A stretch of DNA of 64,000 nt. Origin: a virus. The notes below the pieces were generated by a model. The model did no database searches. It was not told where the DNA came from and saw only the letters and a program-made list of their open reading frames with translations. Positions 1-64,000 of this stretch are shown here, one piece after another (the first letter of the stretch is position 1; every line of letters begins with the position of its first letter). A program made the translations under genes and the position numbers. The stretch lies in IMG/VR virus record IMGVR_UViG_3300045988_173593, positions 446 through 64,445 of that record; one strand, written 5' to 3'.

Positions 1-690
1 TCGGTTTCAAGTAATCCGCCGGACTGAATATCTTCAGATTTCTTTCTGGCTTCTCTCTGTTTTATTTTCAGAATTTTGCTCTGCCTTTGTTTCGTGTTGA
101 TCTTCTTGCATTTTATCTTCGAAAGATGTATTGTAATGTTTTGAACAGGATGAATCCGAACAGGAGACCGCAGAAGAGTCCCCGGCAGATTCCGGAAAAA
201 TAAGGGTAGGGAGAATCCATAATGTTCCTTTTCAGTTGGTTCAATGTTTTCGGGCATGACTACCGCAATGGGTTTGCGGACGGTTTTGCAATCGGCGGCT
301 CGTTTTGGCTTCTTCTTTTTATATTCCGTGCCTGTTACGTCTGGCGTGTGCATGTGGAGGCAACGCGTCTTGTGATTCAGACATTCCTGATTGAAGCAAA
401 ATACAATAACATCAATGCGTCCGGAATTGGAAAGTTCCGTTCCTGTATTGTTAATGATGAGATCCTGAACGTTCCGCAGAAAGCAAAGCTTTTTGACTTC
501 TGTGATTTTCTTGATTCATACGCCATACGGAAAACCAATGTTATGGAACTGAAAAAAGATGCTGCCGTTTCAGATATTCAGGACTGGCTGAATAAAACGT
601 ATTTCCCGCTCCTGAAGATTTTCTTCCGTTCTCCATTACGGAACTTCTGCTTTATTCTGACTCATTCTTTAGGCAAAGCGTAGACAGGCA

Positions 691-1014
691 TCATTTCCTG
701 ATCCCTCTCAGCCTGTCGTTTTCCTTTTCAAAGAGCGCAATCAGCGTTTTATGCAATTCAATCTGCCGCTTTTGCGCCTGTATCTGCATGTCCTTGTAAT
801 GCTCGGACAGCAGAATCAGATAACACGTAAGCGACATCACCGCCGCTATGAAATACCCCATCGAGGCATTTATGTCATTGCTGCCGTAAAACTGATACAG
901 CGATACGCCTGAAAGCATGACTGAAACCAGCACAAATAAAATCATGATTGCCATAGCAAAATCTCCCTTGTTGATTATTGAACCATGAATCATAGACAGA
1001 ATAACTCCGTCCAT
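691..1014 (-). CDS. small membrane protein (two hydrophobic helices)
   Basis: ORF track; hydrophobic segments ILFVLVSVMLSGVSLY and FIAAVMSLTCYLILL. Confidence 0.4.
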   Translation of the reverse strand: MDGVILSMIHGSIINKGDFAMAIMILFVLVSVMLSGVSLYQFYGSNDINASMGYFIAAVMSLTCYLILLSEHYKDMQIQAQKRQIELHKTLIALFEKENDRLRGIRK

Positions 1015-1045
1015 GATTCATTTCTCAATGATTTGAAATTGTATT

Positions 1046-1231
1046 TCATCCTTCGCCGTCGCCGTCGCCGTTGCCGGAGCCGTTGCCTTCGCCGTAGCCG
1101 GAGCCGTCGCCGTTGCCGGAGCCGTTGCCGTAGCCGGAGCCGTCGTCGTAGCCTTCGCCGTTGCCGTCGCCGTGGCCTTCGCCGTAGCCGGAGCCTTCGC
1201 CGTGGTGCTTAGTCCTCAATAAATTTTTCAT
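1046..1231 (-). CDS. glycine-rich low-complexity protein (G-[EDN]-G-[SY] repeats)
   Basis: Periodic GCCGTN-type DNA repeat. The minus frame gives GEGSGYGEGHGDGNG...; internal ATG at 1231 follows the stop of the upstream gene. The Arg-rich reading 985..1212 on the opposite strand is taken as an artefact. Confidence 0.3.
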   Translation of the reverse strand: MKNLLRTKHHGEGSGYGEGHGDGNGEGYDDGSGYGNGSGNGDGSGYGEGNGSGNGDGDGEG

Positions 1232-1604
1232 AGGTATTTTTCGCTCCGTCTGCAACAGGAATGTATTCAATCGCGTTTGTGAGATAGACTTCACCGGTCC
1301 GGTTCAGCCGTCCGCCTTTGATTCCGTTGTTTGCGACCGCTGAAAGGCTCAAGCCTCCGCCTTCCCATGCCCAGAGGCGCAGCGCATCGGTGAGTTTGAC
1401 TTCCATGCTGTTATCCGGGTTAACCCAGGCGACCGTTCCGATATGCACACCGGCGCTGTATGTCCTGATGACGCAATACTTGCCGAGCATCGGGTGCGGT
1501 GCGCTCTCTCTTGCGGTTGTCTTTGTGTCGTCCTGAAGGTTGAAGCCTTTTGCCAGCTTCACGATCTCTTTCAGTTCTCTGATTGTGAGATTGTCAATAT
1601 CCAT
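1209..1604 (-). CDS. hypothetical protein
   Basis: 131 aa ORF with non-repetitive composition. Confidence 0.45.
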   Translation of the reverse strand: MDIDNLTIRELKEIVKLAKGFNLQDDTKTTARESAPHPMLGKYCVIRTYSAGVHIGTVAWVNPDNSMEVKLTDALRLWAWEGGGLSLSAVANNGIKGGRLNRTGEVYLTNAIEYIPVADGAKNTYEKFIED

Positions 1605-1831
1605 TTTGTTTCCCCTTTTTTGTATGAGTTGAAATTATGCCGGTTCGGCGGTAACAGTTTTTGCTGAAAACCGCCGGAACCGGCGAAAAGTGTTACATCA
1701 GTTTTCACCGCCCCATCCTTGTCGGTTTGCTGGTTCGCCCGGGGACTGTGCCGGGCTGGATGGCGTATATTCGTATTGTCAAAAAGCACCTTTTAAGCGG
1801 AAAGGCTAAGCATCCTTTCTTTATTGTGATT

Positions 1832-1850
1832 TATTGTTCTTAATCACAAT
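1832..1850. promoter_or_regulatory. operator-like repeat ATTGTTCTTAATCACA (copy 1)
   Basis: Same 16-mer recurs at 2076-2091. Copy 2 forms the dyad TGTTCTTaatcacatttcAAGAACA. Confidence 0.4.
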
Positions 1851-2049
1851 TTTTGATAAAAAAATCCCTGTATTCTTTAGGTAGAGTAAGATATTTTTCA
1901 TGAATGATTTCTTCAAGACAAAGTTTTTTTGTCTGTTTCTGATACCGACGAATTGCCTCAAGTTCATTCTTTGCTGAAATTGTCACGGTAACAGAGCTAT
2001 CTACATTCATTGTTTTCTTTCGCTTCTTCATTTTATCCTCACTCCTCAC
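1840..2049 (-). CDS. small basic protein divergent from the repressor (Cro-position gene)
   Basis: 69 aa ORF transcribed divergently from the CI-like repressor, flanked by the operator-like repeats. Confidence 0.4.
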   Translation of the reverse strand: MRSEDKMKKRKKTMNVDSSVTVTISAKNELEAIRRYQKQTKKLCLEEIIHEKYLTLPKEYRDFFIKNCD

Positions 2050-2075
2050 TTGTTGATCTGATATAATACAATATA

Positions 2076-2102
2076 ATTGTTCTTAATCACATTTCAAGAA
2101 CA
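2076..2102. promoter_or_regulatory. operator-like inverted repeat TGTTCTT-N11-AAGAACA in the divergent promoter region
   Basis: Seen in sequence. Lies between the divergent genes; the extended -10 ctgTATAAT at 2139-2147 precedes the repressor RBS GAAAGGAG. Confidence 0.45.
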
Positions 2103-2161
2103 AAATCAAATATTTTTCTATTATTTTTTATTTTCTGCTGTATAATAGAAGCGAAAGGAGC

Positions 2162-3178
2162 TTGATTATGCCATATATTACACCGGAAATAAAAAAGGCC
2201 CTGCTGAACTTAATAGAAGATGAAGGTTCAGCGCTTGAACTATCCAGAAAGACGGGAATTTCTCATTCCACATTCAGCAAGTATATTTCAGGGGGAATCT
2301 CGCGAATAAATCAGGCAAATTGGAACCTGATAGCCCCCTTGCTATTACCATATTTACCGGAAATAGAACGCGACAAAGTAAGAAGTCAATTAACAGTTCG
2401 ACAGCAAATCAATCCGGAAAGACATACCCCCCCGGCCACTCGCAACACAATCCGCAACACTCCGGAACTCCGCGAGTGTATTAAAGATGCGATGCTGGAA
2501 CAGGGAATCCGTGGCGCGTCTGAGTTGTGTAAACAGATTGGATATGATACTCCCGGGACTTTGGAGCGGCTTCTCTCCGGCAAGATCAACTGGTTTCCAG
2601 ACATGCTGTCCGCTGTTCTGGATAATCTGAAGATCAACCATGATGATGCGCCGATGTCGCCGGCGGAACGTGGTTTGTTGCAGCCGGAGGGAATTTATTA
2701 CAATGACGGAACACCGAAAACCCGTGCAGTTCTTGTGCATTATCAGCCCGTGATATCATGGGCGAATGCAGCAAGTTATATTGATTGTTTGATTAGCAAC
2801 GATGGAGCAGTAATGAAAAAATGGAGTCCGGATGAGGTAGATGAAACGGTTCCGGTGCCTCTGGATATACGCGGAGTTTGTTCAATTTTCCGGATTTCCG
2901 GTCAGTCGATGGAACCGGCGATTAATGACGGAGATATTATTTATTGCGAACAGATGATGGATTTGCATACCATTCCTGACAAGCGTGTTGTGGTTGTAAA
3001 GTTTTCGGACTGCAACAAGTTTGAGGATTGTATTGTCTGCAAACGTTTCCGCCGAATCGGTGATAAGATTCTCTTGACCAGTGACAATCCAGCCGGTCGT
3101 GAGTTTGAACTTGAACCGCAGGATATTACATGGATCGGAATCCTCCGCAAATTGACCAAGAACGGTGATACTATATGA
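2162..3178 (+). CDS. CI/LexA-like repressor: N-terminal HTH regions plus C-terminal S24 peptidase domain
   Basis: C-terminal ISGQSMEPAINDGDIIY...KRVVVV matches the S24 Ser-Lys dyad family (GDSMEP-type motif, Lys in KR). N-terminal repeats resemble HTH (SRKTGISHSTFSKYISG). Confidence 0.8.
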   Translation: MIMPYITPEIKKALLNLIEDEGSALELSRKTGISHSTFSKYISGGISRINQANWNLIAPLLLPYLPEIERDKVRSQLTVRQQINPERHTPPATRNTIRNTPELRECIKDAMLEQGIRGASELCKQIGYDTPGTLERLLSGKINWFPDMLSAVLDNLKINHDDAPMSPAERGLLQPEGIYYNDGTPKTRAVLVHYQPVISWANAASYIDCLISNDGAVMKKWSPDEVDETVPVPLDIRGVCSIFRISGQSMEPAINDGDIIYCEQMMDLHTIPDKRVVVVKFSDCNKFEDCIVCKRFRRIGDKILLTSDNPAGREFELEPQDITWIGILRKLTKNGDTI

Positions 3179-3231
3179 ATTGCAAAAGAAGCTTAAAAGA
3201 ATAACTTTGAAAAAATAATGACACCATGTTA

Positions 3232-3257
3232 CCATTTTCCCCGTACGGGGAAAATGG
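3232..3257. terminator. perfect 12-bp stem hairpin CCATTTTCCCCG-TA-CGGGGAAAATGG
   Basis: Seen in sequence, between the repressor gene and the next ORF. There is a T-run on the minus strand side. Confidence 0.45.
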
Positions 3258-3275
3258 ACAAAAAAGGGAAACGGC

Positions 3276-3551
3276 ATGGAAGATGAAATTAAATTTCTGA
3301 AAGAACGTATTGCAAGACTGGAAGAACGTATCCAGTATGCAGATGAAAAAATAAGATCCAATAAGGTATCTGTTTATTTCATTTTTTTAATCTTGATAGT
3401 GTTCTTTTTTCTCGTGATGGAATTATACTATCGGGACGGAGAAAAAGCCGAAGTCCTTAAGGTGCTTGATTCAAAAGAGACAACGGAACAACGTTATATG
3501 CTGATGGATGATAAAAGGGAGCAGATAAAAAGTGGCACTCAGAATCATTAA
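3276..3551 (+). CDS. small coiled-coil plus single-TM protein
   Basis: N-terminal heptad-like LKERIARLEERIQ, then hydrophobic VYFIFLILIVFFFLVM. Confidence 0.4.
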   Translation: MEDEIKFLKERIARLEERIQYADEKIRSNKVSVYFIFLILIVFFFLVMELYYRDGEKAEVLKVLDSKETTEQRYMLMDDKREQIKSGTQNH

Positions 3552-4635
3552 AAACAGATACTATATGTATTTCCGGGACGAGCACGGAAAGCTCCGGACA
3601 ATTGCCACTCATGCTTCACTTAATGAAAAAGAAGAGGCTCTGGCGTTTGAAAAAGAATACATGACACAACTTCGTGCCAAAAAGCGACGCCTCCGGATTT
3701 TAAAGGACTTCCCCGAATATGTCGCCATCCAGCCGGAAGCCAAACCGGATTTTGTAGCGGAAGCCCAGCAGCAGAGACGCGGAAGTATGAAATTATCTGA
3801 AATGTGGGAAACCGCTTGTAAATACAGGCAACTTTCCGACACTCATAAAAAGGCGTTGGAACGCTTCATAAAATCAACAAAATTGAAGTATGTATCTGAT
3901 GTAACTCCCCAAATTGCACTTGCCTACCTTACAAATACCTATGGAGCAGGGAATGGAAAAACATTCAATAATAATAAAACATACTTGAATACTATTTTCA
4001 AACTTTGTGTTGTGGAGTCTGGTATTTCTGGTTCTCCTTTTGATTCAGTTTTGAATATGCGCTTGAAAAATGTTGAAGTCCACAGGAAAATAACAGTTGA
4101 AGAGTTCAACCGTCTGTTTCATGCCGCTGCTGAACCATGGAAAACAGCCCTTTTAATGTCATGGCATACAGGAATGAGGGTAAGTGATTGCTTTACCTTG
4201 AAATGGGACGAAATTCAAGGTGATGCGATTATAAAAATTCCTAATAAGACATTGCGCTTCAATCGTTCTGTTTATATCCCAATACATAAAGAGTTGCAAG
4301 ATCATTTGAATACATTACCGAAGCCAAAAGACAAAAAACAAGCTGTTTTATCGCCGTTTCTTACATCAAGATTCAAACGGGTTTCCGGTGCTAGAATGCG
4401 CTATATCCAGAATCTTTTCAAAACATGTAAGGTTTTAGATACAAAAGATGGAAAAGCCAGCTTTCACAGTCTTCGTGCAACGTTTATTACACGTTGCGAA
4501 GAAGCGGGAATTCCCCGTTCGGCAATTCGTGGTATGGTAGGTCATGTATCCGATGTTACAACAGATAATTATAGTCAGGACAAGGTAACTCCACGCCTGA
4601 TATTAAACTTGCCATCTGTATGTAAAAATGTATGA
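3532..4635 (+). CDS. int: tyrosine site-specific integrase
   Basis: C-terminal catalytic region HSLRATFITRCEEAGIP...GHVSDVTTDNYSQ (R..H..R..Y pattern of the phage integrase family). Located next to the repressor and att. Confidence 0.88.
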   Translation: MALRIIKNRYYMYFRDEHGKLRTIATHASLNEKEEALAFEKEYMTQLRAKKRRLRILKDFPEYVAIQPEAKPDFVAEAQQQRRGSMKLSEMWETACKYRQLSDTHKKALERFIKSTKLKYVSDVTPQIALAYLTNTYGAGNGKTFNNNKTYLNTIFKLCVVESGISGSPFDSVLNMRLKNVEVHRKITVEEFNRLFHAAAEPWKTALLMSWHTGMRVSDCFTLKWDEIQGDAIIKIPNKTLRFNRSVYIPIHKELQDHLNTLPKPKDKKQAVLSPFLTSRFKRVSGARMRYIQNLFKTCKVLDTKDGKASFHSLRATFITRCEEAGIPRSAIRGMVGHVSDVTTDNYSQDKVTPRLILNLPSVCKNV

Positions 4636-4661
4636 GTATATTATAATTTTATACTTAAATA

Positions 4662-4690
4662 GCAGGGTTCGATTCCCTTCACCCGCTCCA
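4662..4690 (+). other. tRNA 3'-end fragment (T-arm GGTTCGATTCC, acceptor 3' strand, CCA): candidate att core
   Basis: GGGTTCGATTCCCTTCACCCGCTCCA lies 27 nt after the int stop. No complementary 5' acceptor strand upstream, so this is not a full tRNA. Confidence 0.5.
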
Positions 4691-4953
4691 TATTTTTATT
4701 CTGTTTGAGTTCAAAATATAGATTTTTTGGCTAATCCTCGCTCAAAATATCAGCCTCAATATTAATTTGCAATGTATGTAGTAATGTATGTAACTCCGAT
4801 AATAAAAATAAGCGGTATCACGCCATTTCTCAATAGCAGTGATACCGCGTTGGATACATCAAAGAAACAAAATCCGTTCCGCAAATTCAGGATCAAACTC
4901 CCATAAAGCTTCAAAAATTTTGTTTTCTTTGAAAATATAATCCATTCTGAACC

Positions 4954-5739
4954 TCACTTGAAGCGTCCCATGGAATCACGGGAACGACCGCGCCGCCCGT
5001 ATTCCTCAACTTCAACAATCGGAAGCATACGGTCTCTGCGTCTGCTTCGGTCATTGTAGCCGAGTTCTCTGTTACTTCTGTAGGAATGCCCGCCAAGGAA
5101 CATCCTGGCATAACCGGATATCGCTTCTTCCTTGGCTTGTTCCTCAAGTTCCTCTGGCTGGTTCTCTGAATATCCCGTCATCGCCATACAAAGTTCATTA
5201 AACTCTTTCATGGCTTCATAAGGCTCACATTCAGCAATTTTCTTGATCAGTGAAGCGGCTTCTTTGATGATCAGGCATTTGATTTCCTCATCGTCAAGTT
5301 CATGTCCGACAGCCTCGCCGATACGCTCTTTGGCTTCGTGCATTCTGTCTTCAGAAGCGTATCTGGAACGCCGTCTGGAACGATAGGAATACTCACGACC
5401 GGAATCACGGTCGTAATCATAATCCGGATTATACTCCCGATTTGCCGGGTAGCCTCCAAGTCCACGTTCGTTATATTCCAGCCGTCGCGCATACCCGCGA
5501 CTGGAACTGTTATCCATACCCTGTGACCGTGAATCAGAATAGCGTCCGCCGGAATAACGGGTAGCCTCTCCGTCATTTTGGACACCATCAGCCATTTTCT
5601 GGACAAGGTAATTCAACATCAACCATGACATTTTATCGGGGTCGCTACTTTTCAGCTCCTCAATAAACGTCTCCTTATTGTATTTTTCGGGATACATTTC
5701 GTGATGCTCCCCCGATTTCATTTCGTTTTGTTTATCCAT
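4954..5739 (-). CDS. highly charged, disordered RS/RD/Y-rich protein
   Basis: 261 aa. SRRRSRYASEDR, YDYDRDSGREYSYRSRRRS; no recognisable fold. Confidence 0.4.
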   Translation of the reverse strand: MDKQNEMKSGEHHEMYPEKYNKETFIEELKSSDPDKMSWLMLNYLVQKMADGVQNDGEATRYSGGRYSDSRSQGMDNSSSRGYARRLEYNERGLGGYPANREYNPDYDYDRDSGREYSYRSRRRSRYASEDRMHEAKERIGEAVGHELDDEEIKCLIIKEAASLIKKIAECEPYEAMKEFNELCMAMTGYSENQPEELEEQAKEEAISGYARMFLGGHSYRSNRELGYNDRSRRRDRMLPIVEVEEYGRRGRSRDSMGRFK

Positions 5740-5845
5740 TTTTAACCTTTCTAGCCGAATTTCTTCAGCCGGATTTTTTTGTGAAGTAAAAATTCAAGAT
5801 TATGCTCAAGGTTGGAAACGCCAGGGAAGCTCGTCACTTCTTCCC

Positions 5846-6163
5846 TCACCGTCCACCCCCCATGAACATATTCATCATGGGATTGAATCCACCTCCGCCC
5901 ATCGGAGGCATCATTCCTCCCCCGCCGCCCATCATACGCTGAAACATCTGCTGCATGATGCCCTGCGGATTCTGCTGCGCCTGCTGGATCATATTCACGG
6001 CTTGCGGGTCGCGCAAGCGCCCGTCAAGCTGAAGTATCCAGTTTGCCACCTTCTGATCGATTCTGTTTCCGTTTTTTGCCTCGCTTTCAACGATTTCCAT
6101 CGCATAGGATTTTCCATCATCTCCGGCGGTGATTTTAATTGTCGTAAAACCTTTTTCAGCCAT
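5846..6163 (-). CDS. protein with Met/Gly-rich C-terminal tail
   Basis: C-terminus MMGGGGGMMPPMGGGGFNPMMNMFMGGGR. Confidence 0.4.
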   Translation of the reverse strand: MAEKGFTTIKITAGDDGKSYAMEIVESEAKNGNRIDQKVANWILQLDGRLRDPQAVNMIQQAQQNPQGIMQQMFQRMMGGGGGMMPPMGGGGFNPMMNMFMGGGR

Positions 6164-6734
6164 GATTGTTTCCTCCGTTTGAACTCATATTGTTTCCGAA
6201 TGCCGGAGGCATTGTGATTGCCGGGGCATAAGTCGGCGTTTGTATAAACGGTAATGCGGGTGCCGGCAGAATCGTCGATGTCTGAAACATCGGAGGATAA
6301 TATGCCTGAGGCGGCCCCTGCTGAAAAAACTGCGGAGCCTGCTGATATTGAAACCCCTGTTGAAAACCCTGATTTGGATTCTGAGGTGTGGCTTGCTGCG
6401 GTTTTTGAAGCAGCTCTTTCAGCTCAGAAAAACTGTTCTTCAGTTCACCGACTTCACCATAGAGCTTTTTTACCGGATCATCCTCAACCACATCAGACGG
6501 ATTGACAGGATACTTTTTCCGAATGTCGGCAATTTCTTCCCGCAATGCGGCAAAATGTTTTTCATAAGCCTCATTTTCAAGGCGTATCCGTTCCTCTGAA
6601 ACTTTTCCTGCCTCATTCTTCTGCTCCCCGACTTTCTCTTCAGTCGCAACTCCTTCAGGCACAGGAGTCTCTTTCAATACATCCGCGCTTTCATCTTCCG
6701 GAATCAGTGTCTTTTCAGCTTCTTCGCTCATCAT
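6156..6734 (-). CDS. acidic N-terminus, Q/P-rich C-terminus protein
   Basis: QQATPQNPNQGFQQGFQYQQAPQFFQQGPPQAYYPP. Confidence 0.4.
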   Translation of the reverse strand: MMSEEAEKTLIPEDESADVLKETPVPEGVATEEKVGEQKNEAGKVSEERIRLENEAYEKHFAALREEIADIRKKYPVNPSDVVEDDPVKKLYGEVGELKNSFSELKELLQKPQQATPQNPNQGFQQGFQYQQAPQFFQQGPPQAYYPPMFQTSTILPAPALPFIQTPTYAPAITMPPAFGNNMSSNGGNNHG

Positions 6735-6945
6735 GGCTCCTTCTTTTTCTGTTTCCTGATACCATGATCGCGGTCACGTGGATATGGAAACAGCATGATA
6801 AAAGTGTTTTAGGAAAAGTCACAGTTTTTTTTAGATTTCCATCTCCTAGTGATTGCTTTTATCTTTTACCAGCAAGACAGAGTCCGGAATCTGTTGAGCA
6901 CTCGAACAATCAAAAAAAAACTCAAAAAAACACGAGGTATCAATT

Positions 6946-7686
6946 ATGGATGCGGTTCCGATTTACAACGTAAATCCCGGTGCTGGAAGCGGTTTCAACG
7001 GCTGGGAAGCAATGGCGCTTTTGAACAATGGCAACAGAAACAACGGCTGGGGTGACGGCGGCTGGTGGATCTGGATTCTTCTCCTGTTCTGCTTCTGGGG
7101 CTGGGGTGGTAATGGCTGGGGTGGCAATGGAGGACGCGGTGGTTGCGGATGTTGCTGTAACTCCGGAATCGGTGCTCTCGGTGCCGATCTCGCAATCACT
7201 GACGCAACCAATATTGCGGAAATCAAAGCCGGTCTCAACTATACGGCACAGACGCAGGTGGGACAGACCAATCTGATGGGGCAGATCAAGGACAATATGT
7301 TTGCCGGTTTTGCCAATCTGAACAATGCGGTAACAAACTCCGCATTCCAGAATCAGCTCGGCCAGCGCGATCTTCAGGCTCAGATTGCGTCCTGCTGCTG
7401 CAATACCCAGTCCAGCATTGCGGCTGTGAACAACAACATCACACAGCAGTTCGCCCAGCTGAATTACAACAACGCGATGCAGACTTGCGAAGTCAAGCAG
7501 GCCATTGCGGCAGAAGGCGCGGCGACTCGTGCGCTTATCAATGCGCAGTACACACAGAACCTGGAACGCCAGCTGGCGGAATCCAAACAGCAGCTTTTCG
7601 TTTATGAAAAGTTCGGCCGTTATGCCAATAACGGCTGCTGCGGATCGACTCCTGCTTGCGGCTGTGCTTGCGCGACGGGTTGCTGA
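6946..7686 (+). CDS. Gly/Trp/Cys-rich membrane-anchored protein with Q/N-rich coiled region
   Basis: GWGDGGWWIWILLLFCFWGWGGNGWGGNGGRGGCGCCCNSG; C-terminus CCGSTPACGCACATGC. Confidence 0.4.
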   Translation: MDAVPIYNVNPGAGSGFNGWEAMALLNNGNRNNGWGDGGWWIWILLLFCFWGWGGNGWGGNGGRGGCGCCCNSGIGALGADLAITDATNIAEIKAGLNYTAQTQVGQTNLMGQIKDNMFAGFANLNNAVTNSAFQNQLGQRDLQAQIASCCCNTQSSIAAVNNNITQQFAQLNYNNAMQTCEVKQAIAAEGAATRALINAQYTQNLERQLAESKQQLFVYEKFGRYANNGCCGSTPACGCACATGC

Positions 7687-8166
7687 TGTTTTCCGTGACT
7701 CCCTGTTTTTTAACAGGGAGTTTATTTGAACTTAACTCTTAATAGGAGAATGAAAAATGGCTTGCAGACGTAATTTCTTTTGTCGCTATGCCCTTGGCGC
7801 TCCGGTTGTCGGATCAGCGAATGTCATTTATTCGATGCGAACAACCCTCTGCCGCTTGATGAATCAGGATTTGTTTATTGTAACAATTCCTGCTTCGACA
7901 ACTTCAACACTTCCTCCGCAAGTGCAACTTTGCAACGGAACCGTGTTGCCGATTGTCTTTTCAAGCACGGAAGCAGCGGCACAGGCATCCGGCCTGCTTG
8001 GCCAGCGTGCCTATCTCGCGACAATCCTTTGCGTAGATGGTGCGCCGACGCTGAACATTCTGAATGCAATGAATGCCGCTACGGCTTCCGCCTGATGCTG
8101 GCTGATTGATTCTTTTTCTGTTTCCCGGCTGAAATATGCCGGGTTTTATTTATTTTGAGGTAAAAT

Positions 8167-8718
8167 ATGAACGATATTTTTATCTGTAAACTGGACTTTG
8201 ATACATATGCCCGCGAACTTGCAATTCCGGTTGCAATTAGTTGCAGGTTCGGAAAATGCCATGACTTCGGCAATCCTCAAAGAGATTGCAAGGCGATCTT
8301 TGATACAGGGGCAACAGCCTCAATGATCTCCTCCGATATTGCAAATGAATTAGGGCTGATACCCTATGATACAGCAACTGTTTCTGGAGTCCACGGAACA
8401 GAGTCATCCAATATTTACATCATTGACATGATCTTCCGTAACGGGTTCAAAATACCGAATATCAGTGTTTCGGAGGCGGGAGGCTCAGCCGGCTTCGATC
8501 TTCTCATCGGAATGGATATTATCTCTAAAGGGACAATGCTTCTTTCCGGATCCCATGGCAGAACATTTTTTTATTTTGCTTATCCGTCTCAAATCAAACA
8601 GCCTGAACCTTTGCTTTCATTGCCTTCAGAGCATTTTCCAGAGCTTGAATCATCTTGCAATCGGGCTTGCAGCGTGTGCAATCTCCATGACATGAAAAAT
8701 TCAGAACCAGCTTTTTAG
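8167..8718 (+). CDS. retropepsin-like (clan AA) aspartic protease domain protein
   Basis: IFDTGATASMISSDIANELGL contains the D-T/S-G-A active-site signature, followed by LLIGMDII. Confidence 0.5.
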   Translation: MNDIFICKLDFDTYARELAIPVAISCRFGKCHDFGNPQRDCKAIFDTGATASMISSDIANELGLIPYDTATVSGVHGTESSNIYIIDMIFRNGFKIPNISVSEAGGSAGFDLLIGMDIISKGTMLLSGSHGRTFFYFAYPSQIKQPEPLLSLPSEHFPELESSCNRACSVCNLHDMKNSEPAF

Positions 8719-8998
8719 CTTGGCAATCAGAACAAAGCCCGCTTCTCAGTTCACATTTTTCACATGCTTTTCGGCAATGATAACAACTGACCTTACCCTT
8801 CCGTTGCGCCTTGATACATCGGTTGCATTCGAGTTCTTTCTTTTTCTCGCAAACATGCGATTTGCTGTAAAGATACCGTATCCCGACTTCCGACCGTTCG
8901 ATTTTATCAGGTGCTCCGAGATAATCTCTTGTATAGCGCAAGCTGGAAAATCCGAGGATTGCCGCCGCCTCTTTTGATGATAGCAATTGTTCCTCCAT
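8594..8998 (-). CDS. excisionase/MerR-like HTH with C-terminal multi-CxxC zinc-finger region
   Basis: N-terminal SKEAAAILGFSSLRYTRDYL; four CxxC pairs (CYHCRKACEKC, CSDCQ, CHGDCTRCKPDC). Confidence 0.45.
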   Translation of the reverse strand: MEEQLLSSKEAAAILGFSSLRYTRDYLGAPDKIERSEVGIRYLYSKSHVCEKKKELECNRCIKAQRKGKVSCYHCRKACEKCELRSGLCSDCQAKKLVLNFSCHGDCTRCKPDCKMIQALENALKAMKAKVQAV

Positions 8999-9000
8999 TC

Positions 9001-9330
9001 TTACCTCACACGATGCACAACGGTTCCATTTTCAAGAACTTCGGGCATAAACTTTTCTTTTTCGATGATTTCTGCTCTCCGTGCGGCATTTTCAGCAATC
9101 CACGGCATTGGATCAGAATCATCTGTCAAAGGATTGGAGCGTTTTTTTATTTGCATGATTTTCATATAGGGGGCGTGCATTTCTTCCAAAGCATGAGGCG
9201 GTCCGAGTTTTGGAGTATTCCAATAGGCAAAATAAGGTTTGTCTTCAGAACTGAATTCAATGATAAAATCTTTGCCGGGAATGGCATCCGGCATTAATGT
9301 TGTAACAACCTTTTCCAGTTTTTGCTTCAT
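9001..9330 (-). CDS. hypothetical protein
   Basis: 109 aa ORF. Confidence 0.45.
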   Translation of the reverse strand: MKQKLEKVVTTLMPDAIPGKDFIIEFSSEDKPYFAYWNTPKLGPPHALEEMHAPYMKIMQIKKRSNPLTDDSDPMPWIAENAARRAEIIEKEKFMPEVLENGTVVHRVR

Positions 9331-9413
9331 GCTTCATTCTCCTGTTTTTTTTCAAAAACATAAAGCAAGACACTGATTTTCAAAAGTCCGGAAAATAAGT
9401 GTTCCGTTATTTA

Positions 9414-9503
9414 TGTGATCGTCGTGTGACTGTCACGTGATCGTCGTGTGACTGTCACGTGATCGTCGTGTGACTGTCACGTGATTGTCGTGTGACTGTC
9501 ACG
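9414..9503. repeat. 4 x 22-bp tandem repeat GTGATCGTCGTGTGACTGTCAC, each carrying the palindrome GTGAC-T-GTCAC
   Basis: Seen in sequence; junctions form CACGTG. Confidence 0.85.
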
Positions 9504-9518
9504 TGACAAGATATGCCA

Positions 9519-9926
9519 TTATCTTCTTGCTCGTTCAAGTGTCTTTCTGGCATTTACGTATGCCCTCTGAGCCTCATCAGCTTGTGAAATTATATTATCT
9601 GTTCGTATTTTGAATTCATAAAGTTCTCTCCTGAGAGCATCCATATCACGCAAGGCAGTCCATCCGACAAAGAGAGAAATTAAAGATATTGTGATTGCGA
9701 CAACAACAGAAATTTTGATGTCACTGTTTCTTTCTTTGATGAAATTATTACGTTCATCCAATCTGCCGAGTTTTTCTTCCGTTCCTGAATTGCAACTTCC
9801 GAGTGCCATTTTTTCATTCCCTTCTTTTTTGTTATTTTCATTTTTGTTGAGGATTTCATCCAGTTTAGGAGCAACCTTGCTTAAAGCGCAAGGGGTTTTG
9901 CATTCTCCACAGTTATGATCGCACAT
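9519..9926 (-). CDS. N-terminal Cys cluster plus single-TM protein (holin/lysis-accessory candidate)
   Basis: CDHNCGECKTPC; TM segment ISVVVAITISLISLFVGW. Confidence 0.4.
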   Translation of the reverse strand: MCDHNCGECKTPCALSKVAPKLDEILNKNENNKKEGNEKMALGSCNSGTEEKLGRLDERNNFIKERNSDIKISVVVAITISLISLFVGWTALRDMDALRRELYEFKIRTDNIISQADEAQRAYVNARKTLERARR

Positions 9927-9932
9927 TTTCTG

Positions 9933-10274
9933 CTAATCCCTTCTCGATTTAAAATTTGCGCATTTTGTTGTGCATCTGTCGCAAGTCTTTGCAAATTCAT
10001 TGATCTCATTGTTGATCAAGTTTTTCATTCTGCTTTCACTCCACAAAGAAGCCTGTAAAACACCTAGTGCCTCTCTGTTTTCAGATAATTCATGTTTGAT
10101 ATCTTCTAATTGTTCCGGCATTTTTTCAAATGGCTTCAAACGACTGTTTATCATCTTGTCAACAATGATATAAATAGCTCCTGCAAGCAACAATCCTAGC
10201 ATGACAAGAATAATAATTTGGGCTGGTGTTGCCCCCTGTATGACTGTTTCAACATGTTCAGGTGTTACTTGCAT
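9933..10274 (-). CDS. small single-TM protein (holin-like candidate)
   Basis: AQIIILVMLGLLLAGAIYIIV, then charged C-terminus. Sits at the distal end of the tail-fibre module. Confidence 0.45.
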   Translation of the reverse strand: MQVTPEHVETVIQGATPAQIIILVMLGLLLAGAIYIIVDKMINSRLKPFEKMPEQLEDIKHELSENREALGVLQASLWSESRMKNLINNEINEFAKTCDRCTTKCANFKSRRD

Positions 10275-10307
10275 TGATAGTCCTCTTTCTTGAATGGTTT
10301 TATATAC

Positions 10308-10321
10308 CCCGGATTGTCAAT
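10308..10321 (-). promoter_or_regulatory. ATTGACAATCCGGG-family motif (sense on minus), 34 nt upstream of the 10274 start
   Basis: 1 of 11 copies; see findings. Confidence 0.6.
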
Positions 10322-10331
10322 CTGAGTCTTT

Positions 10332-10784
10332 TTATCCATGGTTGCTTTCATTCTTTTCTGCCTTAGTCCATCCGTCCCATCCGAAGAACTGGCAGTAGTT
10401 GCCCCAGCGGCGCGCCTTGTTCAGCCAGAGATAGCGGCGCGGGTCATACCAGCCGTAACGGTCTTTGACCAGCGTATAACAGTTCCGCTTGAAGCGTTCG
10501 TTGGAAGCGTCGAACTGCTCCCTGGTTCCGCCCTCGTGATATTCCACATCATGAATCAGCGCGGCGGGCTCGAACAGTCCCGCACTTGCTGTGACGATCT
10601 CCCGAAGCCAGTCAGGGAACCGGTCGGGACCGATGCCGTTGTAGATTTTCCCGATTTCCGTGATGCTGTATTTGTCAAGGATATGAACGTTCTCAAGCTT
10701 GAGATCATATGCCTTGCGGACAAGTTCAAGTGTTGCAGTGCTCATTTTCGTGTTTTTCCTTCCATTGTTTGATTCTCCGATCAC
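10332..10784 (-). CDS. hypothetical protein (possible lysis-module component)
   Basis: 150 aa; no recognisable catalytic motif. Confidence 0.45.
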   Translation of the reverse strand: MIGESNNGRKNTKMSTATLELVRKAYDLKLENVHILDKYSITEIGKIYNGIGPDRFPDWLREIVTASAGLFEPAALIHDVEYHEGGTREQFDASNERFKRNCYTLVKDRYGWYDPRRYLWLNKARRWGNYCQFFGWDGWTKAEKNESNHG

Positions 10785-11139
10785 CGAGCCATTCTGTAGC
10801 GTCCAGTTCAGCTTGCTTCGCAGGAGCCTCCAACTTCTTACGCCGGAATGTCTTCATCAGGAGATATTTCACGAGCCCCATCACGTGCCGCTGGTAGGCG
10901 TGATAGAGCTCATGGATTACGCTCCCGAAGAACACCTCATCCGACCGGTCACCGGCTATTTTAAGCGTGTCCGTCAGGGCGCAATACATTGCTGTAACTA
11001 CACCCTCAACGCCAAATTTCAGAGGCTCGTCTGGTATCTTCTGCCATGCAAACTCATTCAGCCAGTCGGCTCGTCCGGAGTCAGCGTATTTCCAAGTGTT
11101 GCAGTATAGTTGAGTGTTCATGATTTTATTTACCTTCAC
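10726..11139 (-). CDS. HExxH motif protein (putative small zinc metallopeptidase)
   Basis: VIHELYHAYQRH. Confidence 0.45.
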   Translation of the reverse strand: MKVNKIMNTQLYCNTWKYADSGRADWLNEFAWQKIPDEPLKFGVEGVVTAMYCALTDTLKIAGDRSDEVFFGSVIHELYHAYQRHVMGLVKYLLMKTFRRKKLEAPAKQAELDATEWLGDRRIKQWKEKHENEHCNT

Positions 11140-12947
11140 ATGTCATAGGTTTCCAGTTCAACAATGGTAGGATAGTTTGCAGCTACGGTAATGTCTGCCA
11201 ACCTATGGTAGTAGTAGCTCTTGCTGTTCGAGAACGTGAACTCTTTCCACTCATATCCAGTAGTCCATGTCAAGCCTGACGCAGTATACAAGTCTGTCCA
11301 TGTGCTGCCGTCATCAGAGCCCTGAAGGATGAAAGAGGTGATAGCCTGCTGTGCGATATCACCGGAAGCTGTACCCTGAAATCTGAGCTTCTGCACAAGC
11401 ACTGGTTTCGTCTTATTTTGCCACTGAAGCCACCACGAAGAATTTGATGCTCCTGTCCATCCAGAAGAGCTACCTGTTACCCCGTCGAAGGCTTTCCACG
11501 GAGCAGAGTTAGTGCTGTAGAAACTGCTGGCACTGATTTCCCACTCGTCGGAGCTCTCGCTGGTCATGCCGGTAGGACTGGTCAGCGTTGGCGTGCCTGT
11601 GTAAAGCAATGACACAATCACCAATGCATCCGCGCTGTAGATTCCGCCGACGACCGGCGTGACGCTGGTATATGCCAGCCCCGCTGTGACATCGCTTTCG
11701 AAACTCCACGTTCCGGCTGTCGAGTCGAATACCGCCTTGTAGCCGCTCCATGTCTTCGCGGATACGTCCACGCTGGCGCACTTGTAATACTCCGCCGAGG
11801 TGCCGCCTGTGCTTTCGCCCTCATACGTTCCTGCGACATTGAAGATAGTTACGCCGCTCTTGATATTTGCAGCAGTCAAGTTCGTATCACCTGCGACGGT
11901 AACTTCTCCCTTGAGATACGAACCTTTAGAAATTACTTGTGCGTTTGCCGCCGGTGTAATCGTAAAAGCATTCAACGCGGTTCCGACTGTCAGTGTTTGC
12001 GCGCTCTTAACATAGCCCTTTGGCACTGTAACAACGTTATCAGACATTGAGGCTGTCACTGTGGGGATTGTGCCTGTTATCTTTTCGTCCTTAGCGTATG
12101 CCGTCTTGTCCTGTAAAATATCGCTGGCTGTCGCTGTCGCGTCGCTGGTGTCCGTTCCGGTGCTGATTTCGTTTACCGCATTGGCACACTGGTACAATGT
12201 CGAATCCTGCGCCAGACTTCCGCCTTTGGCATTGATCGCCGTCACGAGCGCATCACGGGCGCCGTCCAGAGCCGAAAGCACAGTATCGAGCGAGCCCCCT
12301 GTAGTGCTGAACTCTTTGGATAGCTCTGTGATTTCGCTATCACTAAGAGCACGGTTGTAGACGCGGCAGGCGGCAAGGTAGCCGGTCATTTTTGTATCTC
12401 TCCCAATAGAACCTGAAGAAGTAAAGTTTGTGCCTAAAGCAATACCAGCCCCGATTGTTGCGGAAAATGTCCGGCTTGCTGAAAGATTACCGTCTACATA
12501 TAATTTTTGTGTTGTTCCGTCGTATGTGCACGCAATATGGTGCCAGCCATCTTTAATATTAGTCGTAGCATCTATTAGGTTTTCATCAGACCCGTTTTTG
12601 TAGGTATATAATCTAGGATACCCATTATTTGTCATGACTTCCATGTTATGACTGTTAGTCCACGGTCCTAACGCAAACAAGCAGTCACCTGATTGGAAAT
12701 AGGCATGGAATGAAAATGTGAAAGCATCTGCAACTTGAAAAGAGTTGTTATAAAGCGCACTGCTTCCATCAAAATAGGCACACTGCCTGCCTCCAAAAGT
12801 CTGAAACGTAACTGAACCTGAATTTGTGAGCGTATATGCACAATCTGCATTTTCAGCCAGTGGTGCATAAAATACAAGTCCATTTGTTGGTATTGCCATA
12901 AATAACCTCCTTAAGTTAATCTGTTGTGACTGTCCAACCACGATCAA
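11136..12947 (-). CDS. tail fibre / receptor-binding protein
   Basis: 603 aa, S/T/G-rich beta-like composition. N-terminus MAIPTNG is paralogous to the next gene. Located in the tail module. Confidence 0.55.
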   Translation of the reverse strand: MIVVGQSQQINLRRLFMAIPTNGLVFYAPLAENADCAYTLTNSGSVTFQTFGGRQCAYFDGSSALYNNSFQVADAFTFSFHAYFQSGDCLFALGPWTNSHNMEVMTNNGYPRLYTYKNGSDENLIDATTNIKDGWHHIACTYDGTTQKLYVDGNLSASRTFSATIGAGIALGTNFTSSGSIGRDTKMTGYLAACRVYNRALSDSEITELSKEFSTTGGSLDTVLSALDGARDALVTAINAKGGSLAQDSTLYQCANAVNEISTGTDTSDATATASDILQDKTAYAKDEKITGTIPTVTASMSDNVVTVPKGYVKSAQTLTVGTALNAFTITPAANAQVISKGSYLKGEVTVAGDTNLTAANIKSGVTIFNVAGTYEGESTGGTSAEYYKCASVDVSAKTWSGYKAVFDSTAGTWSFESDVTAGLAYTSVTPVVGGIYSADALVIVSLLYTGTPTLTSPTGMTSESSDEWEISASSFYSTNSAPWKAFDGVTGSSSGWTGASNSSWWLQWQNKTKPVLVQKLRFQGTASGDIAQQAITSFILQGSDDGSTWTDLYTASGLTWTTGYEWKEFTFSNSKSYYYHRLADITVAANYPTIVELETYDM

Positions 12948-13701
12948 TGAGTGTCTGTTTATCTGTTAATCCCTGACCAGTTGGTGGTGCTGATGTTTCC
13001 TGATAGTTTATGTCCAAAGTTCCATTGGTTTTCGCATTCAAGACAAGCGATGCCAGTATATTATTCACAACATCAGAGGTAAATTTGTTAGAGTAGGCGG
13101 CAAGGTATTTTAATGCTGTGTTTTGCGCTATATTCAGCATAGTTAAACCGTTATTATTGCACGCTAACGTCATTAGGTTTGCATTATTACTGATATCAAG
13201 AGCTGACAAAGCGTTCCCCTTACAATCCAGTGAAGTTAATGTGGGACATAAACTTATGTCGATGGATGTTAATGTGCTAGTCGTACAATTTAATGCTGTA
13301 ACTGCTCCTTGTATCGTTGTTGTTCCTGCTGACAAGGTAAATTCAGCAGGGAATTCCGTATAGGTCTGGGATGTAGCTCCATTTGTTACAATGACAGAGC
13401 CTGTTGCATTGATTGCTACTTTACTTTGTCCTTGTGATCCGCTTTCTGATACGAGTGTAATTATTTCATCTCCTGGTTCTCCGCCTCCTGTCGGCGTCCC
13501 GATGATCGCCATTGCGTCGGATTCAAATGCGGATGTGTCGCCGCCGGAACTTCCGGAACTATTCGCGAACGGGATGAAGAACTTATTGTTGACCAGCAAG
13601 CCTTTCTGATTCGCTGTCGGCTTGGAAGTGCTCAGAAAGAGCCCGTCGATCACAACCCCGGTGCCACAAACAACTCCATCTGTCGGTATCGCCATAATCA
13701 A
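12916..13701 (-). CDS. tail fibre protein with leucine-rich repeats
   Basis: LTSIDISLCPTLTSLDCKGNALSALDISNNANLMTLACNNNGLTMLNIAQNTALKYL shows LxxLxLxxN periodicity. Confidence 0.55.
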   Translation of the reverse strand: MIMAIPTDGVVCGTGVVIDGLFLSTSKPTANQKGLLVNNKFFIPFANSSGSSGGDTSAFESDAMAIIGTPTGGGEPGDEIITLVSESGSQGQSKVAINATGSVIVTNGATSQTYTEFPAEFTLSAGTTTIQGAVTALNCTTSTLTSIDISLCPTLTSLDCKGNALSALDISNNANLMTLACNNNGLTMLNIAQNTALKYLAAYSNKFTSDVVNNILASLVLNAKTNGTLDINYQETSAPPTGQGLTDKQTLIDRGWTVTTD

Positions 13702-15977
13702 GCCTCCTCTGCTGGGATGTTGAAGTCATAGAGCACGGTCTGCGCGGAACCGCTATAGACGCTGGAACCGTCCGCCGAAACCGTAACCGTCCGGATGGAA
13801 ACGGTTTTCGTGGACTCGTCGCCGTCCGCCTGCGCAACCGCGAACTGCAACCCGGCGGCAAGCGAACCTTGCAGCGTCCACGCGCCGGAAGCCTTCAGAT
13901 ACAGATTCAGTGCGTTGGTGTCGAGATAAAAATCACCGTCCGTGCCGAGCTCATTTGACGGCGCACCTGTCCCGTTGAAGATCGTTTTTCCGTCCGTGCC
14001 TTCCGCCTTGACATTGGTATCGGTTTCGCCGATCATCCAGTGCTTTGTGTCCGGGTCAATGCTCGGAGTCAGCCCGTCGGAACCGTCCTGACCGTCCGTG
14101 CCATCCGTGCCGTTCGTAACCGTAAACGTTGACGTCGTTTCATCAGTATAAGTGATGGTGTAGGTATCAACATTGCCGCTGGTTCCGGTTTTTTCAATGG
14201 ATGCGATTCCACGGCCGTCCGAGCCGGTTTCTCCCTTCGCGACAAGGAGCGTCCAGTAGTCGTTCGAGACAGTCGCCGCACTCGCGGGCGGAGCGTTGCC
14301 GGAACCGGCAGCAGCGTTGATGTATCCCCAGAGCGAGCCGTTGTATTGAACGGCATCCATTGCGGTGTCGGTCTTCTGGTAAGTCGAGGCGGCATCATAC
14401 GCGCCGCGCACTGTCAGCCCGGTTCCGTCGGAGCCGCGATAGGCATTGAAAAAGTCGTCGAGGCTCTTTCCTTCGTTGCCCTCCTGTTCCAGCCAGAGCT
14501 GATACGCTGATTTGCCGTCCGCGCCGTCCGCGCCTTTCGGGATTCCAAAACTGAAATGAAACTCTTTCTCCGTATTCTCGCCGGATGCGGTAATGCTTGC
14601 CGTGGCTTCGCTTCCCGCCGCCAAAGTTTCGGCTGTTGCATCCGGAGTCCCGAAACCGGCGCTGGTTCCACTGGTTCCGTCGTTTCCGATATACTTCACC
14701 CAGACCGCACCGCTGAAATCTTCGGCGTCCGGACTTTCAACCTCTGTTTCGGAGTGTATTTCCGCGCGATATTTCAACGTGTCGGAAGGCGTGAGGCTGA
14801 ACCCTGTCCCGCTTGCGTCGGAGGCATACGCCACATACATATAGGAACTGGAACCCGCCGTTCCCTGTTGCCCGAGAATCCGGATTGCACCGCTCCAGCT
14901 TCCGCCGTTGTCGTTCGATGTTCTCATATAGGCGTCGCCCCCGGCATATTCGTCATGCCAGAGCGTCGAACCGTCCACGCTGTATTGCGTCTTGAGTTCC
15001 GGCGCGGGAGTTCCGTCTTCGCCCGCCGGTCCTCTGGGGATATACATGGCGTCCGACCAGTCCGCTCCGACCACGGAAATTCTCTGCCGGTAATATTGGT
15101 CCGTCTCCTGATTTTGTATATCATGCCAATCAGTTGATCCGTCTGCGCTGAACTGGAATTCAAACTTGTTTCGGAGAAGCGACAATACCCATGACTGGCT
15201 TGCTATCCCCATTGCATTGGATTCCGGGACATCTGCCGACCTCTGAAAGGCGATTGGTTTGTTGATATAGATTCGGAACTGGAATCGTTTGATCGTTTCA
15301 CCGTTGGAAAGAATCGCATGTTCCGCTGTAAGTTGCAGAGATTCGGTGTTTGTGAACTCAAAGTTCTCCATGAGTTTGTCGGACATGGTCAGGAAATGAA
15401 CTCCGAAGATACCTTCCGACTTTCTGGAATCATCCACATAGTTCACGGCGTTTGTTTCCGCGTCGTAATCGCCTTCCGCAAGAATCATAAGGCTTTCGGG
15501 AACCGAAACCGTCGCGCCTTCTTCAAACGCATAATCGGCGGTTTCCGCCGCGCCGAGTGTAAAGGCATAACCTTTTTCTATTGCGCTTCTTGAAACATAA
15601 GCGAAGCTCTGTTCTTCTCCGCCGGCGTTTCTGAGCACCAGGACACCCGTTTTCGGGATATACCGTTCTGTCGCGGAGACTTCTACGGAAATACTGGAAA
15701 CGCTTCCACCGGATTCAATTGCGGAAAGATTCTTTCCCTCATAGCTGGAGATGAAATTGTTGTCAATAGCAAAGAGTGACGATACCGACATGCTTTCAAA
15801 GCCGGTGTAAGGCGTCCATTCCGATGGCGTTTCGGAGGTTCCTCCGTCCGTCACATAGTGAATCTCATAGTCTTCCGTGTTTTCCAGATAGGAAATCAGT
15901 TGATTCTGATTTGCAAATGGAGCACCTTTTGCATCATAAATGTCGCCGCTGGTAAAATCAATATAAATGATCTTCAT
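13698..15977 (-). CDS. large tail/baseplate protein with short collagen-like G-X-Y tract
   Basis: 759 aa; GPAGEDGTP and NGTDGTDGQDGSDGLTPS. Confidence 0.55.
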   Translation of the reverse strand: MKIIYIDFTSGDIYDAKGAPFANQNQLISYLENTEDYEIHYVTDGGTSETPSEWTPYTGFESMSVSSLFAIDNNFISSYEGKNLSAIESGGSVSSISVEVSATERYIPKTGVLVLRNAGGEEQSFAYVSRSAIEKGYAFTLGAAETADYAFEEGATVSVPESLMILAEGDYDAETNAVNYVDDSRKSEGIFGVHFLTMSDKLMENFEFTNTESLQLTAEHAILSNGETIKRFQFRIYINKPIAFQRSADVPESNAMGIASQSWVLSLLRNKFEFQFSADGSTDWHDIQNQETDQYYRQRISVVGADWSDAMYIPRGPAGEDGTPAPELKTQYSVDGSTLWHDEYAGGDAYMRTSNDNGGSWSGAIRILGQQGTAGSSSYMYVAYASDASGTGFSLTPSDTLKYRAEIHSETEVESPDAEDFSGAVWVKYIGNDGTSGTSAGFGTPDATAETLAAGSEATASITASGENTEKEFHFSFGIPKGADGADGKSAYQLWLEQEGNEGKSLDDFFNAYRGSDGTGLTVRGAYDAASTYQKTDTAMDAVQYNGSLWGYINAAAGSGNAPPASAATVSNDYWTLLVAKGETGSDGRGIASIEKTGTSGNVDTYTITYTDETTSTFTVTNGTDGTDGQDGSDGLTPSIDPDTKHWMIGETDTNVKAEGTDGKTIFNGTGAPSNELGTDGDFYLDTNALNLYLKASGAWTLQGSLAAGLQFAVAQADGDESTKTVSIRTVTVSADGSSVYSGSAQTVLYDFNIPAEEA

Positions 15978-16004
15978 GCTATCTCCGTTCCGTGTTTTCC
16001 TTAT

Positions 16005-16018
16005 CCCGGATTGTCAAT
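16005..16018 (-). promoter_or_regulatory. ATTGACAATCCGGG-family motif, 28 nt upstream of the 15977 start
   Basis: 1 of 11 copies. Confidence 0.6.
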
Positions 16019-16031
16019 CACGAAGCGTTTT

Positions 16032-16520
16032 TTACTCTTTTTCAGTTGCTTTCAACTGATCACTGACCACTTTCAGCTGATCACTGATTTTCCCCCAGTC
16101 GGGCCCGAGCCCTTCGTAACGGTAATTGCGCTCCGTCTCGATGAGCATAGCGTTGAGTTCCGGGTAGTCTTCGGACTCCTCAATCGCGCATCCGAGGTGC
16201 CCTAAGATTTTCAGGTGATTTTTCATGACGGATACGGACGCCGTTCCGTCCGCCGTGCCGGAGCCCTGCGCGGTCATGAGTTCTTCGTAATAAATCATGG
16301 CGCGGCTGACATGCTTCTGTACGCACAGGATACACGAGTCCATTTTGACGAACCGGTTTTCCCGCAGAAAACGTCCGATTTCATCCTCGAACCGGCGCAT
16401 CATGGATTCCCGGTTCCGCCTTGCACCGCACGTCGGACACTTTTCCGATGCCTCGCGCTCCGCCCGCTGCTGTTTGAGTTTCGCTTCCAGTTCTTCTTTG
16501 GTAATGTTTGAGTATGACAT
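16032..16520 (-). CDS. hypothetical tail-module protein
   Basis: 162 aa. Confidence 0.45.
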   Translation of the reverse strand: MSYSNITKEELEAKLKQQRAEREASEKCPTCGARRNRESMMRRFEDEIGRFLRENRFVKMDSCILCVQKHVSRAMIYYEELMTAQGSGTADGTASVSVMKNHLKILGHLGCAIEESEDYPELNAMLIETERNYRYEGLGPDWGKISDQLKVVSDQLKATEKE

Positions 16521-16529
16521 ATCTTCTCC

Positions 16530-18128
16530 TTATGAATTGCAGTAGTCTGTAGTTCCGTCTTTCGTCCGGTAAACATGATGGCATGGGTCGTGACATCCGG
16601 ATGAATCATAAAAGCCGCACGCCTGTTCAGTCTCTCTAAAATTCCCACCGGAATCCGGCGTTGCGGAAGCCGAAGCCGAAACGGATGCCGAACAGTTATA
16701 AACGTTATCACAATTATGAAAAGCGATGCATTCCGCGGATGCTATGTAGCCGTTCCCTCTCACAGAAAGAGTCATGTCGGCAGTGCATTGGACCATCAAT
16801 CTGCTGTTTACAACGCCATATAAAACGCAGGATTGATTGCTGGCAACAGACGCCGTAATGTTGCAGTAAAAACAGGTTGCGGTTAAAAAGCCATAGTAAG
16901 CACTAGCGTAAATATCATTGACGTGTTGGTCTGTGTAAGACATGACAACTTGGCAATGAAACGCGGCATTATGTGACGTAAAAAAGCCATAAAAGGTATT
17001 GGCTACCGCCTGCATATCAACCTTGCAGGAATAATATGCGGACGCATTTGCCATGGTTTCGTAATACCTGTTATTATAAAATCCATAAAGATAATAGGCA
17101 TATCCATGGAAAGCTGTGGAACATCGGTAACAGACAGTGTTCCCCCAGAAACCATATTTATCGGAGATTCCATCATATTCCGTATACACGGCATCCAGTG
17201 TGCAAAGATAAAATACAGCTCTGGTTTTTTCGCTGCCGGTGTTCGAATAATACCCATACAGTTGCTTACAATCGAAGGCGTGAACGGAACAGCCATAGAA
17301 GATATTGTCTTCATACGCATAAAACCCATAAACGGAATAAACATTTTTCAAATTTGCCGTGCAACGATAAAATACAGAGTCTCGCGGGTAATCTCCCCTG
17401 TAAGCAGTATAGGAATTATAAGTTTGATTATCTTCAAAGGTTACTTCGCAATTCATGCAGATCGACGGTCTGTAAACGGCTATAACGATACCTGTCCCGG
17501 TGATCTTGATGTGAAAGCCGGACAGAATGCAGAAAACATTGATCCCATGTGGTTTTCCGTCATTGTAAATCCTGTCAAGGTTGATTTCCTGTTTTCGGTT
17601 TTCATCATCGTTCCATGGCGTTACAATCAGCCTGCTGTAATGTGATACATCAGCATTGCTCACCGTAATCCGGTAATCAACAACGCCCTTTACACACAGT
17701 CTTGCATATCCGCAGAAATTACTTAAAAGACAGCTTAGTTTTTTTATCGCGTAATTCACGTTCCGCCAGGGATTTTCCCTGGAACCGTCGCCGGACTTGT
17801 CCACCATGTCATCCGCATTGGCGGCGGTGTCATCCCATGAGACGGAGTCACAGTAAAAGGTCAAGGGGCGGACTCTCCGCTCGGACACGGACAACACCCC
17901 GGAACCGTAATCTTCCGGGATGTCGCCGGCGACCAGTTGTTCTTCACTCAGGCTCGCAAATTCCCCCTTCTTCAGGGCTGGCAGAGTATAATCTGTAATC
18001 TCAACCGGGTAATGCGGCATGCAGACCATACGCGGCCAGGAGCGGCTGTATCCGAGCAAGGCTCCTGTTTGTGATAAAAGAATCGGACACGGAGTCGTCA
18101 TTTCAATAGTCCTCCGCACAATATCCAT
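16530..18128 (-). CDS. Tyr/Cys/Asn-rich repetitive tail protein
   Basis: 532 aa with recurring YYGF/FYGC/YGFY/AYY blocks. Confidence 0.5.
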   Translation of the reverse strand: MDIVRRTIEMTTPCPILLSQTGALLGYSRSWPRMVCMPHYPVEITDYTLPALKKGEFASLSEEQLVAGDIPEDYGSGVLSVSERRVRPLTFYCDSVSWDDTAANADDMVDKSGDGSRENPWRNVNYAIKKLSCLLSNFCGYARLCVKGVVDYRITVSNADVSHYSRLIVTPWNDDENRKQEINLDRIYNDGKPHGINVFCILSGFHIKITGTGIVIAVYRPSICMNCEVTFEDNQTYNSYTAYRGDYPRDSVFYRCTANLKNVYSVYGFYAYEDNIFYGCSVHAFDCKQLYGYYSNTGSEKTRAVFYLCTLDAVYTEYDGISDKYGFWGNTVCYRCSTAFHGYAYYLYGFYNNRYYETMANASAYYSCKVDMQAVANTFYGFFTSHNAAFHCQVVMSYTDQHVNDIYASAYYGFLTATCFYCNITASVASNQSCVLYGVVNSRLMVQCTADMTLSVRGNGYIASAECIAFHNCDNVYNCSASVSASASATPDSGGNFRETEQACGFYDSSGCHDPCHHVYRTKDGTTDYCNS

Positions 18129-18720
18129 ACCATAAAATCTGCGGTATGCCGTTGGCTGCCGTCCCCTGATGATCCTGCTGTATCGTCACATTGAGCGTGC
18201 CGTCTTCGTTTGCGGAAACAATCGCCCTGCCGAGCTGATACCAGCAGTTTTCGGAGGTGTCGGAGGGTAGATAACTCCTGCCTTCCTCCGCAAGATTGAC
18301 GATTTCGACTTTTGCCGCTTGCGCTTCGGTTCCGGCGTCCGGATCGGCTGCCACCGGAGCCGTATATTTGAGCGCGAAAATGCTTGTCTCCGCAATCATG
18401 CCCGACCGGTAAGGGTCAAGCTGATACGTCACATTGTTGACTTTGCACACGCTTTTCCCGCTGACCGGATTCTGTTCCGCGTCATACGTCGACCCGTCCA
18501 CGATATTCACGTAATAATCGACGTTCGCCCCCGGTTCATCGCTTACCGGCTGTGATTCAAGCACCAACTTGAAATAACCGGTGTATTCATAGGATGCCGC
18601 CCTTGTTCTCTTTTGCGGGGCAATTGCCTGTCCCGGCTGTGATGTTACATGATTCCTGCGCGGAATCACACCGAGAATCTTATCACGTTCCGGTGTCCTG
18701 CGGTAAACTTCAATTGCCAT
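18103..18720 (-). CDS. tail/baseplate protein
   Basis: 205 aa, position. Confidence 0.45.
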   Translation of the reverse strand: MAIEVYRRTPERDKILGVIPRRNHVTSQPGQAIAPQKRTRAASYEYTGYFKLVLESQPVSDEPGANVDYYVNIVDGSTYDAEQNPVSGKSVCKVNNVTYQLDPYRSGMIAETSIFALKYTAPVAADPDAGTEAQAAKVEIVNLAEEGRSYLPSDTSENCWYQLGRAIVSANEDGTLNVTIQQDHQGTAANGIPQILWYGYCAEDY

Positions 18721-18722
18721 AT

Positions 18723-19799
18723 TTATGATTCTCCAAACGCTTTTTCAGGCATGGAAAGCGGTTTCCAGTCCAGCTTTTCATGAAAACCAAACAGTTTGTA
18801 ACGAGTTTTCTGATACCCTGTCTTTTTATCAATCGGAGCCGGAAGCCCATTTTTATCGAGCCATATGGGCTCCGTCAGACGTTCAATAGAGTTTTCATAA
18901 TCTTCAAATTTATCTTTACCCCATTTATCCTTGAATCCTTCATAACTGTTCCATACGACCTGTCCCGTTACCCCTCCAGGATATTTGCCTTTCTTGTTCT
19001 CATAAGCATAAATTGGAACGAATCCACCATTTTCACCTTTCATATAAATTGACATATCCCCGACAACTTTCCGCCATGCTCTTTTCGTCTTGACAAGTTT
19101 TCCCTCGTCATTTTCCAGCACATAAACCACCGGATCACCGATCAAACGAATAGAAATATCCCAGTAACTCCATTTAACTTCGCCGTTTGTTTCACGCGTA
19201 ACTTTCCTTTCGGCTTTCAGATTATCCATTTTCCACTGATTCGCAGTTAATTTCGTGCCTCCTACTACAATGCTTTGAGCATTGATGCTTTGGCGGTATG
19301 TCATAATCCACGCCGCCTTGAAATCTTCCAGACTGTAGGCAAGGTCTATCACTGGATAGCTTACATCGCGTGATACAAGCAGCCGGCTTCCTGAACTGGA
19401 CTGAATCGGATTCCCGTCAATATCCTGTTCCGGTGTTTCCGTGATGATGTCGCTGGTAAGGCTCCATGAAGTCAATCCCATTTCCCACGGCGGAGTATCT
19501 TCCGTGATTTCATTTCCGTTGACATCTGTCAACAGATTGGAAGAGTAAGAACATGTCACAATGACTTTTGCGCCGTCTCCCTCATTGGAAATACTCCGCT
19601 CTCCGGTCGCCTTGAACTGCGGATAGCTCGGATGCGCCGCATATTTGGACGGCAGATTGCTGTCGCCTAAAACAAGATAAGGCTTGCGGATATCTTCTCC
19701 GCTGAGTTCATAAATGTATTGCCGTGTTGCGGTCTTGTTTCCGTCTTTGTCAACGGAAATATCGTTGTTGTCACTGACACCCCTGAAAGCGATTGCCAT
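18723..19799 (-). CDS. tail/baseplate protein
   Basis: 358 aa, position directly after the tape measure region. Confidence 0.45.
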   Translation of the reverse strand: MAIAFRGVSDNNDISVDKDGNKTATRQYIYELSGEDIRKPYLVLGDSNLPSKYAAHPSYPQFKATGERSISNEGDGAKVIVTCSYSSNLLTDVNGNEITEDTPPWEMGLTSWSLTSDIITETPEQDIDGNPIQSSSGSRLLVSRDVSYPVIDLAYSLEDFKAAWIMTYRQSINAQSIVVGGTKLTANQWKMDNLKAERKVTRETNGEVKWSYWDISIRLIGDPVVYVLENDEGKLVKTKRAWRKVVGDMSIYMKGENGGFVPIYAYENKKGKYPGGVTGQVVWNSYEGFKDKWGKDKFEDYENSIERLTEPIWLDKNGLPAPIDKKTGYQKTRYKLFGFHEKLDWKPLSMPEKAFGES

Positions 19800-19913
19800 A
19801 TTCTTGCCTCATATATAACGATGTTTTATAAAAAGAGGAAAAGCCATATCATGACTACGGCTCTTGTCGGCGCAACAAAAAGGGTAAAAAAAACGCCTAT
19901 CCTCTCCTAACTG

Positions 19914-19927
19914 CAATTGTCAATTTA
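19914..19927 (-). promoter_or_regulatory. motif variant GCAATTGTCAATTT with shared upstream CGCCTATCCTC-CCT-A, 115 nt upstream of the 19799 start
   Basis: Variant copy lacking CCGG. Confidence 0.45.
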
Positions 19928-20525
19928 TGAGATTGAGAAGCGGAACTTCATCAAACAATCCCGGCTGGTCGATCCGCTCAATGAGTGCAACGGCCGGCTT
20001 TCCGTTCCCGCTGGTGTAATACCCCCTGCGGAAATTGTTTTTGGGGACTCCGTTGCGATTCAGGTCGCCCGGATTACCGGACGGGAGGAAATTCTTTGCA
20101 AATTCGAGTTGGCATTTCATTCTTTCGTTTTCATGGATGGAAGCAACGAGCCGATCAACCAGCAGTTCCGGCGATACGGCATAGGCTCCATATTTTCTGA
20201 TGGACGGCAGGACTTCTGCCGTTACCCACTTCTTGAACTTTTTGGCATCCGGTTTGTTGCTTCCGAGGATTGCATTGTAAAGACCGGATTCGTTGATGAT
20301 GTTAAATTCACGCGCCATTGAATTTGCACCTGCCATTTCCGCAGACGCAATTTTCTGAATTTCATCCTCATCCAGCCGCCGCGTCATCATTGCCGTTTCG
20401 GAATACCCGAGAATCTCCGCGACGTCCTTTGCCACGAACCACGGTTCATTGTCAACGATTACGGTTCTGACTTCACGCTTTCCGAACTGGAAAGCAACCA
20501 ACTGCCGGCTGTTCTTCTCTGCCAT
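19920..20525 (-). CDS. Bro-N domain antirepressor-like protein
   Basis: VAFQFGKREVRTVIVDNEPWFVAKDVAEILGY is the Bro-N signature. True ATG at 20525 with RBS AGGAGAAATCAGA; the track's TTG start at 20645 is rejected. Confidence 0.75.
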   Translation of the reverse strand: MAEKNSRQLVAFQFGKREVRTVIVDNEPWFVAKDVAEILGYSETAMMTRRLDEDEIQKIASAEMAGANSMAREFNIINESGLYNAILGSNKPDAKKFKKWVTAEVLPSIRKYGAYAVSPELLVDRLVASIHENERMKCQLEFAKNFLPSGNPGDLNRNGVPKNNFRRGYYTSGNGKPAVALIERIDQPGLFDEVPLLNLIN

Positions 20526-20632
20526 TCTGATTTCTCCTGCCGTGATGTTTTGCTGTGGGAGGAAGATTTGCCACAGCAACGAGCAAATCTTGTCGGCGGC
20601 AAGGGGAGGGAGACCGCCTATCCTCACCTTAC

Positions 20633-20646
20633 CCCGGATTGTCAAT
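20633..20646 (-). promoter_or_regulatory. ATTGACAATCCGGG-family motif, 108 nt upstream of the Bro-N gene
   Basis: 1 of 11 copies; extended CCTATCCTCnCCTTA flank shared with copies at 19914 and 28153. Confidence 0.6.
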
Positions 20647-20700
20647 TTGCTTGAAAAACAGACGGCGGCGAGCTATAATAAATTGACAAATTGAGGAATA

Positions 20701-21150
20701 ATGAACATGAGAGAAACATTGATTGCCCTGCTGGGCGTTTTAACGGGAGTGGCAACAGAAAGTGTTGCTTACTTTATAAAAAAGAGAGGTTATGATATGC
20801 AGGAACTGATTGATTCTTTGATTGAGGAGCTTGAAAAGCTGGAAGTCATGTATACTCTGAAGCATCCGTCCGATCCGGATGATCCGGAAACGCGGATATG
20901 CCTTGCTTCGGTCAAACATAAATTCGCACGCCTGATACGCAGACGGCATTTTTTCTGGCATCGTGCGACAAACCGGAATCTGATTTTCTGTTATGAAAAC
21001 TTCCTGAATGCTGACGGCGGAACAAAACCTTTTGAATATACCCATGGAAAGTTTGTCGATATTCCGGACAGTCGCAAGACCTGCTGCATGAAAGCTGATA
21101 AACTGGCTGTGCTTATCCGTATGCTGGAAAGAATCCACCCTGTTTTCTGA
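20701..21150 (+). CDS. hypothetical protein, possibly with N-terminal signal/TM
   Basis: 149 aa. Preferred over the overlapping minus ORF 20740..21195, which is F/C-rich. Confidence 0.4.
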   Translation: MNMRETLIALLGVLTGVATESVAYFIKKRGYDMQELIDSLIEELEKLEVMYTLKHPSDPDDPETRICLASVKHKFARLIRRRHFFWHRATNRNLIFCYENFLNADGGTKPFEYTHGKFVDIPDSRKTCCMKADKLAVLIRMLERIHPVF

Positions 21151-21182
21151 AAAGGTGCAGTTTTTCGGCGTGAAAAAAAGAC

Positions 21183-21201
21183 CGGGATTTTTCATCCCGG
21201 C
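21183..21201 (-). terminator. hairpin CCGGGAT-TTTTC-ATCCCGG with minus-strand T-run
   Basis: Seen in sequence, downstream of the 21211..21579 gene. Confidence 0.45.
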
Positions 21202-21210
21202 TGCGTATCA

Positions 21211-21579
21211 TCAGGCTATCAGGGCATCCGCCGGGCATCCGAGCACAACGCGGAGTTTCTTGATCATGGCAAGGGTAAGATTGCGTTTGCCGCTTAACAC
21301 CTCATAGGCGCGGCTGAGCGTCCCGAAGCACGGCGCAATGTCTTTCATCTTCAAGCCCTTTTGTTCCATCATGAATTTGATGAAGTCTATCGGGTCTGGA
21401 TCAGGGAAATGAAACCGCTTGTCCTCGTATGCACCAAGAACAAGGCTCATCAACTCCAATTCTTCGGCATCCTCCGGCGTGAGATTGTCCAGTTCGTCGG
21501 CATGAGCTTCAAGGAAAGCATTGATTCGCGCGGTCATGGCGCGCATTTCATCATCATTTTTTATCGTGCTGATTTCCAC
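21211..21579 (-). CDS. HigA-like antitoxin-type HTH protein
   Basis: C-terminal KMKDIAPCFGTLSRAYEVLSGKRNLTLAMIKKL resembles an XRE-type HTH. N-terminal domain typical of HigA-family antitoxins, by inference. Confidence 0.5.
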   Translation of the reverse strand: MEISTIKNDDEMRAMTARINAFLEAHADELDNLTPEDAEELELMSLVLGAYEDKRFHFPDPDPIDFIKFMMEQKGLKMKDIAPCFGTLSRAYEVLSGKRNLTLAMIKKLRVVLGCPADALIA

Positions 21580-21749
21580 TTGTCCACCTCATCAAAACTT
21601 CTTTTTGCTGTATTCGGCGTGTGTGCCGATCCACAAAACATAAACTCGCCCCTGTGCATAAACTACTAATATAGTCCCAAAATGGGAAAAGTCAAATCAC
21701 TAAAATATTCAATTATTCCAGGAATTTGCGCTGTTCTCGGATTATCCGC

Positions 21750-21778
21750 TTGACTTTTTTCTTAAAGTGTGGTATAAT
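21750..21778 (+). promoter_or_regulatory. consensus sigma-70-like promoter TTGACT-17-TATAAT
   Basis: Seen in sequence. Precedes RBS AGGAGG and the ATG at 21806. Confidence 0.65.
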
Positions 21779-21805
21779 AAATACCACAAAGAATAGGAGG
21801 TAGCC

Positions 21806-22174
21806 ATGAATAATAAAAAATTTCATGAATTCCTGCGGGAAAAGAGAATGAAAAAAAGAATCACACTCCGTGAATTTTGTCGCATCGTAGGTGAAGACCC
21901 TTCCAATTACAGCAAGATTGAACGAGGTTTAAAGGTTCCTCCGAATGATGAAACATTGGAACGTTACGGAAAAGGGTTGCAGATGTCCGGTGATGCCCTG
22001 CATGAGTTTATTACTATGGGAGCATTATTCAGGAAAGAGTTGCCTGTCAGGTTGACCGATGAAGAGTTGATAGGAAAACTTCCGGCATTATTACGAATCA
22101 TAAACGGAGAAATGCCTACGGAAGAGCAACTAAGGGAGGCTGCTGCAATAACAAGGGAGGCGAATCGTTCATGA
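21806..22174 (+). CDS. XRE-family HTH regulator
   Basis: KRITLREFCRIVGEDPSNYSKIERG. Stop overlaps the next start (ATGA). Confidence 0.75.
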   Translation: MNNKKFHEFLREKRMKKRITLREFCRIVGEDPSNYSKIERGLKVPPNDETLERYGKGLQMSGDALHEFITMGALFRKELPVRLTDEELIGKLPALLRIINGEMPTEEQLREAAAITREANRS

Positions 22175-22746
22175 GTCAAAAGATATGGACACCAGGTTAT
22201 GAATATAAGGAAGTTTCCGCAAAGGCAGAGGAGTATCGTAAAAAATATCCTTCTTTGCGGGAAATACCTATTGATATTGACTCCTTTCTACAGTTTGATT
22301 TGGCGATTGATGTTGTCCCTTATGCAGGCTTAAAGGATCGGGTTCAGGCAGAAGCAATGTTATCCCTTGATTTTTCAACCATTTATGTTGATAATGATTC
22401 TTACAAGAGCGAAAAACAATGGAATAGACTGAAATTTTCATTGGCACATGAACTTGGACATTTTGCACTGCACAGAGAGTTTTTTGAAAAACAGAATATT
22501 CTATCGGAAGAAAATTGGATTAATTTTATGGAAGCGATTCAATTGAAATATGGTTTTCTGGAAAATCATGCCAATTGGTTCGCTGGTGCTCTTTTAGTCC
22601 CGGCTAAGGAACTTTTGAAATGCTTGAAATCTAAACCACTTCCATCACTTCCATCACTTTCAAGAAAATTTGAAGTTTCAAAAAAGGTAATCGAGAAACG
22701 TTTATTATCTGAGGATATTGCTCCGTTCCTTGATTTCCCCGCTTGA
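22171..22746 (+). CDS. ImmA/IrrE-family (COG2856) zinc metallopeptidase
   Basis: SLAHELGHFALH HExxH motif. Translationally coupled to the upstream XRE HTH, a classic pairing. Confidence 0.75.
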   Translation: MSQKIWTPGYEYKEVSAKAEEYRKKYPSLREIPIDIDSFLQFDLAIDVVPYAGLKDRVQAEAMLSLDFSTIYVDNDSYKSEKQWNRLKFSLAHELGHFALHREFFEKQNILSEENWINFMEAIQLKYGFLENHANWFAGALLVPAKELLKCLKSKPLPSLPSLSRKFEVSKKVIEKRLLSEDIAPFLDFPA

Positions 22747-22800
22747 CTTTTTCCACGGAACAATTATTTTTATTACCGTCAACAAAAGGGGAGAATAATT

Positions 22801-23259
22801 ATGCCTGACATCAAAGTTTTTTGCGTGACATGTGAAAAATATTACTCCGTTGATTCTTCATACGCCGGGCTGGATGTGGAATGCCCGGAATGCGGGAGGA
22901 AGCTTCATGTTCCGGGAGAACCGCCAAAGGATGAAATCCCGGAAACAATGAAGGATTTGGTGGAAGAGCAGGAGAAAAAACAGAATGCCGCAAAGAAATA
23001 TCTGTTCCTGAATCAGTTCAAGACTCCGATTCTGTCATCAATTTATGAGGGATTAGCTGTTACTAATATTATTTTTGCCGTCCTTGTTATTATAATAGGA
23101 ATTTTTCATGTAGAAGATTTTGAATCATACATTGCGGCATCCATTGGTCTTTTTTTTGCTGCAATGGTTTTTCTCGGCATTGCCCAAGTCATTACTGCCG
23201 TATGCAAAACGGCATTTTATGCACAACTGAGTTTTGAGTTGCAGGCAAACCAAAAGTGA
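22801..23259 (+). CDS. zinc-ribbon plus two-TM membrane protein
   Basis: CVTCEKYYSV...ECPECGRK; C-terminal hydrophobic helices. Confidence 0.5.
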   Translation: MPDIKVFCVTCEKYYSVDSSYAGLDVECPECGRKLHVPGEPPKDEIPETMKDLVEEQEKKQNAAKKYLFLNQFKTPILSSIYEGLAVTNIIFAVLVIIIGIFHVEDFESYIAASIGLFFAAMVFLGIAQVITAVCKTAFYAQLSFELQANQK

Positions 23260-23262
23260 TAA

Positions 23263-26169
23263 TCAAACAGCGACAAATCCCTCTTTAGGCATTTTGTCAT
23301 AAATAGCTTTCAGGGTATTGACCATGACACCGGCTTGCTGTTTCAAATATTTTGTATTTTCCTGCGTCTGTTTTGCATACTCATCTGCTGCACTCTTGTA
23401 ATATCTCCGTGATTCAGCCTGTGCCGCCTGAGCGGTTCCGTATTCAACCGCCTGAAAAGCAGTCTGTAAACCATTTGCAAAATCCATAGAGTTTTTTACA
23501 AGGTTTTTTAATTCAGAATTTATATTGTGCATCTCTCCAAAGATACTTGCTTTTTTACCTTCATCGGTTGTTGATTCAAGTTGTTTCGAAAGTTCGTTGA
23601 ATCTATTTTGAAGCATTTCTCTTTTCTTTGCAGAACTGTTCTCATACGAAAGTTGATACTGAAAAAGCTGATTTTCCGTTGATTCCATATTTTTTCTGAC
23701 ATCTCTCAATTTATCCACTTTTGAGAAATAATCTTGCGTAAGTTTAAGATATTCATCAGGATTTCTGAGTTTAAGATTTTCCACATCCGCTTTTTTTAAC
23801 GCATCTTCTGCATTTTTTACCTGCAATTCATAAGCAGATATTTGGGTTGAATAATCTTTACCTATCAAAGAACGTTCAACATAAATGTTTTTCAATCTTT
23901 CTTGATATTCTTTGATTCTGTTTTCATTTTCTTCAATCTTTTTCAGAAGCTCTATTTTCTCTTTCAGAAGTTCATTTTGTTTTTTTACATTTCCTGCGGA
24001 TTCTGCAAAACCATACGCTACATTGATAGCGCCAATTCTTCCTTTATCATGCTGTATTTGCTCTTGGACAGAAAGTCTTGAATATCTGTATTGATTGACT
24101 GTTTCATTCAAGGCTTTGATATCTGCTGCTCTTTCTTGTTGTTCAGCATCTGCTTTCTCTTTTGCGGCTTTTTTTAGTTCAGCTTCTTCCTGTTCTTTTG
24201 CGGCTTTCTCAAGTGCTTTTGCTTCTCTCTCTTTTCTCATGTTTTCTACATTTGCTTCGTATTTTCTCTGTCGCTCTAAGTCACCATATTTTAAACCGTC
24301 AAGTGTTCCCAATGTTTCAATAAGAAAATCTGTTTCAGATAAATAGTTTATACCTCTATAAAGACCATAACCTATCAAACCTACCACTCCGGCTTTCGCT
24401 GCTAATTTAAGACCGGCAAGTTTACCAATACCACTAGCCGCGGTGACACTTGTAGCGGCTTTAAGTCTACTAGTCCATTCCTTTAATTTACCAATGTGAC
24501 TTCCTATACCCTTGGTTACTTTTCCAATGCTCCCCATAACACCAATACCAATAACTCCTGCAATACCTCCTAACCCTTTATCGAGTTTTTTAGTATTTTT
24601 TATAACTTTTCCTGTTGTTTTTCCAAGGTTGGAAAAAGTTTGTTTCAACCCCTTATCACGCATATTAACGGGGATTGCTGTTCGGCTTCCTGCGATAGAT
24701 TTTTCCAACTGTCTATACCTGTTTGCCTGATGCTGGTTGAAGCGTATCTTTGCATACTGCTCATTTGTTAGGGCATTCGCCAAATCGGAAAGCGTGGCAT
24801 CTGCCACCGGAATACTTCTTCCTCTTTGAAGTGCCGCTGTCCGCTGGTTGATAAGCGCAATCTGCTGTGCAAGCGCGGCATTTTGCGCGTTCAGTGCTGT
24901 TGTGTTTGCACCGGTTGCAACTGTATCAGCCGCCGTTGCCGCCGTAGCCTTTGCCTGAATCGCAAGCTGGATTGTCTTTATGGTGTTGATTGCAGCCACG
25001 GCTCCTTTGACCGTGACATACCCCCCGGTAAGAAGCGTCAAATCCGCAATCAGCTTCTGCGTGCTTTCATCCATATTGTTGAATGAGGCGAGAAGCGGTG
25101 TAAGCGCACCGTTCAGAGTAAGGATGTTTTTTGCAGACTCTCCGACCTGAATACTGATCTTGTTGAAAGTATTCGGCAGGCTCGCAATCTGTTTATCCAG
25201 ATTCTGTGCCTGTGTCGCAAATGCTTCTGCGGATGAACCTGCCTTGTCTTCGAAGATTTCCATATTGTCGGCGAACATCTTGTATTGTCCTCCGGCAAGC
25301 GCGACTGCCGCCCTCATTCCCTCGATGGACGGCACAATTTGCGCTATGGCTTCGGTATTGGTTCCGACTTTCGAGTTGAGTTCCGCCATAACTCCGGAAA
25401 GCCCCTTCAACTTCAACGCAGCGGCATTCAGCTCGATTCCGTATTTCTGCGCGACTTTTGTCGCTTCGTCTGTCGGCTTGATGAAAGCGGTAATCAGTGC
25501 GGAAAGCGAAGTGATAGCCCGTTCCGTCGGCATTGTCGTGGTAAGGGTTGCCGCCGCTGCGCCGAGTTCATCAAGTGACACTCCGGCATTTGCCGCCACT
25601 CCGGCAACAGAACCGATGGTATTTGCAAAAGAGCTTCCCGTTGTTTTTCCCTGTTTGACGACTTGAAAAAACATATCGGAAATTTCCGTCACATCGTTTG
25701 CGGTTTTTCCGTATGCGTTCATAATGGACGTGACGGCGTCCATGGTCGGAATCTGGTCTGCGACAATCGCCTGAGAGAGTTTTCCGACTTCTCCGGTAAA
25801 CTTCACCAGTTCTTTTTCCGTCCCTCGGACGCCGGACGAATACGCAAAGTAAAGCGCACCGGCATTGTCTGCCGCGGAACCAAGACGGGAATCCAGTGAA
25901 AGCAGTTCACTTCTTACCTTGCTTAAATCAAGTTCTGAGGCAATGGATTTGATATTGTAAAGCTCGCGGTTGAATGCCATGGAAGCGGCGGCAGCCCGCT
26001 TCATATAAGCAATGACGGACGCCGAACCGAACGCCAGCCCCAGGTTTTTCATAACCTCTCCGGCAAGCGTGCTCGACTGATTCAATTTCTGATTGAACGC
26101 ATTCAGACTGCTTTCTGCATTTCTGCTTTTGCATTCGATCGCTAACGTTACAATATCTGCTTCAGCCAT
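23263..26169 (-). CDS. tail tape measure protein
   Basis: 968 aa, alpha-helical and Ala/Gln/Lys-rich, with a G-rich TM-like segment GGIAGVIGIGVMGSIG. Located after the chaperone pair. Confidence 0.85.
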   Translation of the reverse strand: MAEADIVTLAIECKSRNAESSLNAFNQKLNQSSTLAGEVMKNLGLAFGSASVIAYMKRAAAASMAFNRELYNIKSIASELDLSKVRSELLSLDSRLGSAADNAGALYFAYSSGVRGTEKELVKFTGEVGKLSQAIVADQIPTMDAVTSIMNAYGKTANDVTEISDMFFQVVKQGKTTGSSFANTIGSVAGVAANAGVSLDELGAAAATLTTTMPTERAITSLSALITAFIKPTDEATKVAQKYGIELNAAALKLKGLSGVMAELNSKVGTNTEAIAQIVPSIEGMRAAVALAGGQYKMFADNMEIFEDKAGSSAEAFATQAQNLDKQIASLPNTFNKISIQVGESAKNILTLNGALTPLLASFNNMDESTQKLIADLTLLTGGYVTVKGAVAAINTIKTIQLAIQAKATAATAADTVATGANTTALNAQNAALAQQIALINQRTAALQRGRSIPVADATLSDLANALTNEQYAKIRFNQHQANRYRQLEKSIAGSRTAIPVNMRDKGLKQTFSNLGKTTGKVIKNTKKLDKGLGGIAGVIGIGVMGSIGKVTKGIGSHIGKLKEWTSRLKAATSVTAASGIGKLAGLKLAAKAGVVGLIGYGLYRGINYLSETDFLIETLGTLDGLKYGDLERQRKYEANVENMRKEREAKALEKAAKEQEEAELKKAAKEKADAEQQERAADIKALNETVNQYRYSRLSVQEQIQHDKGRIGAINVAYGFAESAGNVKKQNELLKEKIELLKKIEENENRIKEYQERLKNIYVERSLIGKDYSTQISAYELQVKNAEDALKKADVENLKLRNPDEYLKLTQDYFSKVDKLRDVRKNMESTENQLFQYQLSYENSSAKKREMLQNRFNELSKQLESTTDEGKKASIFGEMHNINSELKNLVKNSMDFANGLQTAFQAVEYGTAQAAQAESRRYYKSAADEYAKQTQENTKYLKQQAGVMVNTLKAIYDKMPKEGFVAV

Positions 26170-26171
26170 TT

Positions 26172-26929
26172 TTATCTGTTCCGTCCTTCGTATATTCTCA
26201 TTGCCTCGCGCCGCTTCCGTTCCTCAAGCGGAAGTTTTTCTTCTTCTGCCTTCTGCTGTTCCAGAATTTCCCTGAAAACGGGAAGTTCCGCCCGGTCTAA
26301 CGGCTCTTTTCTCTGATATTTCTTTTTATGATCGCAGGTCAGGTCAAACAGAATTTCCTGAATCCCGTGAAGATAGAGCATCAGCTTATGCTGATATTCG
26401 AATTCAGATTTCAGTTTTTCCTGTTCGATCTTCTCTTTTTCAAGTTCAAAATATGCTTCCGCCTCCCACAGCCAGATGGCGTCTTTCAGTGAAAGAGGCA
26501 GAAGCGGGGAAAAGTCTTTGTATTTTGCGCAAAGATAAATCAGCCTTGCGTAACTGTCGCCGATGCAGAATCTGCCGGAAGAGATTTTTTTTTAGCCTCC
26601 TCGGTTTCTTCTTCAATGGCTTTTTTATACCTGTTGGTCAACTCGTAAACGGCATTGGCGATTTTGACCGCCGCCTCACGTGCGTTTTCAATCAGATAAG
26701 GCGCAACAAACACATCCATATCCGCGCCGTAAATCAGCGCGGTCTGGACAAGCTGTTCATGATTTGCCGTTGCCGGAAGCCCGTCAAGGGCAAGCTGTCC
26801 CCTTCCTCCGAGCGCATGAACAGTGACAAGCTGCTTTTCTCCTGCAATCTCAACTTCCACATCCTCATGCGGCAGCTCAAGCACCTTTAGTTTTGACAGG
26901 TCAAGCCGTTTTGCTTTGTTCTCTTCCAT
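26172..26929 (-). CDS. tail assembly chaperone -1 frameshift product (GT-like)
   Basis: Slippery GCU AAA AAA AAA UCU at 26584-26592 (minus strand). The -1 frame has TAA just upstream and is open from the slip site to 26172. Confidence 0.6.
26540..26929 (-). CDS. tail assembly chaperone (G-like), 0 frame
   Basis: 129 aa acidic ORF between the major tail protein and the tape measure protein. Ends 15 codons after an A9 slippery run. Confidence 0.65.
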   Translation of the reverse strand: MEENKAKRLDLSKLKVLELPHEDVEVEIAGEKQLVTVHALGGRGQLALDGLPATANHEQLVQTALIYGADMDVFVAPYLIENAREAAVKIANAVYELTNRYKKAIEEETEEAKKKSLPADSASATVTQG

Positions 26930-26959
26930 TATGGTTCATCCCTTCCTTAATTGTGAAAC

Positions 26960-27370
26960 TCAACCCTCTGAAACCGGACCGTTGATTGTAAACGTCACTG
27001 TAAAGCCCGGCTGTCCTTCGGCAACATCCCCGGACGGCGAACCGACGTTCTTCACCTGTGCATTGTAGGATTTCGTCCACGTTGCTCCGGTGACTTTCGA
27101 CTCAAACTTCAGGACTTTTGAAGTTCCTGCCTCTTTGTCTGTAATGAGGGAGTCACGAACCGTGTTGTCAAAGAATACGTCGATGTCATAATCGGCATAT
27201 TTCTGGTTTGGCGTGTTTTTCGTAAAACTCCGCTCATTGGTTTCCACTTCGTAAGAAGTGTTTTCCGTTGTCGCCGGAAGCCCGGAAAATGTTCCGAGAA
27301 ACTCAATCGCGTTTTCTCCCCAACTTACGACAATGTCTTTGCTGCTGAGCAGCGGTGCTGTTCCTGCCAT
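26960..27370 (-). CDS. major tail protein candidate
   Basis: 136 aa, position immediately upstream of the chaperone pair. Confidence 0.5.
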   Translation of the reverse strand: MAGTAPLLSSKDIVVSWGENAIEFLGTFSGLPATTENTSYEVETNERSFTKNTPNQKYADYDIDVFFDNTVRDSLITDKEAGTSKVLKFESKVTGATWTKSYNAQVKNVGSPSGDVAEGQPGFTVTFTINGPVSEG

Positions 27371-27405
27371 TTTTTAATCTCCTTATATTTGGTTTGGCGT
27401 GTTTT

Positions 27406-28047
27406 TTATTCTTCAATATAAAGTGGCAAAAGGTATTGAATAAATTCAGGAATTCTTACCTGAATATTTCGTCTGTCACTGCGGAAACAGGAACGCATGA
27501 AATGAGTTCTCGGAAGTCCGTTTCTTTCTGATATTTCCCCGTATTTCGTTTTCGGCAATGCATCCTGTGCAATTACCTTCACGAGTCGCTCAAGAGCTTT
27601 CATTTCGGCTTCTGCGGAAATCCTGCGTTCCATTTCTTCGGTTAATGTCTGATAGAGTGCCTGCAACTGTTCATCAGTCGCGTTTGGATTAACTGCTGCG
27701 CCTTTGTGGAAGTAATCAAAAAGAGCCTTGTAGCATTCTTTCTGATACATTATGATAGCCTCGCGTTTCTTTCCTGTGTATCTGCTTGCCGGAATTTTGA
27801 AAAGCCACCCGTTCAAGTAATCGAGAGGCAGACAAACCATTTCTCTTTTTTTCCCGTCTTCCGCAACTATCCCCGTAACGGTGACAGTTGAACTTAAAAC
27901 AGGATCACGGTGAATCAGCGCATGCTGTTTCTTCCAATCCAGCCCCATAGCTTCAACAATGGGTTTCATTGCCACATACTGCTTACCGTCCTTTTCAATG
28001 ACGGCAATCTCGTTTCCATGAAAGTTAACTTTTTGTAATTTGCTCAT
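27406..28047 (-). CDS. antirepressor-like protein (N-terminal DNA-binding domain of the P22 AR/KilA-N type)
   Basis: VNFHGNEIAVIEKDGKQYVAMKPIVEAMGLDWKKQ resembles antirepressor N-terminal domains; the call is tentative. Confidence 0.4.
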   Translation of the reverse strand: MSKLQKVNFHGNEIAVIEKDGKQYVAMKPIVEAMGLDWKKQHALIHRDPVLSSTVTVTGIVAEDGKKREMVCLPLDYLNGWLFKIPASRYTGKKREAIIMYQKECYKALFDYFHKGAAVNPNATDEQLQALYQTLTEEMERRISAEAEMKALERLVKVIAQDALPKTKYGEISERNGLPRTHFMRSCFRSDRRNIQVRIPEFIQYLLPLYIEE

Positions 28048-28152
28048 ACCATTTTCTCTTTTCTCTGAGTTTTGTTAACTGAAGGAGGAAAGCGGCGCTC
28101 AGTCCTACACCGCCTTGTCAGACTGCCTTTCAGCAGACCTATCCTCCCTTAA

Positions 28153-28166
28153 CCCGGATTGTCAAT
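28153..28166 (-). promoter_or_regulatory. ATTGACAATCCGGG-family motif, 106 nt upstream of the 28047 start
   Basis: 1 of 11 copies. Confidence 0.6.
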
Positions 28167-28599
28167 TTGCGAAAACCTGAAGATAGAAAAGCAACTTCTG
28201 TGAATACCATTCTTCTTCCGTTGCCGTGCTCAAACGAATGCGTTTCACTTCAACTTTCAGTTGCGGCATTCCGGAAATCTCGACTCTTGATTTTTCACCT
28301 GCAATGTCAAACTCTTCCTCAATCGCATTTGCGATCTGCCCTACCGTCATGGTTCCGGTATTCAGCGGGACAAAAATATCGTATTGAATCAGTGGACTTG
28401 TCGGAATCCATACGCGCCTGTTTGTGAGAAGCTGTTCTTCCCCTCCCAGCCATGTTTCCCGAATCCACAATTTTTTCCCTTTGGGATCGAAGTTCTTGTT
28501 TTCAAACTGAAAATCTTTATCCGTTGCAATATCTTTCTCAATGATACGGACTCGCATTGCGTTTCTTATGACTTCATCCAGAATAGCCATATTATTCAC
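28162..28599 (-). CDS. head-tail joining / tail completion protein
   Basis: Position and size. Confidence 0.45.
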   Translation of the reverse strand: MNNMAILDEVIRNAMRVRIIEKDIATDKDFQFENKNFDPKGKKLWIRETWLGGEEQLLTNRRVWIPTSPLIQYDIFVPLNTGTMTVGQIANAIEEEFDIAGEKSRVEISGMPQLKVEVKRIRLSTATEEEWYSQKLLFYLQVFAN

Positions 28600-29008
28600 C
28601 TGCCTCTCTGACTGCTTCGCTTACAAGTTTATTGATCTGATTTTGAACCCCGGAAACGGTGATTTCCACAAAACGCGCCGGAGCCTGTCTGCTCCATCCC
28701 TCATTCAGTCTTTTGGCATAAGGAGCCGAATTGCAGATAAACAATGAATCTTTCAAATCGAAATTGGAGAAAACGGTAATCGGTCTGTTCAGGTCTATTC
28801 CCTTGTTTTCATGCAGTTCATACCGTGTCGTGACTCCGTTGACCTGACACCACCAGTTCCAGCGGAAATTCCCGGTATCGACCGGCGATACGATCATAAG
28901 CTGACGATACAGTTCAATCGTTGCCATTTTCATAAAGGATTTGATGCGCCGTTCATTGCGTTCCTGGAATCTCCGCATGGCATTGCTGTCATTGATGTTG
29001 AATTTCAT
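28592..29008 (-). CDS. head-tail joining protein
   Basis: Position and size. Confidence 0.45.
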   Translation of the reverse strand: MKFNINDSNAMRRFQERNERRIKSFMKMATIELYRQLMIVSPVDTGNFRWNWWCQVNGVTTRYELHENKGIDLNRPITVFSNFDLKDSLFICNSAPYAKRLNEGWSRQAPARFVEITVSGVQNQINKLVSEAVREAGE

Positions 29009-29011
29009 AGA

Positions 29012-29470
29012 TTAAGCCCTCAGCGTAAAATAATAATCTGCCGGCTGATTCTGCATCCATTGTTCGCCGCGAATTGCGCCGATGCGGTAAGTTGTGCTGG
29101 AAAAAGTGATAGTGTCAATCCCTGCAACAATTCCTCCGGTGACAGGGTTAAACGGGCGCATGTCTTCAAGCGTCTTTTTTACCTGGTTTACAATAATTTC
29201 CGGGTCATCGCCGTGACTTGCCCGTGATGCCGCAATGACATCATAGGGTATCCGCATGATTTGATCTCCGGCAAGATAATTTTTCCCGTCAATAAGGCGC
29301 ACATTCACCGGTTCCGGAGGGTAACAGATGATATTGCGCTTGATTTCCGTGTTGATGTCAAGTCCTGTCGCATAATCATAATCATTGATTATATAAGTCA
29401 GGATTGCCTCATTTTTAAAAATCTTAGCCTTGACCAGCTTACTGCTTATCTTTTGAAACGGTGTAGCCAT
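29012..29470 (-). CDS. head-tail adaptor protein
   Basis: Position and size. Confidence 0.45.
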   Translation of the reverse strand: MATPFQKISSKLVKAKIFKNEAILTYIINDYDYATGLDINTEIKRNIICYPPEPVNVRLIDGKNYLAGDQIMRIPYDVIAASRASHGDDPEIIVNQVKKTLEDMRPFNPVTGGIVAGIDTITFSSTTYRIGAIRGEQWMQNQPADYYFTLRA

Positions 29471-29494
29471 AAAAAGTAATCCTTTTTACAGTAA

Positions 29495-29508
29495 CCCGGA
29501 TTGTCAAT
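29495..29508 (-). promoter_or_regulatory. ATTGACAATCCGGG-family motif, 25 nt upstream of the 29470 start
   Basis: 1 of 11 copies. Confidence 0.6.
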
Positions 29509-29806
29509 TAAATCAGAGGAGATATATTATCCTAAGGAGGTTGCAATGCGTTTTAAAAAAAATCATATCATAATAACAGCCGTAACAGTATTTATTATTT
29601 TTGCGATAATTGCATTAATCTGTTACCGTCATGCGCACCGCAACGATCACAAATACTGGATTAATCACCGATCAGGCGTGATACATAATTACAGATGCAG
29701 ACACTTTGACGGCAAGCCTGACAATCAGCTTACCGATCATTTGCCCGATGCCGGAGATACCTTTTATCGCGATTGCCGCATTTGCGGCGGGCGCAGCCCC
29801 AAATAA
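29501..29806 (+). CDS. small single-TM protein with C-terminal Cys/His cluster
   Basis: TAVTVFIIFAIIALICY; CRHFDG...CRICGG. Confidence 0.35.
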   Translation: MSIKSEEIYYPKEVAMRFKKNHIIITAVTVFIIFAIIALICYRHAHRNDHKYWINHRSGVIHNYRCRHFDGKPDNQLTDHLPDAGDTFYRDCRICGGRSPK

Positions 29807-29870
29807 TATTTTTTTAGCCTTAAAAATAAAAAAAAATATGAAAAAATACGTATTTTTATTGGATTAACCC

Positions 29871-29898
29871 TTGACAAATGCGAAAAATAGCGTATAAT
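29871..29898 (+). promoter_or_regulatory. consensus sigma-70-like promoter TTGACA-16-TATAAT
   Basis: Seen in sequence; AT-rich UP-like region upstream. Drives the plus-strand moron genes starting at 29969. Confidence 0.65.
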
Positions 29899-29968
29899 AT
29901 ATAATATAACAGGGGCGATAACGACAACAGCCCTAAACAAAAAACTAAAACGCCATAGGAGGCAAAAA

Positions 29969-30223
29969 ATGAAAAACGAAATGAACACAACAGTCTTGGT
30001 CATCACAGACACCGTTTACCACGCAGAAGCGCCCGAATATCTTTTCCGCGGCATACTCCCACAGGTTGTATGTGATGACCGTCTTATCCTCGGCTGGGGC
30101 GAATGCTATGACGGACACCGCAAGGTCTACCGTTACGCGGAAGCCGGATATGATTTTGTAATTCCGAACGGATATGAATCTGTTGAGGAATACGCAAAGT
30201 CTTTGAATGCGCTTTTAGTTTGA
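29969..30223 (+). CDS. hypothetical moron protein
   Basis: RBS AGGAGG. Confidence 0.45.
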   Translation: MKNEMNTTVLVITDTVYHAEAPEYLFRGILPQVVCDDRLILGWGECYDGHRKVYRYAEAGYDFVIPNGYESVEEYAKSLNALLV

Positions 30224-30332
30224 CAAAAAAATCCCCGTGCAGGTAACGACTCCGGCACGGGGAAACTAAAACGCCTCGCAAGAGGCATGGAAAATATAAC
30301 AGACACCCATAAAAAATCAAGGAGAGACAGAG

Positions 30333-30602
30333 ATGAAATTAAAAGTTTGCAGAGGATCGAGGCTGAAAATGTGGCATCTGATGAACAAAGGGACTGACCG
30401 AATTGCCCCGAATGCGGAATTTCTCTGCCCGGTAGTTGGCGTGATTGAAAATAATGTTGAGTCTACATGGAGCCTTGTAAGGTTCGACGGGATACGCTAT
30501 GCTGTCATAAGCGGGGCGGTGATCAAGCCGGTGGAGCAACATGAAGCTGAACGGGTATATCAGGAAACGCTGAACGATAAGGATCTGGAAAATGCCTATT
30601 GA
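30333..30602 (+). CDS. hypothetical moron protein
   Basis: RBS AGGAGAGA. Confidence 0.45.
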   Translation: MKLKVCRGSRLKMWHLMNKGTDRIAPNAEFLCPVVGVIENNVESTWSLVRFDGIRYAVISGAVIKPVEQHEAERVYQETLNDKDLENAY

Positions 30603-30978
30603 TGTGACAAAAGACGAATACATTGCAATCGCGGCCAAGCTGACGATTGAGAATAAAGAAAATGTCCTCAAGACGATCCCGAAGCCGGAAATTGAGATCA
30701 AAGATTATTTCCTTGCATCCGGACTGAAAAAAGATGCTTGGTGCAAAGCCCTTGATATCAGTATCAGCACCTGGGACAAATATGTTTGCGGAGACCTCCC
30801 GGTCAAACCCGCGCGATTGGCGGAGGCGCGCCGGATTGCACTCGGAGTCCGCGCGATCACCGAGGGCTGGATGCAGATCGAGCACGAGGCCGATTACCGG
30901 CGCATCTACCGCATATTCCACCCGCACCCGGAGCAGGAGTTGAAAGAGCTGGTCGACTATCTGAAACAGGAAAAATGA
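30592..30978 (+). CDS. hypothetical moron protein; 3' half unusually GC-rich
   Basis: Overlapping start; compositional shift around 30780-30960. Confidence 0.4.
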   Translation: MPIDVTKDEYIAIAAKLTIENKENVLKTIPKPEIEIKDYFLASGLKKDAWCKALDISISTWDKYVCGDLPVKPARLAEARRIALGVRAITEGWMQIEHEADYRRIYRIFHPHPEQELKELVDYLKQEK

Positions 30979-31129
30979 AGTGTCCCTACCGTGTAAAAAT
31001 ATATACGCGTATCTGTCCTGCCTGCGGAAAAGAGTTTAGGCAGACGGGCATAGATTCCATACTTCGGGGCAATCAACCTGCTCAGCGCAATGCCATAAAG
31101 CCTTACGTAGCGCCATAGCATCAAAGAGG

Positions 31130-31438
31130 ATGCCAGACACGATATCAAGACCGGACATAATAACCAAACGCCGGGATGCTGTCCGCACGAGCCCGAAAAG
31201 CGGCGCATACGAGACCAACACTAAGGCTAAGGAGTGGCGGCTCTGCTCTCCTGCTGGCGATACCTACATTTTCCGCAATCTTGCCAAATTCCTACGGGAT
31301 CATCCTGATCTCTTTACCGAGGCTGAATTAGCTTCCAATAAAACTGGCATTACCCTTGCGCAAAGCGGGTTGAGACGTTTGCGCCCTGAATCAAAAGACC
31401 TCCGCGCCTCATGGCACGGCTGGACGTGGCTTTCCTGA
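31130..31438 (+). CDS. hypothetical protein
   Basis: 102 aa. Confidence 0.35.
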   Translation: MPDTISRPDIITKRRDAVRTSPKSGAYETNTKAKEWRLCSPAGDTYIFRNLAKFLRDHPDLFTEAELASNKTGITLAQSGLRRLRPESKDLRASWHGWTWLS

Positions 31439-31492
31439 TAAAAAAACACCCCGGAAAGTTGAGCATCGTTGAGAGGCCTCCGGGGTTCGCTG

Positions 31493-31999
31493 TTATTCCG
31501 CTTTGGCGGAGGTCGTTTCCGACTGGCTGTTTTTTGCGGACTGGTCGGACTGTTCCGTTTTGTCCGCCGTCTGTTTCTGATTCGCGCGATATTTCCAGTA
31601 GTATTTCAGGCTCTCGACATACAGCTTTGCCATTTCCGGGTCCTTTTCCGCGAGGTCTACCAGGTAGCCGGTAATTTGCGGCCCGACATCGCGCCGGATG
31701 CGTTTCACACCTTTGATGCTGCCGTTCTGCGTATCCACGGACACCCCGTTGTCAGCGTCGATTTCCAAATCCCAGCTGCTGTTTTCGCGGCTGACATCCA
31801 CCACGTTCAGGCCATCTGTATAGCTTAGATTCGCCGTTGCGTTCTGCGGGTCAAGCCCCGCGTTTACCCTTGTTCCGATTGTAAACGCGCCGGTGTTATG
31901 GCTGCATCCCGTCAGCAGGAGCCCGATCAGCAGCAACCCTACGAGATACAGCAGGGCAAGCGTCGTGTGAGGCAATGCGTTGATGAGTTTGTCATTCAT
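31493..31999 (-). CDS. lipoprotein
   Basis: Signal peptide and lipobox LLLTGC. Confidence 0.6.
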   Translation of the reverse strand: MNDKLINALPHTTLALLYLVGLLLIGLLLTGCSHNTGAFTIGTRVNAGLDPQNATANLSYTDGLNVVDVSRENSSWDLEIDADNGVSVDTQNGSIKGVKRIRRDVGPQITGYLVDLAEKDPEMAKLYVESLKYYWKYRANQKQTADKTEQSDQSAKNSQSETTSAKAE

Positions 32000-32110
32000 A
32001 ATTTCAATCCTTTTCTTGATTCTTGATTTTCGCGTTTTATATTATTATTCATCCTGATTGACCGGTTTTCCTTATATCTCCCCCCCCATAGGCTGCTGGT
32101 CAATCAGGAC

Positions 32111-32668
32111 TTATCTTATATATCTTCCCGTTGCTATTCCAAGTTCTGTTCCGCCGATGGCTTCCGGCAAAACCTCACCTCCCATCTGCCCGATCAGAAC
32201 ACGAACCGAAGCAGTAAGAATATCGCCCTGAAAATCTTTTGAAAAAACAACTCCGTTTGCAGACTGGATTCCCATTGTAAGCAGGGAATTGGGTTCAATG
32301 ATTGACTCGTCAAGTGACAATAAATAAATCGCTTCCTTTGCCGTTGCTTCTTTCAAAAGATCTGGCATTTCATTCTCAGACGGGTCAAAGACAAATACCT
32401 CTCCCTCGTCATCATAGAAAATAACATAACGTTGAATCAGATTGGTTGCTGTCTTCAATGCTGCCTCTTTCTGTTCCTGCGTCGCTCCTGTCCAGTTTGT
32501 GTTCCACAGAAAAGACGCAAAGAAAGCGTCTGCCCATTCGACAGAACAAAACATTGGAAGGTTAGGCAAAGTCTCAGGCATTGTTCGGTTCTCCGCTGAA
32601 AGACTGTTCCAGTTTTGTATATTCACCAGCACCAAACTTTTTGATATAAAGTTCTTTTGTAGCGTCAA
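32111..32668 (-). CDS. hypothetical protein
   Basis: 185 aa. Confidence 0.45.
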   Translation of the reverse strand: MTLQKNFISKSLVLVNIQNWNSLSAENRTMPETLPNLPMFCSVEWADAFFASFLWNTNWTGATQEQKEAALKTATNLIQRYVIFYDDEGEVFVFDPSENEMPDLLKEATAKEAIYLLSLDESIIEPNSLLTMGIQSANGVVFSKDFQGDILTASVRVLIGQMGGEVLPEAIGGTELGIATGRYIR

Positions 32669-32984
32669 ACTTCAAAGTTGCGCAATCAACTTTTGTGTTT
32701 GCAAGACGGGTTTTCATCGCAAGCAGGATACGTTTTTTCTGCTCTTTTTCGTCAAGATTGCTTTTCATTTGCTCCGGCGGAGGCTGAAACTTTGAAGTAT
32801 CCTTTTTTTCCTTTGTTTCTTTTTCAGGAGCAGTATTGACATTTTCGCCTTTGATAGCGGAAACAACCTGAGCATCATTCCATTGCACCGGAAAAGAGCC
32901 GATACAGGTATCTCCTTTTTCATCCATCCAGATAGCTTTACAATCATGTGCCATACGCATGATTCTGACAATCTTCTTTCCCAT
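32574..32984 (-). CDS. hypothetical protein
   Basis: 136 aa. Confidence 0.4.
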   Translation of the reverse strand: MGKKIVRIMRMAHDCKAIWMDEKGDTCIGSFPVQWNDAQVVSAIKGENVNTAPEKETKEKKDTSKFQPPPEQMKSNLDEKEQKKRILLAMKTRLANTKVDCATLKFDATKELYIKKFGAGEYTKLEQSFSGEPNNA

Positions 32985-33068
32985 GTTTCATCTTCCCTTT
33001 AATTATTGATATGAATAGAAAAAGCGGGCTTTGATATCATCTCAGCCCATCTTTTTTATCGCAGATTA

Positions 33069-34268
33069 TCAGCCAGCAACTTCCTTTGTATTTACAGGAT
33101 CGCTGGTCGTGTTCGTAATTTTGACATTACGCGTCTTTGCCCGTTTGGCCGCCAGAGCTTCCATGCTTCCCATCAATCCGTAAATCTTGGAAATACGCTG
33201 AAGCGAATTTTTGAACTCAAACGTATATTCTCCAATGATTTTTCTGCGGATAGAGTCGCAGGTTGCGGTGGTTGCATCGGAATCAGCTATAGACCGACCG
33301 CCGAGCGGAGTCAAACCGAGACCGGTGGGGTCAAGGACAAACGCGATATTATCCGGCATCATCGGCTCAGAAAAGATCGTCTGCTGCGCTCCGGTGATAT
33401 CGTTGGTGACACGGGCGACATAACTGCCGCGAGCGTTATTGTCCTGATTGATAATTACCTGGTCAACCATATCAGCGGAAAGAACTCGCGCCTGTCCGGG
33501 AGAGCACAGGATGATAGAGGGCTGCGCACCCTCATCGGTAATCTGCTGCGCTCCGTCATTGACAAGGAAACTGTCAAACATATTTCCATTGGCATTGATT
33601 GAAAGACCGCCAGCCTGACTACCGAAGTGAAACAGACCACCAGCCATTCCGGTGGTAGATGCAGTATGCGCTCTCGGAATTCCGAAGATTGCCGCGTTGT
33701 TCATATCACGTGCCAGCTTCTGCATCTCAATGTTGGTCTGATAGTTGATTCTGTTTTCCAGTCCGTAAACCTTGACTTCCTGAGAAGTTCCGGTGATTTC
33801 AATATCTCCCCGGAAAATCTGAGTATAGTTCTGTGCCGTGCCCGACTGATGGAAAGACTTCTTACCGTCACAGGACCCCTCTTCTCTCGGAGTGTATGCA
33901 ATATACATCACGTCCGAAGCTGCCGGCATAGACTTTGCTGAACCGTTCGCCGCGACAAGTGTCAGAGTTATATTTGTGCCGGAAACGGCGGACACCTCAA
34001 ACAGTGCCGGGTCATCTTTCACGCGAAGAATAGAACCCTCAGCAATTTTCGCAGCATCCGCAGCGGAAACAGTAGCGGTGGAACTGCTGATTGAGGAGAT
34101 TGTCACCGTCATCGGTGCAATCTGATCTTCCAACCATTCATGGGTTGTACTGGTTGCAGGAGCGGTGGTCGTGAACAGTGAAATAAATCTCGGCTGACCC
34201 TTGATAATTGTGCTGAGCACATCCGAAAGATCACGCTTCACATTTGCGAGTTCATAAGAAGTTGTCAT
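33069..34268 (-). CDS. major capsid protein candidate
   Basis: 399 aa directly downstream of the scaffold gene. Confidence 0.65.
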   Translation of the reverse strand: MTTSYELANVKRDLSDVLSTIIKGQPRFISLFTTTAPATSTTHEWLEDQIAPMTVTISSISSSTATVSAADAAKIAEGSILRVKDDPALFEVSAVSGTNITLTLVAANGSAKSMPAASDVMYIAYTPREEGSCDGKKSFHQSGTAQNYTQIFRGDIEITGTSQEVKVYGLENRINYQTNIEMQKLARDMNNAAIFGIPRAHTASTTGMAGGLFHFGSQAGGLSINANGNMFDSFLVNDGAQQITDEGAQPSIILCSPGQARVLSADMVDQVIINQDNNARGSYVARVTNDITGAQQTIFSEPMMPDNIAFVLDPTGLGLTPLGGRSIADSDATTATCDSIRRKIIGEYTFEFKNSLQRISKIYGLMGSMEALAAKRAKTRNVKITNTTSDPVNTKEVAG

Positions 34269-34287
34269 TTTTCAAACCTTTCTTTTT

Positions 34288-35028
34288 TCAGTTTTGCTTT
34301 AACGGTAAATTGTTCAGCATAGCGAGGGAATCACCATTTGCTTTTGCCTCGTCATATGCTTTCTGTTTTGCCGCATCTGCGGAAACAGAATTTATGTTTC
34401 CGGGGTTTGATTTTCCCGGTGTTGAATTGACGGTGAAGTTGTAAAGGTCGGCTCTTGCCTGAATCCACTCCTTGACAGCCTTTCCCTTGTAAGGCGCAAT
34501 ATCGCCGACATCGTCAAGATCGAAATTGTCTTCAAAATCTTCCAGCATGGAATTGATTTTATTTCGGTCATATTTTGCATCAAGAGATTCTACAATCTCT
34601 TTCAGCTTGCCTTTGACTTTGCTTGCCTTTTCCAGCTTGATCAGCTCATCCAGTCGCGTTTTCTGGCTTTCAAACTGCGTCTTGAAGGAATCACGTTCCT
34701 TTTCCGCAGTCCTCAGACGCTTCTTGTAGTCCAGAAGTTCTTCGTTTGCCTTTCCGCCGCCGTCTTTGAGAGTGTCGTATTCATCAATTTTTTCGCGCAA
34801 CTCTTCCGGAGTGCCGAAATCCTCAAATGCCTTGAGTTTTTCTCTTGTGGCTTTGTGGTCTTTACGCTCCTTCTCAAGCGCGCCGTTGAGCCGCCTTACA
34901 TCATCATCTGTTTTTGAGGACGGCATATCCTCAACGTCCAGATAATACGCGCCATCGCGTTCCGTGTAAAACTCTCTCTGCGCTTCCGCTACTTCCTCGA
35001 TGTTTCCGACTTTGAATTTCAATCCCAT
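34288..35028 (-). CDS. scaffold protein
   Basis: K/E-rich coiled-coil composition. Lies between the MuF-like gene and the capsid gene. Confidence 0.6.
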   Translation of the reverse strand: MGLKFKVGNIEEVAEAQREFYTERDGAYYLDVEDMPSSKTDDDVRRLNGALEKERKDHKATREKLKAFEDFGTPEELREKIDEYDTLKDGGGKANEELLDYKKRLRTAEKERDSFKTQFESQKTRLDELIKLEKASKVKGKLKEIVESLDAKYDRNKINSMLEDFEDNFDLDDVGDIAPYKGKAVKEWIQARADLYNFTVNSTPGKSNPGNINSVSADAAKQKAYDEAKANGDSLAMLNNLPLKQN

Positions 35029-35091
35029 GATTGACTTCTCCTGTTATTTTTCTTGCAGGCTTCATGCCTGTTTTCATATACCCCGGATTGT

Positions 35092-35105
35092 CAATTTGAG
35101 ACTTT
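35092..35105 (-). promoter_or_regulatory. ATTGACAATCCGGG-family motif, 64 nt upstream of the scaffold gene
   Basis: 1 of 11 copies. Confidence 0.6.
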
Positions 35106-35108
35106 TCA

Positions 35109-36323
35109 TTACAGCAGACCAGCCTTTTTAAAAGCGTCAATGTCACGCCTTTTCAGTTCGGCAATTGTAAAAAATCCGCCGGCATTAGGCTTGAGCATCT
35201 CATTCAGACTTAGATTTCCTTTGCTGTAAAGTTTATATTTTACAGGTCCCAGCCAGTCGCGCTTGAACTTGCTGTCCCTGCTTTCAAAATAATCGGTGAA
35301 CTTCATTGATCCCGGAACCTGTTCAAACGCCGGCTTTCCGGTTCTTGCTTCGTATTCACTGATTGCTTCATAATAATATTTGTGCTTCGTCGACTCGGAC
35401 AGGCTGTCCCATGATCTGCCGGTATTTTTCTCCTCATAGGCGCGTTTCGCATCGCCCATGAAATCGGAATTTGCGGCAGGGCGTTTTACGCTTGCGGAAT
35501 CAGAGAGCTCCGTAACGGGCAGATAGACGCAACGACAACGCGGATGAACTGGCAACGCGGGAATATCCTTTGCATTTACCGGAAATCTCTTTCCGCCGAT
35601 CTCGGCACATCTCGGGCATACACGACCGTCAAGCGTGTTCAGTATTTCAATTTCCTTCACCACGTCTGAATTTTCGCTGTAAAGCGCAAGTTTCGCGTCG
35701 TTCGCAATCCCGTTCGCGCACGTCAGACCCATTGCATAAGCCTGGTCATTGGAAATATCAAACGCCTTCTGGACACTTTTTTTCAGACTGCCCGGCGTCG
35801 CTCCGGTCTTGATCGCCTGTGAAACCGCCTTGAAAATCCTGTCGGCGTCGGATACCGCCATGGAATTGAACATCTCGGCCAGATTCAAACCATTGTAACG
35901 CCCGTATTTCACAATGTTGTTCAGGGTTCTTCTGCCAACCTGAGAAACAGTATGACCGCTTACAGCCCGTGTAAAACTGCCAGTCCATTTAGCTTCATTC
36001 TCGGCAAGGGAAACAGAATTATCCCTGATTCCCTCCATTGCTTGACCATACGCCTGATTCAGAAGTGTTTCTATTCTTGATTTGATTAAATCAAATTTCT
36101 TGTTTGTTCCAGCATCAATTCCGATTGCCCCGAAATGTTTCTGCGTATTGAGGAAATATTCCAGAAGCTCTTTCTGTGCCTCTTTCAACTGCCGCAGAAT
36201 GTCGCCAGACCAGGTCGCGCCGATCATCTGCAAATGCGCGATATGATCATTAATCAATTCTGAAAGCTCTGATGCAATTTTTTTTTGCATTGACAGTTTT
36301 CCTTTTATGAGGAGGTTATTCAT
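35109..36323 (-). CDS. head morphogenesis protein (Mu F / SPP1 gp7-like)
   Basis: CPRCAEIGGKRF...HPRCRCVY is the characteristic MuF-family Cys/His motif. Confidence 0.78.
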   Translation of the reverse strand: MNNLLIKGKLSMQKKIASELSELINDHIAHLQMIGATWSGDILRQLKEAQKELLEYFLNTQKHFGAIGIDAGTNKKFDLIKSRIETLLNQAYGQAMEGIRDNSVSLAENEAKWTGSFTRAVSGHTVSQVGRRTLNNIVKYGRYNGLNLAEMFNSMAVSDADRIFKAVSQAIKTGATPGSLKKSVQKAFDISNDQAYAMGLTCANGIANDAKLALYSENSDVVKEIEILNTLDGRVCPRCAEIGGKRFPVNAKDIPALPVHPRCRCVYLPVTELSDSASVKRPAANSDFMGDAKRAYEEKNTGRSWDSLSESTKHKYYYEAISEYEARTGKPAFEQVPGSMKFTDYFESRDSKFKRDWLGPVKYKLYSKGNLSLNEMLKPNAGGFFTIAELKRRDIDAFKKAGLL

Positions 36324-36514
36324 GAATACGGAGAATGAAGAAAAAACAGCGGCTTATAACATGCGGGAAATCACGAACAACGTAATCGGCGACTTCCTGT
36401 ATGATCAGGCGTCCGGAAATGCCGGAACACTTTCGCTCATCGCTTCTCTTTTGTATCTCAATCATGTTGAACTTGTTCATATTCATGGAAAAATAGAAAA
36501 TCTTGAAAAGAAAC

Positions 36515-38014
36515 TTATTCTTCTTCAGAATCATTGTTCTGCTCTTTTTTCGCAAAAGGATTCCCGTTCCCCTGAATAACCGGACTGTTCTGCATGGATT
36601 CCTCTCTTGCCTTTTCTTTTTCTTCCAGGAATTCCTCAATTGTCTTTTTTGGGTCGCCATAACCGTTTTCAAGCCAGATATTTCTCTTTTCTTCGGTTGT
36701 CAGGCTGTCGGTTCCATCTACCGCAACAAGCTCCTGAACAGACAGATTTGCCTCGGCAAAATCTTTACTCGGCGTGTAACGTGTTCCCAGAATCTCTTCT
36801 TCATCCACTCCAATCCACATTGCCGCATAACGCAATTGTTCTGTAATCGCATCCCCTGCGACAGAGTTGATGATCTGCAACGGCGAAGTATTGGAATCCT
36901 GAATCAGCTGAATCGCGACTCCTGACTGATTGCTTTTATTGTCGGAAAGACTCAAGGCATCGGACGAACAGAGCTCTTTCAGCTTTTCCACTTCCTGTGA
37001 AAGAATGGAAAGCGATTGTGCAGGAACTTCAAGGTATTGCGGCTGTGCCCCCTCTGGAAGCGCATTGAGCGCACCTGAGTTTACATACAACTCTTTCAGC
37101 AATGAAGTGATCTTATTATCATCTCCTTTTAGTCCAGTGATAAACAAGGGACTTTGCCCTGTCATGTAAAGAACCTGCCTGTAATCAGCATAAAGTTGAT
37201 AAAGTGAAATTTCAGAATCTGCAATATTCAGAATTGGCGGTTCATCAATTGACGTTCCGGAAAGACTGGACACGCCGCACCAGGTAAACGGAATCCGATT
37301 CATCCTTTTTCCGTGATAATCCGGATACACAATGTTCCCTGAATTCGGTTCCAATAGATCAAAATCAGGCCATGCGCCAAATTCAATTCCCGCCTGATAA
37401 TATTCATTGTTCCGGTCGAGTCCGAGAACCCTCAGCTGCTTTTTTTCAACATCCTGCTTTGTCGCGGTGTCATATTCATATCCGGATTCGTCCAGAAGCA
37501 CAAAACGGGCAAAAGACCTGCCATTCTCAGTATCAAATTTTGTCCGGATGAAATCTCTCGCACGGTAAGTCTGAATCACGAACGGCGCATCGTCTCTTCC
37601 GGTGGATTCCAGCAGACAGCAAATTAATCCATGTGACAGTTGCGCTTCATTCAGTCTGCGCTGTAGGGATTTCAGTCCGTCTCCGTATTGCGTTGCTCTG
37701 TCTTTCAGAAAATCAAGCTTTCCATTTTCCGGTAGGGATATGTCCGGCTCGCCCATGTTGAGCATTCCCACATAACGGTTAAGCGCTTTCCGGGTGTAGT
37801 CGAAAAAGAGAGCCCGGAAAAGATACGCTTTGTAATCATCGTTGTTTTTCAGTTGCCACTTATCGGCAGGAAGATACTTAACAGTTTTTTCTTTGATCTT
37901 TTTTTGACCGCCAAGACAATCTTCCACTCGTTCACGGCAGGCTGCCAGTTTGTCATATCCGTAATAGGCGAACTCCGCCGCCGTTGCAACTTCAGTTTTT
38001 CTTCCCGTTCCCAT
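36515..38014 (-). CDS. portal protein
   Basis: 499 aa between terminase and MuF-like, acidic C-terminus. Confidence 0.7.
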   Translation of the reverse strand: MGTGRKTEVATAAEFAYYGYDKLAACRERVEDCLGGQKKIKEKTVKYLPADKWQLKNNDDYKAYLFRALFFDYTRKALNRYVGMLNMGEPDISLPENGKLDFLKDRATQYGDGLKSLQRRLNEAQLSHGLICCLLESTGRDDAPFVIQTYRARDFIRTKFDTENGRSFARFVLLDESGYEYDTATKQDVEKKQLRVLGLDRNNEYYQAGIEFGAWPDFDLLEPNSGNIVYPDYHGKRMNRIPFTWCGVSSLSGTSIDEPPILNIADSEISLYQLYADYRQVLYMTGQSPLFITGLKGDDNKITSLLKELYVNSGALNALPEGAQPQYLEVPAQSLSILSQEVEKLKELCSSDALSLSDNKSNQSGVAIQLIQDSNTSPLQIINSVAGDAITEQLRYAAMWIGVDEEEILGTRYTPSKDFAEANLSVQELVAVDGTDSLTTEEKRNIWLENGYGDPKKTIEEFLEEKEKAREESMQNSPVIQGNGNPFAKKEQNNDSEEE

Positions 38015-38037
38015 TCATCTGCTCCTGGTTTTTACTA

Positions 38038-38051
38038 ACCCGGATTGTCAA
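38038..38051 (-). promoter_or_regulatory. ATTGACAATCCGGG-family motif, 24 nt upstream of the portal start
   Basis: 1 of 11 copies. Confidence 0.6.
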
Positions 38052-38059
38052 TCTTGCAG

Positions 38060-39502
38060 TCACCCCACGTTTCCGGCGGCAACCACAATGATCTTTCTGT
38101 TCGAGTATTCGCCGAGCAGAAAATACCCGGTCAGGTCGTAAAGATGGTCTTCCTGCGTTGTGTCTACATCATCCGGGTCGCGCTGGCTTCTCTGAAGCAC
38201 TGGAACAGTCCTGATAAAGTTCCGGCAGTGATCGAAAACAAACAGCCCCGGGTCGGCATCGCGTTCAATTGCCCCCGTCAGCCTGTCTCGAAGAAAAGTA
38301 AGCATCTGGTGCCGTGTTCCAGGAGCCTTGCTGCACGGTTTGAAGAATACTCCGTAATCCTCAAATTGTTTGGCAACAGTAGACTGCGAAGCGGACGATG
38401 AAGCAAAAATTGCGGAGTCGGCAATGCTTTCATGCACATGATACCCCAGCATTTTCTCTGTTTCCCTGATCCGTTCCGCACGGTCACGGATCGTTGATTT
38501 GTCGCCTTCGTTTGGTTTTCCTGTGGATCCGTAAAGTTCCTGAATCAGGAACGCATCGCCGGGAATCGTAGGACGCCGTTCTCCGCTTGGCAGAACATAA
38601 TCGGTTCCGTCCGACACGGCGAACCATCCAACCGCCCACGGGTGCGAATTTCCGTCATCGTAGCTTTTGACGATATACCACGAATCAGGAATACGGAATC
38701 TTGGCATGACATGAATTGATTCACGCCATAAGTCATCCACCGCGCCGCCGGCGGTGATGTTCCAGTCGCCTTCCAGCATCGCCTTGACAAGCCAGTCCTG
38801 TCCCAGACCTTTCAGACGGTTCGCATATTCTTCCTGGTTCAGCGAAGGATTGTCGGAAAGTTTCGCAGGAATGAACTGCCGGAGCATCCCGCCCTCTGCC
38901 GCCGGAGTCCGCCAGATTTCCCCGGCTGGCTGAGGATCAATGAACATCGCCTTGACCCAGTTATGCCCCGGACCACCCGGATTGGAACCGCAAAGGATTT
39001 TCGGAAATGTCAGATTCGGGATCATTTTCACAACGGCGGGATCGGCTTTTATCTGCTTCGGAACACGGCATCTGCCTCGCAGAAACCGATATTGATATTC
39101 CGTGAAATGTGTCAGTTCGTCAATCATCAGAACCCCGATTTCCGCGCCCTGATACTTCATCACGTCTTTTTCATATTGGCAGTGGCAGAGATGAATCACG
39201 CTTCCTGATTCCATGAATCGAATCTTAGGCGGTGCTGTCGTAATCTTGACTTTTCCGGATTCAACCTCGCTTGCAAGAAGACCGGGAAAACCGGTTTCCC
39301 CCTCGAAGTGGTTTTTCAGAAGATCGTCGCTCAACCTTCGGAACAAATAAACCTGCAACTCCCTCACGTTCATGCAGAGAAAGATTGCAAGGGCGCGGAT
39401 CAGAAAACTTTTCCCCCCGCCGGCTGCCCCTCCGAATAAAATCTCGGTCGCGTCGCTTTTCAGAACTTCGCCCTGCCGTTTGTGCAGAATCAGATTACTC
39501 AT
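38060..39502 (-). CDS. terL: terminase large subunit
   Basis: Walker A GGAAGGGKS near the N-terminus; C-terminal nuclease-like acidic motifs; 480 aa. Confidence 0.82.
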   Translation of the reverse strand: MSNLILHKRQGEVLKSDATEILFGGAAGGGKSFLIRALAIFLCMNVRELQVYLFRRLSDDLLKNHFEGETGFPGLLASEVESGKVKITTAPPKIRFMESGSVIHLCHCQYEKDVMKYQGAEIGVLMIDELTHFTEYQYRFLRGRCRVPKQIKADPAVVKMIPNLTFPKILCGSNPGGPGHNWVKAMFIDPQPAGEIWRTPAAEGGMLRQFIPAKLSDNPSLNQEEYANRLKGLGQDWLVKAMLEGDWNITAGGAVDDLWRESIHVMPRFRIPDSWYIVKSYDDGNSHPWAVGWFAVSDGTDYVLPSGERRPTIPGDAFLIQELYGSTGKPNEGDKSTIRDRAERIRETEKMLGYHVHESIADSAIFASSSASQSTVAKQFEDYGVFFKPCSKAPGTRHQMLTFLRDRLTGAIERDADPGLFVFDHCRNFIRTVPVLQRSQRDPDDVDTTQEDHLYDLTGYFLLGEYSNRKIIVVAAGNVG

Positions 39503-40403
39503 TTACTGCATCCTTTCGTTCAAACAGCGGAAGACTTTCGGCGAAAATCTCGTCCGAAAACCGCTTATGCAAAAACAAATGCTCCGTGGTCTTCCGGTTG
39601 TTATGTGTGCCACAGGTTGAAACCTTGTCCCTGCTCCAAACCGAGAAAAAATCATCCGGCATCGCGTATTCCGAAACCCATACAGGGTAATCACGTGTCC
39701 GGAGCCAATCATAAAAACGGGAATAATCAAAGCAACCATCCTTATATTCCTTCGTCCCTCTGTATGGGATATCGCAGTAGACTACCGAATCATGCGGAAT
39801 TTCAACAGACTGATAATCTAAGGAAAATATCTGTAAATTGCTTTCCATACTTTCCAGACTTTGCAGTCTTTTCAGATTTTCCAGACTTTGCAGACTTTGT
39901 AGGCGTCGCAGACTGTATTTCAGCTTGTCACGTAATTTCCACGTATCAGCATTCTTTGCAATGTTTTGTCTTGAAGCATCATCCGTATCAATCCCGAAGT
40001 CGCGTTTCAGCAACGAAAAATCGCCTAAGACACGTGCGTAATGCAGAGCCTTTTTCCACGGTTCGATTTTGCGCCCGTAGATATAAGAATGTCCATCGTT
40101 CCCGAAGCTCCAGCAAGTCCTGACATAAGTGTCCGTGTCTTTCAGACGCTCGAAGTTCTCGCGGCTGATCCAGCGTTTCTCGTTTCGGTATTTTCCGTTG
40201 ATCGCATCCACAAACAGGCGCGGCATGTCTGGCGCAATGTCGTTGACGATGAACTTTTTATATTTCCCGCTGAGCATCGCCGCGTGAGTTACGGCGCAAC
40301 CGCCGCAGAACAGATCGACAAAGTATTCTGCCGATGGCAGTTGTTCCACAATATCACGGGCGATTCTGTTTTTGCTTCCCATATAGGGCATTCCATAATT
40401 CAT
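39495..40403 (-). CDS. Dam-like (D12 class) N6-adenine DNA methyltransferase
   Basis: PYMGSK N-terminal motif; FCGGCAV (motif I, FxGxG); VVYCDIPY (motif IV, DPPY-type). Confidence 0.75.
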   Translation of the reverse strand: MNYGMPYMGSKNRIARDIVEQLPSAEYFVDLFCGGCAVTHAAMLSGKYKKFIVNDIAPDMPRLFVDAINGKYRNEKRWISRENFERLKDTDTYVRTCWSFGNDGHSYIYGRKIEPWKKALHYARVLGDFSLLKRDFGIDTDDASRQNIAKNADTWKLRDKLKYSLRRLQSLQSLENLKRLQSLESMESNLQIFSLDYQSVEIPHDSVVYCDIPYRGTKEYKDGCFDYSRFYDWLRTRDYPVWVSEYAMPDDFFSVWSRDKVSTCGTHNNRKTTEHLFLHKRFSDEIFAESLPLFERKDAVNE

Positions 40404-40420
40404 AGAACATGCCCCCAGCG

Positions 40421-40954
40421 TCAGTTGTTTTCAATCGTAAGCGTGAAGCGGTCGGTTGTCTGAACTGAACCCGAAAGCTCTGTCTCCATCTTTTCGCTGT
40501 ATCCGCGCCGTTTCCCTACGGTTTTCAGCAGAAAGAAGATTGCATCCTTGTCTCCTTCCCTGACAAGTTTCACCAGCTGGTTTTCGGCAAGGTCGATAAT
40601 CGTTTCCTTCTGGCTTTGAAAGTAATCATTTGCTTCCGGAACCAAAGTCAGATATTTTGCCGCTGTCATCCGGTCGATTCCGGCAAGCTGGGCAAGGGCT
40701 GTCATGATTCCGCCGCTTCTCTTGGCGCATTCGATGAATTTCTCTTTGCTGACTTTCATCCGAAAAGCACGCCCGCGCGATTGCTGATTTCCCGCAAGAA
40801 ACCGACCATGTTCATCTCTCCACGGTTTCTGCTCTTCCGATCCTGTCGTTTCGGATGTTGTCTTTTCTTTCTGAGAGTTCTTGACGGAAGAAGCCATCTT
40901 CTTCCCGGACGCAGTGGCATTTCTTTTCTGTTTGCTCATAACACATAATCCCAT
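40421..40954 (-). CDS. terS: terminase small subunit candidate
   Basis: Position upstream of terL; internal HTH-like IMTALAQLAGIDRMTAAKYL. Confidence 0.5.
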   Translation of the reverse strand: MGLCVMSKQKRNATASGKKMASSVKNSQKEKTTSETTGSEEQKPWRDEHGRFLAGNQQSRGRAFRMKVSKEKFIECAKRSGGIMTALAQLAGIDRMTAAKYLTLVPEANDYFQSQKETIIDLAENQLVKLVREGDKDAIFFLLKTVGKRRGYSEKMETELSGSVQTTDRFTLTIENN

Positions 40955-41035
40955 GATTACAAGTTATCGCCGGAACGGATAAACAAAGCCTCATGCAGTG
41001 TTATTTCAACGTCTCCGGTTGTTTCTCTGCCATAT

Positions 41036-41049
41036 CCGGGATTGTCAAT
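41036..41049 (-). promoter_or_regulatory. motif variant ATTGACAATCCCGGA, 82 nt upstream of the terS start
   Basis: 1 of 11 copies. Confidence 0.55.
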
Positions 41050-41162
41050 TAAAACATCTTGCAATTGAATCAGTTCATGTGTTGCGTATTCATGGTACAA
41101 TACATAAACATGTTTTTCTTTCCTGTAATCCCCCCTATAGTCCCCCCTTAATGGTTTTCATA

Positions 41163-41173
41163 AATTGACAATC
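41163..41173 (+). promoter_or_regulatory. motif variant AATTGACAATC in plus orientation, 109 nt upstream of the AntA-like gene
   Basis: Orientation matches the downstream plus-strand gene. Confidence 0.45.
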
Positions 41174-41280
41174 AGAGCTGTATGAGAATAGACGGCTTCC
41201 TCCTTCCGTTGACAAGGGCCGCTCGTGACTATGGCGGCCTTTTCTCCCATAGTCAATTCATAGTTTGAGAAAAAAACATC

Positions 41281-41928
41281 ATGAAAGAACTTGTCAGGAT
41301 TGAAGAATCCGTAATCGGAACTGAAAAACGGAAAACCGTAAACGCCCGCGACCTTTGGAAGGCTCTGGGAAGCAAACGCCAGTTTGGAAACTGGATTGAA
41401 GACCGTCTTTCCGAATTCATCGAAGAACAGGATTTCACCGTTAACAATTTTGTTAACGGGCGCGATGCAAACGGAAGATTTACCGCGAAAGATTACCTTC
41501 TGACTCTCGACGTCGCCAAACATCTGGCAATGCTGGAACGCAACGATCAGGGACGCAGAATCCGACAGTATTTCATTGAGATCGAAAAAGCGTATCGGGA
41601 AGAGTCCCGCAAAGAATACGCCGATATCGCATTGCTTCTTGAGACAATCCGACGGCAGGAACGCGAGCTTTTCGCCGCTGAACTGGAGTTGAAGGAGTGG
41701 CGCAAACTTGCCCCGTCCTGCGAGCCGGGCGAAATTTCAAAAATCACGGGAATGCCGCGTAATTTCCTGCGCCGGGTATCAGCCACCAGCAAGCCGACGA
41801 AGCATTCTTATCACCGCTTGAAAATGGCTTTGGAGGAAGCGGAAAACATTCTCCCGGGCTTCTGCGAGGCTTTGGCATCCGGACGCATCCGGGCGGCTTC
41901 CGTTCCCGTGATTGAGTTCAAGCAATAA
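41281..41928 (+). CDS. AntA/AntB-type antirepressor domain protein
   Basis: NARDLWKALGSKRQFGNWIEDRL...QDFT matches the AntA domain pattern (aRdLh...f.nWi..ri....f.e..DF). Confidence 0.6.
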   Translation: MKELVRIEESVIGTEKRKTVNARDLWKALGSKRQFGNWIEDRLSEFIEEQDFTVNNFVNGRDANGRFTAKDYLLTLDVAKHLAMLERNDQGRRIRQYFIEIEKAYREESRKEYADIALLLETIRRQERELFAAELELKEWRKLAPSCEPGEISKITGMPRNFLRRVSATSKPTKHSYHRLKMALEEAENILPGFCEALASGRIRAASVPVIEFKQ

Positions 41929-41961
41929 ACACCCCTGGCAATAACGCAGGCACAAAAAAAA

Positions 41962-41980
41962 GCCGGGGAAATGCCCCGGC
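41962..41980 (-). terminator. hairpin GCCGGGG-AAATG-CCCCGGC flanked by A/T runs
   Basis: Seen in sequence; T-run follows on the minus strand after the 42003..42431 gene. Confidence 0.5.
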
Positions 41981-42002
41981 AAAATAAAAAAACTTGTTTT
42001 AA

Positions 42003-42431
42003 TCAGTCTTCCTTTTGTTCTTCCTCCTCCAGCCTCGGCGCGTCCATGATGTTCTCGACCGTTGGCTCGTAGTCCCATACGATACGGACAATACCGGAAA
42101 ATTCGCGCGTAATCCCGTAAGCGGAGAATTTCCCGAACTGCTCGAACTTCTGCTCCCACTGACCGGAATCAAGCTTCACCGGCTTCTCGTCAATGACTTT
42201 CATGCTCCTGCCGCTTCCGATCTTGACAACATAATCTTTTTTGGCTGAGACAGGCAAATGCTTTAAAAGCGACCGCGCCGACCGGACGGAAGCCGCCTTT
42301 TTAGCGTTTTGCTGACTGGCTGCCTTGCAGTTGGGATCGGTTGATCTTTTAGCCCTTGCCTTAGCCAGGTTTGCAAGTTGTGCAGCTTTTAGAGCCGGTG
42401 TCACTGTACGTTTAGATTTACCTTTTGGCAT
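42003..42431 (-). CDS. basic (Lys/Ala-rich) DNA-binding-like protein
   Basis: N-terminal KAAQLANLAKARAKRSTDPNCKAASQQNAKKAA. Confidence 0.45.
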   Translation of the reverse strand: MPKGKSKRTVTPALKAAQLANLAKARAKRSTDPNCKAASQQNAKKAASVRSARSLLKHLPVSAKKDYVVKIGSGRSMKVIDEKPVKLDSGQWEQKFEQFGKFSAYGITREFSGIVRIVWDYEPTVENIMDAPRLEEEEQKED

Positions 42432-42663
42432 GAATAATACCCCCTTATGTTATTTTGATAATATGGCTAAACTATAACATATAGCATATTGTTGCATTTG
42501 TCAAGCATTCAACCCCTTAAAAATCTTTTTTTCAAACTTTTTTAGCCTCAAAACTAAAAAAAACGGATTTTTTTTGATTTTGGACTTGCAATGTATTATT
42601 TTAGATGTATATTAGCCTCATAACAAGAACAAAAGACAAACAAAATAAAAAGGAGACGGAAAA

Positions 42664-42942
42664 ATGGATACACTTACAGCAATCAAACTGCCGGTTATGA
42701 CAGGCACCCCGAAACAGATTGCATGGGCGGAAAGTATCAGACAATCAATTGTAGATCAGTTTTTTGCGGTTGCCGATTATGCTAGAACGCATGAGCTTAC
42801 ACAAGCGCAGAGAGATTTTTTCGAGTTTGGGAAGTCAGTGTTCAAAAAAATCATTAACGAAACATCCGCTAAGTTTTGGATTGATAACAGGTTTAACACT
42901 CTCAAAGATTTTGTTAATGAGGCAAAAAAGGAAAATGCATGA
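42664..42942 (+). CDS. hypothetical protein
   Basis: RBS AAGGAGA. Confidence 0.4.
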   Translation: MDTLTAIKLPVMTGTPKQIAWAESIRQSIVDQFFAVADYARTHELTQAQRDFFEFGKSVFKKIINETSAKFWIDNRFNTLKDFVNEAKKENA

Positions 42943-42986
42943 ACAACCACGCCGGAGAAACCCCGGCATAACATGGAGAAAGAAAA

Positions 42987-43319
42987 ATGATGAAAGAAGA
43001 ATTTGAACAGTTAGCGATGAGGGGACACGGAACGATCACTGCCATGCTGTATGACGCAATCGAAAGCTATTACATCTCGGACAGCTACTATCATCAGCAG
43101 TTCGGCGGACAGAATGAGAATAAGTTTTCGTTCGTAAAACGTGTCTTCGGCGGCAAAGTGAATACTCCGAAAAGCATCATGAAGAAGATCACTTCCGAAG
43201 CCATCCGAGCAAACCGCTGGTGCTTGCGGAATCACAACCTGACAGAGCAAGAACTAAAGCAGATGGACGAAAGACTTACGGATCATTATCAATTCCTTGC
43301 GACATGCAACTATCTTTAA
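42987..43319 (+). CDS. hypothetical protein
   Basis: 110 aa. Confidence 0.4.
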   Translation: MMKEEFEQLAMRGHGTITAMLYDAIESYYISDSYYHQQFGGQNENKFSFVKRVFGGKVNTPKSIMKKITSEAIRANRWCLRNHNLTEQELKQMDERLTDHYQFLATCNYL

Positions 43320-43455
43320 CAACCCCGCCGGGGCGGTAAAACCCCGGTACTTAACACTAATCAAATTATAAGAAGTTACCAAAATGACAAGCCTTGCATT
43401 ATGTTATTTAAATATTATATTAACTAAAAAAGGCAACAAAATAAAGAGGTGAATC

Positions 43456-44040
43456 ATGATTACAATCAAATTTATGGATGATAGAAAGTCGATTGAGATA
43501 GACGCTGAAACAATTGTCGAAGCATTAGAAACGGCGCTCTCTGATGGTGTTGACTTACGCCATGTAGACTTGCGCGGGGCTTGCTTGACCGGTGTTGACT
43601 TGCGCGATGCCTGCTTGCGCGGGGCTTGCTTGACCGATGCTGACGTTAGCTATGCTGAGTTGATCGGGGCTGATTTGACCGGTGCTGAGTTGACCCGTGC
43701 TGATTTGACCGGTACTGATTTGACCGATGCCTGCTTGACCGATGCTTGCTTGCGCCATGCTTGCTTGCGCCGTGCTTGCTTGACCCGTACTGATTTGACC
43801 GGTACTGATTTGACCGATGCCTGCTTGACCGATGCTTGCTTGATCAATGCTGATCTGCTCGGGGCCTGCTTGACCGATGCTGACGTTAGCTATGCTGATT
43901 TGACCGGTGCTGATTTAACCCGTGCTGATTTGACCGGTGCTGATTTGACCCATGCTGATTTGAGCGGTGCCCGCTTGACCGATGCTTGCTTGATCGATGC
44001 TTGCTTGATCGATGCCTGCTTGACCGGTGCAATTCGATAA
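43456..44040 (+). CDS. pentapeptide-repeat protein
   Basis: Roughly 30 consecutive A(D/N)LxG-type pentapeptides (ADLTGADLTRADLTGADLTHADLSGARL). RBS AAGAGGTGA. Confidence 0.8.
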   Translation: MITIKFMDDRKSIEIDAETIVEALETALSDGVDLRHVDLRGACLTGVDLRDACLRGACLTDADVSYAELIGADLTGAELTRADLTGTDLTDACLTDACLRHACLRRACLTRTDLTGTDLTDACLTDACLINADLLGACLTDADVSYADLTGADLTRADLTGADLTHADLSGARLTDACLIDACLIDACLTGAIR

Positions 44041-44297
44041 ATAGAGTGGAAACGAAAAATGAAACAGAACCGCGTAATCTTGGGAATAATCGTAAACGGA
44101 GAGCTTTACAGAGGAGGCGCTGCCGCATCGCTGGCCGCATACGAAATTAATAGAATTTCAGGAAAGCATGTGACATATAGCAAGGATATCCAGAACCGCC
44201 TTGATAAAACAGGCCATGCAACTATTCACGGATGTAACGTAAGTTACTATTACCTGTGAGCAAAACTATATTATAACAATCACAAGGAGAACAAATT

Positions 44298-44657
44298 ATG
44301 CGTTGTCTTATCATTCGCGCCCCGTTTGCAGGGGAAATAGTCGACGGAGAAAAGCCCGTGGAATTTCGGAAGCGTCATACCCGAATACGTGAGAGGATCG
44401 GCATTATCGAGGCAGGAACAGGAACGGTAATCGGCGAGTGTGATCTTGTAGACTCAATAGACAGAAGCGATTATGATGATGATTACTGCGTCGGCTGGGT
44501 CTGCTTGCGCCCCTTGAGATATGCAGAGCCCAAGCCCTACATACACCCAAACGGCGCTCAGCAGTGGGTTAACGTGCCGATAGAGCCGGAACAGGCTTAC
44601 AGCTCTAAAATAACAGCAAAACAATACGATAACGCATATAATTATACGGATTGTTAA
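44298..44657 (+). CDS. ASCH (PUA-like) domain protein
   Basis: MRCLIIRAPFAGEIVDGEKPVEFRKR matches the ASCH N-terminal pattern. Confidence 0.5.
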   Translation: MRCLIIRAPFAGEIVDGEKPVEFRKRHTRIRERIGIIEAGTGTVIGECDLVDSIDRSDYDDDYCVGWVCLRPLRYAEPKPYIHPNGAQQWVNVPIEPEQAYSSKITAKQYDNAYNYTDC

Positions 44658-44701
44658 GGGTAGTAAGGCCGCGAATCTGCAATAAGTAGCGTCTTTGGTT
44701 G

Positions 44702-45553
44702 TTACTGATTTTTAGTCGGTCTTCCAAAGGCGTCTTTTTTTGTTGTTTCAAGTTTTAAGCCTAATTTTTCCGCCAGTTCCTCCCCTGATATGTATTTCTC
44801 TTTTGCGTTTAATTGAAATCCGGTGATAAATTTATTCATGTTTTCAGGCGTATCAAAAACGATAACCCGGTAATAATCTTCGTTTTCAAGATTTTTATAT
44901 TTCGCCATTGCGTCTTTACGCTTCTTCTTCATCTCGTTGATTTTTTCAACATCAGACTGAACTTCTTCAGGCAGATCATAACCGTTGATTTTTGAAAGCT
45001 CAGTTTCGTTGAACATGATTTCAATATCCGCCTGGGTGAATCCGACGTCTGCAAACTCGACCCCGTCATCAATAAATAAATCCGCAAGTTTACTGTAATC
45101 GAAAACTCCTTGCATATTTGGATTATTCAGGCGGATATTCAATTTGCGTTCCATTTTGTCATCAACGTCAATAGCCAGAACATCGAGTTCATAATCTTTT
45201 GTCTTCATGAGTTCATCAAGTACGGATAATCTTTGATGACCCCCTACAACGTTTCCAGTGCGCTGATTCCACACAATCGCATTCGCCAGCCCTTCCTTTA
45301 CGCTTTTTTTTAGCTTTTTCCGGCTTTCATCATCTATTTCTCGCGGGTTATATTCCGCCTCATGCAGTTGTGACCTATGGACACGTTGCGGTGTAAATAT
45401 TTGATATTTGCATAGTTTATTAACTTGTTCAGCTGTTTCGTTAAACTCATTTTTTTTATTGTTGGACATAAGAACCTCTCCTGTATTGAAAAACATCACG
45501 CGCGTGAATAACATTTGCCAACGGGAATTTATTTTCGACCTTTGCCCAGTCAT
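44702..45553 (-). CDS. ParB/Sulfiredoxin-like nuclease-domain protein (IbrB-like)
   Basis: VVGGHQRLSVLDEL is the ParB N-terminal GxxR box. Confidence 0.65.
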   Translation of the reverse strand: MTGQRSKINSRWQMLFTRVMFFNTGEVLMSNNKKNEFNETAEQVNKLCKYQIFTPQRVHRSQLHEAEYNPREIDDESRKKLKKSVKEGLANAIVWNQRTGNVVGGHQRLSVLDELMKTKDYELDVLAIDVDDKMERKLNIRLNNPNMQGVFDYSKLADLFIDDGVEFADVGFTQADIEIMFNETELSKINGYDLPEEVQSDVEKINEMKKKRKDAMAKYKNLENEDYYRVIVFDTPENMNKFITGFQLNAKEKYISGEELAEKLGLKLETTKKDAFGRPTKNQ

Positions 45554-46145
45554 CCGGGTAATAGGATTGAAGCATTATTTGAGCATCAGGAAAAAAAGGA
45601 CAGCTTAAGCTTCGTTCGGAAAACTGATATTCTGTAGGCGGCAATATCTTGTTGAGTTTCAGATATTGAAAAACTTTACTGCTGTTCCAAAACGCCAGCG
45701 GAAATAGTTTTGAATGCTTATAATCCACCCCTCCGTGCTCATTTATCATTGCTTGTCTTTCTATGCTTTCATACGCCATCATCCCGTATGCAATCCAGTT
45801 ACATTGAAAAAAATCACGGACATAATTTTCAATATCAGAAAAATATATTTTAGGCACACGGGAAAGCTCAATGCTTTTGTGCATATATTTTTGCTCTTTA
45901 TAAATATCACTCAGCTCAAAATGCGGAACATGCAGAATTTTTACCCTATAACGGTTTTCAATATACCGGAAATAATTGTCCTGAAGAGTGCAATGATCCA
46001 CATAATACATATAGAATACATATACCGTTCTGAAATACTTTTTGCACAAATCAAGAAGACAGACGCTATCTTTTCCGCCGCTGAAACCTACAATGATTTT
46101 TTGAGTTTCGCACTGTCCTTTTTTTATGACATCATACAAATCCAT
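45456..46145 (-). CDS. PP-loop ATP pyrophosphatase (PAPS reductase-like) family protein
   Basis: VGFSGGKDSVCLLDL P-loop SGGxDS. Confidence 0.7.
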   Translation of the reverse strand: MDLYDVIKKGQCETQKIIVGFSGGKDSVCLLDLCKKYFRTVYVFYMYYVDHCTLQDNYFRYIENRYRVKILHVPHFELSDIYKEQKYMHKSIELSRVPKIYFSDIENYVRDFFQCNWIAYGMMAYESIERQAMINEHGGVDYKHSKLFPLAFWNSSKVFQYLKLNKILPPTEYQFSERSLSCPFFPDAQIMLQSYYPDDWAKVENKFPLANVIHARDVFQYRRGSYVQQ

Positions 46146-46212
46146 AAGAACCTTATATATAATTCAAACTTTAATAACAAAAGAGCTTTAAAGCTCTTTT
46201 GTTAATTGATCT

Positions 46213-46329
46213 CAAAGCGTCAATGCATACATCACGCGTCCATATTCTCTCTCACGTCTTGTCTGCCACGCTTTCCGGGCAGCTCTACGCCTTGCCGCTC
46301 TTTTTGCTTTTGCTTTTTCACTCGCCATA
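46213..46329 (-). CDS. small basic peptide (not in ORF track, under 60 aa)
   Basis: RBS AGGAGATAATT then ATG; MASEKAKAKRAARRRAARKAWQTRREREYGRVMYALTL. Confidence 0.3.
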
Positions 46330-46379
46330 ATTATCTCCTGTTTTTTGCCATCATCACCATGATAACGGCTTATACTTAC

Positions 46380-46393
46380 CCAGGATTGTCAAT
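46380..46393 (-). promoter_or_regulatory. motif variant ATTGACAATCCTGG upstream of the small peptide and PP-loop/ParB operon
   Basis: 1 of 11 copies. Confidence 0.5.
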
Positions 46394-46535
46394 TTGAGAA
46401 TAGGCTGCATTCGGAAATATTCATGCAGAAACGGCGGTTTGTTCTTGTCTTTTGCTCAATGAAGGGAAAAAATATTGACGCATCGTGTATCTTTGAACGT
46501 AGAAAAAAAAATCTGAAAAAAATACAATTTTTCTT

Positions 46536-47249
46536 TCAAAAGGAATTTTCATTGTCCCATTTTTTAACCTGTTTACGCTCGTTTTTTGTCCCATTTTTGC
46601 GTTCAGGATTCAAACGCAGCTTTGCTCTTATTCTTTGCAGAATTCTTCCCGCCTTGCTTTTGGAAACCCCCATCTGTATGGCAATACTGCGGATCGTGCA
46701 GCCGTCTTCATATTTCAAACGGTAAAACTGGAATTCCTGCGGTGTCAGCTTCTTGAAACTGGAGTCTTTCAATACCCGGTTCCCGATGCCGAGTTCATTT
46801 TGAATTCCTGTATGGATTGCCTGCCGGGTAACGCCGAGATACTCCGCGACATCGGATAAACTCTTACAACCGGACAATCTCAAAGCAAGCGCACGTGCTG
46901 TCCGGGGCTTTTCCGCTCCAAGTATGAGACATGAAACCGCTAATTTAAGATTTACTCCTGAAACTTCAATTTCTTGCCCGTCTTTCTTAAAATAAAATGC
47001 TTTTTCATCTTCATCAAGGACAAGATCGTTTTCACCATAGACATTGCCAAGTTCTTCATTTAATGGAGCCGTTGATTTGGCAAAATGCTTGATTCCGCTT
47101 TTTTCTGTATGGTTGAGAATTCCATAAATTCTACATGACTCGTCAAACTCGCAATCGGGGCAACGTCTTCCTATTTTTCTTTTCCCGAAACATTCAGGAC
47201 ACCCGGAACTGATTGCTTTTGAGTCTTTTTTCTCCGTAAATTCACTCAT
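46536..47249 (-). CDS. zinc-ribbon plus sigma-70 region-4/LuxR-type HTH transcription regulator (candidate late-gene regulator)
   Basis: N-terminal CPEC...CPDC. C-terminal LTPQEFQFYRLKYEDGCTIRSIAIQMGVSKSKAGRILQRIRAKLR closely follows the sigma region 4.2 pattern. No region 2 detected. Confidence 0.6.
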   Translation of the reverse strand: MSEFTEKKDSKAISSGCPECFGKRKIGRRCPDCEFDESCRIYGILNHTEKSGIKHFAKSTAPLNEELGNVYGENDLVLDEDEKAFYFKKDGQEIEVSGVNLKLAVSCLILGAEKPRTARALALRLSGCKSLSDVAEYLGVTRQAIHTGIQNELGIGNRVLKDSSFKKLTPQEFQFYRLKYEDGCTIRSIAIQMGVSKSKAGRILQRIRAKLRLNPERKNGTKNERKQVKKWDNENSF

Positions 47250-47348
47250 AACCCCTCTCTTTCCCTTGAAGATTCAATATTTGGTGATATTTGTATCCTT
47301 GGTTTCAGAGATGATCTTCAAGTTTTGAGAGGATGAAATCATAAAAAA

Positions 47349-47380
47349 GCCGGAATTGCGGGTTCCGGCTTTTGCTTTTC
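47349..47380. terminator. hairpin GCCGGAA-ttgcggg-TTCCGGC flanked by A-run and T-run (bidirectional)
   Basis: Seen in sequence, between the ssb gene and the regulator gene. Confidence 0.55.
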
Positions 47381-47433
47381 ACCGCCTCATACAGAAGCGG
47401 ATTTTGTCAACTTGTAAATTTTGGCAACTTATA

Positions 47434-47826
47434 TTATGGACAATCCTCCCGGCTGTATCTGTGATCTCCTTCGTATCTTGCTCCGGCTGTCCTGTGTCCG
47501 TTTCCTTCAGGCTGATCCAGGAATTTTATATTCTGAACATAAATCCGTGTTTTGCTCCGAGTTTCACCGGTTTTTCTGTCCTGCCATTGCTCATTCTTAA
47601 GGAAACCCTCAACCAGAACGGAGGAACCTTTTCCGGTGAATCGCGGGATAACCTCCGCCGTTTTACCGAAACATACGCATTCCCCGAAGTAAGTATCGGG
47701 CTTCTCGCGTGTCCCCTGATTGACCGCGATCCCGAAGGAACATATTGCCGTCTGATTGTTTGTATACCGGATTTCCGGATTCCTGGTCAGATTCCCCATC
47801 AGAAAAACCTTGTTATAGCTTGCCAT
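47434..47826 (-). CDS. ssb: single-stranded DNA-binding protein
   Basis: KVFLMGNLTRNPEIRYTNNQTAICSFGIAVN...YFGECVCFGKTAEV shows an OB-fold SSB pattern. Confidence 0.85.
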   Translation of the reverse strand: MASYNKVFLMGNLTRNPEIRYTNNQTAICSFGIAVNQGTREKPDTYFGECVCFGKTAEVIPRFTGKGSSVLVEGFLKNEQWQDRKTGETRSKTRIYVQNIKFLDQPEGNGHRTAGARYEGDHRYSREDCP

Positions 47827-48238
47827 TGGATTGCGTTCCTTTCAATTTCAGATAAAGCTCCAATGCACTTCCGGCATCAGTCGGATAACTGTAACATTTG
47901 CCCTTAGATATAATATGCATATCAGTAAAATCAGTATTTGGAAGTTCGCAAATCGCATCAAAAATCTCTTCTAAAGTCGGTGCCGGAAAACAATACTCAG
48001 GATGGTTTCTGGAAAAAACAACTATCCGAGCCGTATCCATAACCGCTTCTTTAGGTAAATGTTCAAGGAGTTCAGATAACCTAAATCTGAACTCCTTGAA
48101 CTCTTCTTTAATATATTCTATTTCATCCCACCGAAACACTGTATTCTGAAATGCATCAGCTGGTATTTTTCTGCATGCTTCAAAATCAGGAACAATATCC
48201 TCAATTTCTCGTAATTTTTCCATTATTTCACCCTCCAT
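47813..48238 (-). CDS. hypothetical protein
   Basis: 141 aa. Confidence 0.4.
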   Translation of the reverse strand: MEGEIMEKLREIEDIVPDFEACRKIPADAFQNTVFRWDEIEYIKEEFKEFRFRLSELLEHLPKEAVMDTARIVVFSRNHPEYCFPAPTLEEIFDAICELPNTDFTDMHIISKGKCYSYPTDAGSALELYLKLKGTQSNGKL

Positions 48239-48305
48239 AGAATGATTCCGAGAATCAGGGCAATGCCGAGCCCCGGAATCAGATTTGAAATCAGTTCAGA
48301 CAAGT

Positions 48306-48695
48306 TCATTTCTTCTCTCCGACCAGTTTTTCTTTCAACGCCTCTTTTGCCAGCATGTAAATCTCTCCGGCTTCTTTCGGTAACTCCTCAGACACAAACC
48401 TTGAATTGGAAATTGCCGGGAGAACCTTTATCAGCGCCATTTCCTTTGTTGTCGGAACGAATACCGAAACAAGGAAAAATACCACGAGTAAAGCGATACT
48501 TATAAAACAAGCTCGCAATTCAAGTTTCATTGCCGGGTGAAATTCTTCTTCACCTTCAGAGGCCATAAAAGTCGAAAATAATATGATAAGGCTTAATACC
48601 ACCAGAATACTGGTAATAATGCATAAACCGATTAGAAAGTCATGTATTCCATCCATCCTTGTAATCCAGTAAACTGTGCTTTCCGTAATTTCCAT
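48306..48695 (-). CDS. membrane protein (3 TM)
   Basis: Hydrophobic helices. Confidence 0.4.
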   Translation of the reverse strand: MEITESTVYWITRMDGIHDFLIGLCIITSILVVLSLIILFSTFMASEGEEEFHPAMKLELRACFISIALLVVFFLVSVFVPTTKEMALIKVLPAISNSRFVSEELPKEAGEIYMLAKEALKEKLVGEKK

Positions 48696-48722
48696 GATTA
48701 TTTTCCTTTCCCTTTGAGTTGT

Positions 48723-49001
48723 TTACCATTCATTTCCGTCTTGTTCCTTCTGTTTCAGCAAGTGCTCAATCGTTCGAAGCGACGTCACGGCGACATGCGC
48801 CGCTTCCTCCAGAATATGTTCCCGAGTCGCCCCCTCGATACAATTCATAAAATCGTTGACCGCCTGACAGAGTTCTCCGTATTCCTCTCCGATCACCATA
48901 CATTGCATACTGTAGGCTGCCGGAAACCCCGGATGCTTTTTCTTTGCCTTTTCAAGTTCGATCAAAACCAGACCGAATACATCTTTCATTTTTTCGCCCA
49001 T
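48723..49001 (-). CDS. MazG-like nucleoside triphosphate pyrophosphohydrolase
   Basis: VIGEEYGELCQAVNDF (EExxE) core. Confidence 0.55.
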   Translation of the reverse strand: MGEKMKDVFGLVLIELEKAKKKHPGFPAAYSMQCMVIGEEYGELCQAVNDFMNCIEGATREHILEEAAHVAVTSLRTIEHLLKQKEQDGNEW

Positions 49002-49502
49002 ATTTCACTCATCTCCTTCATTTTTTCTTTCAAACTTGCATCCCGGATTGAAAGAGTGCATCTTAGTGCACCCGCCGAACATCTCGTCAAAATAACGGCA
49101 CTCCTCACAATTGGTCAGAGGCTCCGGCATTCCATGATGCTTCAGAATCACATCCATAGCATGCCCGACCTCCTTTCTTACAAGCCCGGCCTCATCAAAA
49201 GTCCGGCAATCCTTTCCGGAATGCCAGTCACGATAGCGCCTCAGAATTTTAACGGCGTTTTTCAGTTTCATTTTTATTTGGTTCCTTCCAAAGTCTTTTT
49301 TACAATGTATTTTGTCATGGACACGAATTCAGGGTCTTTGTCATGCGTCTCCAGAATATCCAGCAAACCGGAACGCAATCTTGCATTTTCCTGTTTCAGT
49401 TCGTCAATTCGTTTCAGGAGCCTTGTATTCTCCTCCGCCTGTTTCATCAAAAGAATTTCAGTCTCAATATCGCAAGACATTTTTTATCCTTTTCACTTCA
49501 TA

Positions 49503-50132
49503 TTATCCGTAATATGCTGCTCTCCACCGTGCCTTGATTTCCTCGGCGTTGAGCGGATGTTCTGCATTGTATTTTTTCGCCTGTTCAAGCAATGCCGTTT
49601 CCGACTCAAGCGAGTTGTTCAGCTTCGGCATTTTCTTGCCCTGACATTGGCAGCAGATACCAGCCAGCGAGCGTGTCATTGTTCCGCAAATTCTGCACGG
49701 CTCATATTTCCTGGTGCGGATATACGGGTATCTGTCGTTCTGACGGATGTTGTAGCACTTCCGGCAGATTGCGCCGCGTCCGCCGCCCATCGCCGGGGCT
49801 CCGCAATATTTGCAGGTCTTTGCCTCGCGTTCCGTAGGCTCATGCCTCTTATGGTATTGCTGTTCGCGACGGTGCTTGTTATAACACTCCCGGCAAATCA
49901 GCCCGTTGTTGCACTCCTTAGGCAATGCCGGGGCGCCGCAGATGCGGCAGACGCGCGGGAGATCGCGAGATCGTGAGAGTGCAAAGTTGCGAGGTGAGGC
50001 AGACGCATCAGGCGGGACGGGTGATTTTTCATTTTTCATATTTTGCCTCCTCCGCATTCCACGGAACCTGCCGGATTTGGAGTTCCGGCGGGAACTTTGC
50101 GATGTCTTTAAGGCTGGCGACGATTTTTTCAA
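49503..50132 (-). CDS. triple zinc-ribbon (CxxC-N-CxxC x3) basic protein
   Basis: CRICGAP...CRECYNKH; CKYCGAP...CRKCYNI; CRICGTM...CCQCQ. Confidence 0.5.
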   Translation of the reverse strand: MKKSSPALKTSQSSRRNSKSGRFRGMRRRQNMKNEKSPVPPDASASPRNFALSRSRDLPRVCRICGAPALPKECNNGLICRECYNKHRREQQYHKRHEPTEREAKTCKYCGAPAMGGGRGAICRKCYNIRQNDRYPYIRTRKYEPCRICGTMTRSLAGICCQCQGKKMPKLNNSLESETALLEQAKKYNAEHPLNAEEIKARWRAAYYG

Positions 50133-50140
50133 GGCCTTGT

Positions 50141-51499
50141 TTACTCATTATTTTCCTCCTGATCGTATTCATCGGTCAAGCCTGTATTTTCAAGTTCCAT
50201 CATATCACCTATCTCATCATAAGCACATGGGCGCACACGGCGGAATTCGTCCATGTCGCCACAGGAAAAAAGTAGACGGGCAGTCTTACCCTGTGGTGTC
50301 ATAGCCTCATAAATACCTTGTTTTTTGTATTTTCGGAAAAGAGCGTTCAATGCTTTCCTGTATCCGAACTTTTCCATACAGAGATCATAGGCTTTCGGGT
50401 GTGTCTGCCGCAATACAGACAGATGATTGTTCCGATAGAGCAGATCAGTTCCGCAGAACATACAACCATTACGCTCAATACGCCTGGTATTTCCGTCTTT
50501 GTTTTCATATTCAATATCATAGAGGGGCGAATATTCCAGCCGATAATAGCTGATGTAATTCCAAATGTCTTTTTCCGTCCAAAGCGCAATTGGCGAAACA
50601 TGGTAAAACGCCCCGTCTTTAATATGATCTCTGCGACTTTCGAAAATATGCCCTCTTGTTGATACGTTGATCATGCGCGTATGGCTTTCTTCCGCCATCA
50701 GCCCTTTGATAATGACATCCACATCAAGTTGCTTTTGCAGCTCTTCCGAAGGCTTCTTTTTCAGGAGTGTGCAACAATGCTGGGAAAATTTGCATTCACG
50801 CAGAATATCGTAGTATTCTTTCAATTTGCCGTTTTCACTGGCTGTCTTTGAGTATTTCAAAAAACACTCAATATTAATTCTGTGAGCATCCAGCTTGCTT
50901 GCCGATTTTCCGAGCAGAGGCAGACCATACTGTTCCATGCAGTATAGGAAATTCATAGGATGTCCGGAGAAAAAGCAGTTCTCTTTCGTGAGTTCATACC
51001 CGCGTTTTTTTGCCGCGGCAATCAGAGCTTTCTGTCCGGCGAGTTTGCCGTCGTCCTTCAAAATCTCTGCGAGGCACCCTTCAGATTCAAGCTGTGCCAC
51101 AAGCTGACGTGCGAACTCATAACGCAGCTCATCTTCCGGCAATGGACGCGGTTTCGTCTCATAAAAACGGTCTCCGTAATGTTCTTTCCCATACTTGCGG
51201 GCAAACGCCAGACTTTCCGGAAATTCGACACCCGTATTGCCGAAAATGCAAAGAATGCGCTTGTGAAGTTCCGGACAAAAACGTTCGATTAAATCAGCAA
51301 CGACTTCCGAATCTTTCCCTCCTGAAAATGCAAGTGCGATATTGTGGCGGCTCAACACATCCGACTGCCTCAAAACCTCAACAGAAAGTTTAATTTTTTC
51401 ATTTAACGGTTTTTTTTGAAACTCGTTGATTTCCTGAAATGTATATTTATCTTTTAACATTCCCCCGCTCCTTTCAATTTTTGAATCAACTCGTCCCAT
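50141..51499 (-). CDS. PP-loop ATPase, PAPS-reductase/IbrA-like with long C-terminal extension
   Basis: ALAFSGGKDSEVVADL; 452 aa. Confidence 0.7.
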   Translation of the reverse strand: MGRVDSKIERSGGMLKDKYTFQEINEFQKKPLNEKIKLSVEVLRQSDVLSRHNIALAFSGGKDSEVVADLIERFCPELHKRILCIFGNTGVEFPESLAFARKYGKEHYGDRFYETKPRPLPEDELRYEFARQLVAQLESEGCLAEILKDDGKLAGQKALIAAAKKRGYELTKENCFFSGHPMNFLYCMEQYGLPLLGKSASKLDAHRINIECFLKYSKTASENGKLKEYYDILRECKFSQHCCTLLKKKPSEELQKQLDVDVIIKGLMAEESHTRMINVSTRGHIFESRRDHIKDGAFYHVSPIALWTEKDIWNYISYYRLEYSPLYDIEYENKDGNTRRIERNGCMFCGTDLLYRNNHLSVLRQTHPKAYDLCMEKFGYRKALNALFRKYKKQGIYEAMTPQGKTARLLFSCGDMDEFRRVRPCAYDEIGDMMELENTGLTDEYDQEENNE

Positions 51500-51750
51500 G
51501 AATCAAGCGCCATTGAGATTGTCGCGGGTTCTATCGACCCCCATACATCCTCAACGCAATAACCCGTGCATCCCTCGATATTTTCATAGTCGTGAAAAGG
51601 ATCGTAACCGCATTTTCGGCAACTGACCCATATTTCGCAACCGTCTTCGCAAACCTGTTGAGAGTGAGCGTAAAACTCCTCTTTGTTTCCACACTTCGGA
51701 CAAGGCAAATAAGGATTGTCGGGAGCGATTTTAAATTTTCTGCTGGCCAT
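51454..51750 (-). CDS. zinc-ribbon protein
   Basis: CPKCGN...CRKCGY. Confidence 0.45.
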   Translation of the reverse strand: MASRKFKIAPDNPYLPCPKCGNKEEFYAHSQQVCEDGCEIWVSCRKCGYDPFHDYENIEGCTGYCVEDVWGSIEPATISMALDSWDELIQKLKGAGEC

Positions 51751-52597
51751 GGTTGACTCCTTTCAGGGCTTTTTCAGCATACCGTTTGATTGTCATAAAT
51801 TTCGGGCATGACGGATCGGGAATCCTTTTCCAGTATTCGTTATTCGCGAGTTCTGCAATCTCTTTCAGAGCCTCCCGCAGCCGCTTGTTTTCGGCTTCAA
51901 GAGCCTCAATACGGACGGCTTGGCGCTCCCGTCTCGCTTTCATGGTTGCAAGACGCTCTTTATATCTCCGGATATTCGCACTGTTATTGCTCAGCGCCCA
52001 TGACTCAAATCCGGCAGACTGCCAACTGTATTCAGGCGCGAAAATTTTTCGCGCTGATTCTTCCGATGCTCCGAGCGCAACAATGGCAGAAATTTTCTCC
52101 GCTTCATTGAGTTTTCTGTTGCGGCAAATCTTGTTCACGGCAAGCATGAATTCGTGTTCTTTTTCAAGGCGGGCAATCTTCTGTTCAACCTTTTCGATTG
52201 CATCCGGATCATCATCAAAAATCGTATTTTCGAGGTAATCCGAAAGACCCGCCGCCTTTTCCAGATGATGCTTTGCCAAATTGCTTTCCTCAACCGCCCG
52301 TGTTCCGGCTGCCTGTGCGCGGGCAACAGCCGCACGGTGCCGTTTTTCGCTGTGATGCCCGACAAGTATCGGCTGCCCGAATGAGATACCCTCAACGGCT
52401 TTTTCTGATTTTTCCCATTCCTTACGGCTGCGCTGTTCTGCTTTCTCTGCCCATTCCCTACGCTTTGCCAGCTTGTTTTCCAATCGTTCGCGTCTGTTCA
52501 TGTTCTTTGTCCTTTCACGCATGTATTGCTTCATTTTCAAACAGAGTCGGAGCATCCTGTTCCGCTTCGACCTGTTCCAGATATTTAACTCCGTCAC
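51731..52597 (-). CDS. coiled-coil hypothetical protein
   Basis: 288 aa with charged heptads. 5' end overlaps the upstream gene, so the true start is probably internal. Confidence 0.4.
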   Translation of the reverse strand: MTELNIWNRSKRNRMLRLCLKMKQYMRERTKNMNRRERLENKLAKRREWAEKAEQRSRKEWEKSEKAVEGISFGQPILVGHHSEKRHRAAVARAQAAGTRAVEESNLAKHHLEKAAGLSDYLENTIFDDDPDAIEKVEQKIARLEKEHEFMLAVNKICRNRKLNEAEKISAIVALGASEESARKIFAPEYSWQSAGFESWALSNNSANIRRYKERLATMKARRERQAVRIEALEAENKRLREALKEIAELANNEYWKRIPDPSCPKFMTIKRYAEKALKGVNHGQQKI

Positions 52598-55016
52598 GGC
52601 AATAACCGGGATTCAGTTCAATCCCGATTCCGTTACGCTTCATTTTCAGCGCCATATACGGCACGGTCATAATGCCGCCGAACGGATCCAGTACGGTCTC
52701 TCCGGGATTACTCCAGCGCTCAATGACACGCTCCACAATATCGAGCTGCAAAGGGCAGATATGTTTTTCAACGCATTTCCGCGCCTGTTCGCTGTTCAAT
52801 GTCCGCATCCGCACAACATCGTCCCATACCCACGGCGACCGCGCAGGAATCCGCAAGGTCTCAAAGGTGGACGGCAACCGTCCGCGTTTTTCCAATTTCT
52901 CCGCCGTCCGCACGTGCTCCGCATAGCTGTAAACCCATGTCGCCGCCCGTTCGTGAAAAAATTCATTGACATTTTCAAGAGTATAATTTTCAAGTTCCTC
53001 ATCACTCAAAAGCCGGTTGCCGGAGCTGTTCCATTTTGCGCGGGCGTCGATCTGCCAGCGTCCCCGCGTGTATTCCGCTTTCGAATGCGTGACAGGGACA
53101 TCGGCATAGCCTTTTGTGCGGTCGGTCTGCGGCTTCCGGAACAGCAGAAGATACTCCGGACACCCGACGCCCATCTTTGTGCCGTCCTTGCAGTCTTCGC
53201 TCCAACCGAGGCGGTAGGTCTGGTTGTTCTCGCGCACAACATCCGTCTCAATGGTGACCCGGCCGAAAAACAGAAAACCATGTTTGCGGAAATGCGATAC
53301 CGTCTCATCGCTGAACGGGTCAACGATCGGCGCGCCCGTATGCTCCACGGCGCCGAACAGAATCCGGTCTTTCACATGGATTGCGGCGACACGGCCGGGT
53401 TTCAGAATCCGGAAAAGTTCAGGAGTCAGAAAGTCCATCTGCTGAAAGAACTTTTCATTGTTCAGATTGTGCCCGAAGTCATTGTAATTCGGCGTGTATT
53501 CGTAATGGTTGGAAAACGGGATCGAGGTATGAATCAGGTCAATGCTGTTTTCTGACATGCGGGATGTTTCGTCCACGCAATCATTGTTGATCGCGGTGTA
53601 ATGCCGTCCGGAAAATTCCTGTCGGTTGATTCCGAGAGCGCGGCGTGTCCCCGCCCGGATTGCATCGGCGGAAAGTCCATACTTCCGGATGATCTCCGCC
53701 ATCGTTTCCAACAGTTCATCGTGCCGTTTCCACTTCTGCAGAAGTACATTTTTAATCTCATCCTCGCTGTCCGCATAAATGATGTGAATGTTGACCTCGC
53801 GCGTCTGCAAGAAGCGGTAGACGCGGTGGATTGCCTGAATGAAATCGTTGAACTGGTAATTGATGCCGACGAAAACGGCGTCGGCGCAATGCCTCTGGAA
53901 ATTGCATCCGGAACCGGAAAGTTCCGGTTTCGTGGCGAAATATTTGATTTTCCCGTCGGAAAAATCAATCACCGACTGTTCCCGTGTTTCGATGTCCTGC
54001 TCTCCCCAGATTGCCACCGCTTCCGGCAATGCCTGCTGAATGGCTTTCCGTTCATCCTCTAAATGATGCCACAGGATGAAACTCTTTTCCGGTTCCGCAT
54101 TCACGATTTCCAACATCTTTGCGACACGAAGCGGAATCGTTTCCCGCTTTTCCCGCGCGGCGTCCGGGAGGCTCCGTGCCGCGTCATGAAAGAATTCCAT
54201 CTGCCCGTTCCGGCGATCGATGCGGATTTTCTTCATGTGGTCGATATCGACGCGGTGCCAATGCACTTTCAGCGGCGGGAGGTCGTAACCCTCATCGGAA
54301 TAGCCGAGATCGGACGGGCGATTCAGGAACACCGCCCAACTGGATATCCACATCCAGAACTCACGTTCCATGTGCGGGTAAAGCGTCAGATTTCCGGCTT
54401 TCTCACTATCGCGCTGAAAGAACCGCGTCAATGCTTCGCCGGTGTCCATGACGCCGAGGAATCCGGCGTAATGGATCAGTTCCTTGTATTCATTCGGAGA
54501 CGGCGTTGCCGTTGCGACGAATTTGTATTTCACGTTCCGGCAGAGCGGCAGGAACTCCTGATAGGTCTTCGTCCCGAAGCCGCGCAAGATACTTGCCTCA
54601 TCCAGCGTGACAGCCGCGAACTGTTCCGGGTTCAACTGCCCATCCCGGACGCGCTCATAATTCGTGATGCAGTACCGGCCAGCGGCTTTCGCTTCCGCAT
54701 CAGTCCGGACATACTGCAAATCCATTCCCAGCAGATCACGGCCGTCGCGCACAAACTCCTGTTTCACGCCCAGCGGCGCAATAATCAGAGTCTTGCGCTT
54801 TTCACGTTCGGAAATGATTTTCATGATGGAGAGCTGAATCACGCTTTTTCCGAGTCCGAAACCGGCGAAAATCGCGCGGCATCCTCCGCGGATCGCCCAT
54901 TTCACAATGTCCCTCTGGTGCGGTTTCAACACAGACGGTATTTCACTGTCCGCAACCTCAAAACCGCCGATTTTCGCAATCGCGATCTTGTTTTTTATAA
55001 AATCCTGATAGTTCAT
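52515..55016 (-). CDS. SNF2/DEAD-like helicase fused to beta-class amino (N6A/N4C) DNA methyltransferase
   Basis: Helicase motifs I GFGLGKS, II TLDEAS, VI QAIHRVYR. MTase motif IV-like IDLIHTSIPF, then C-terminal motif I VLDPFGGIMT...GIGIELNPGY. Confidence 0.75.
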   Translation of the reverse strand: MNYQDFIKNKIAIAKIGGFEVADSEIPSVLKPHQRDIVKWAIRGGCRAIFAGFGLGKSVIQLSIMKIISEREKRKTLIIAPLGVKQEFVRDGRDLLGMDLQYVRTDAEAKAAGRYCITNYERVRDGQLNPEQFAAVTLDEASILRGFGTKTYQEFLPLCRNVKYKFVATATPSPNEYKELIHYAGFLGVMDTGEALTRFFQRDSEKAGNLTLYPHMEREFWMWISSWAVFLNRPSDLGYSDEGYDLPPLKVHWHRVDIDHMKKIRIDRRNGQMEFFHDAARSLPDAAREKRETIPLRVAKMLEIVNAEPEKSFILWHHLEDERKAIQQALPEAVAIWGEQDIETREQSVIDFSDGKIKYFATKPELSGSGCNFQRHCADAVFVGINYQFNDFIQAIHRVYRFLQTREVNIHIIYADSEDEIKNVLLQKWKRHDELLETMAEIIRKYGLSADAIRAGTRRALGINRQEFSGRHYTAINNDCVDETSRMSENSIDLIHTSIPFSNHYEYTPNYNDFGHNLNNEKFFQQMDFLTPELFRILKPGRVAAIHVKDRILFGAVEHTGAPIVDPFSDETVSHFRKHGFLFFGRVTIETDVVRENNQTYRLGWSEDCKDGTKMGVGCPEYLLLFRKPQTDRTKGYADVPVTHSKAEYTRGRWQIDARAKWNSSGNRLLSDEELENYTLENVNEFFHERAATWVYSYAEHVRTAEKLEKRGRLPSTFETLRIPARSPWVWDDVVRMRTLNSEQARKCVEKHICPLQLDIVERVIERWSNPGETVLDPFGGIMTVPYMALKMKRNGIGIELNPGYCRDGVKYLEQVEAEQDAPTLFENEAIHA

Positions 55017-55057
55017 TTATTTCCAACTCTTTCACATTATGTTCTTTGTCCCTTGAA

Positions 55058-55534
55058 TTAAAATTTCAGCGGGAGTGTATCCCATGTTTCAGCCACCGGC
55101 TCCGGCGGCGGTAAATCCGCGATCTCGAACACCTCCAACAGCGTGCTTGCCTGCATACCATAAAGTTTGGAGCTCCGAACCTCGCAAATCTGCTGATCCT
55201 GCACCCACACGATACCGGAAAGTGCATCAATCAAGCCTTTCATCAGATTGTCGGTCAGATCGGGTTTTGTCGTTTTGTAAAATCTGCCTCCTCTCTCCAG
55301 CATGGAAAGTTTTTTTTTGCTCCATGAGCGGGGCGCGGAAAACGTAAAAACAGCGCTCACCATCAGTGGCGAATCCAATATCACAAATCCCGGCGGCAAC
55401 TGTTGCTGTGCCGCAAGGCGGATATAGTTTTTCCAATCGGTCACACTGAAGGGCTGATAACGCATCCCGCTTTTCGTGTAGCGGAAAGACTGCACCGCTT
55501 TCGGATTGCCCGTGAAATGCAATTTCAGATTCAT
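55058..55534 (-). CDS. hypothetical protein
   Basis: 158 aa. Confidence 0.45.
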   Translation of the reverse strand: MNLKLHFTGNPKAVQSFRYTKSGMRYQPFSVTDWKNYIRLAAQQQLPPGFVILDSPLMVSAVFTFSAPRSWSKKKLSMLERGGRFYKTTKPDLTDNLMKGLIDALSGIVWVQDQQICEVRSSKLYGMQASTLLEVFEIADLPPPEPVAETWDTLPLKF

Positions 55535-55560
55535 CTGCCGTTCTCCTGTCCGCTCATGCC

Positions 55561-56820
55561 TTATCTCGCAATCGGACTGTATTTCTGCCTTGAGTCATAT
55601 CCGGTGCCGTTCCATATCAATTCGCATTCCAGGTGCGGCATGTTGCGCTCCTTGTTCGAAACCAGCGCCGTCCGGTTCGTCTTTCGGTCGCGGGTCATGA
55701 AGAACACCGCGTGCGCCAGTTCCCCGATATACCCGGTGCCTTTCAGGTGTTCCAGATCGGGTTCAACTTTCACGCCTTCCTTGCGGTTCAGCTGCGCAAG
55801 CACAATTCCCGCCGCGTGGAGCTCCGCAAACATCGCGTGAAGTTCATCGGTGCAGTAGTTGAGCTGACTTAAACGATCCTGCCGCGCCATATACGCCGGG
55901 GCTTTCAGATTCTGGAAAAAGTCGATGATGATCAGATCCAGCCTGCCGTATTCTGCGATAATCCGTTTCGCCTCGCCGCGTATCTTCTCCGGCGTGTTGA
56001 TTCGCGTCTCATTCCCGCGGATGAACAGCGTGTCGGAATACTCCTTGCTGATTCTTGCGCTTTCCCTTGCAAAGTCATGTAGACGGCGGTCTCCGTAATC
56101 GTTGACGATGTAATGCGGAATTCCGGAAAAAACCGCCGTGATGCGTTCCATGATATCAATGCTGCTCGATTCCGTGCAGAGATACAGCACACGGTTGCCG
56201 AGCAGGAGATTCGTTTTCGTGATGGAAGCCGCAAGAGCCGTCTTCCCCTGTCCTGACCGGCAGCCGATCACATACATGTCGCCGCGCTGATGTTTGATCG
56301 CAATCCCCGCCTCGGTATGCTCATCAAACCACGGAACGCAATTGTTCACGCTGTGCTGAATCTGATCAATCATCTCCGCGGCAAGCTCGCGGGTGGTCTT
56401 CGTGTTCGCGCCAGCCATGATTTCCTGCGCTTCGGATTCGGCTTTCAGCCAGAGATCAAGCGCTTTTGCCGCATCGGGTTCCGCCTTGACGGTCTCCGCC
56501 GCCCGAACAAGTGCCGCTTTCGCCGCGTCCGCCTTGAAAAGACGAATCCAGCTTTCAATTCCGGCGGTCGAAGCCGCCGCGCTCTGAATCTCCATCAACA
56601 CCGCGCCGGGATCGGTAACACTTGAACCGAGTTCACCCGCAAGGTCTGTCAGTTCCACGGTGCCGGAAACGCGGTATTGCTTCTCCGCCGCTTCAAACAG
56701 CCGCCGGTGAACAGGCGCTTCAAACAGCTCCGCCCGGACTCCCTGATTGCGGAGCATGTCGATGTAATCGGGCTCGATCATGACAGCCGCAAGCAATTTC
56801 TGTTCATTTTCAAAACTCAT
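55561..56820 (-). CDS. DnaB-like replicative helicase
   Basis: Walker A GCRSGQGKTALA; Walker B LDLIIIDFF; DnaB N-terminal-like domain. Confidence 0.8.
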   Translation of the reverse strand: MSFENEQKLLAAVMIEPDYIDMLRNQGVRAELFEAPVHRRLFEAAEKQYRVSGTVELTDLAGELGSSVTDPGAVLMEIQSAAASTAGIESWIRLFKADAAKAALVRAAETVKAEPDAAKALDLWLKAESEAQEIMAGANTKTTRELAAEMIDQIQHSVNNCVPWFDEHTEAGIAIKHQRGDMYVIGCRSGQGKTALAASITKTNLLLGNRVLYLCTESSSIDIMERITAVFSGIPHYIVNDYGDRRLHDFARESARISKEYSDTLFIRGNETRINTPEKIRGEAKRIIAEYGRLDLIIIDFFQNLKAPAYMARQDRLSQLNYCTDELHAMFAELHAAGIVLAQLNRKEGVKVEPDLEHLKGTGYIGELAHAVFFMTRDRKTNRTALVSNKERNMPHLECELIWNGTGYDSRQKYSPIAR

Positions 56821-57620
56821 CTTTTCGCATCCAATCTCCGGAACACATCCGGTGTTTCATTGTCGTTTTCATCGTCGGAAAGATTCCATAGCGCCGGGTT
56901 ATCGTCGTAATGCCCAGCCTCAAAAAACTTCTCCATCGACCACGTGTAACGCTTCTTTGAGTCCGGAACATCCCGGTAGAACACGGCATAGTTTTTCACA
57001 ACCTCAAGCAGACGTGTTTCAGCCTCCTTCAGACTTTCGCTCCCGTCAATGAGCCGTTTCAGGACTTTCAGCGCGGAACGTTTTCCGGCTTCCATTGCAA
57101 ACCGTTTTGGGTATGCGGCAGCCAGTTTTTCCACAGCCTGAACAATCCTGATGTCTTCCGCCGGGGTCTTATCTGGAACAACTGAAGATTTTTCCGCTTC
57201 TGCTTCTTCGTCACGAAGTGACACTTTTTTTAGAGACGTAGTCTCTTTTTTTATTTCCCTTTCCCTACGCGCGTGGGAGCATGAATCAGTACCGTTTTCA
57301 GTACTGAAATCTGACTGATTAAGATTCTTATTCAGTACTGATTCAGTACCGTTTTCAGTACTGAAATCTTTCTTGTTCAGCGCCTTGTTATGATAGTAAT
57401 TTTCATTGTTCTTTTGTCTCCTGATGTTCATGTCAACAGACGGCTTGATAAGCTCAAATATGACCTTGCCGTGCCCTTTCAGAACCGGTTCCGTTCCATA
57501 CAGAAAATACTCCATGTAGGCACTGTAGAAGCGTCCTTTTTCGGCATCCGACAATCGCGATTCCTTTACGGCTTTCACAACGGATTCAAACACTGTTACA
57601 GTCTTGTATTTATTGCTCAT
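56817..57620 (-). CDS. replication initiation / helicase-loading protein candidate, with internal iteron-like repeats
   Basis: Position upstream of and translationally coupled to the DnaB-like gene. Contains 26-bp direct repeats with the palindrome TTCAGTACTGAA at 57286-57369. Confidence 0.45.
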   Translation of the reverse strand: MSNKYKTVTVFESVVKAVKESRLSDAEKGRFYSAYMEYFLYGTEPVLKGHGKVIFELIKPSVDMNIRRQKNNENYYHNKALNKKDFSTENGTESVLNKNLNQSDFSTENGTDSCSHARREREIKKETTSLKKVSLRDEEAEAEKSSVVPDKTPAEDIRIVQAVEKLAAAYPKRFAMEAGKRSALKVLKRLIDGSESLKEAETRLLEVVKNYAVFYRDVPDSKKRYTWSMEKFFEAGHYDDNPALWNLSDDENDNETPDVFRRLDAKR

Positions 57621-57937
57621 TGTTCTTTCTCCAGAATGTATTCCGCTTTCGGAATCATTGCTTCAATCTCGGTGCCAAGCTTCGCAATTTGCGAACCGTA
57701 GTTCACCGGATTCCTGATATGTGCGTTAAGGATTGCGCGTACCTGATACGGCGTGAAACGCCTGATCGGCTTGTGAATGGAGAACGGTAACAGTTTTACT
57801 TGATTTTCTTCCGAATCGCATTTTTCTGTTACCAGTTCCCCTGACAGGAACCGCTCAAGCGCCGCATACAGCGTATGGATGCCGCCGCGGTCGCGCAAAT
57901 ACCTGATCTGCTTTTCCGTCAAACGGATCGAAGCCAT
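57617..57937 (-). CDS. hypothetical protein
   Basis: 106 aa. Confidence 0.4.
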   Translation of the reverse strand: MASIRLTEKQIRYLRDRGGIHTLYAALERFLSGELVTEKCDSEENQVKLLPFSIHKPIRRFTPYQVRAILNAHIRNPVNYGSQIAKLGTEIEAMIPKAEYILEKEQ

Positions 57938-57938
57938 G

Positions 57939-59030
57939 TCACACCGCCATAAGCTGCTTTTTCGGCGGCTTGAAGGTGATAAGCTCGGAGAGCTCGGCGT
58001 TGAACTTCTCCTTGCCCTCCTTTTCGGTCTTGAACACGCCGGATTCCTTCAGCTCTTTTGCATACGCTTTTTCAAGTTTGGAAACAGACGCCGTGCAACA
58101 GTTCAGGAATGTTGCCGCATCCATACCGCTTTTGTCAAATGCCGCCTGAATGTCCTTGATTTCGCGCCCGCCGGAAGACTCTTTCAGGCGATACGGCCCG
58201 CATGAACCGGACTCTTCGCAAATCGCCTTGATCCGGTTGTCCACACGTTCACCGAGTTTTGCGACAAGATCGCATTTCCGTTTCAACTCCACCAGCGTTT
58301 CCGCCGGGAGCTCAGCCAGCGACGGCATCGGAACCAGCGTTTCCGCTTTGACGGCGACCATTTCGGCGGTTTTAGCCAACGCAGGGCAAGTTCCATGCGC
58401 CGCCGCCTTGCAATAGCGGCATTGCGTTTCGCCTGGCACCAGCGGCGCATTTTCTTTCATACATGCCGCCATAACCCGCGCCGCATACGCCGCAATTTTT
58501 GCCTTGTCGTTGAATGTGCAACTGGAATACTGACGAATGACCGGATTGATGAAATGCACATCGGCAACGTCTTTCTTGAACTCCTGCATTGCCGCAAGAG
58601 CGTACAGCGCGCCTTGCGGGTTGTCGTTTGCGGCGTTGACCGCCCGATGTCCGAACTTGAAATCAACGATGATTACTTTTTCCGGCGTGATAATGACAAC
58701 GTCGGCAGTGCCGCGGTATTTCTCGATTCCGCAATAGGAATAGGAAAGCCGGTATTCCGTCCTGACATCGTCGCCGTTTCCTGAAACGATCTCTGCCACC
58801 TTTTCCATCGCATCTCTGATATCGTCGTCGTTGATTTCAAGTTTGCCCTCGCCGTGGTAAAATGCGTCAATTGCCTTCGCGATCTCCTCATGTTTCCTCG
58901 TCCCCTCCTGTGAGTCCGGCGACTCGACGGACGGCAAATCCATTTCCATACGGTAGGAGCCAGGGCAGAGCTCCCGCCGCTCGAAGCTCGACGGCCCGAA
59001 CGGACGGTGTTTCATTTCTTCTTCCTGCAT
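57939..59030 (-). CDS. PD-(D/E)XK nuclease with Cas4/AddB-type Cys cluster (phage recombination exonuclease candidate)
   Basis: N-terminal Cys (ELCPGSY); IIVDFKFG; C-terminal CRYCKAAAHGTC. Confidence 0.6.
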   Translation of the reverse strand: MQEEEMKHRPFGPSSFERRELCPGSYRMEMDLPSVESPDSQEGTRKHEEIAKAIDAFYHGEGKLEINDDDIRDAMEKVAEIVSGNGDDVRTEYRLSYSYCGIEKYRGTADVVIITPEKVIIVDFKFGHRAVNAANDNPQGALYALAAMQEFKKDVADVHFINPVIRQYSSCTFNDKAKIAAYAARVMAACMKENAPLVPGETQCRYCKAAAHGTCPALAKTAEMVAVKAETLVPMPSLAELPAETLVELKRKCDLVAKLGERVDNRIKAICEESGSCGPYRLKESSGGREIKDIQAAFDKSGMDAATFLNCCTASVSKLEKAYAKELKESGVFKTEKEGKEKFNAELSELITFKPPKKQLMAV

Positions 59031-59360
59031 AATACAAATTCCTCAGTAATTTAATTCACATGACCCTTGCGCTACTATTTTTCCGTTGAACAGGATGTCA
59101 ATACATGTAGAATAATAGCCACTCTGAATTGAATAACATGGAATAAAGAACATTTTGTTTTCATTCCCGAAACGGAAACCGCTTTCTTCAACAAATTCAA
59201 AAGTCAAAGGCTTTTGAAACTCTGTATTACGTGCAATATCATCAAGTTGTGAAAAATCAGCGTAATTGTTTTCACAGCAATTTTGTTCATGGTAGCATGT
59301 GATTTCATCTCCTGTATCGAACAGGATGCTGTCTAAATCAACTTTTATGATTTTCATTTC

Positions 59361-60185
59361 TCACTCTCCCATTTCCATTTTCTCGACGATCTGATTGAGG
59401 TTCGGCGCAACCATGTCAAAGCTGAAAATCTCGCCCTTTGACTCGACGTAAGCCTTGACTTCTTCGGCGGTCGACGGAATCCCCTTTTCGTCGATGAGCG
59501 CCTGAAGCTTTTCAACGTCGGACGGCTCGGCTTTCGGTGTTTCCGTCTGAGATTCAGCTTTCACCGCCGCGCTGTTCTGTTCAAACCGTGACGGACGCGC
59601 CTCGGTGACAATCGGCTGAACGTCGATCACTTCCTCCTCCGTATGGATTCCCATTGTCAATTCGGGAGCATACAGACGCGCAAACAGAGTCGCGCACCGG
59701 TAACGGAGCATCAGTTCCGGCATCGTCTGCCACTTGGAACCGTTCTTGCTGAACCAGCCCTCTTTTTTCGCCATGCCGATTGTGACTTCGGGCGATTCCA
59801 GAGTTTCCCCGGAAGCGTCTTTCGCCCATGCAATGCAGCCGTAGGAGTCGTCGCCCTTCTTGCCGGTCATCTTATACCGTAGCGGCGAAAACTTCTTTGA
59901 CGCATTGACGCACGCCACAAGAAATTGCGAGCTCCACGCCGGTTTGCCGTGAACAATATAAAGGTTCTGCATAACCATCAGCGGACTTGCCCCGATCCGC
60001 TGTGACATTTCAAGCGCGATCATGCAGTTTTCTGTCCGTTTCTGGAATGTTTGCGGAATAAGGTCAGACTTCGAAAGAAGCGAAGCAACCTTGTATGCGC
60101 TCGTGTAAAACTCGAAAAAATTCGGTGTTGCGTTGTCGTTCTGTGTTGCGACCGCCGTTTCAGTTTTCAGTAATTCGTTTGCCAT
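59361..60185 (-). CDS. RecT-like single-strand annealing protein candidate
   Basis: LIPQTFQKRTENCMIALEMSQRIGASPLMVMQNLYIVHGKPAWSSQF resembles the RecT core pattern. Confidence 0.5.
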   Translation of the reverse strand: MANELLKTETAVATQNDNATPNFFEFYTSAYKVASLLSKSDLIPQTFQKRTENCMIALEMSQRIGASPLMVMQNLYIVHGKPAWSSQFLVACVNASKKFSPLRYKMTGKKGDDSYGCIAWAKDASGETLESPEVTIGMAKKEGWFSKNGSKWQTMPELMLRYRCATLFARLYAPELTMGIHTEEEVIDVQPIVTEARPSRFEQNSAAVKAESQTETPKAEPSDVEKLQALIDEKGIPSTAEEVKAYVESKGEIFSFDMVAPNLNQIVEKMEMGE

Positions 60186-61162
60186 TTGACTTTTTTCCTT
60201 TCTCCTGTATATTACAGGCAGTTTTTGTTTTTATGATGCCCGGAGCTTTTCCCCGTTCCGGGTTTCGTTTTCTATGACCTCTTTCAGCTTTCTTGCAAAT
60301 TCGCCGTTCAGCCTCAGATAACGGACTTTCCGACCGCGAACCAGGGCGGCGGATGTGATCTCGTCAACGACAAAATGATATTCGTTGACGTAAGTCTCCA
60401 CGATCCCGCCCCGGAACCCGACGCATACCGTATGCTCTCCGATCGGAACATCGGCGTAACAGTAATCAATCCGCCCGTTCAGCTTCATTTTTTATTTCCG
60501 TTCTTTTTGTCCATTTCAAAACCTGTGCGATTCTGTAATCTTTTTGATTCTGAAAAGCCGCCCCGCCGCCGCGATTGCCAGAATCGCCAGCGCCGGCGCC
60601 ATCAGAGGCAGGCACAGCCTGAGAAACTCATTCATCATCCGCCTCGCTTTCTTCGTCTTCTTCGTTTTCCGGTTCGCCGTTGATATTTCCGCTTTCTTCA
60701 TCGCCGTAGTCGTAATCGGGATTCTCCGTTCCGCATTCCGGGCAGACGGCATGACCGATGTAAAAGTGACGCCCGCACTCGTCGCATTGCGTTGTCTCGT
60801 CTTTCATGAAAAACCTCTCTTTTCTAAAGGCTGATTGTCAACCCGGCGTTGACCGCCGCCTCATAAGCCATGACCGTATCGCGGAAGCCGCCGAACCACT
60901 GAACCCCCTGCGACGGACCGCCGCGAAACAGAAAAAACTCGATCAGCTTCTTTTTCTTTTCGCGCAAGAGATTGAGCGCGCATTTCCGTCCGAGTTCATA
61001 CCGGTAGTCTTTGCCGGTTCTGATGATTTCCAGAAGTTCCTCGTCGCTCATTGACCGTTCCTCCTTTCCGGTTGATTTTTTTTAACGTGTGATGTATATT
61101 CTGACATACCAGCCGACAACGAAACCGGCTGTCACCCCTGAAACAAGAAGGAAGAATCTGTT

Positions 61163-61531
61163 ATGAGTGAAATCATAAAACTCTTCACCGCTGCCCTTGA
61201 GTTCATGAGTCCGTTTTGGACTGGCGTCGCGTTTGGTTTTCTGTTCGGATTTCTTGCTTTCCCCCGGATCAGCGGAAGCCCCGTTGCCAAGGAATGGCGC
61301 GATAAGCAGACCGCCAAGAAGAACCGGAAGAAGCGCCTTGCGCAGGTTCGGTTTCTTGCGGATCGCGGGCTTGAGTTCGACGCCGTTCAGACCATTTCCA
61401 GCCTTGAGACCGGAGAACGGTTTTGTCCGGAGTGTTTTGAAATGGACTGGACAATTCACAAACTCAAACCCATGCACGAGCGATATAAGCCCGCAATTTT
61501 CTGCTCCCGGTGCGGGAGCCGTTACATTTGA
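61163..61531 (+). CDS. TM plus zinc-finger protein
   Basis: CPECFE...CSRCGSRY. Confidence 0.4.
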   Translation: MSEIIKLFTAALEFMSPFWTGVAFGFLFGFLAFPRISGSPVAKEWRDKQTAKKNRKKRLAQVRFLADRGLEFDAVQTISSLETGERFCPECFEMDWTIHKLKPMHERYKPAIFCSRCGSRYI

Positions 61532-61830
61532 ACGATCGGACATTTTGTTCTTCATGCTGTTAACGTCCTTTTGTATTTGAAACTTTACGTTGATTCGATT
61601 ACAAGACGGATTGCAAGGGCTGATGATGCCGGAGCAATCCATCTGTGAGTTTTTTTGCGGGATTATTCCGTTACATCTTCAGCAGATTCATGCAGAGCGC
61701 GATAAGCGCAAGAATGAACGCTGTAATAGCGATGTGCTTCACGCTGATTCCGAGCGCGTTGTTTGCGCTGTATCTCAGCTGGCAGTATTCGCATTCGTGC
61801 TTCGGATTTTTGCACTGTTTCGGATTCATT

Positions 61831-62118
61831 TTACCGCCCTCCGAGCTGATAATCCAGTATCAGGATGCCTTTGATCTCCTGCTTGAGCTTGCCCTCTATC
61901 GGCAGGGTGTCGATGTAGCGGTAGATTGCCTCCCGGTCGGCGATGGCTTCCGCGGCGAGCGTGATAGCCCCGAACGGATTGCGTTTGATTCTCTGTTGCA
62001 CCGTTGCCGGGAAACCATACCAGATCGGACGTGTCGGGAATTGTTCCTGGTCGTGGCGTTGCGCCAGTGAGATTGCTTCTTCATTCAGTGGAAGCCGGTT
62101 TGTGTGTCTGCAATTCAT
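61831..62118 (-). CDS. hypothetical protein; its RBS and first ~28 codons are paralogous to two downstream repeat units
   Basis: RBS AAGGAGG; MNCRHTNRLPL vs MICRHTSRIPI in the repeats. Confidence 0.45.
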   Translation of the reverse strand: MNCRHTNRLPLNEEAISLAQRHDQEQFPTRPIWYGFPATVQQRIKRNPFGAITLAAEAIADREAIYRYIDTLPIEGKLKQEIKGILILDYQLGGR

Positions 62119-62159
62119 GCTCTCGCCTCCTTGTGATTAGCGAACATTTTTAATGTGTT

Positions 62160-63110
62160 TCTTTTCTGCCGGTTCAGAGCAAAAAAGAAGGCTTGCGGGG
62201 TTGAACCACGAGTCACAAGTCTCGCCTGTCCGAAGACAGCCCCGCAAGCCAAAATAAAACGCTTGCATGAAAAAATCGGGAGTGTGCCGTTTGACGGTAC
62301 GACTGCCGCTTGTGAATCGAGTGGTTCAGACCCAATGCCTTTACAATAGCCTGAGCTTTCACCGAAGTCAAGCGGCTTTCTGAAAAAAGTTGCGATTTTT
62401 TTCGTGTCCGCGCTCTGCGGCGCGGCGGCGTCCCGGATCGGTATCCGGCTCGTGTGTCGGCAAATCATGGTTACCTCCTTCTGCAAAGGTTATTGATTGC
62501 TTTTTTGAGCCGTTTTCACGCGGGCACAAAAAAGGACTTGAAGAGGTTGAAAACACGGCAGAAGACGTGCGCCGATCCTTACGGGTACAGCCCTCTCCAA
62601 GTCCAATAATAGACCTGAGGTATAAATGTTGGGATTTGTTGCCTTGACGGAAACAACGCCCGCTTCTGCTTTCAGAGTTTTCAAGCTCCTTGCCTTTACA
62701 ATAATCGGCAGGGCTTGCGATTTCAAGCGGGTTTTCGGAAAAGTTGCGATTTTTTTCGTGTCCGCGCTCTGCGGCGCGGCGGCGTCCCGGATCGGTATCC
62801 GGCTCGTGTGTCGGCAAATCATTGCTTGCACCTCTATTGCTAAGGATTTTCGTTATCCTCTTTCGCGCCGTTCCAAGGGCACAAAAAAGGGCTTGAGGGT
62901 TGGAACACGTGACTAACGACACGCCAGCCTTACGGCTGCCCTCAAGCCCAAAATCAAAACACAATGATTCGGTCTTGTAAAAATTACGGGAATCGTGCGC
63001 CGAGTTGACGGAACGACTGCCGCGTTAGTAAAGGGGTTCCAATCCCAATACTGGGAATATAACTCTAAAACCCCGTAATATCAAACGCAAACTTATATTT
63101 TTTTTGAAAA
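62160..63110. repeat. three tandem units of about 350 bp, each with a long hairpin (stems 62190-62250, 62534-62604, 62889-62949); units 1-2 share an identical ~85-bp block
   Basis: Seen in sequence: GGCTTGCGGGG/CCCCGCAAGCC; GGACTTGAAGAGG/CCTCTCCAAGTCC; GGGCTTGAGGG/CCCTCAAGCCC. Confidence 0.8.
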
Positions 63111-63165
63111 ATTTGACTTGTTATAAAATAATTATATATTGATATAGAAAAAGGGGAAACAAAAT

Positions 63166-63750
63166 ATGCAAATAAAATGTAGCAAGTGTGGTCAATTATA
63201 TAACGTTGACTTTTCCTTGGTTGGAAGAAAAGTTGAATGTGTTTGCGGTTTCAAGTGGTTTTTGCGTGAGCCTATGCCGCAAATAATGCCAGCTCGATCT
63301 CTTAACGAAGAACTTGAAGCAATATCTATGGAAGATATAGCGCGGTTCCCGGAAAAAACTGCTCAAAGAATATCAAATGCTATTTCAGCGCAATACATGA
63401 ATTACATTAAAAAGACAAATATTATACAAGAAGAGTCTTTTAATGACGCTTATGAAAGTTTGAAAAATAATTGTGCATACGGTAATCCGGTTCCTGGCGT
63501 CTTTAAAGAGTTTTTCAAGTTATGCCGTAAAAAGAATACTGAAGATAAAAAGGCAAAAAACTACCAGTCGGTTATAGACCGTATCAATTTTATGCTTGAA
63601 TTAGACAAAAAACAAATACGAATATTATATTTGACTTACTCACGAAATAACAGGCAATTCACTCTTTCTGTTGCCAGAGAGCATTATTCAAAAATAACGG
63701 TTACAGATAGAAAAAACCTTGAACTGTGTAAAGCAAAATTAAGCAAATAA
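63166..63750 (+). CDS. zinc-ribbon N-terminal domain protein
   Basis: CSKCGQLYNV...ECVCGFKWF; RBS AAAGGGGAAA. Confidence 0.5.
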   Translation: MQIKCSKCGQLYNVDFSLVGRKVECVCGFKWFLREPMPQIMPARSLNEELEAISMEDIARFPEKTAQRISNAISAQYMNYIKKTNIIQEESFNDAYESLKNNCAYGNPVPGVFKEFFKLCRKKNTEDKKAKNYQSVIDRINFMLELDKKQIRILYLTYSRNNRQFTLSVAREHYSKITVTDRKNLELCKAKLSK

Positions 63751-64000
63751 CGTTGTTTTGAAAATGTCAAGCGGCTTTCTGAAATATTTATTTTTTTTTT
63801 GATTTTGCATTTTTCCATTTGTCTGTTTCAAGCTTGAATTTCCAGTAAAGGGATATTACCTTATACCCGCAATACATGCCGGACATGAACAAAAATATGG
63901 AGATGAAATCATGGATGCATTCCTGGATGTCCTGCGGGGGCTTGTTTCCGATAAACTGTTTATTTTCATTGCCGGTTTTATTTTCGGTGTTCTTGCCTGC

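Follow-up and report, generated by a model that had tools for sequence, protein, structure and literature searches.

A tandem array of three probable c4/CI-type antisense-RNA immunity modules ahead of the recombination and replication genes of a temperate phage

The 64-kb window, which is the whole stretch of viral DNA that was analysed, contains three tandem repeat units that are spaced 354–355 bp from each other. The units were recovered by a repeat search (direct-repeat families D1, D2, D3, and D7), in agreement with an earlier note on this DNA that had described a triplicated module of about 350 bp. The mean column identity of the three units is 69%, and their alignment includes indels; Tandem Repeats Finder reports no array in the window because the units are too diverged. 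The covariance model R1, a model of these units, has exactly three matches in the window, with scores of 57–105 bits (104.6 bits for unit 3, 80.3 for unit 1, and 56.6 for unit 2). The first gene behind the array (61831..62118, minus strand) encodes a 95-residue helical protein from a small family present only in metagenomes. The protein has no match in Pfam, PHROG, NCBIfam, or PDB, and its AlphaFold model has a pLDDT of 61. In all 23 loci fetched through this protein, a unit is positioned immediately upstream of its gene. Genes for RecT, an exonuclease, DnaB, and a helicase are located downstream of the array, and the opposite end of the window encodes a CI-like S24 repressor and an integrase. 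Weak evidence suggests that the host may be a Lentisphaeria bacterium.

Each unit of approximately 355 bp contains a predicted sigma-70-like promoter and a putative RNA of about 160 nucleotides, the 3′ end of which forms a three-way junction followed by a U-run. The junction is composed of helix P1, the tetraloop hairpin P2, the hairpin P3, and a 7–8-nucleotide-long junction strand J. The long stems are formed by positions 62190–62200 with 62240–62250 in unit 1, 62536–62548 with 62580–62592 in unit 2, and 62889–62899 with 62939–62949 in unit 3. These positions, on which inverted repeats (set I9/I21) and predicted folds agree, are exactly those given previously, and the small inner hairpin that had been recognized as covarying corresponds to P2. 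The supposedly conserved loop start TTGAA(A/C)CACG is actually the variable strand J together with one arm of the third helix, P3. U residues precede the G that opens helix P1 in all units. U-runs are located 3′ of the stems on the minus strand only, and P3 is closed by an invariant G–U pair; the structure is therefore assigned to the minus strand, to which all the unit and open reading frame (ORF) coordinates below refer. Because the features are strand-specific and RNA-like (G–U pairs, U-runs, and predicted promoters), the proposal that the repeats are an origin or packaging-associated element, such as iterons or a pac site, was dropped.

Unit 3 is the first of the array. Its promoter-like site, TTGATA-17 nt-TATATT (63056..63084; 10 of 12 matches), has the same position in all relatives, and transcription is predicted to start near 63050. 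The upstream target sites (63024..63046) are complementary to the unit's own J strand (GUUCCAA) and its own P3 loop (GUUAGU): the a1-like site GGGAUUGGAACCCC (63046..63033) forms the loop of a small hairpin on the 5′ side, and the b1-like site ACUAAC (63029..63024) follows it. Between these sites and the c4-like core with its U-run (62883..62949) lies a middle hairpin (62986..63023), the loop of which, CCGUCAA, is invariant. The core consists of P1 (62949..62939 with 62899..62889), P2 (62938..62925), P3 with the recognition loop UCGUUAGU (62924..62907), and the recognition strand J (62906..62900). The core is followed directly by the U-run (62888..62883), and P1 is therefore predicted to double as the stem of an intrinsic terminator. 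In the downstream target region (62829..62882), identified by a complementarity search, the a2-like loop UUGGAAC is displayed by a hairpin (62882..62865), next to which is a spacer hairpin, and the b2-like site GCAAUAG (62840..62834) adjoins the Shine–Dalgarno (SD) sequence AGAGGUG. In the comparison of the window units, this b2-like site does not match the P3 loop of unit 3; it fits the P3 loops of units in the relatives L003 and L018. The lock of unit 3 would therefore be only half closed.

Unit 2 has the promoter-like site TTGAAA-17 nt-TATTGT (62698..62726). Its upstream target sites (62663..62688), which were identified from the inverted repeat I20 and from complementarity, are the a1-like GAGCUUGAAAAC (62688..62677) and the b1-like GCAGAAG (62669..62663). 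The fold of the core with its U-run (62530..62592) has a 13-bp P1, an extended P2, the P3 loop UCUUCUGC, and the J strand UUUUCAA. In the downstream region complementary to the core (62475..62529), the a2-like UGAAAAC lies within a hairpin directly 3′ of the U-run, and the b2-like GCAGAAG (62485..62479) overlaps the SD sequence GGAGG (GCAGAAG/GAGG). Unit 1 is organized in the same order, with the promoter-like site TTGACT-17 nt-TATTGT (62343..62371) and upstream target sites (62309..62333; inverted repeat I18 and complementarity) comprising the a1-like GGGUCUGAACCAC (62333..62321) and the b1-like UCACAAG (62315..62309). Its core and U-run (62180..62250) fold with an 11-bp P1, P2 of the sequence CUGUC-UUCG-GACAG, the P3 loop ACUUGUGA, and the J strand GGUUCAA. 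The downstream region of unit 1 (62126..62179), defined by complementarity and folding, contains the a2-like loop CUGAACC (62177..62171) and the b2-like UCACAAG (62136..62130), which overlaps the SD sequence GGAGG (62130..62126). The distance between a2 and the SD sequence is 30–40 nucleotides; b2 alone touches the SD sequence, and by only 1–3 nucleotides. The −35/−10 pairs are located identically within the three units. The recurrence of a short element, GTCAAGCGGCTTTCTGAAA, was noted before; it has exact copies at 62368–62384 and 63767–63783, together with a diverged copy at 62720–62738, and it is the −35 region of the predicted promoter of each unit.

The first 28 codons of two leader ORFs are formed by a duplicated block of 84 nucleotides that begins with the ATG (62385–62468 and 62739–62822), the identity of which declines in the 5′ untranslated region. 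The duplication of an SD sequence with 28 codons, and its relationship to the start of the downstream gene, had been described correctly. Leader ORF 1 (62490..62822) has 110 codons, starts with MICRHTSRIPIRD, spans the whole of unit 2, and stops 22 nucleotides ahead of the next ATG. Leader ORF 2 (62115..62468) has 117 codons and spans the whole of unit 1, and its stop codon overlaps the start of the gene for the 95-residue protein (ATGA). Leader ORFs in general either form an ATGA overlap or stop at most 31 nucleotides from the next ATG. As stated in the earlier note, the frames diverge after the block into repeat-derived sequence; it had been missed, however, that they stay open through the next unit. 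All nine non-first array units have a stop-free frame, which is the frame used by the upstream ORF, and in eight of the nine units that stand first or alone, each of the three frames contains stops. Shuffling gives a probability of 0.0015–0.07 for the open frame at each junction, with the junctions being partly related by descent.

The alignment of the units from related metagenomic phages contains 23 distinct rows. It was fitted to the model because MAFFT placed one scaffold type out of register. In this alignment, which leans towards structure, a tendency offset by slid controls (35–50% paired) and by folds of single sequences, 97.6% of the stem cells are paired, as against 77.5% in shuffles, and both sides have changed in 16 of the 26 stem pairs. 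None of 500 shuffles reaches the observed pairing. The selection on RNA structure that had been proposed from the window is thus borne out by stems that covary among homologous phages. Folded singly, the cores of 24 units form P1, P2, and P3 with a junction strand of 7–8 nucleotides. The target sites change together with the segments that they match. In 24 distinct units, the duplex of the P3 loop with the upstream site has an energy of −6.9 kcal/mol for cognate and −3.5 kcal/mol for non-cognate combinations, and that of J with the loop of the upstream hairpin −7.3 and −3.1 kcal/mol. The corresponding values are −8.6 and −3.7 kcal/mol for the P3 loop with the SD-proximal site, and −7.8 and −3.5 kcal/mol for J with the loop of the post-terminator hairpin. 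The 3 × 3 matrices of the window units are mostly diagonal-dominant, those of the J strand least so. Among 10 near-identical cores, the P3 loop and J are variable at 11 of their 15 positions, compared with 3 of the 46 positions elsewhere, and in the units of the relatives J types and P3-loop types assort independently. The arrays of the relatives contain one to four units, the specificities of which are always different within an array. Among 50,697 phage records, blastn found nothing that matched the region, and scans of IMG/VR by protein and by DNA pattern identified no relatives; two pattern matches, L025 and L030, were rejected as chance, since neither an HMM nor the covariance model matched them.

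Searches of the whole window with Rfam at gathering thresholds and with ARAGORN returned nothing. Below the thresholds, unit 3 matches the Rfam C4 antisense RNA (RF01695, clan CL00128) with the same architecture at 33.1 bits (E = 7e-4), short of the gathering threshold of 45 bits, and c4 of phage P1 scores 68.8 bits on this model. Units 1 and 2 have no match to it at E ≤ 10. The best score of a relative on the c4-2 model is 22.4 bits, for which the gathering threshold is 41 bits. In the reciprocal search, which covered 3 kb of phage P1 sequence from the immI region, the best match of R1 coincides exactly with c4 (15.2 bits, E = 0.013). The c4-a1b1 model (RF03163), on which phage P1 scores 51 bits, has no match at E ≤ 10 in positions 61800–64000; nevertheless, complementarity reveals a1- and b1-like sites that are functionally equivalent. 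As the leaders do not match RF03163, common descent with c4 of phage P1 is plausible and unproven, and the same design may also have arisen by convergence.

The annotated record of phage P1 has the order a1 b1, c4, a2 b2, icd, with b2 adjoining the SD sequence and icd overlapping ant1. The window units share both this site order and the topology. The three-way junction, with a long closing stem P1, a P2 tetraloop hairpin, and a P3 hairpin that has a loop of 7–12 nucleotides, is common to c4 and the window units, and in both, recognition is assigned to J (a′ in the comparison with phage P1) and the P3 loop (b′), the b2-like site of unit 3 being the exception in the window. In both systems, b2 is placed at the SD sequence of a first ORF, which is small and overlaps the gene behind it. 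In the heteroimmunity of phages P1 and P7, specificity is set by a few loop nucleotides (PMC5320573; PMC12197685). However, phage P1 has one module (one C4 and one c4-a1b1 match), as do the P1-like phages, whereas one to four tandem modules with differing specificities are found here. Unlike c4 of phage P1, the window units have predicted promoters of their own and a helix P1 with a U-run that resembles an intrinsic terminator, they display a1 and a2 in hairpin loops, and their scores fall under the Rfam thresholds. The genes controlled in phage P1 are icd-ant; here, they would be those for the 95-residue protein and for recombination and replication, in a phage the host of which is apparently not a proteobacterium. 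In the literature searched, no report of tandem c4 arrays was found.

With this fold, with four sites per unit that vary together with their cognate loops, and with open frames through the units, the region most probably comprises three c4/CI-type antisense-RNA immunity modules of differing specificity, arrayed on the minus strand at the start of a temperate phage's early operon for recombination and replication. The identities suggested in the earlier note, a tandem ncRNA family or a leader-peptide plus structured-RNA regulatory array, came close, but missed the minus strand and the four target sites per unit in the layout of c4 from phages P1 and P7. To our knowledge, c4/CI-type antisense immunity, which is textbook material for phages P1, P7, and P4, has been described as single modules in proteobacterial phages.

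According to the proposed mechanism, most transcripts would end at the predicted terminator and yield a small RNA, which RNase P may trim on the 5′ side of helix P1, as in phage P1. Targets would be recognized by two exposed segments, J as a′ and the P3 loop as b′. In a read-through transcript, these would pair with the loop of the post-terminator hairpin (a2) and with the site overlapping the SD sequence (b2), which would block translation of the next ORF. J and the P3 loop may also pair with the two complementary sites in their own 5′ leader, a1 and b1. In predicted folds of the nascent RNAs, the leader pairs with the core, and in units 1 and 2 this is also the minimum-energy fold at full length. 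The pairing of leader and core and the terminator fold compete with each other; small RNA that is free to bind the nascent leader would therefore favour termination, as in phage P4. The logic of the array is less certain. The ORF that begins after one unit is open across the following unit and ends at the next start codon; ribosomes that start translation at whichever unit is unlocked may therefore read through and open the later locks. A lysogen producing all three RNAs might then silence its own operon, as well as those of incoming relatives of which every unit is covered.

It is unlikely that the units are instead purely cis-acting attenuators, in which translation of an upstream leader ORF would choose between a leader–core antiterminator and the terminator, with no small RNA acting in trans. 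Helix P1 and the leader–core pairing do compete in the predicted folds, and the leader ORFs cross the terminator of the next unit. However, every array begins with a unit that lacks an upstream ORF but has the full set of sites, and a2 and b2 are located beyond the terminator, where they cannot take part in the choice between terminator and antiterminator. Each unit also has its own predicted promoter, and the layout is that of phage P1, for which action in trans is established.

Another reading, which we consider very unlikely, is that the units are activators similar to IsrK, the short RNA of which would open an inhibitory structure on the read-through transcript and thereby turn on the leader ORF and the coupled genes. 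IsrK belongs to the same Rfam clan and has its own promoter and terminator, a read-through mRNA as target, and a coupled ORF (PMC4825925), and a small CCUU/GAGG hairpin predicted by RNAalifold would sequester the SD sequence and display b2 in its loop. The sequestering stem is only 4 bp long, though, and the b2 duplex overlaps the SD sequence as in phage P1, where the effect is repression. Diversifying orthogonal specificities are also better suited to immunity than to self-activation. That the ORFs of 110–117 residues are real protein genes and the repeats a duplicated protein family is hardly credible: the frames are open, have strong SD sequences, and are called as genes with ATGA overlaps in relatives, but the frame in which homologous DNA is read differs among arrays (CCG CTT GAA as opposed to C CGC TTG AAA, for example), substitutions in the stems are compensatory, variation is concentrated in two RNA loops, and the ORFs traverse promoters, terminator stems, and U-runs. 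Other candidates were rejected: a retron ncRNA (no reverse transcriptase), a tRNA-like or Y RNA (no matches), and a type I or III toxin–antitoxin system (no toxin-like ORF). A ToxI-like type III system in particular has tandem repeats of about 36 nucleotides, behind which come a terminator and the gene for a ToxN-type endoribonuclease, as against the period of about 355 bp, and the 95-residue protein has none of the database matches sought.

The repressing immunity modules proposed here have further counterparts among phage RNAs. According to the summary in PMC4825925, termination is the step controlled by the CI RNA of phage P4 (seqA-cI/seqB-seqC). As in the window layout, this small RNA originates from the leader of the operon that it controls, a replication operon, and complementary regions flank it, one on the upstream and one on the downstream side. 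The core of the window units is itself a predicted terminator with which the leader–core pairing competes, whereas termination in phage P4 is factor-dependent and tied to the translation of nested ORFs; in the window units, termination may be regulated. Phage P4 has a single module and the window an array.

IsrK, from the Salmonella prophage Gifsy-1, is transcribed from a promoter of its own up to a Rho-independent terminator, and its target is the read-through mRNA, in which the short upstream ORF orf45 is translationally coupled to the effector gene (PMC4825925). At the level of sequence, the window units contain candidate counterparts of these features: promoter-like sites, a stem with a U-run, and coupled ORFs. 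IsrK, by contrast, activates translation by remodelling a long-range helix, is present in a single copy, and has no described layout of paired a and b sites. That this fellow member of the clan activates instead of repressing is a point against repression by the window units. The group 1 C4-like sRNAs of Acinetobacter baumannii resemble the window units in having many paralogues per genome, with variation concentrated in a recognition loop; however, they are dispersed rather than arranged head to tail, and they pass the Rfam C4 model.

Uncultivated gut phages contain the known c4/CI design in a form that the Rfam models do not reach; the new aspect is its multiplication into arrays, in which as many as four units share no specificity. 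The relatives have about 10 variants of each recognition loop on near-identical scaffolds with matching target sites. These variants are candidate orthogonal RNA repressor–target pairs, and they also indicate how immunity specificity diversifies. The frames that remain open through non-coding RNA genes suggest that read-through ribosomes may wire riboregulators in series. It is possible, if somewhat doubtful, that the arrays represent an evolvable, multivalent RNA immunity, in which orthogonal lock-and-key units with their specificity in two short loops are gained, lost, and recombined among phages, and the chained leader ORFs act as an OR gate. If this were true, an incoming phage would escape unless the lysogen had a key for each of its units, and stacking keys would widen the exclusion range of a lysogen. 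The result would be an arms race, waged through programmable RNA pairs, in a phage that infects a gut host outside the proteobacteria.

Past a gene for a 194-residue protein, there is an orphan copy of the unit-promoter motif, TTCAGAAAGCCGCTTGACA (63767..63785, minus strand), which has a weak −10 and is not followed by a c4 core. A CI operator at the unit promoters was also considered and rejected, as the CI/cro region contains a different repeat, TTGTTCTTAATCACA.

Three tandem units lie within positions 62116–63084 with a period of 354–355 bp (direct-repeat families D1, D2, D3 and D7). The earlier note had placed their three long stems at positions that prove exact in inverted repeats I9 and I21 and in the folds. 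Tandem Repeats Finder does not report the units, because they are 69% alike and differ by insertions and deletions. The flanking early genes are all on the minus strand, and a U-run follows each stem on the minus strand only; therefore, the units are read on the minus strand in the transcription order 3, 2, 1. A sigma-70-like promoter is predicted from consensus at the equivalent position of each unit (63084..63056 in unit 3, 62726..62698 in unit 2, and 62371..62343 in unit 1, all minus strand). The short recurring element noticed earlier is the −35 region of this promoter with the bases upstream of it. The 3′ end of the RNA, approximately 160 nt beyond the predicted promoter, is a branched hairpin closed by the 11–13-bp helix P1, the 3′ arm of which runs into UUUUUU. 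Enclosed in it are the hairpin P2, with 5 bp and a GNRA or UUCG tetraloop, the hairpin P3, with 5 bp and a loop of 8 nt, and the unpaired strand J, 7–8 nt long, which precedes the 3′ arm of P1. Folded one at a time, all 24 distinct units (window and related metagenomic phages) reach this branched structure.

The units belong to a kind of system that is already known, c4/CI antisense immunity, with sequences that are new in escaping the Rfam models. In a permissive scan, unit 3 aligns helix for helix with the Rfam C4 antisense RNA (RF01695) at 33.1 bits (E 7e-4), below the threshold of 45 bits, and units 1 and 2 have no Rfam match at E ≤ 10. Among the relatives, C4 is matched solely by a copy identical to unit 3, likewise at 33.1 bits; c4-2 is matched by one other unit (22.4 bits), and none of the rest has an Rfam match at E ≤ 1. 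R1, a covariance model derived from the units, detects three copies in the window and no more (104.6 bits for unit 3, 56.6 for unit 2, and 80.3 for unit 1). Its top match in 3 kb of the immI region of phage P1 is the c4 gene, with 15.2 bits and E 0.013.

The short target sites are named a and b following phage P1 usage. The annotated record and sequence of phage P1 give the order promoters, a1, b1, c4, a2, b2, and icd, which overlaps ant1. Sites a1 and a2 are both UUGACAG, and b1 and b2 are both GUUAGUG, with b2 immediately 5′ of the icd Shine–Dalgarno sequence (SD); c4 carries a′ in its J strand (CUGUCAA) and b′ in its P3 loop (CACUAAC). This layout is repeated in every unit of the window. 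J has its complement in two hairpin loops, one belonging to a small 5′-terminal hairpin of the RNA and the other to a hairpin just past the U-run. The complements of the P3 loop are a site immediately following the 5′ hairpin and another overlapping the SD of the next ORF. In unit 1, J is GGUUCA, with a1 UGAACC and a2 CUGAACC, and the P3 loop is CUUGUGA, with b1 UCACAAG and b2 plus SD UCACAAG-GAGG. The corresponding elements of unit 2 are J UUUUCAA, a1 UUGAAAAC, a2 UGAAAAC, P3 loop CUUCUGC, b1 GCAGAAG, and b2 plus SD GCAGAAG-GAGG. Unit 3 has J GUUCCAA, UUGGAAC as both a1 and a2, P3 loop GUUAGU, and b1 ACUAAC; its SD-proximal b2 (GCAAUAG, 62829–62840) does not match its own loop. That b2 fits the P3 loops of the related loci L003 and L018, and ACUAAC-GAGG, the version matching the loop of unit 3, is present in L002 and L006, which makes the window junction after unit 3 look recombinant. 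Between b1 and the core, every unit also has a hairpin with the invariant loop CCGUCAA (approximately 62986–63023, 62632–62665, and 62285–62310, minus strand). In many relatives, the downstream ORF carries this motif again within its first codons (CCCCGUCAACGGGG).

The first gene behind the array (61831..62118, minus strand) encodes 95 amino acids; its family is small and known from metagenomes only. A unit is directly upstream of this gene in all 23 loci fetched via the protein, and pattern scans added five further unit-bearing loci (four from a metagenome scan and one from a genome scan). In locus L026 (981–1381), the first gene behind the last c4-like unit is another one (89 aa, MTKNQQAGTSG...); therefore, the module is not tied to the 95-aa protein. 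On an alignment fitted to the model, 97.6% of stem cells are paired, compared to 77.5% in shuffles, none of 500 of which reaches the observed value. Both sides have changed in 16 of the 26 stem pairs, and pairing falls to 35–50% when the partners are slid by 1–3 columns. P3 is closed by an invariant G-U, the plus-strand equivalent of which is an A-C mismatch. The mean duplex energy is −6.9 to −8.6 kcal/mol for cognate and −3.1 to −3.7 kcal/mol for non-cognate combinations. Sequence and comparison together establish a c4-like fold, a P1-type site layout, and the co-variation of stems and sites.

The same comparison establishes that diversification is restricted to the loops. There are about eleven P3-loop and ten J recognition types, which assort independently, and neither a J nor a P3 loop is ever repeated within one array. 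In a set of ten near-identical cores, variation affects 11 of the 15 positions in loop and junction but only 3 of the 46 elsewhere. Diversifying selection on specificity leaves such a signature, as between phages P1 and P7.

The arrays comprise one, two, three, or four units. By contrast, P1-type phages have a single module (one C4 match and one c4-a1b1 match). No description of tandem c4 arrays was found in the literature searched. Arrays of up to four apparently heterospecific modules are new, as are a core that is predicted to double as an intrinsic terminator, with its own promoter in each unit, and leader ORFs that are open through the next module. An own promoter and terminator are also features of IsrK.

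The leader ORFs after units 2 and 3 share their first 28 codons, encoded by identical stretches of 84 nt at 62385–62468 and 62739–62822. In relatives, the first 16–22 codons of the 95-aa gene occupy the equivalent position, which indicates that a unit was duplicated together with the gene start to form the arrays. The 84-nt block has two stable GC-rich hairpins right behind the start codon (CCGGAU-ACCG-AUCCGG and CCGCGC-CGCAGA-GCGCGG), which could influence how the leader ORF is translated. The ORF starting after one unit is open, in every array, across the promoter, core, and U-run of the next, so the leader ORFs form a chain. The stop overlaps the next start (ATGA) from unit 2 to unit 1 of the window, in L003, twice in L006, and in L008; it lies 4 nt before the next ATG in L010, 22 nt before it from unit 3 to unit 2 of the window, and 31 nt before it in L018 and L019. 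A stop-free frame is present in all nine non-first units; of nine units that come first or stand alone, eight are interrupted by stops in every frame. The observed ORF length is reached in 0.15–7% of dinucleotide shuffles per junction; because the junctions are partly related, the joint support for kept-open frames is good without being overwhelming. Different arrays read homologous DNA in two different frames, and it seems to be openness that is kept rather than a peptide. L019 (about 8375–8476) and likewise L018 have approximately 290 nt extra between two units, containing a small basic opposite-strand ORF that has a strong SD (MAKTQDGKKKVYVHEHKKTDGTKVKPHYRSTPN); this extra stretch leaves the leader ORF open.

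When the RNA is folded to just short of the 3′ arm of P1, all three units pair their leader sites with J and the P3 region, and for units 1 and 2 the full primary transcript has this pairing in its minimum-energy fold. According to these folds, the leader can act as a possible antiterminator against P1 and the U-run. By analogy with P1/P7, P4, and IsrK, each unit would produce a small RNA ending at its own terminator. On read-through transcripts, this RNA would use J–a2 and P3 loop–b2 contacts to block the SD of the next ORF, and may further promote termination by occupying a1 and b1; the mismatched b2 would leave the lock of unit 3 half open. More speculatively, an unlocked upstream unit would send its ribosomes on through the units behind it, so that the array may be an OR gate for an infecting phage, and in a lysogen it may broaden the set of excluded phages.

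The window is a temperate phage genome, with a CI-like HTH plus S24 repressor (2162–3178) and an integrase (3532–4635). The genes downstream of the array encode RecT, an exonuclease, DnaB, and a helicase/methylase. Approximately 3.5 kb upstream of the units, L018 and L019 have a gene for an HTH repressor and, divergent from it, a small gene (67 aa) in the same direction as the units. The array would thus be a second immunity layer, like immI in phage P1. The repeat TTGTTCTTAATCACA flanks the cro-like gene (1860–2033, minus strand), with one copy past its stop (1836–1851) and the other between it and the CI-like repressor (2078–2093); the copies are likely CI operators. They are unrelated to the motif at the unit promoters, and no sign of CI control of these promoters was seen. 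Just downstream of the cro-like gene, a conserved non-coding stretch (1625–1790, minus strand; about 4990–5130 in L019) folds better than shuffles (z = −2.69) and matches no Rfam family at E ≤ 1. The early region may encode a further structured RNA here.

C4 RNAs have been described in Proteobacteria, and Lentisphaeria lie outside this group. The only true match to the unit pattern in 185,579 species genomes is L024, a contig of 2.4 kb assigned to an uncultured Lentisphaeria MAG; the binning of this one short contig hints at a Lentisphaeria host.

Between the first-unit promoter and an orphan copy of the unit promoter motif (63767–63785), the window has a 194-aa zinc-ribbon gene (63166–63750, plus strand). 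The arrangement is common to three phages (the window, L002 at 1381–1994, and L006 at 2810–3423), and the gene resembles a cassette that entered the promoter region of a first unit. Transcription from the orphan promoter would run antisense to the 194-aa gene.
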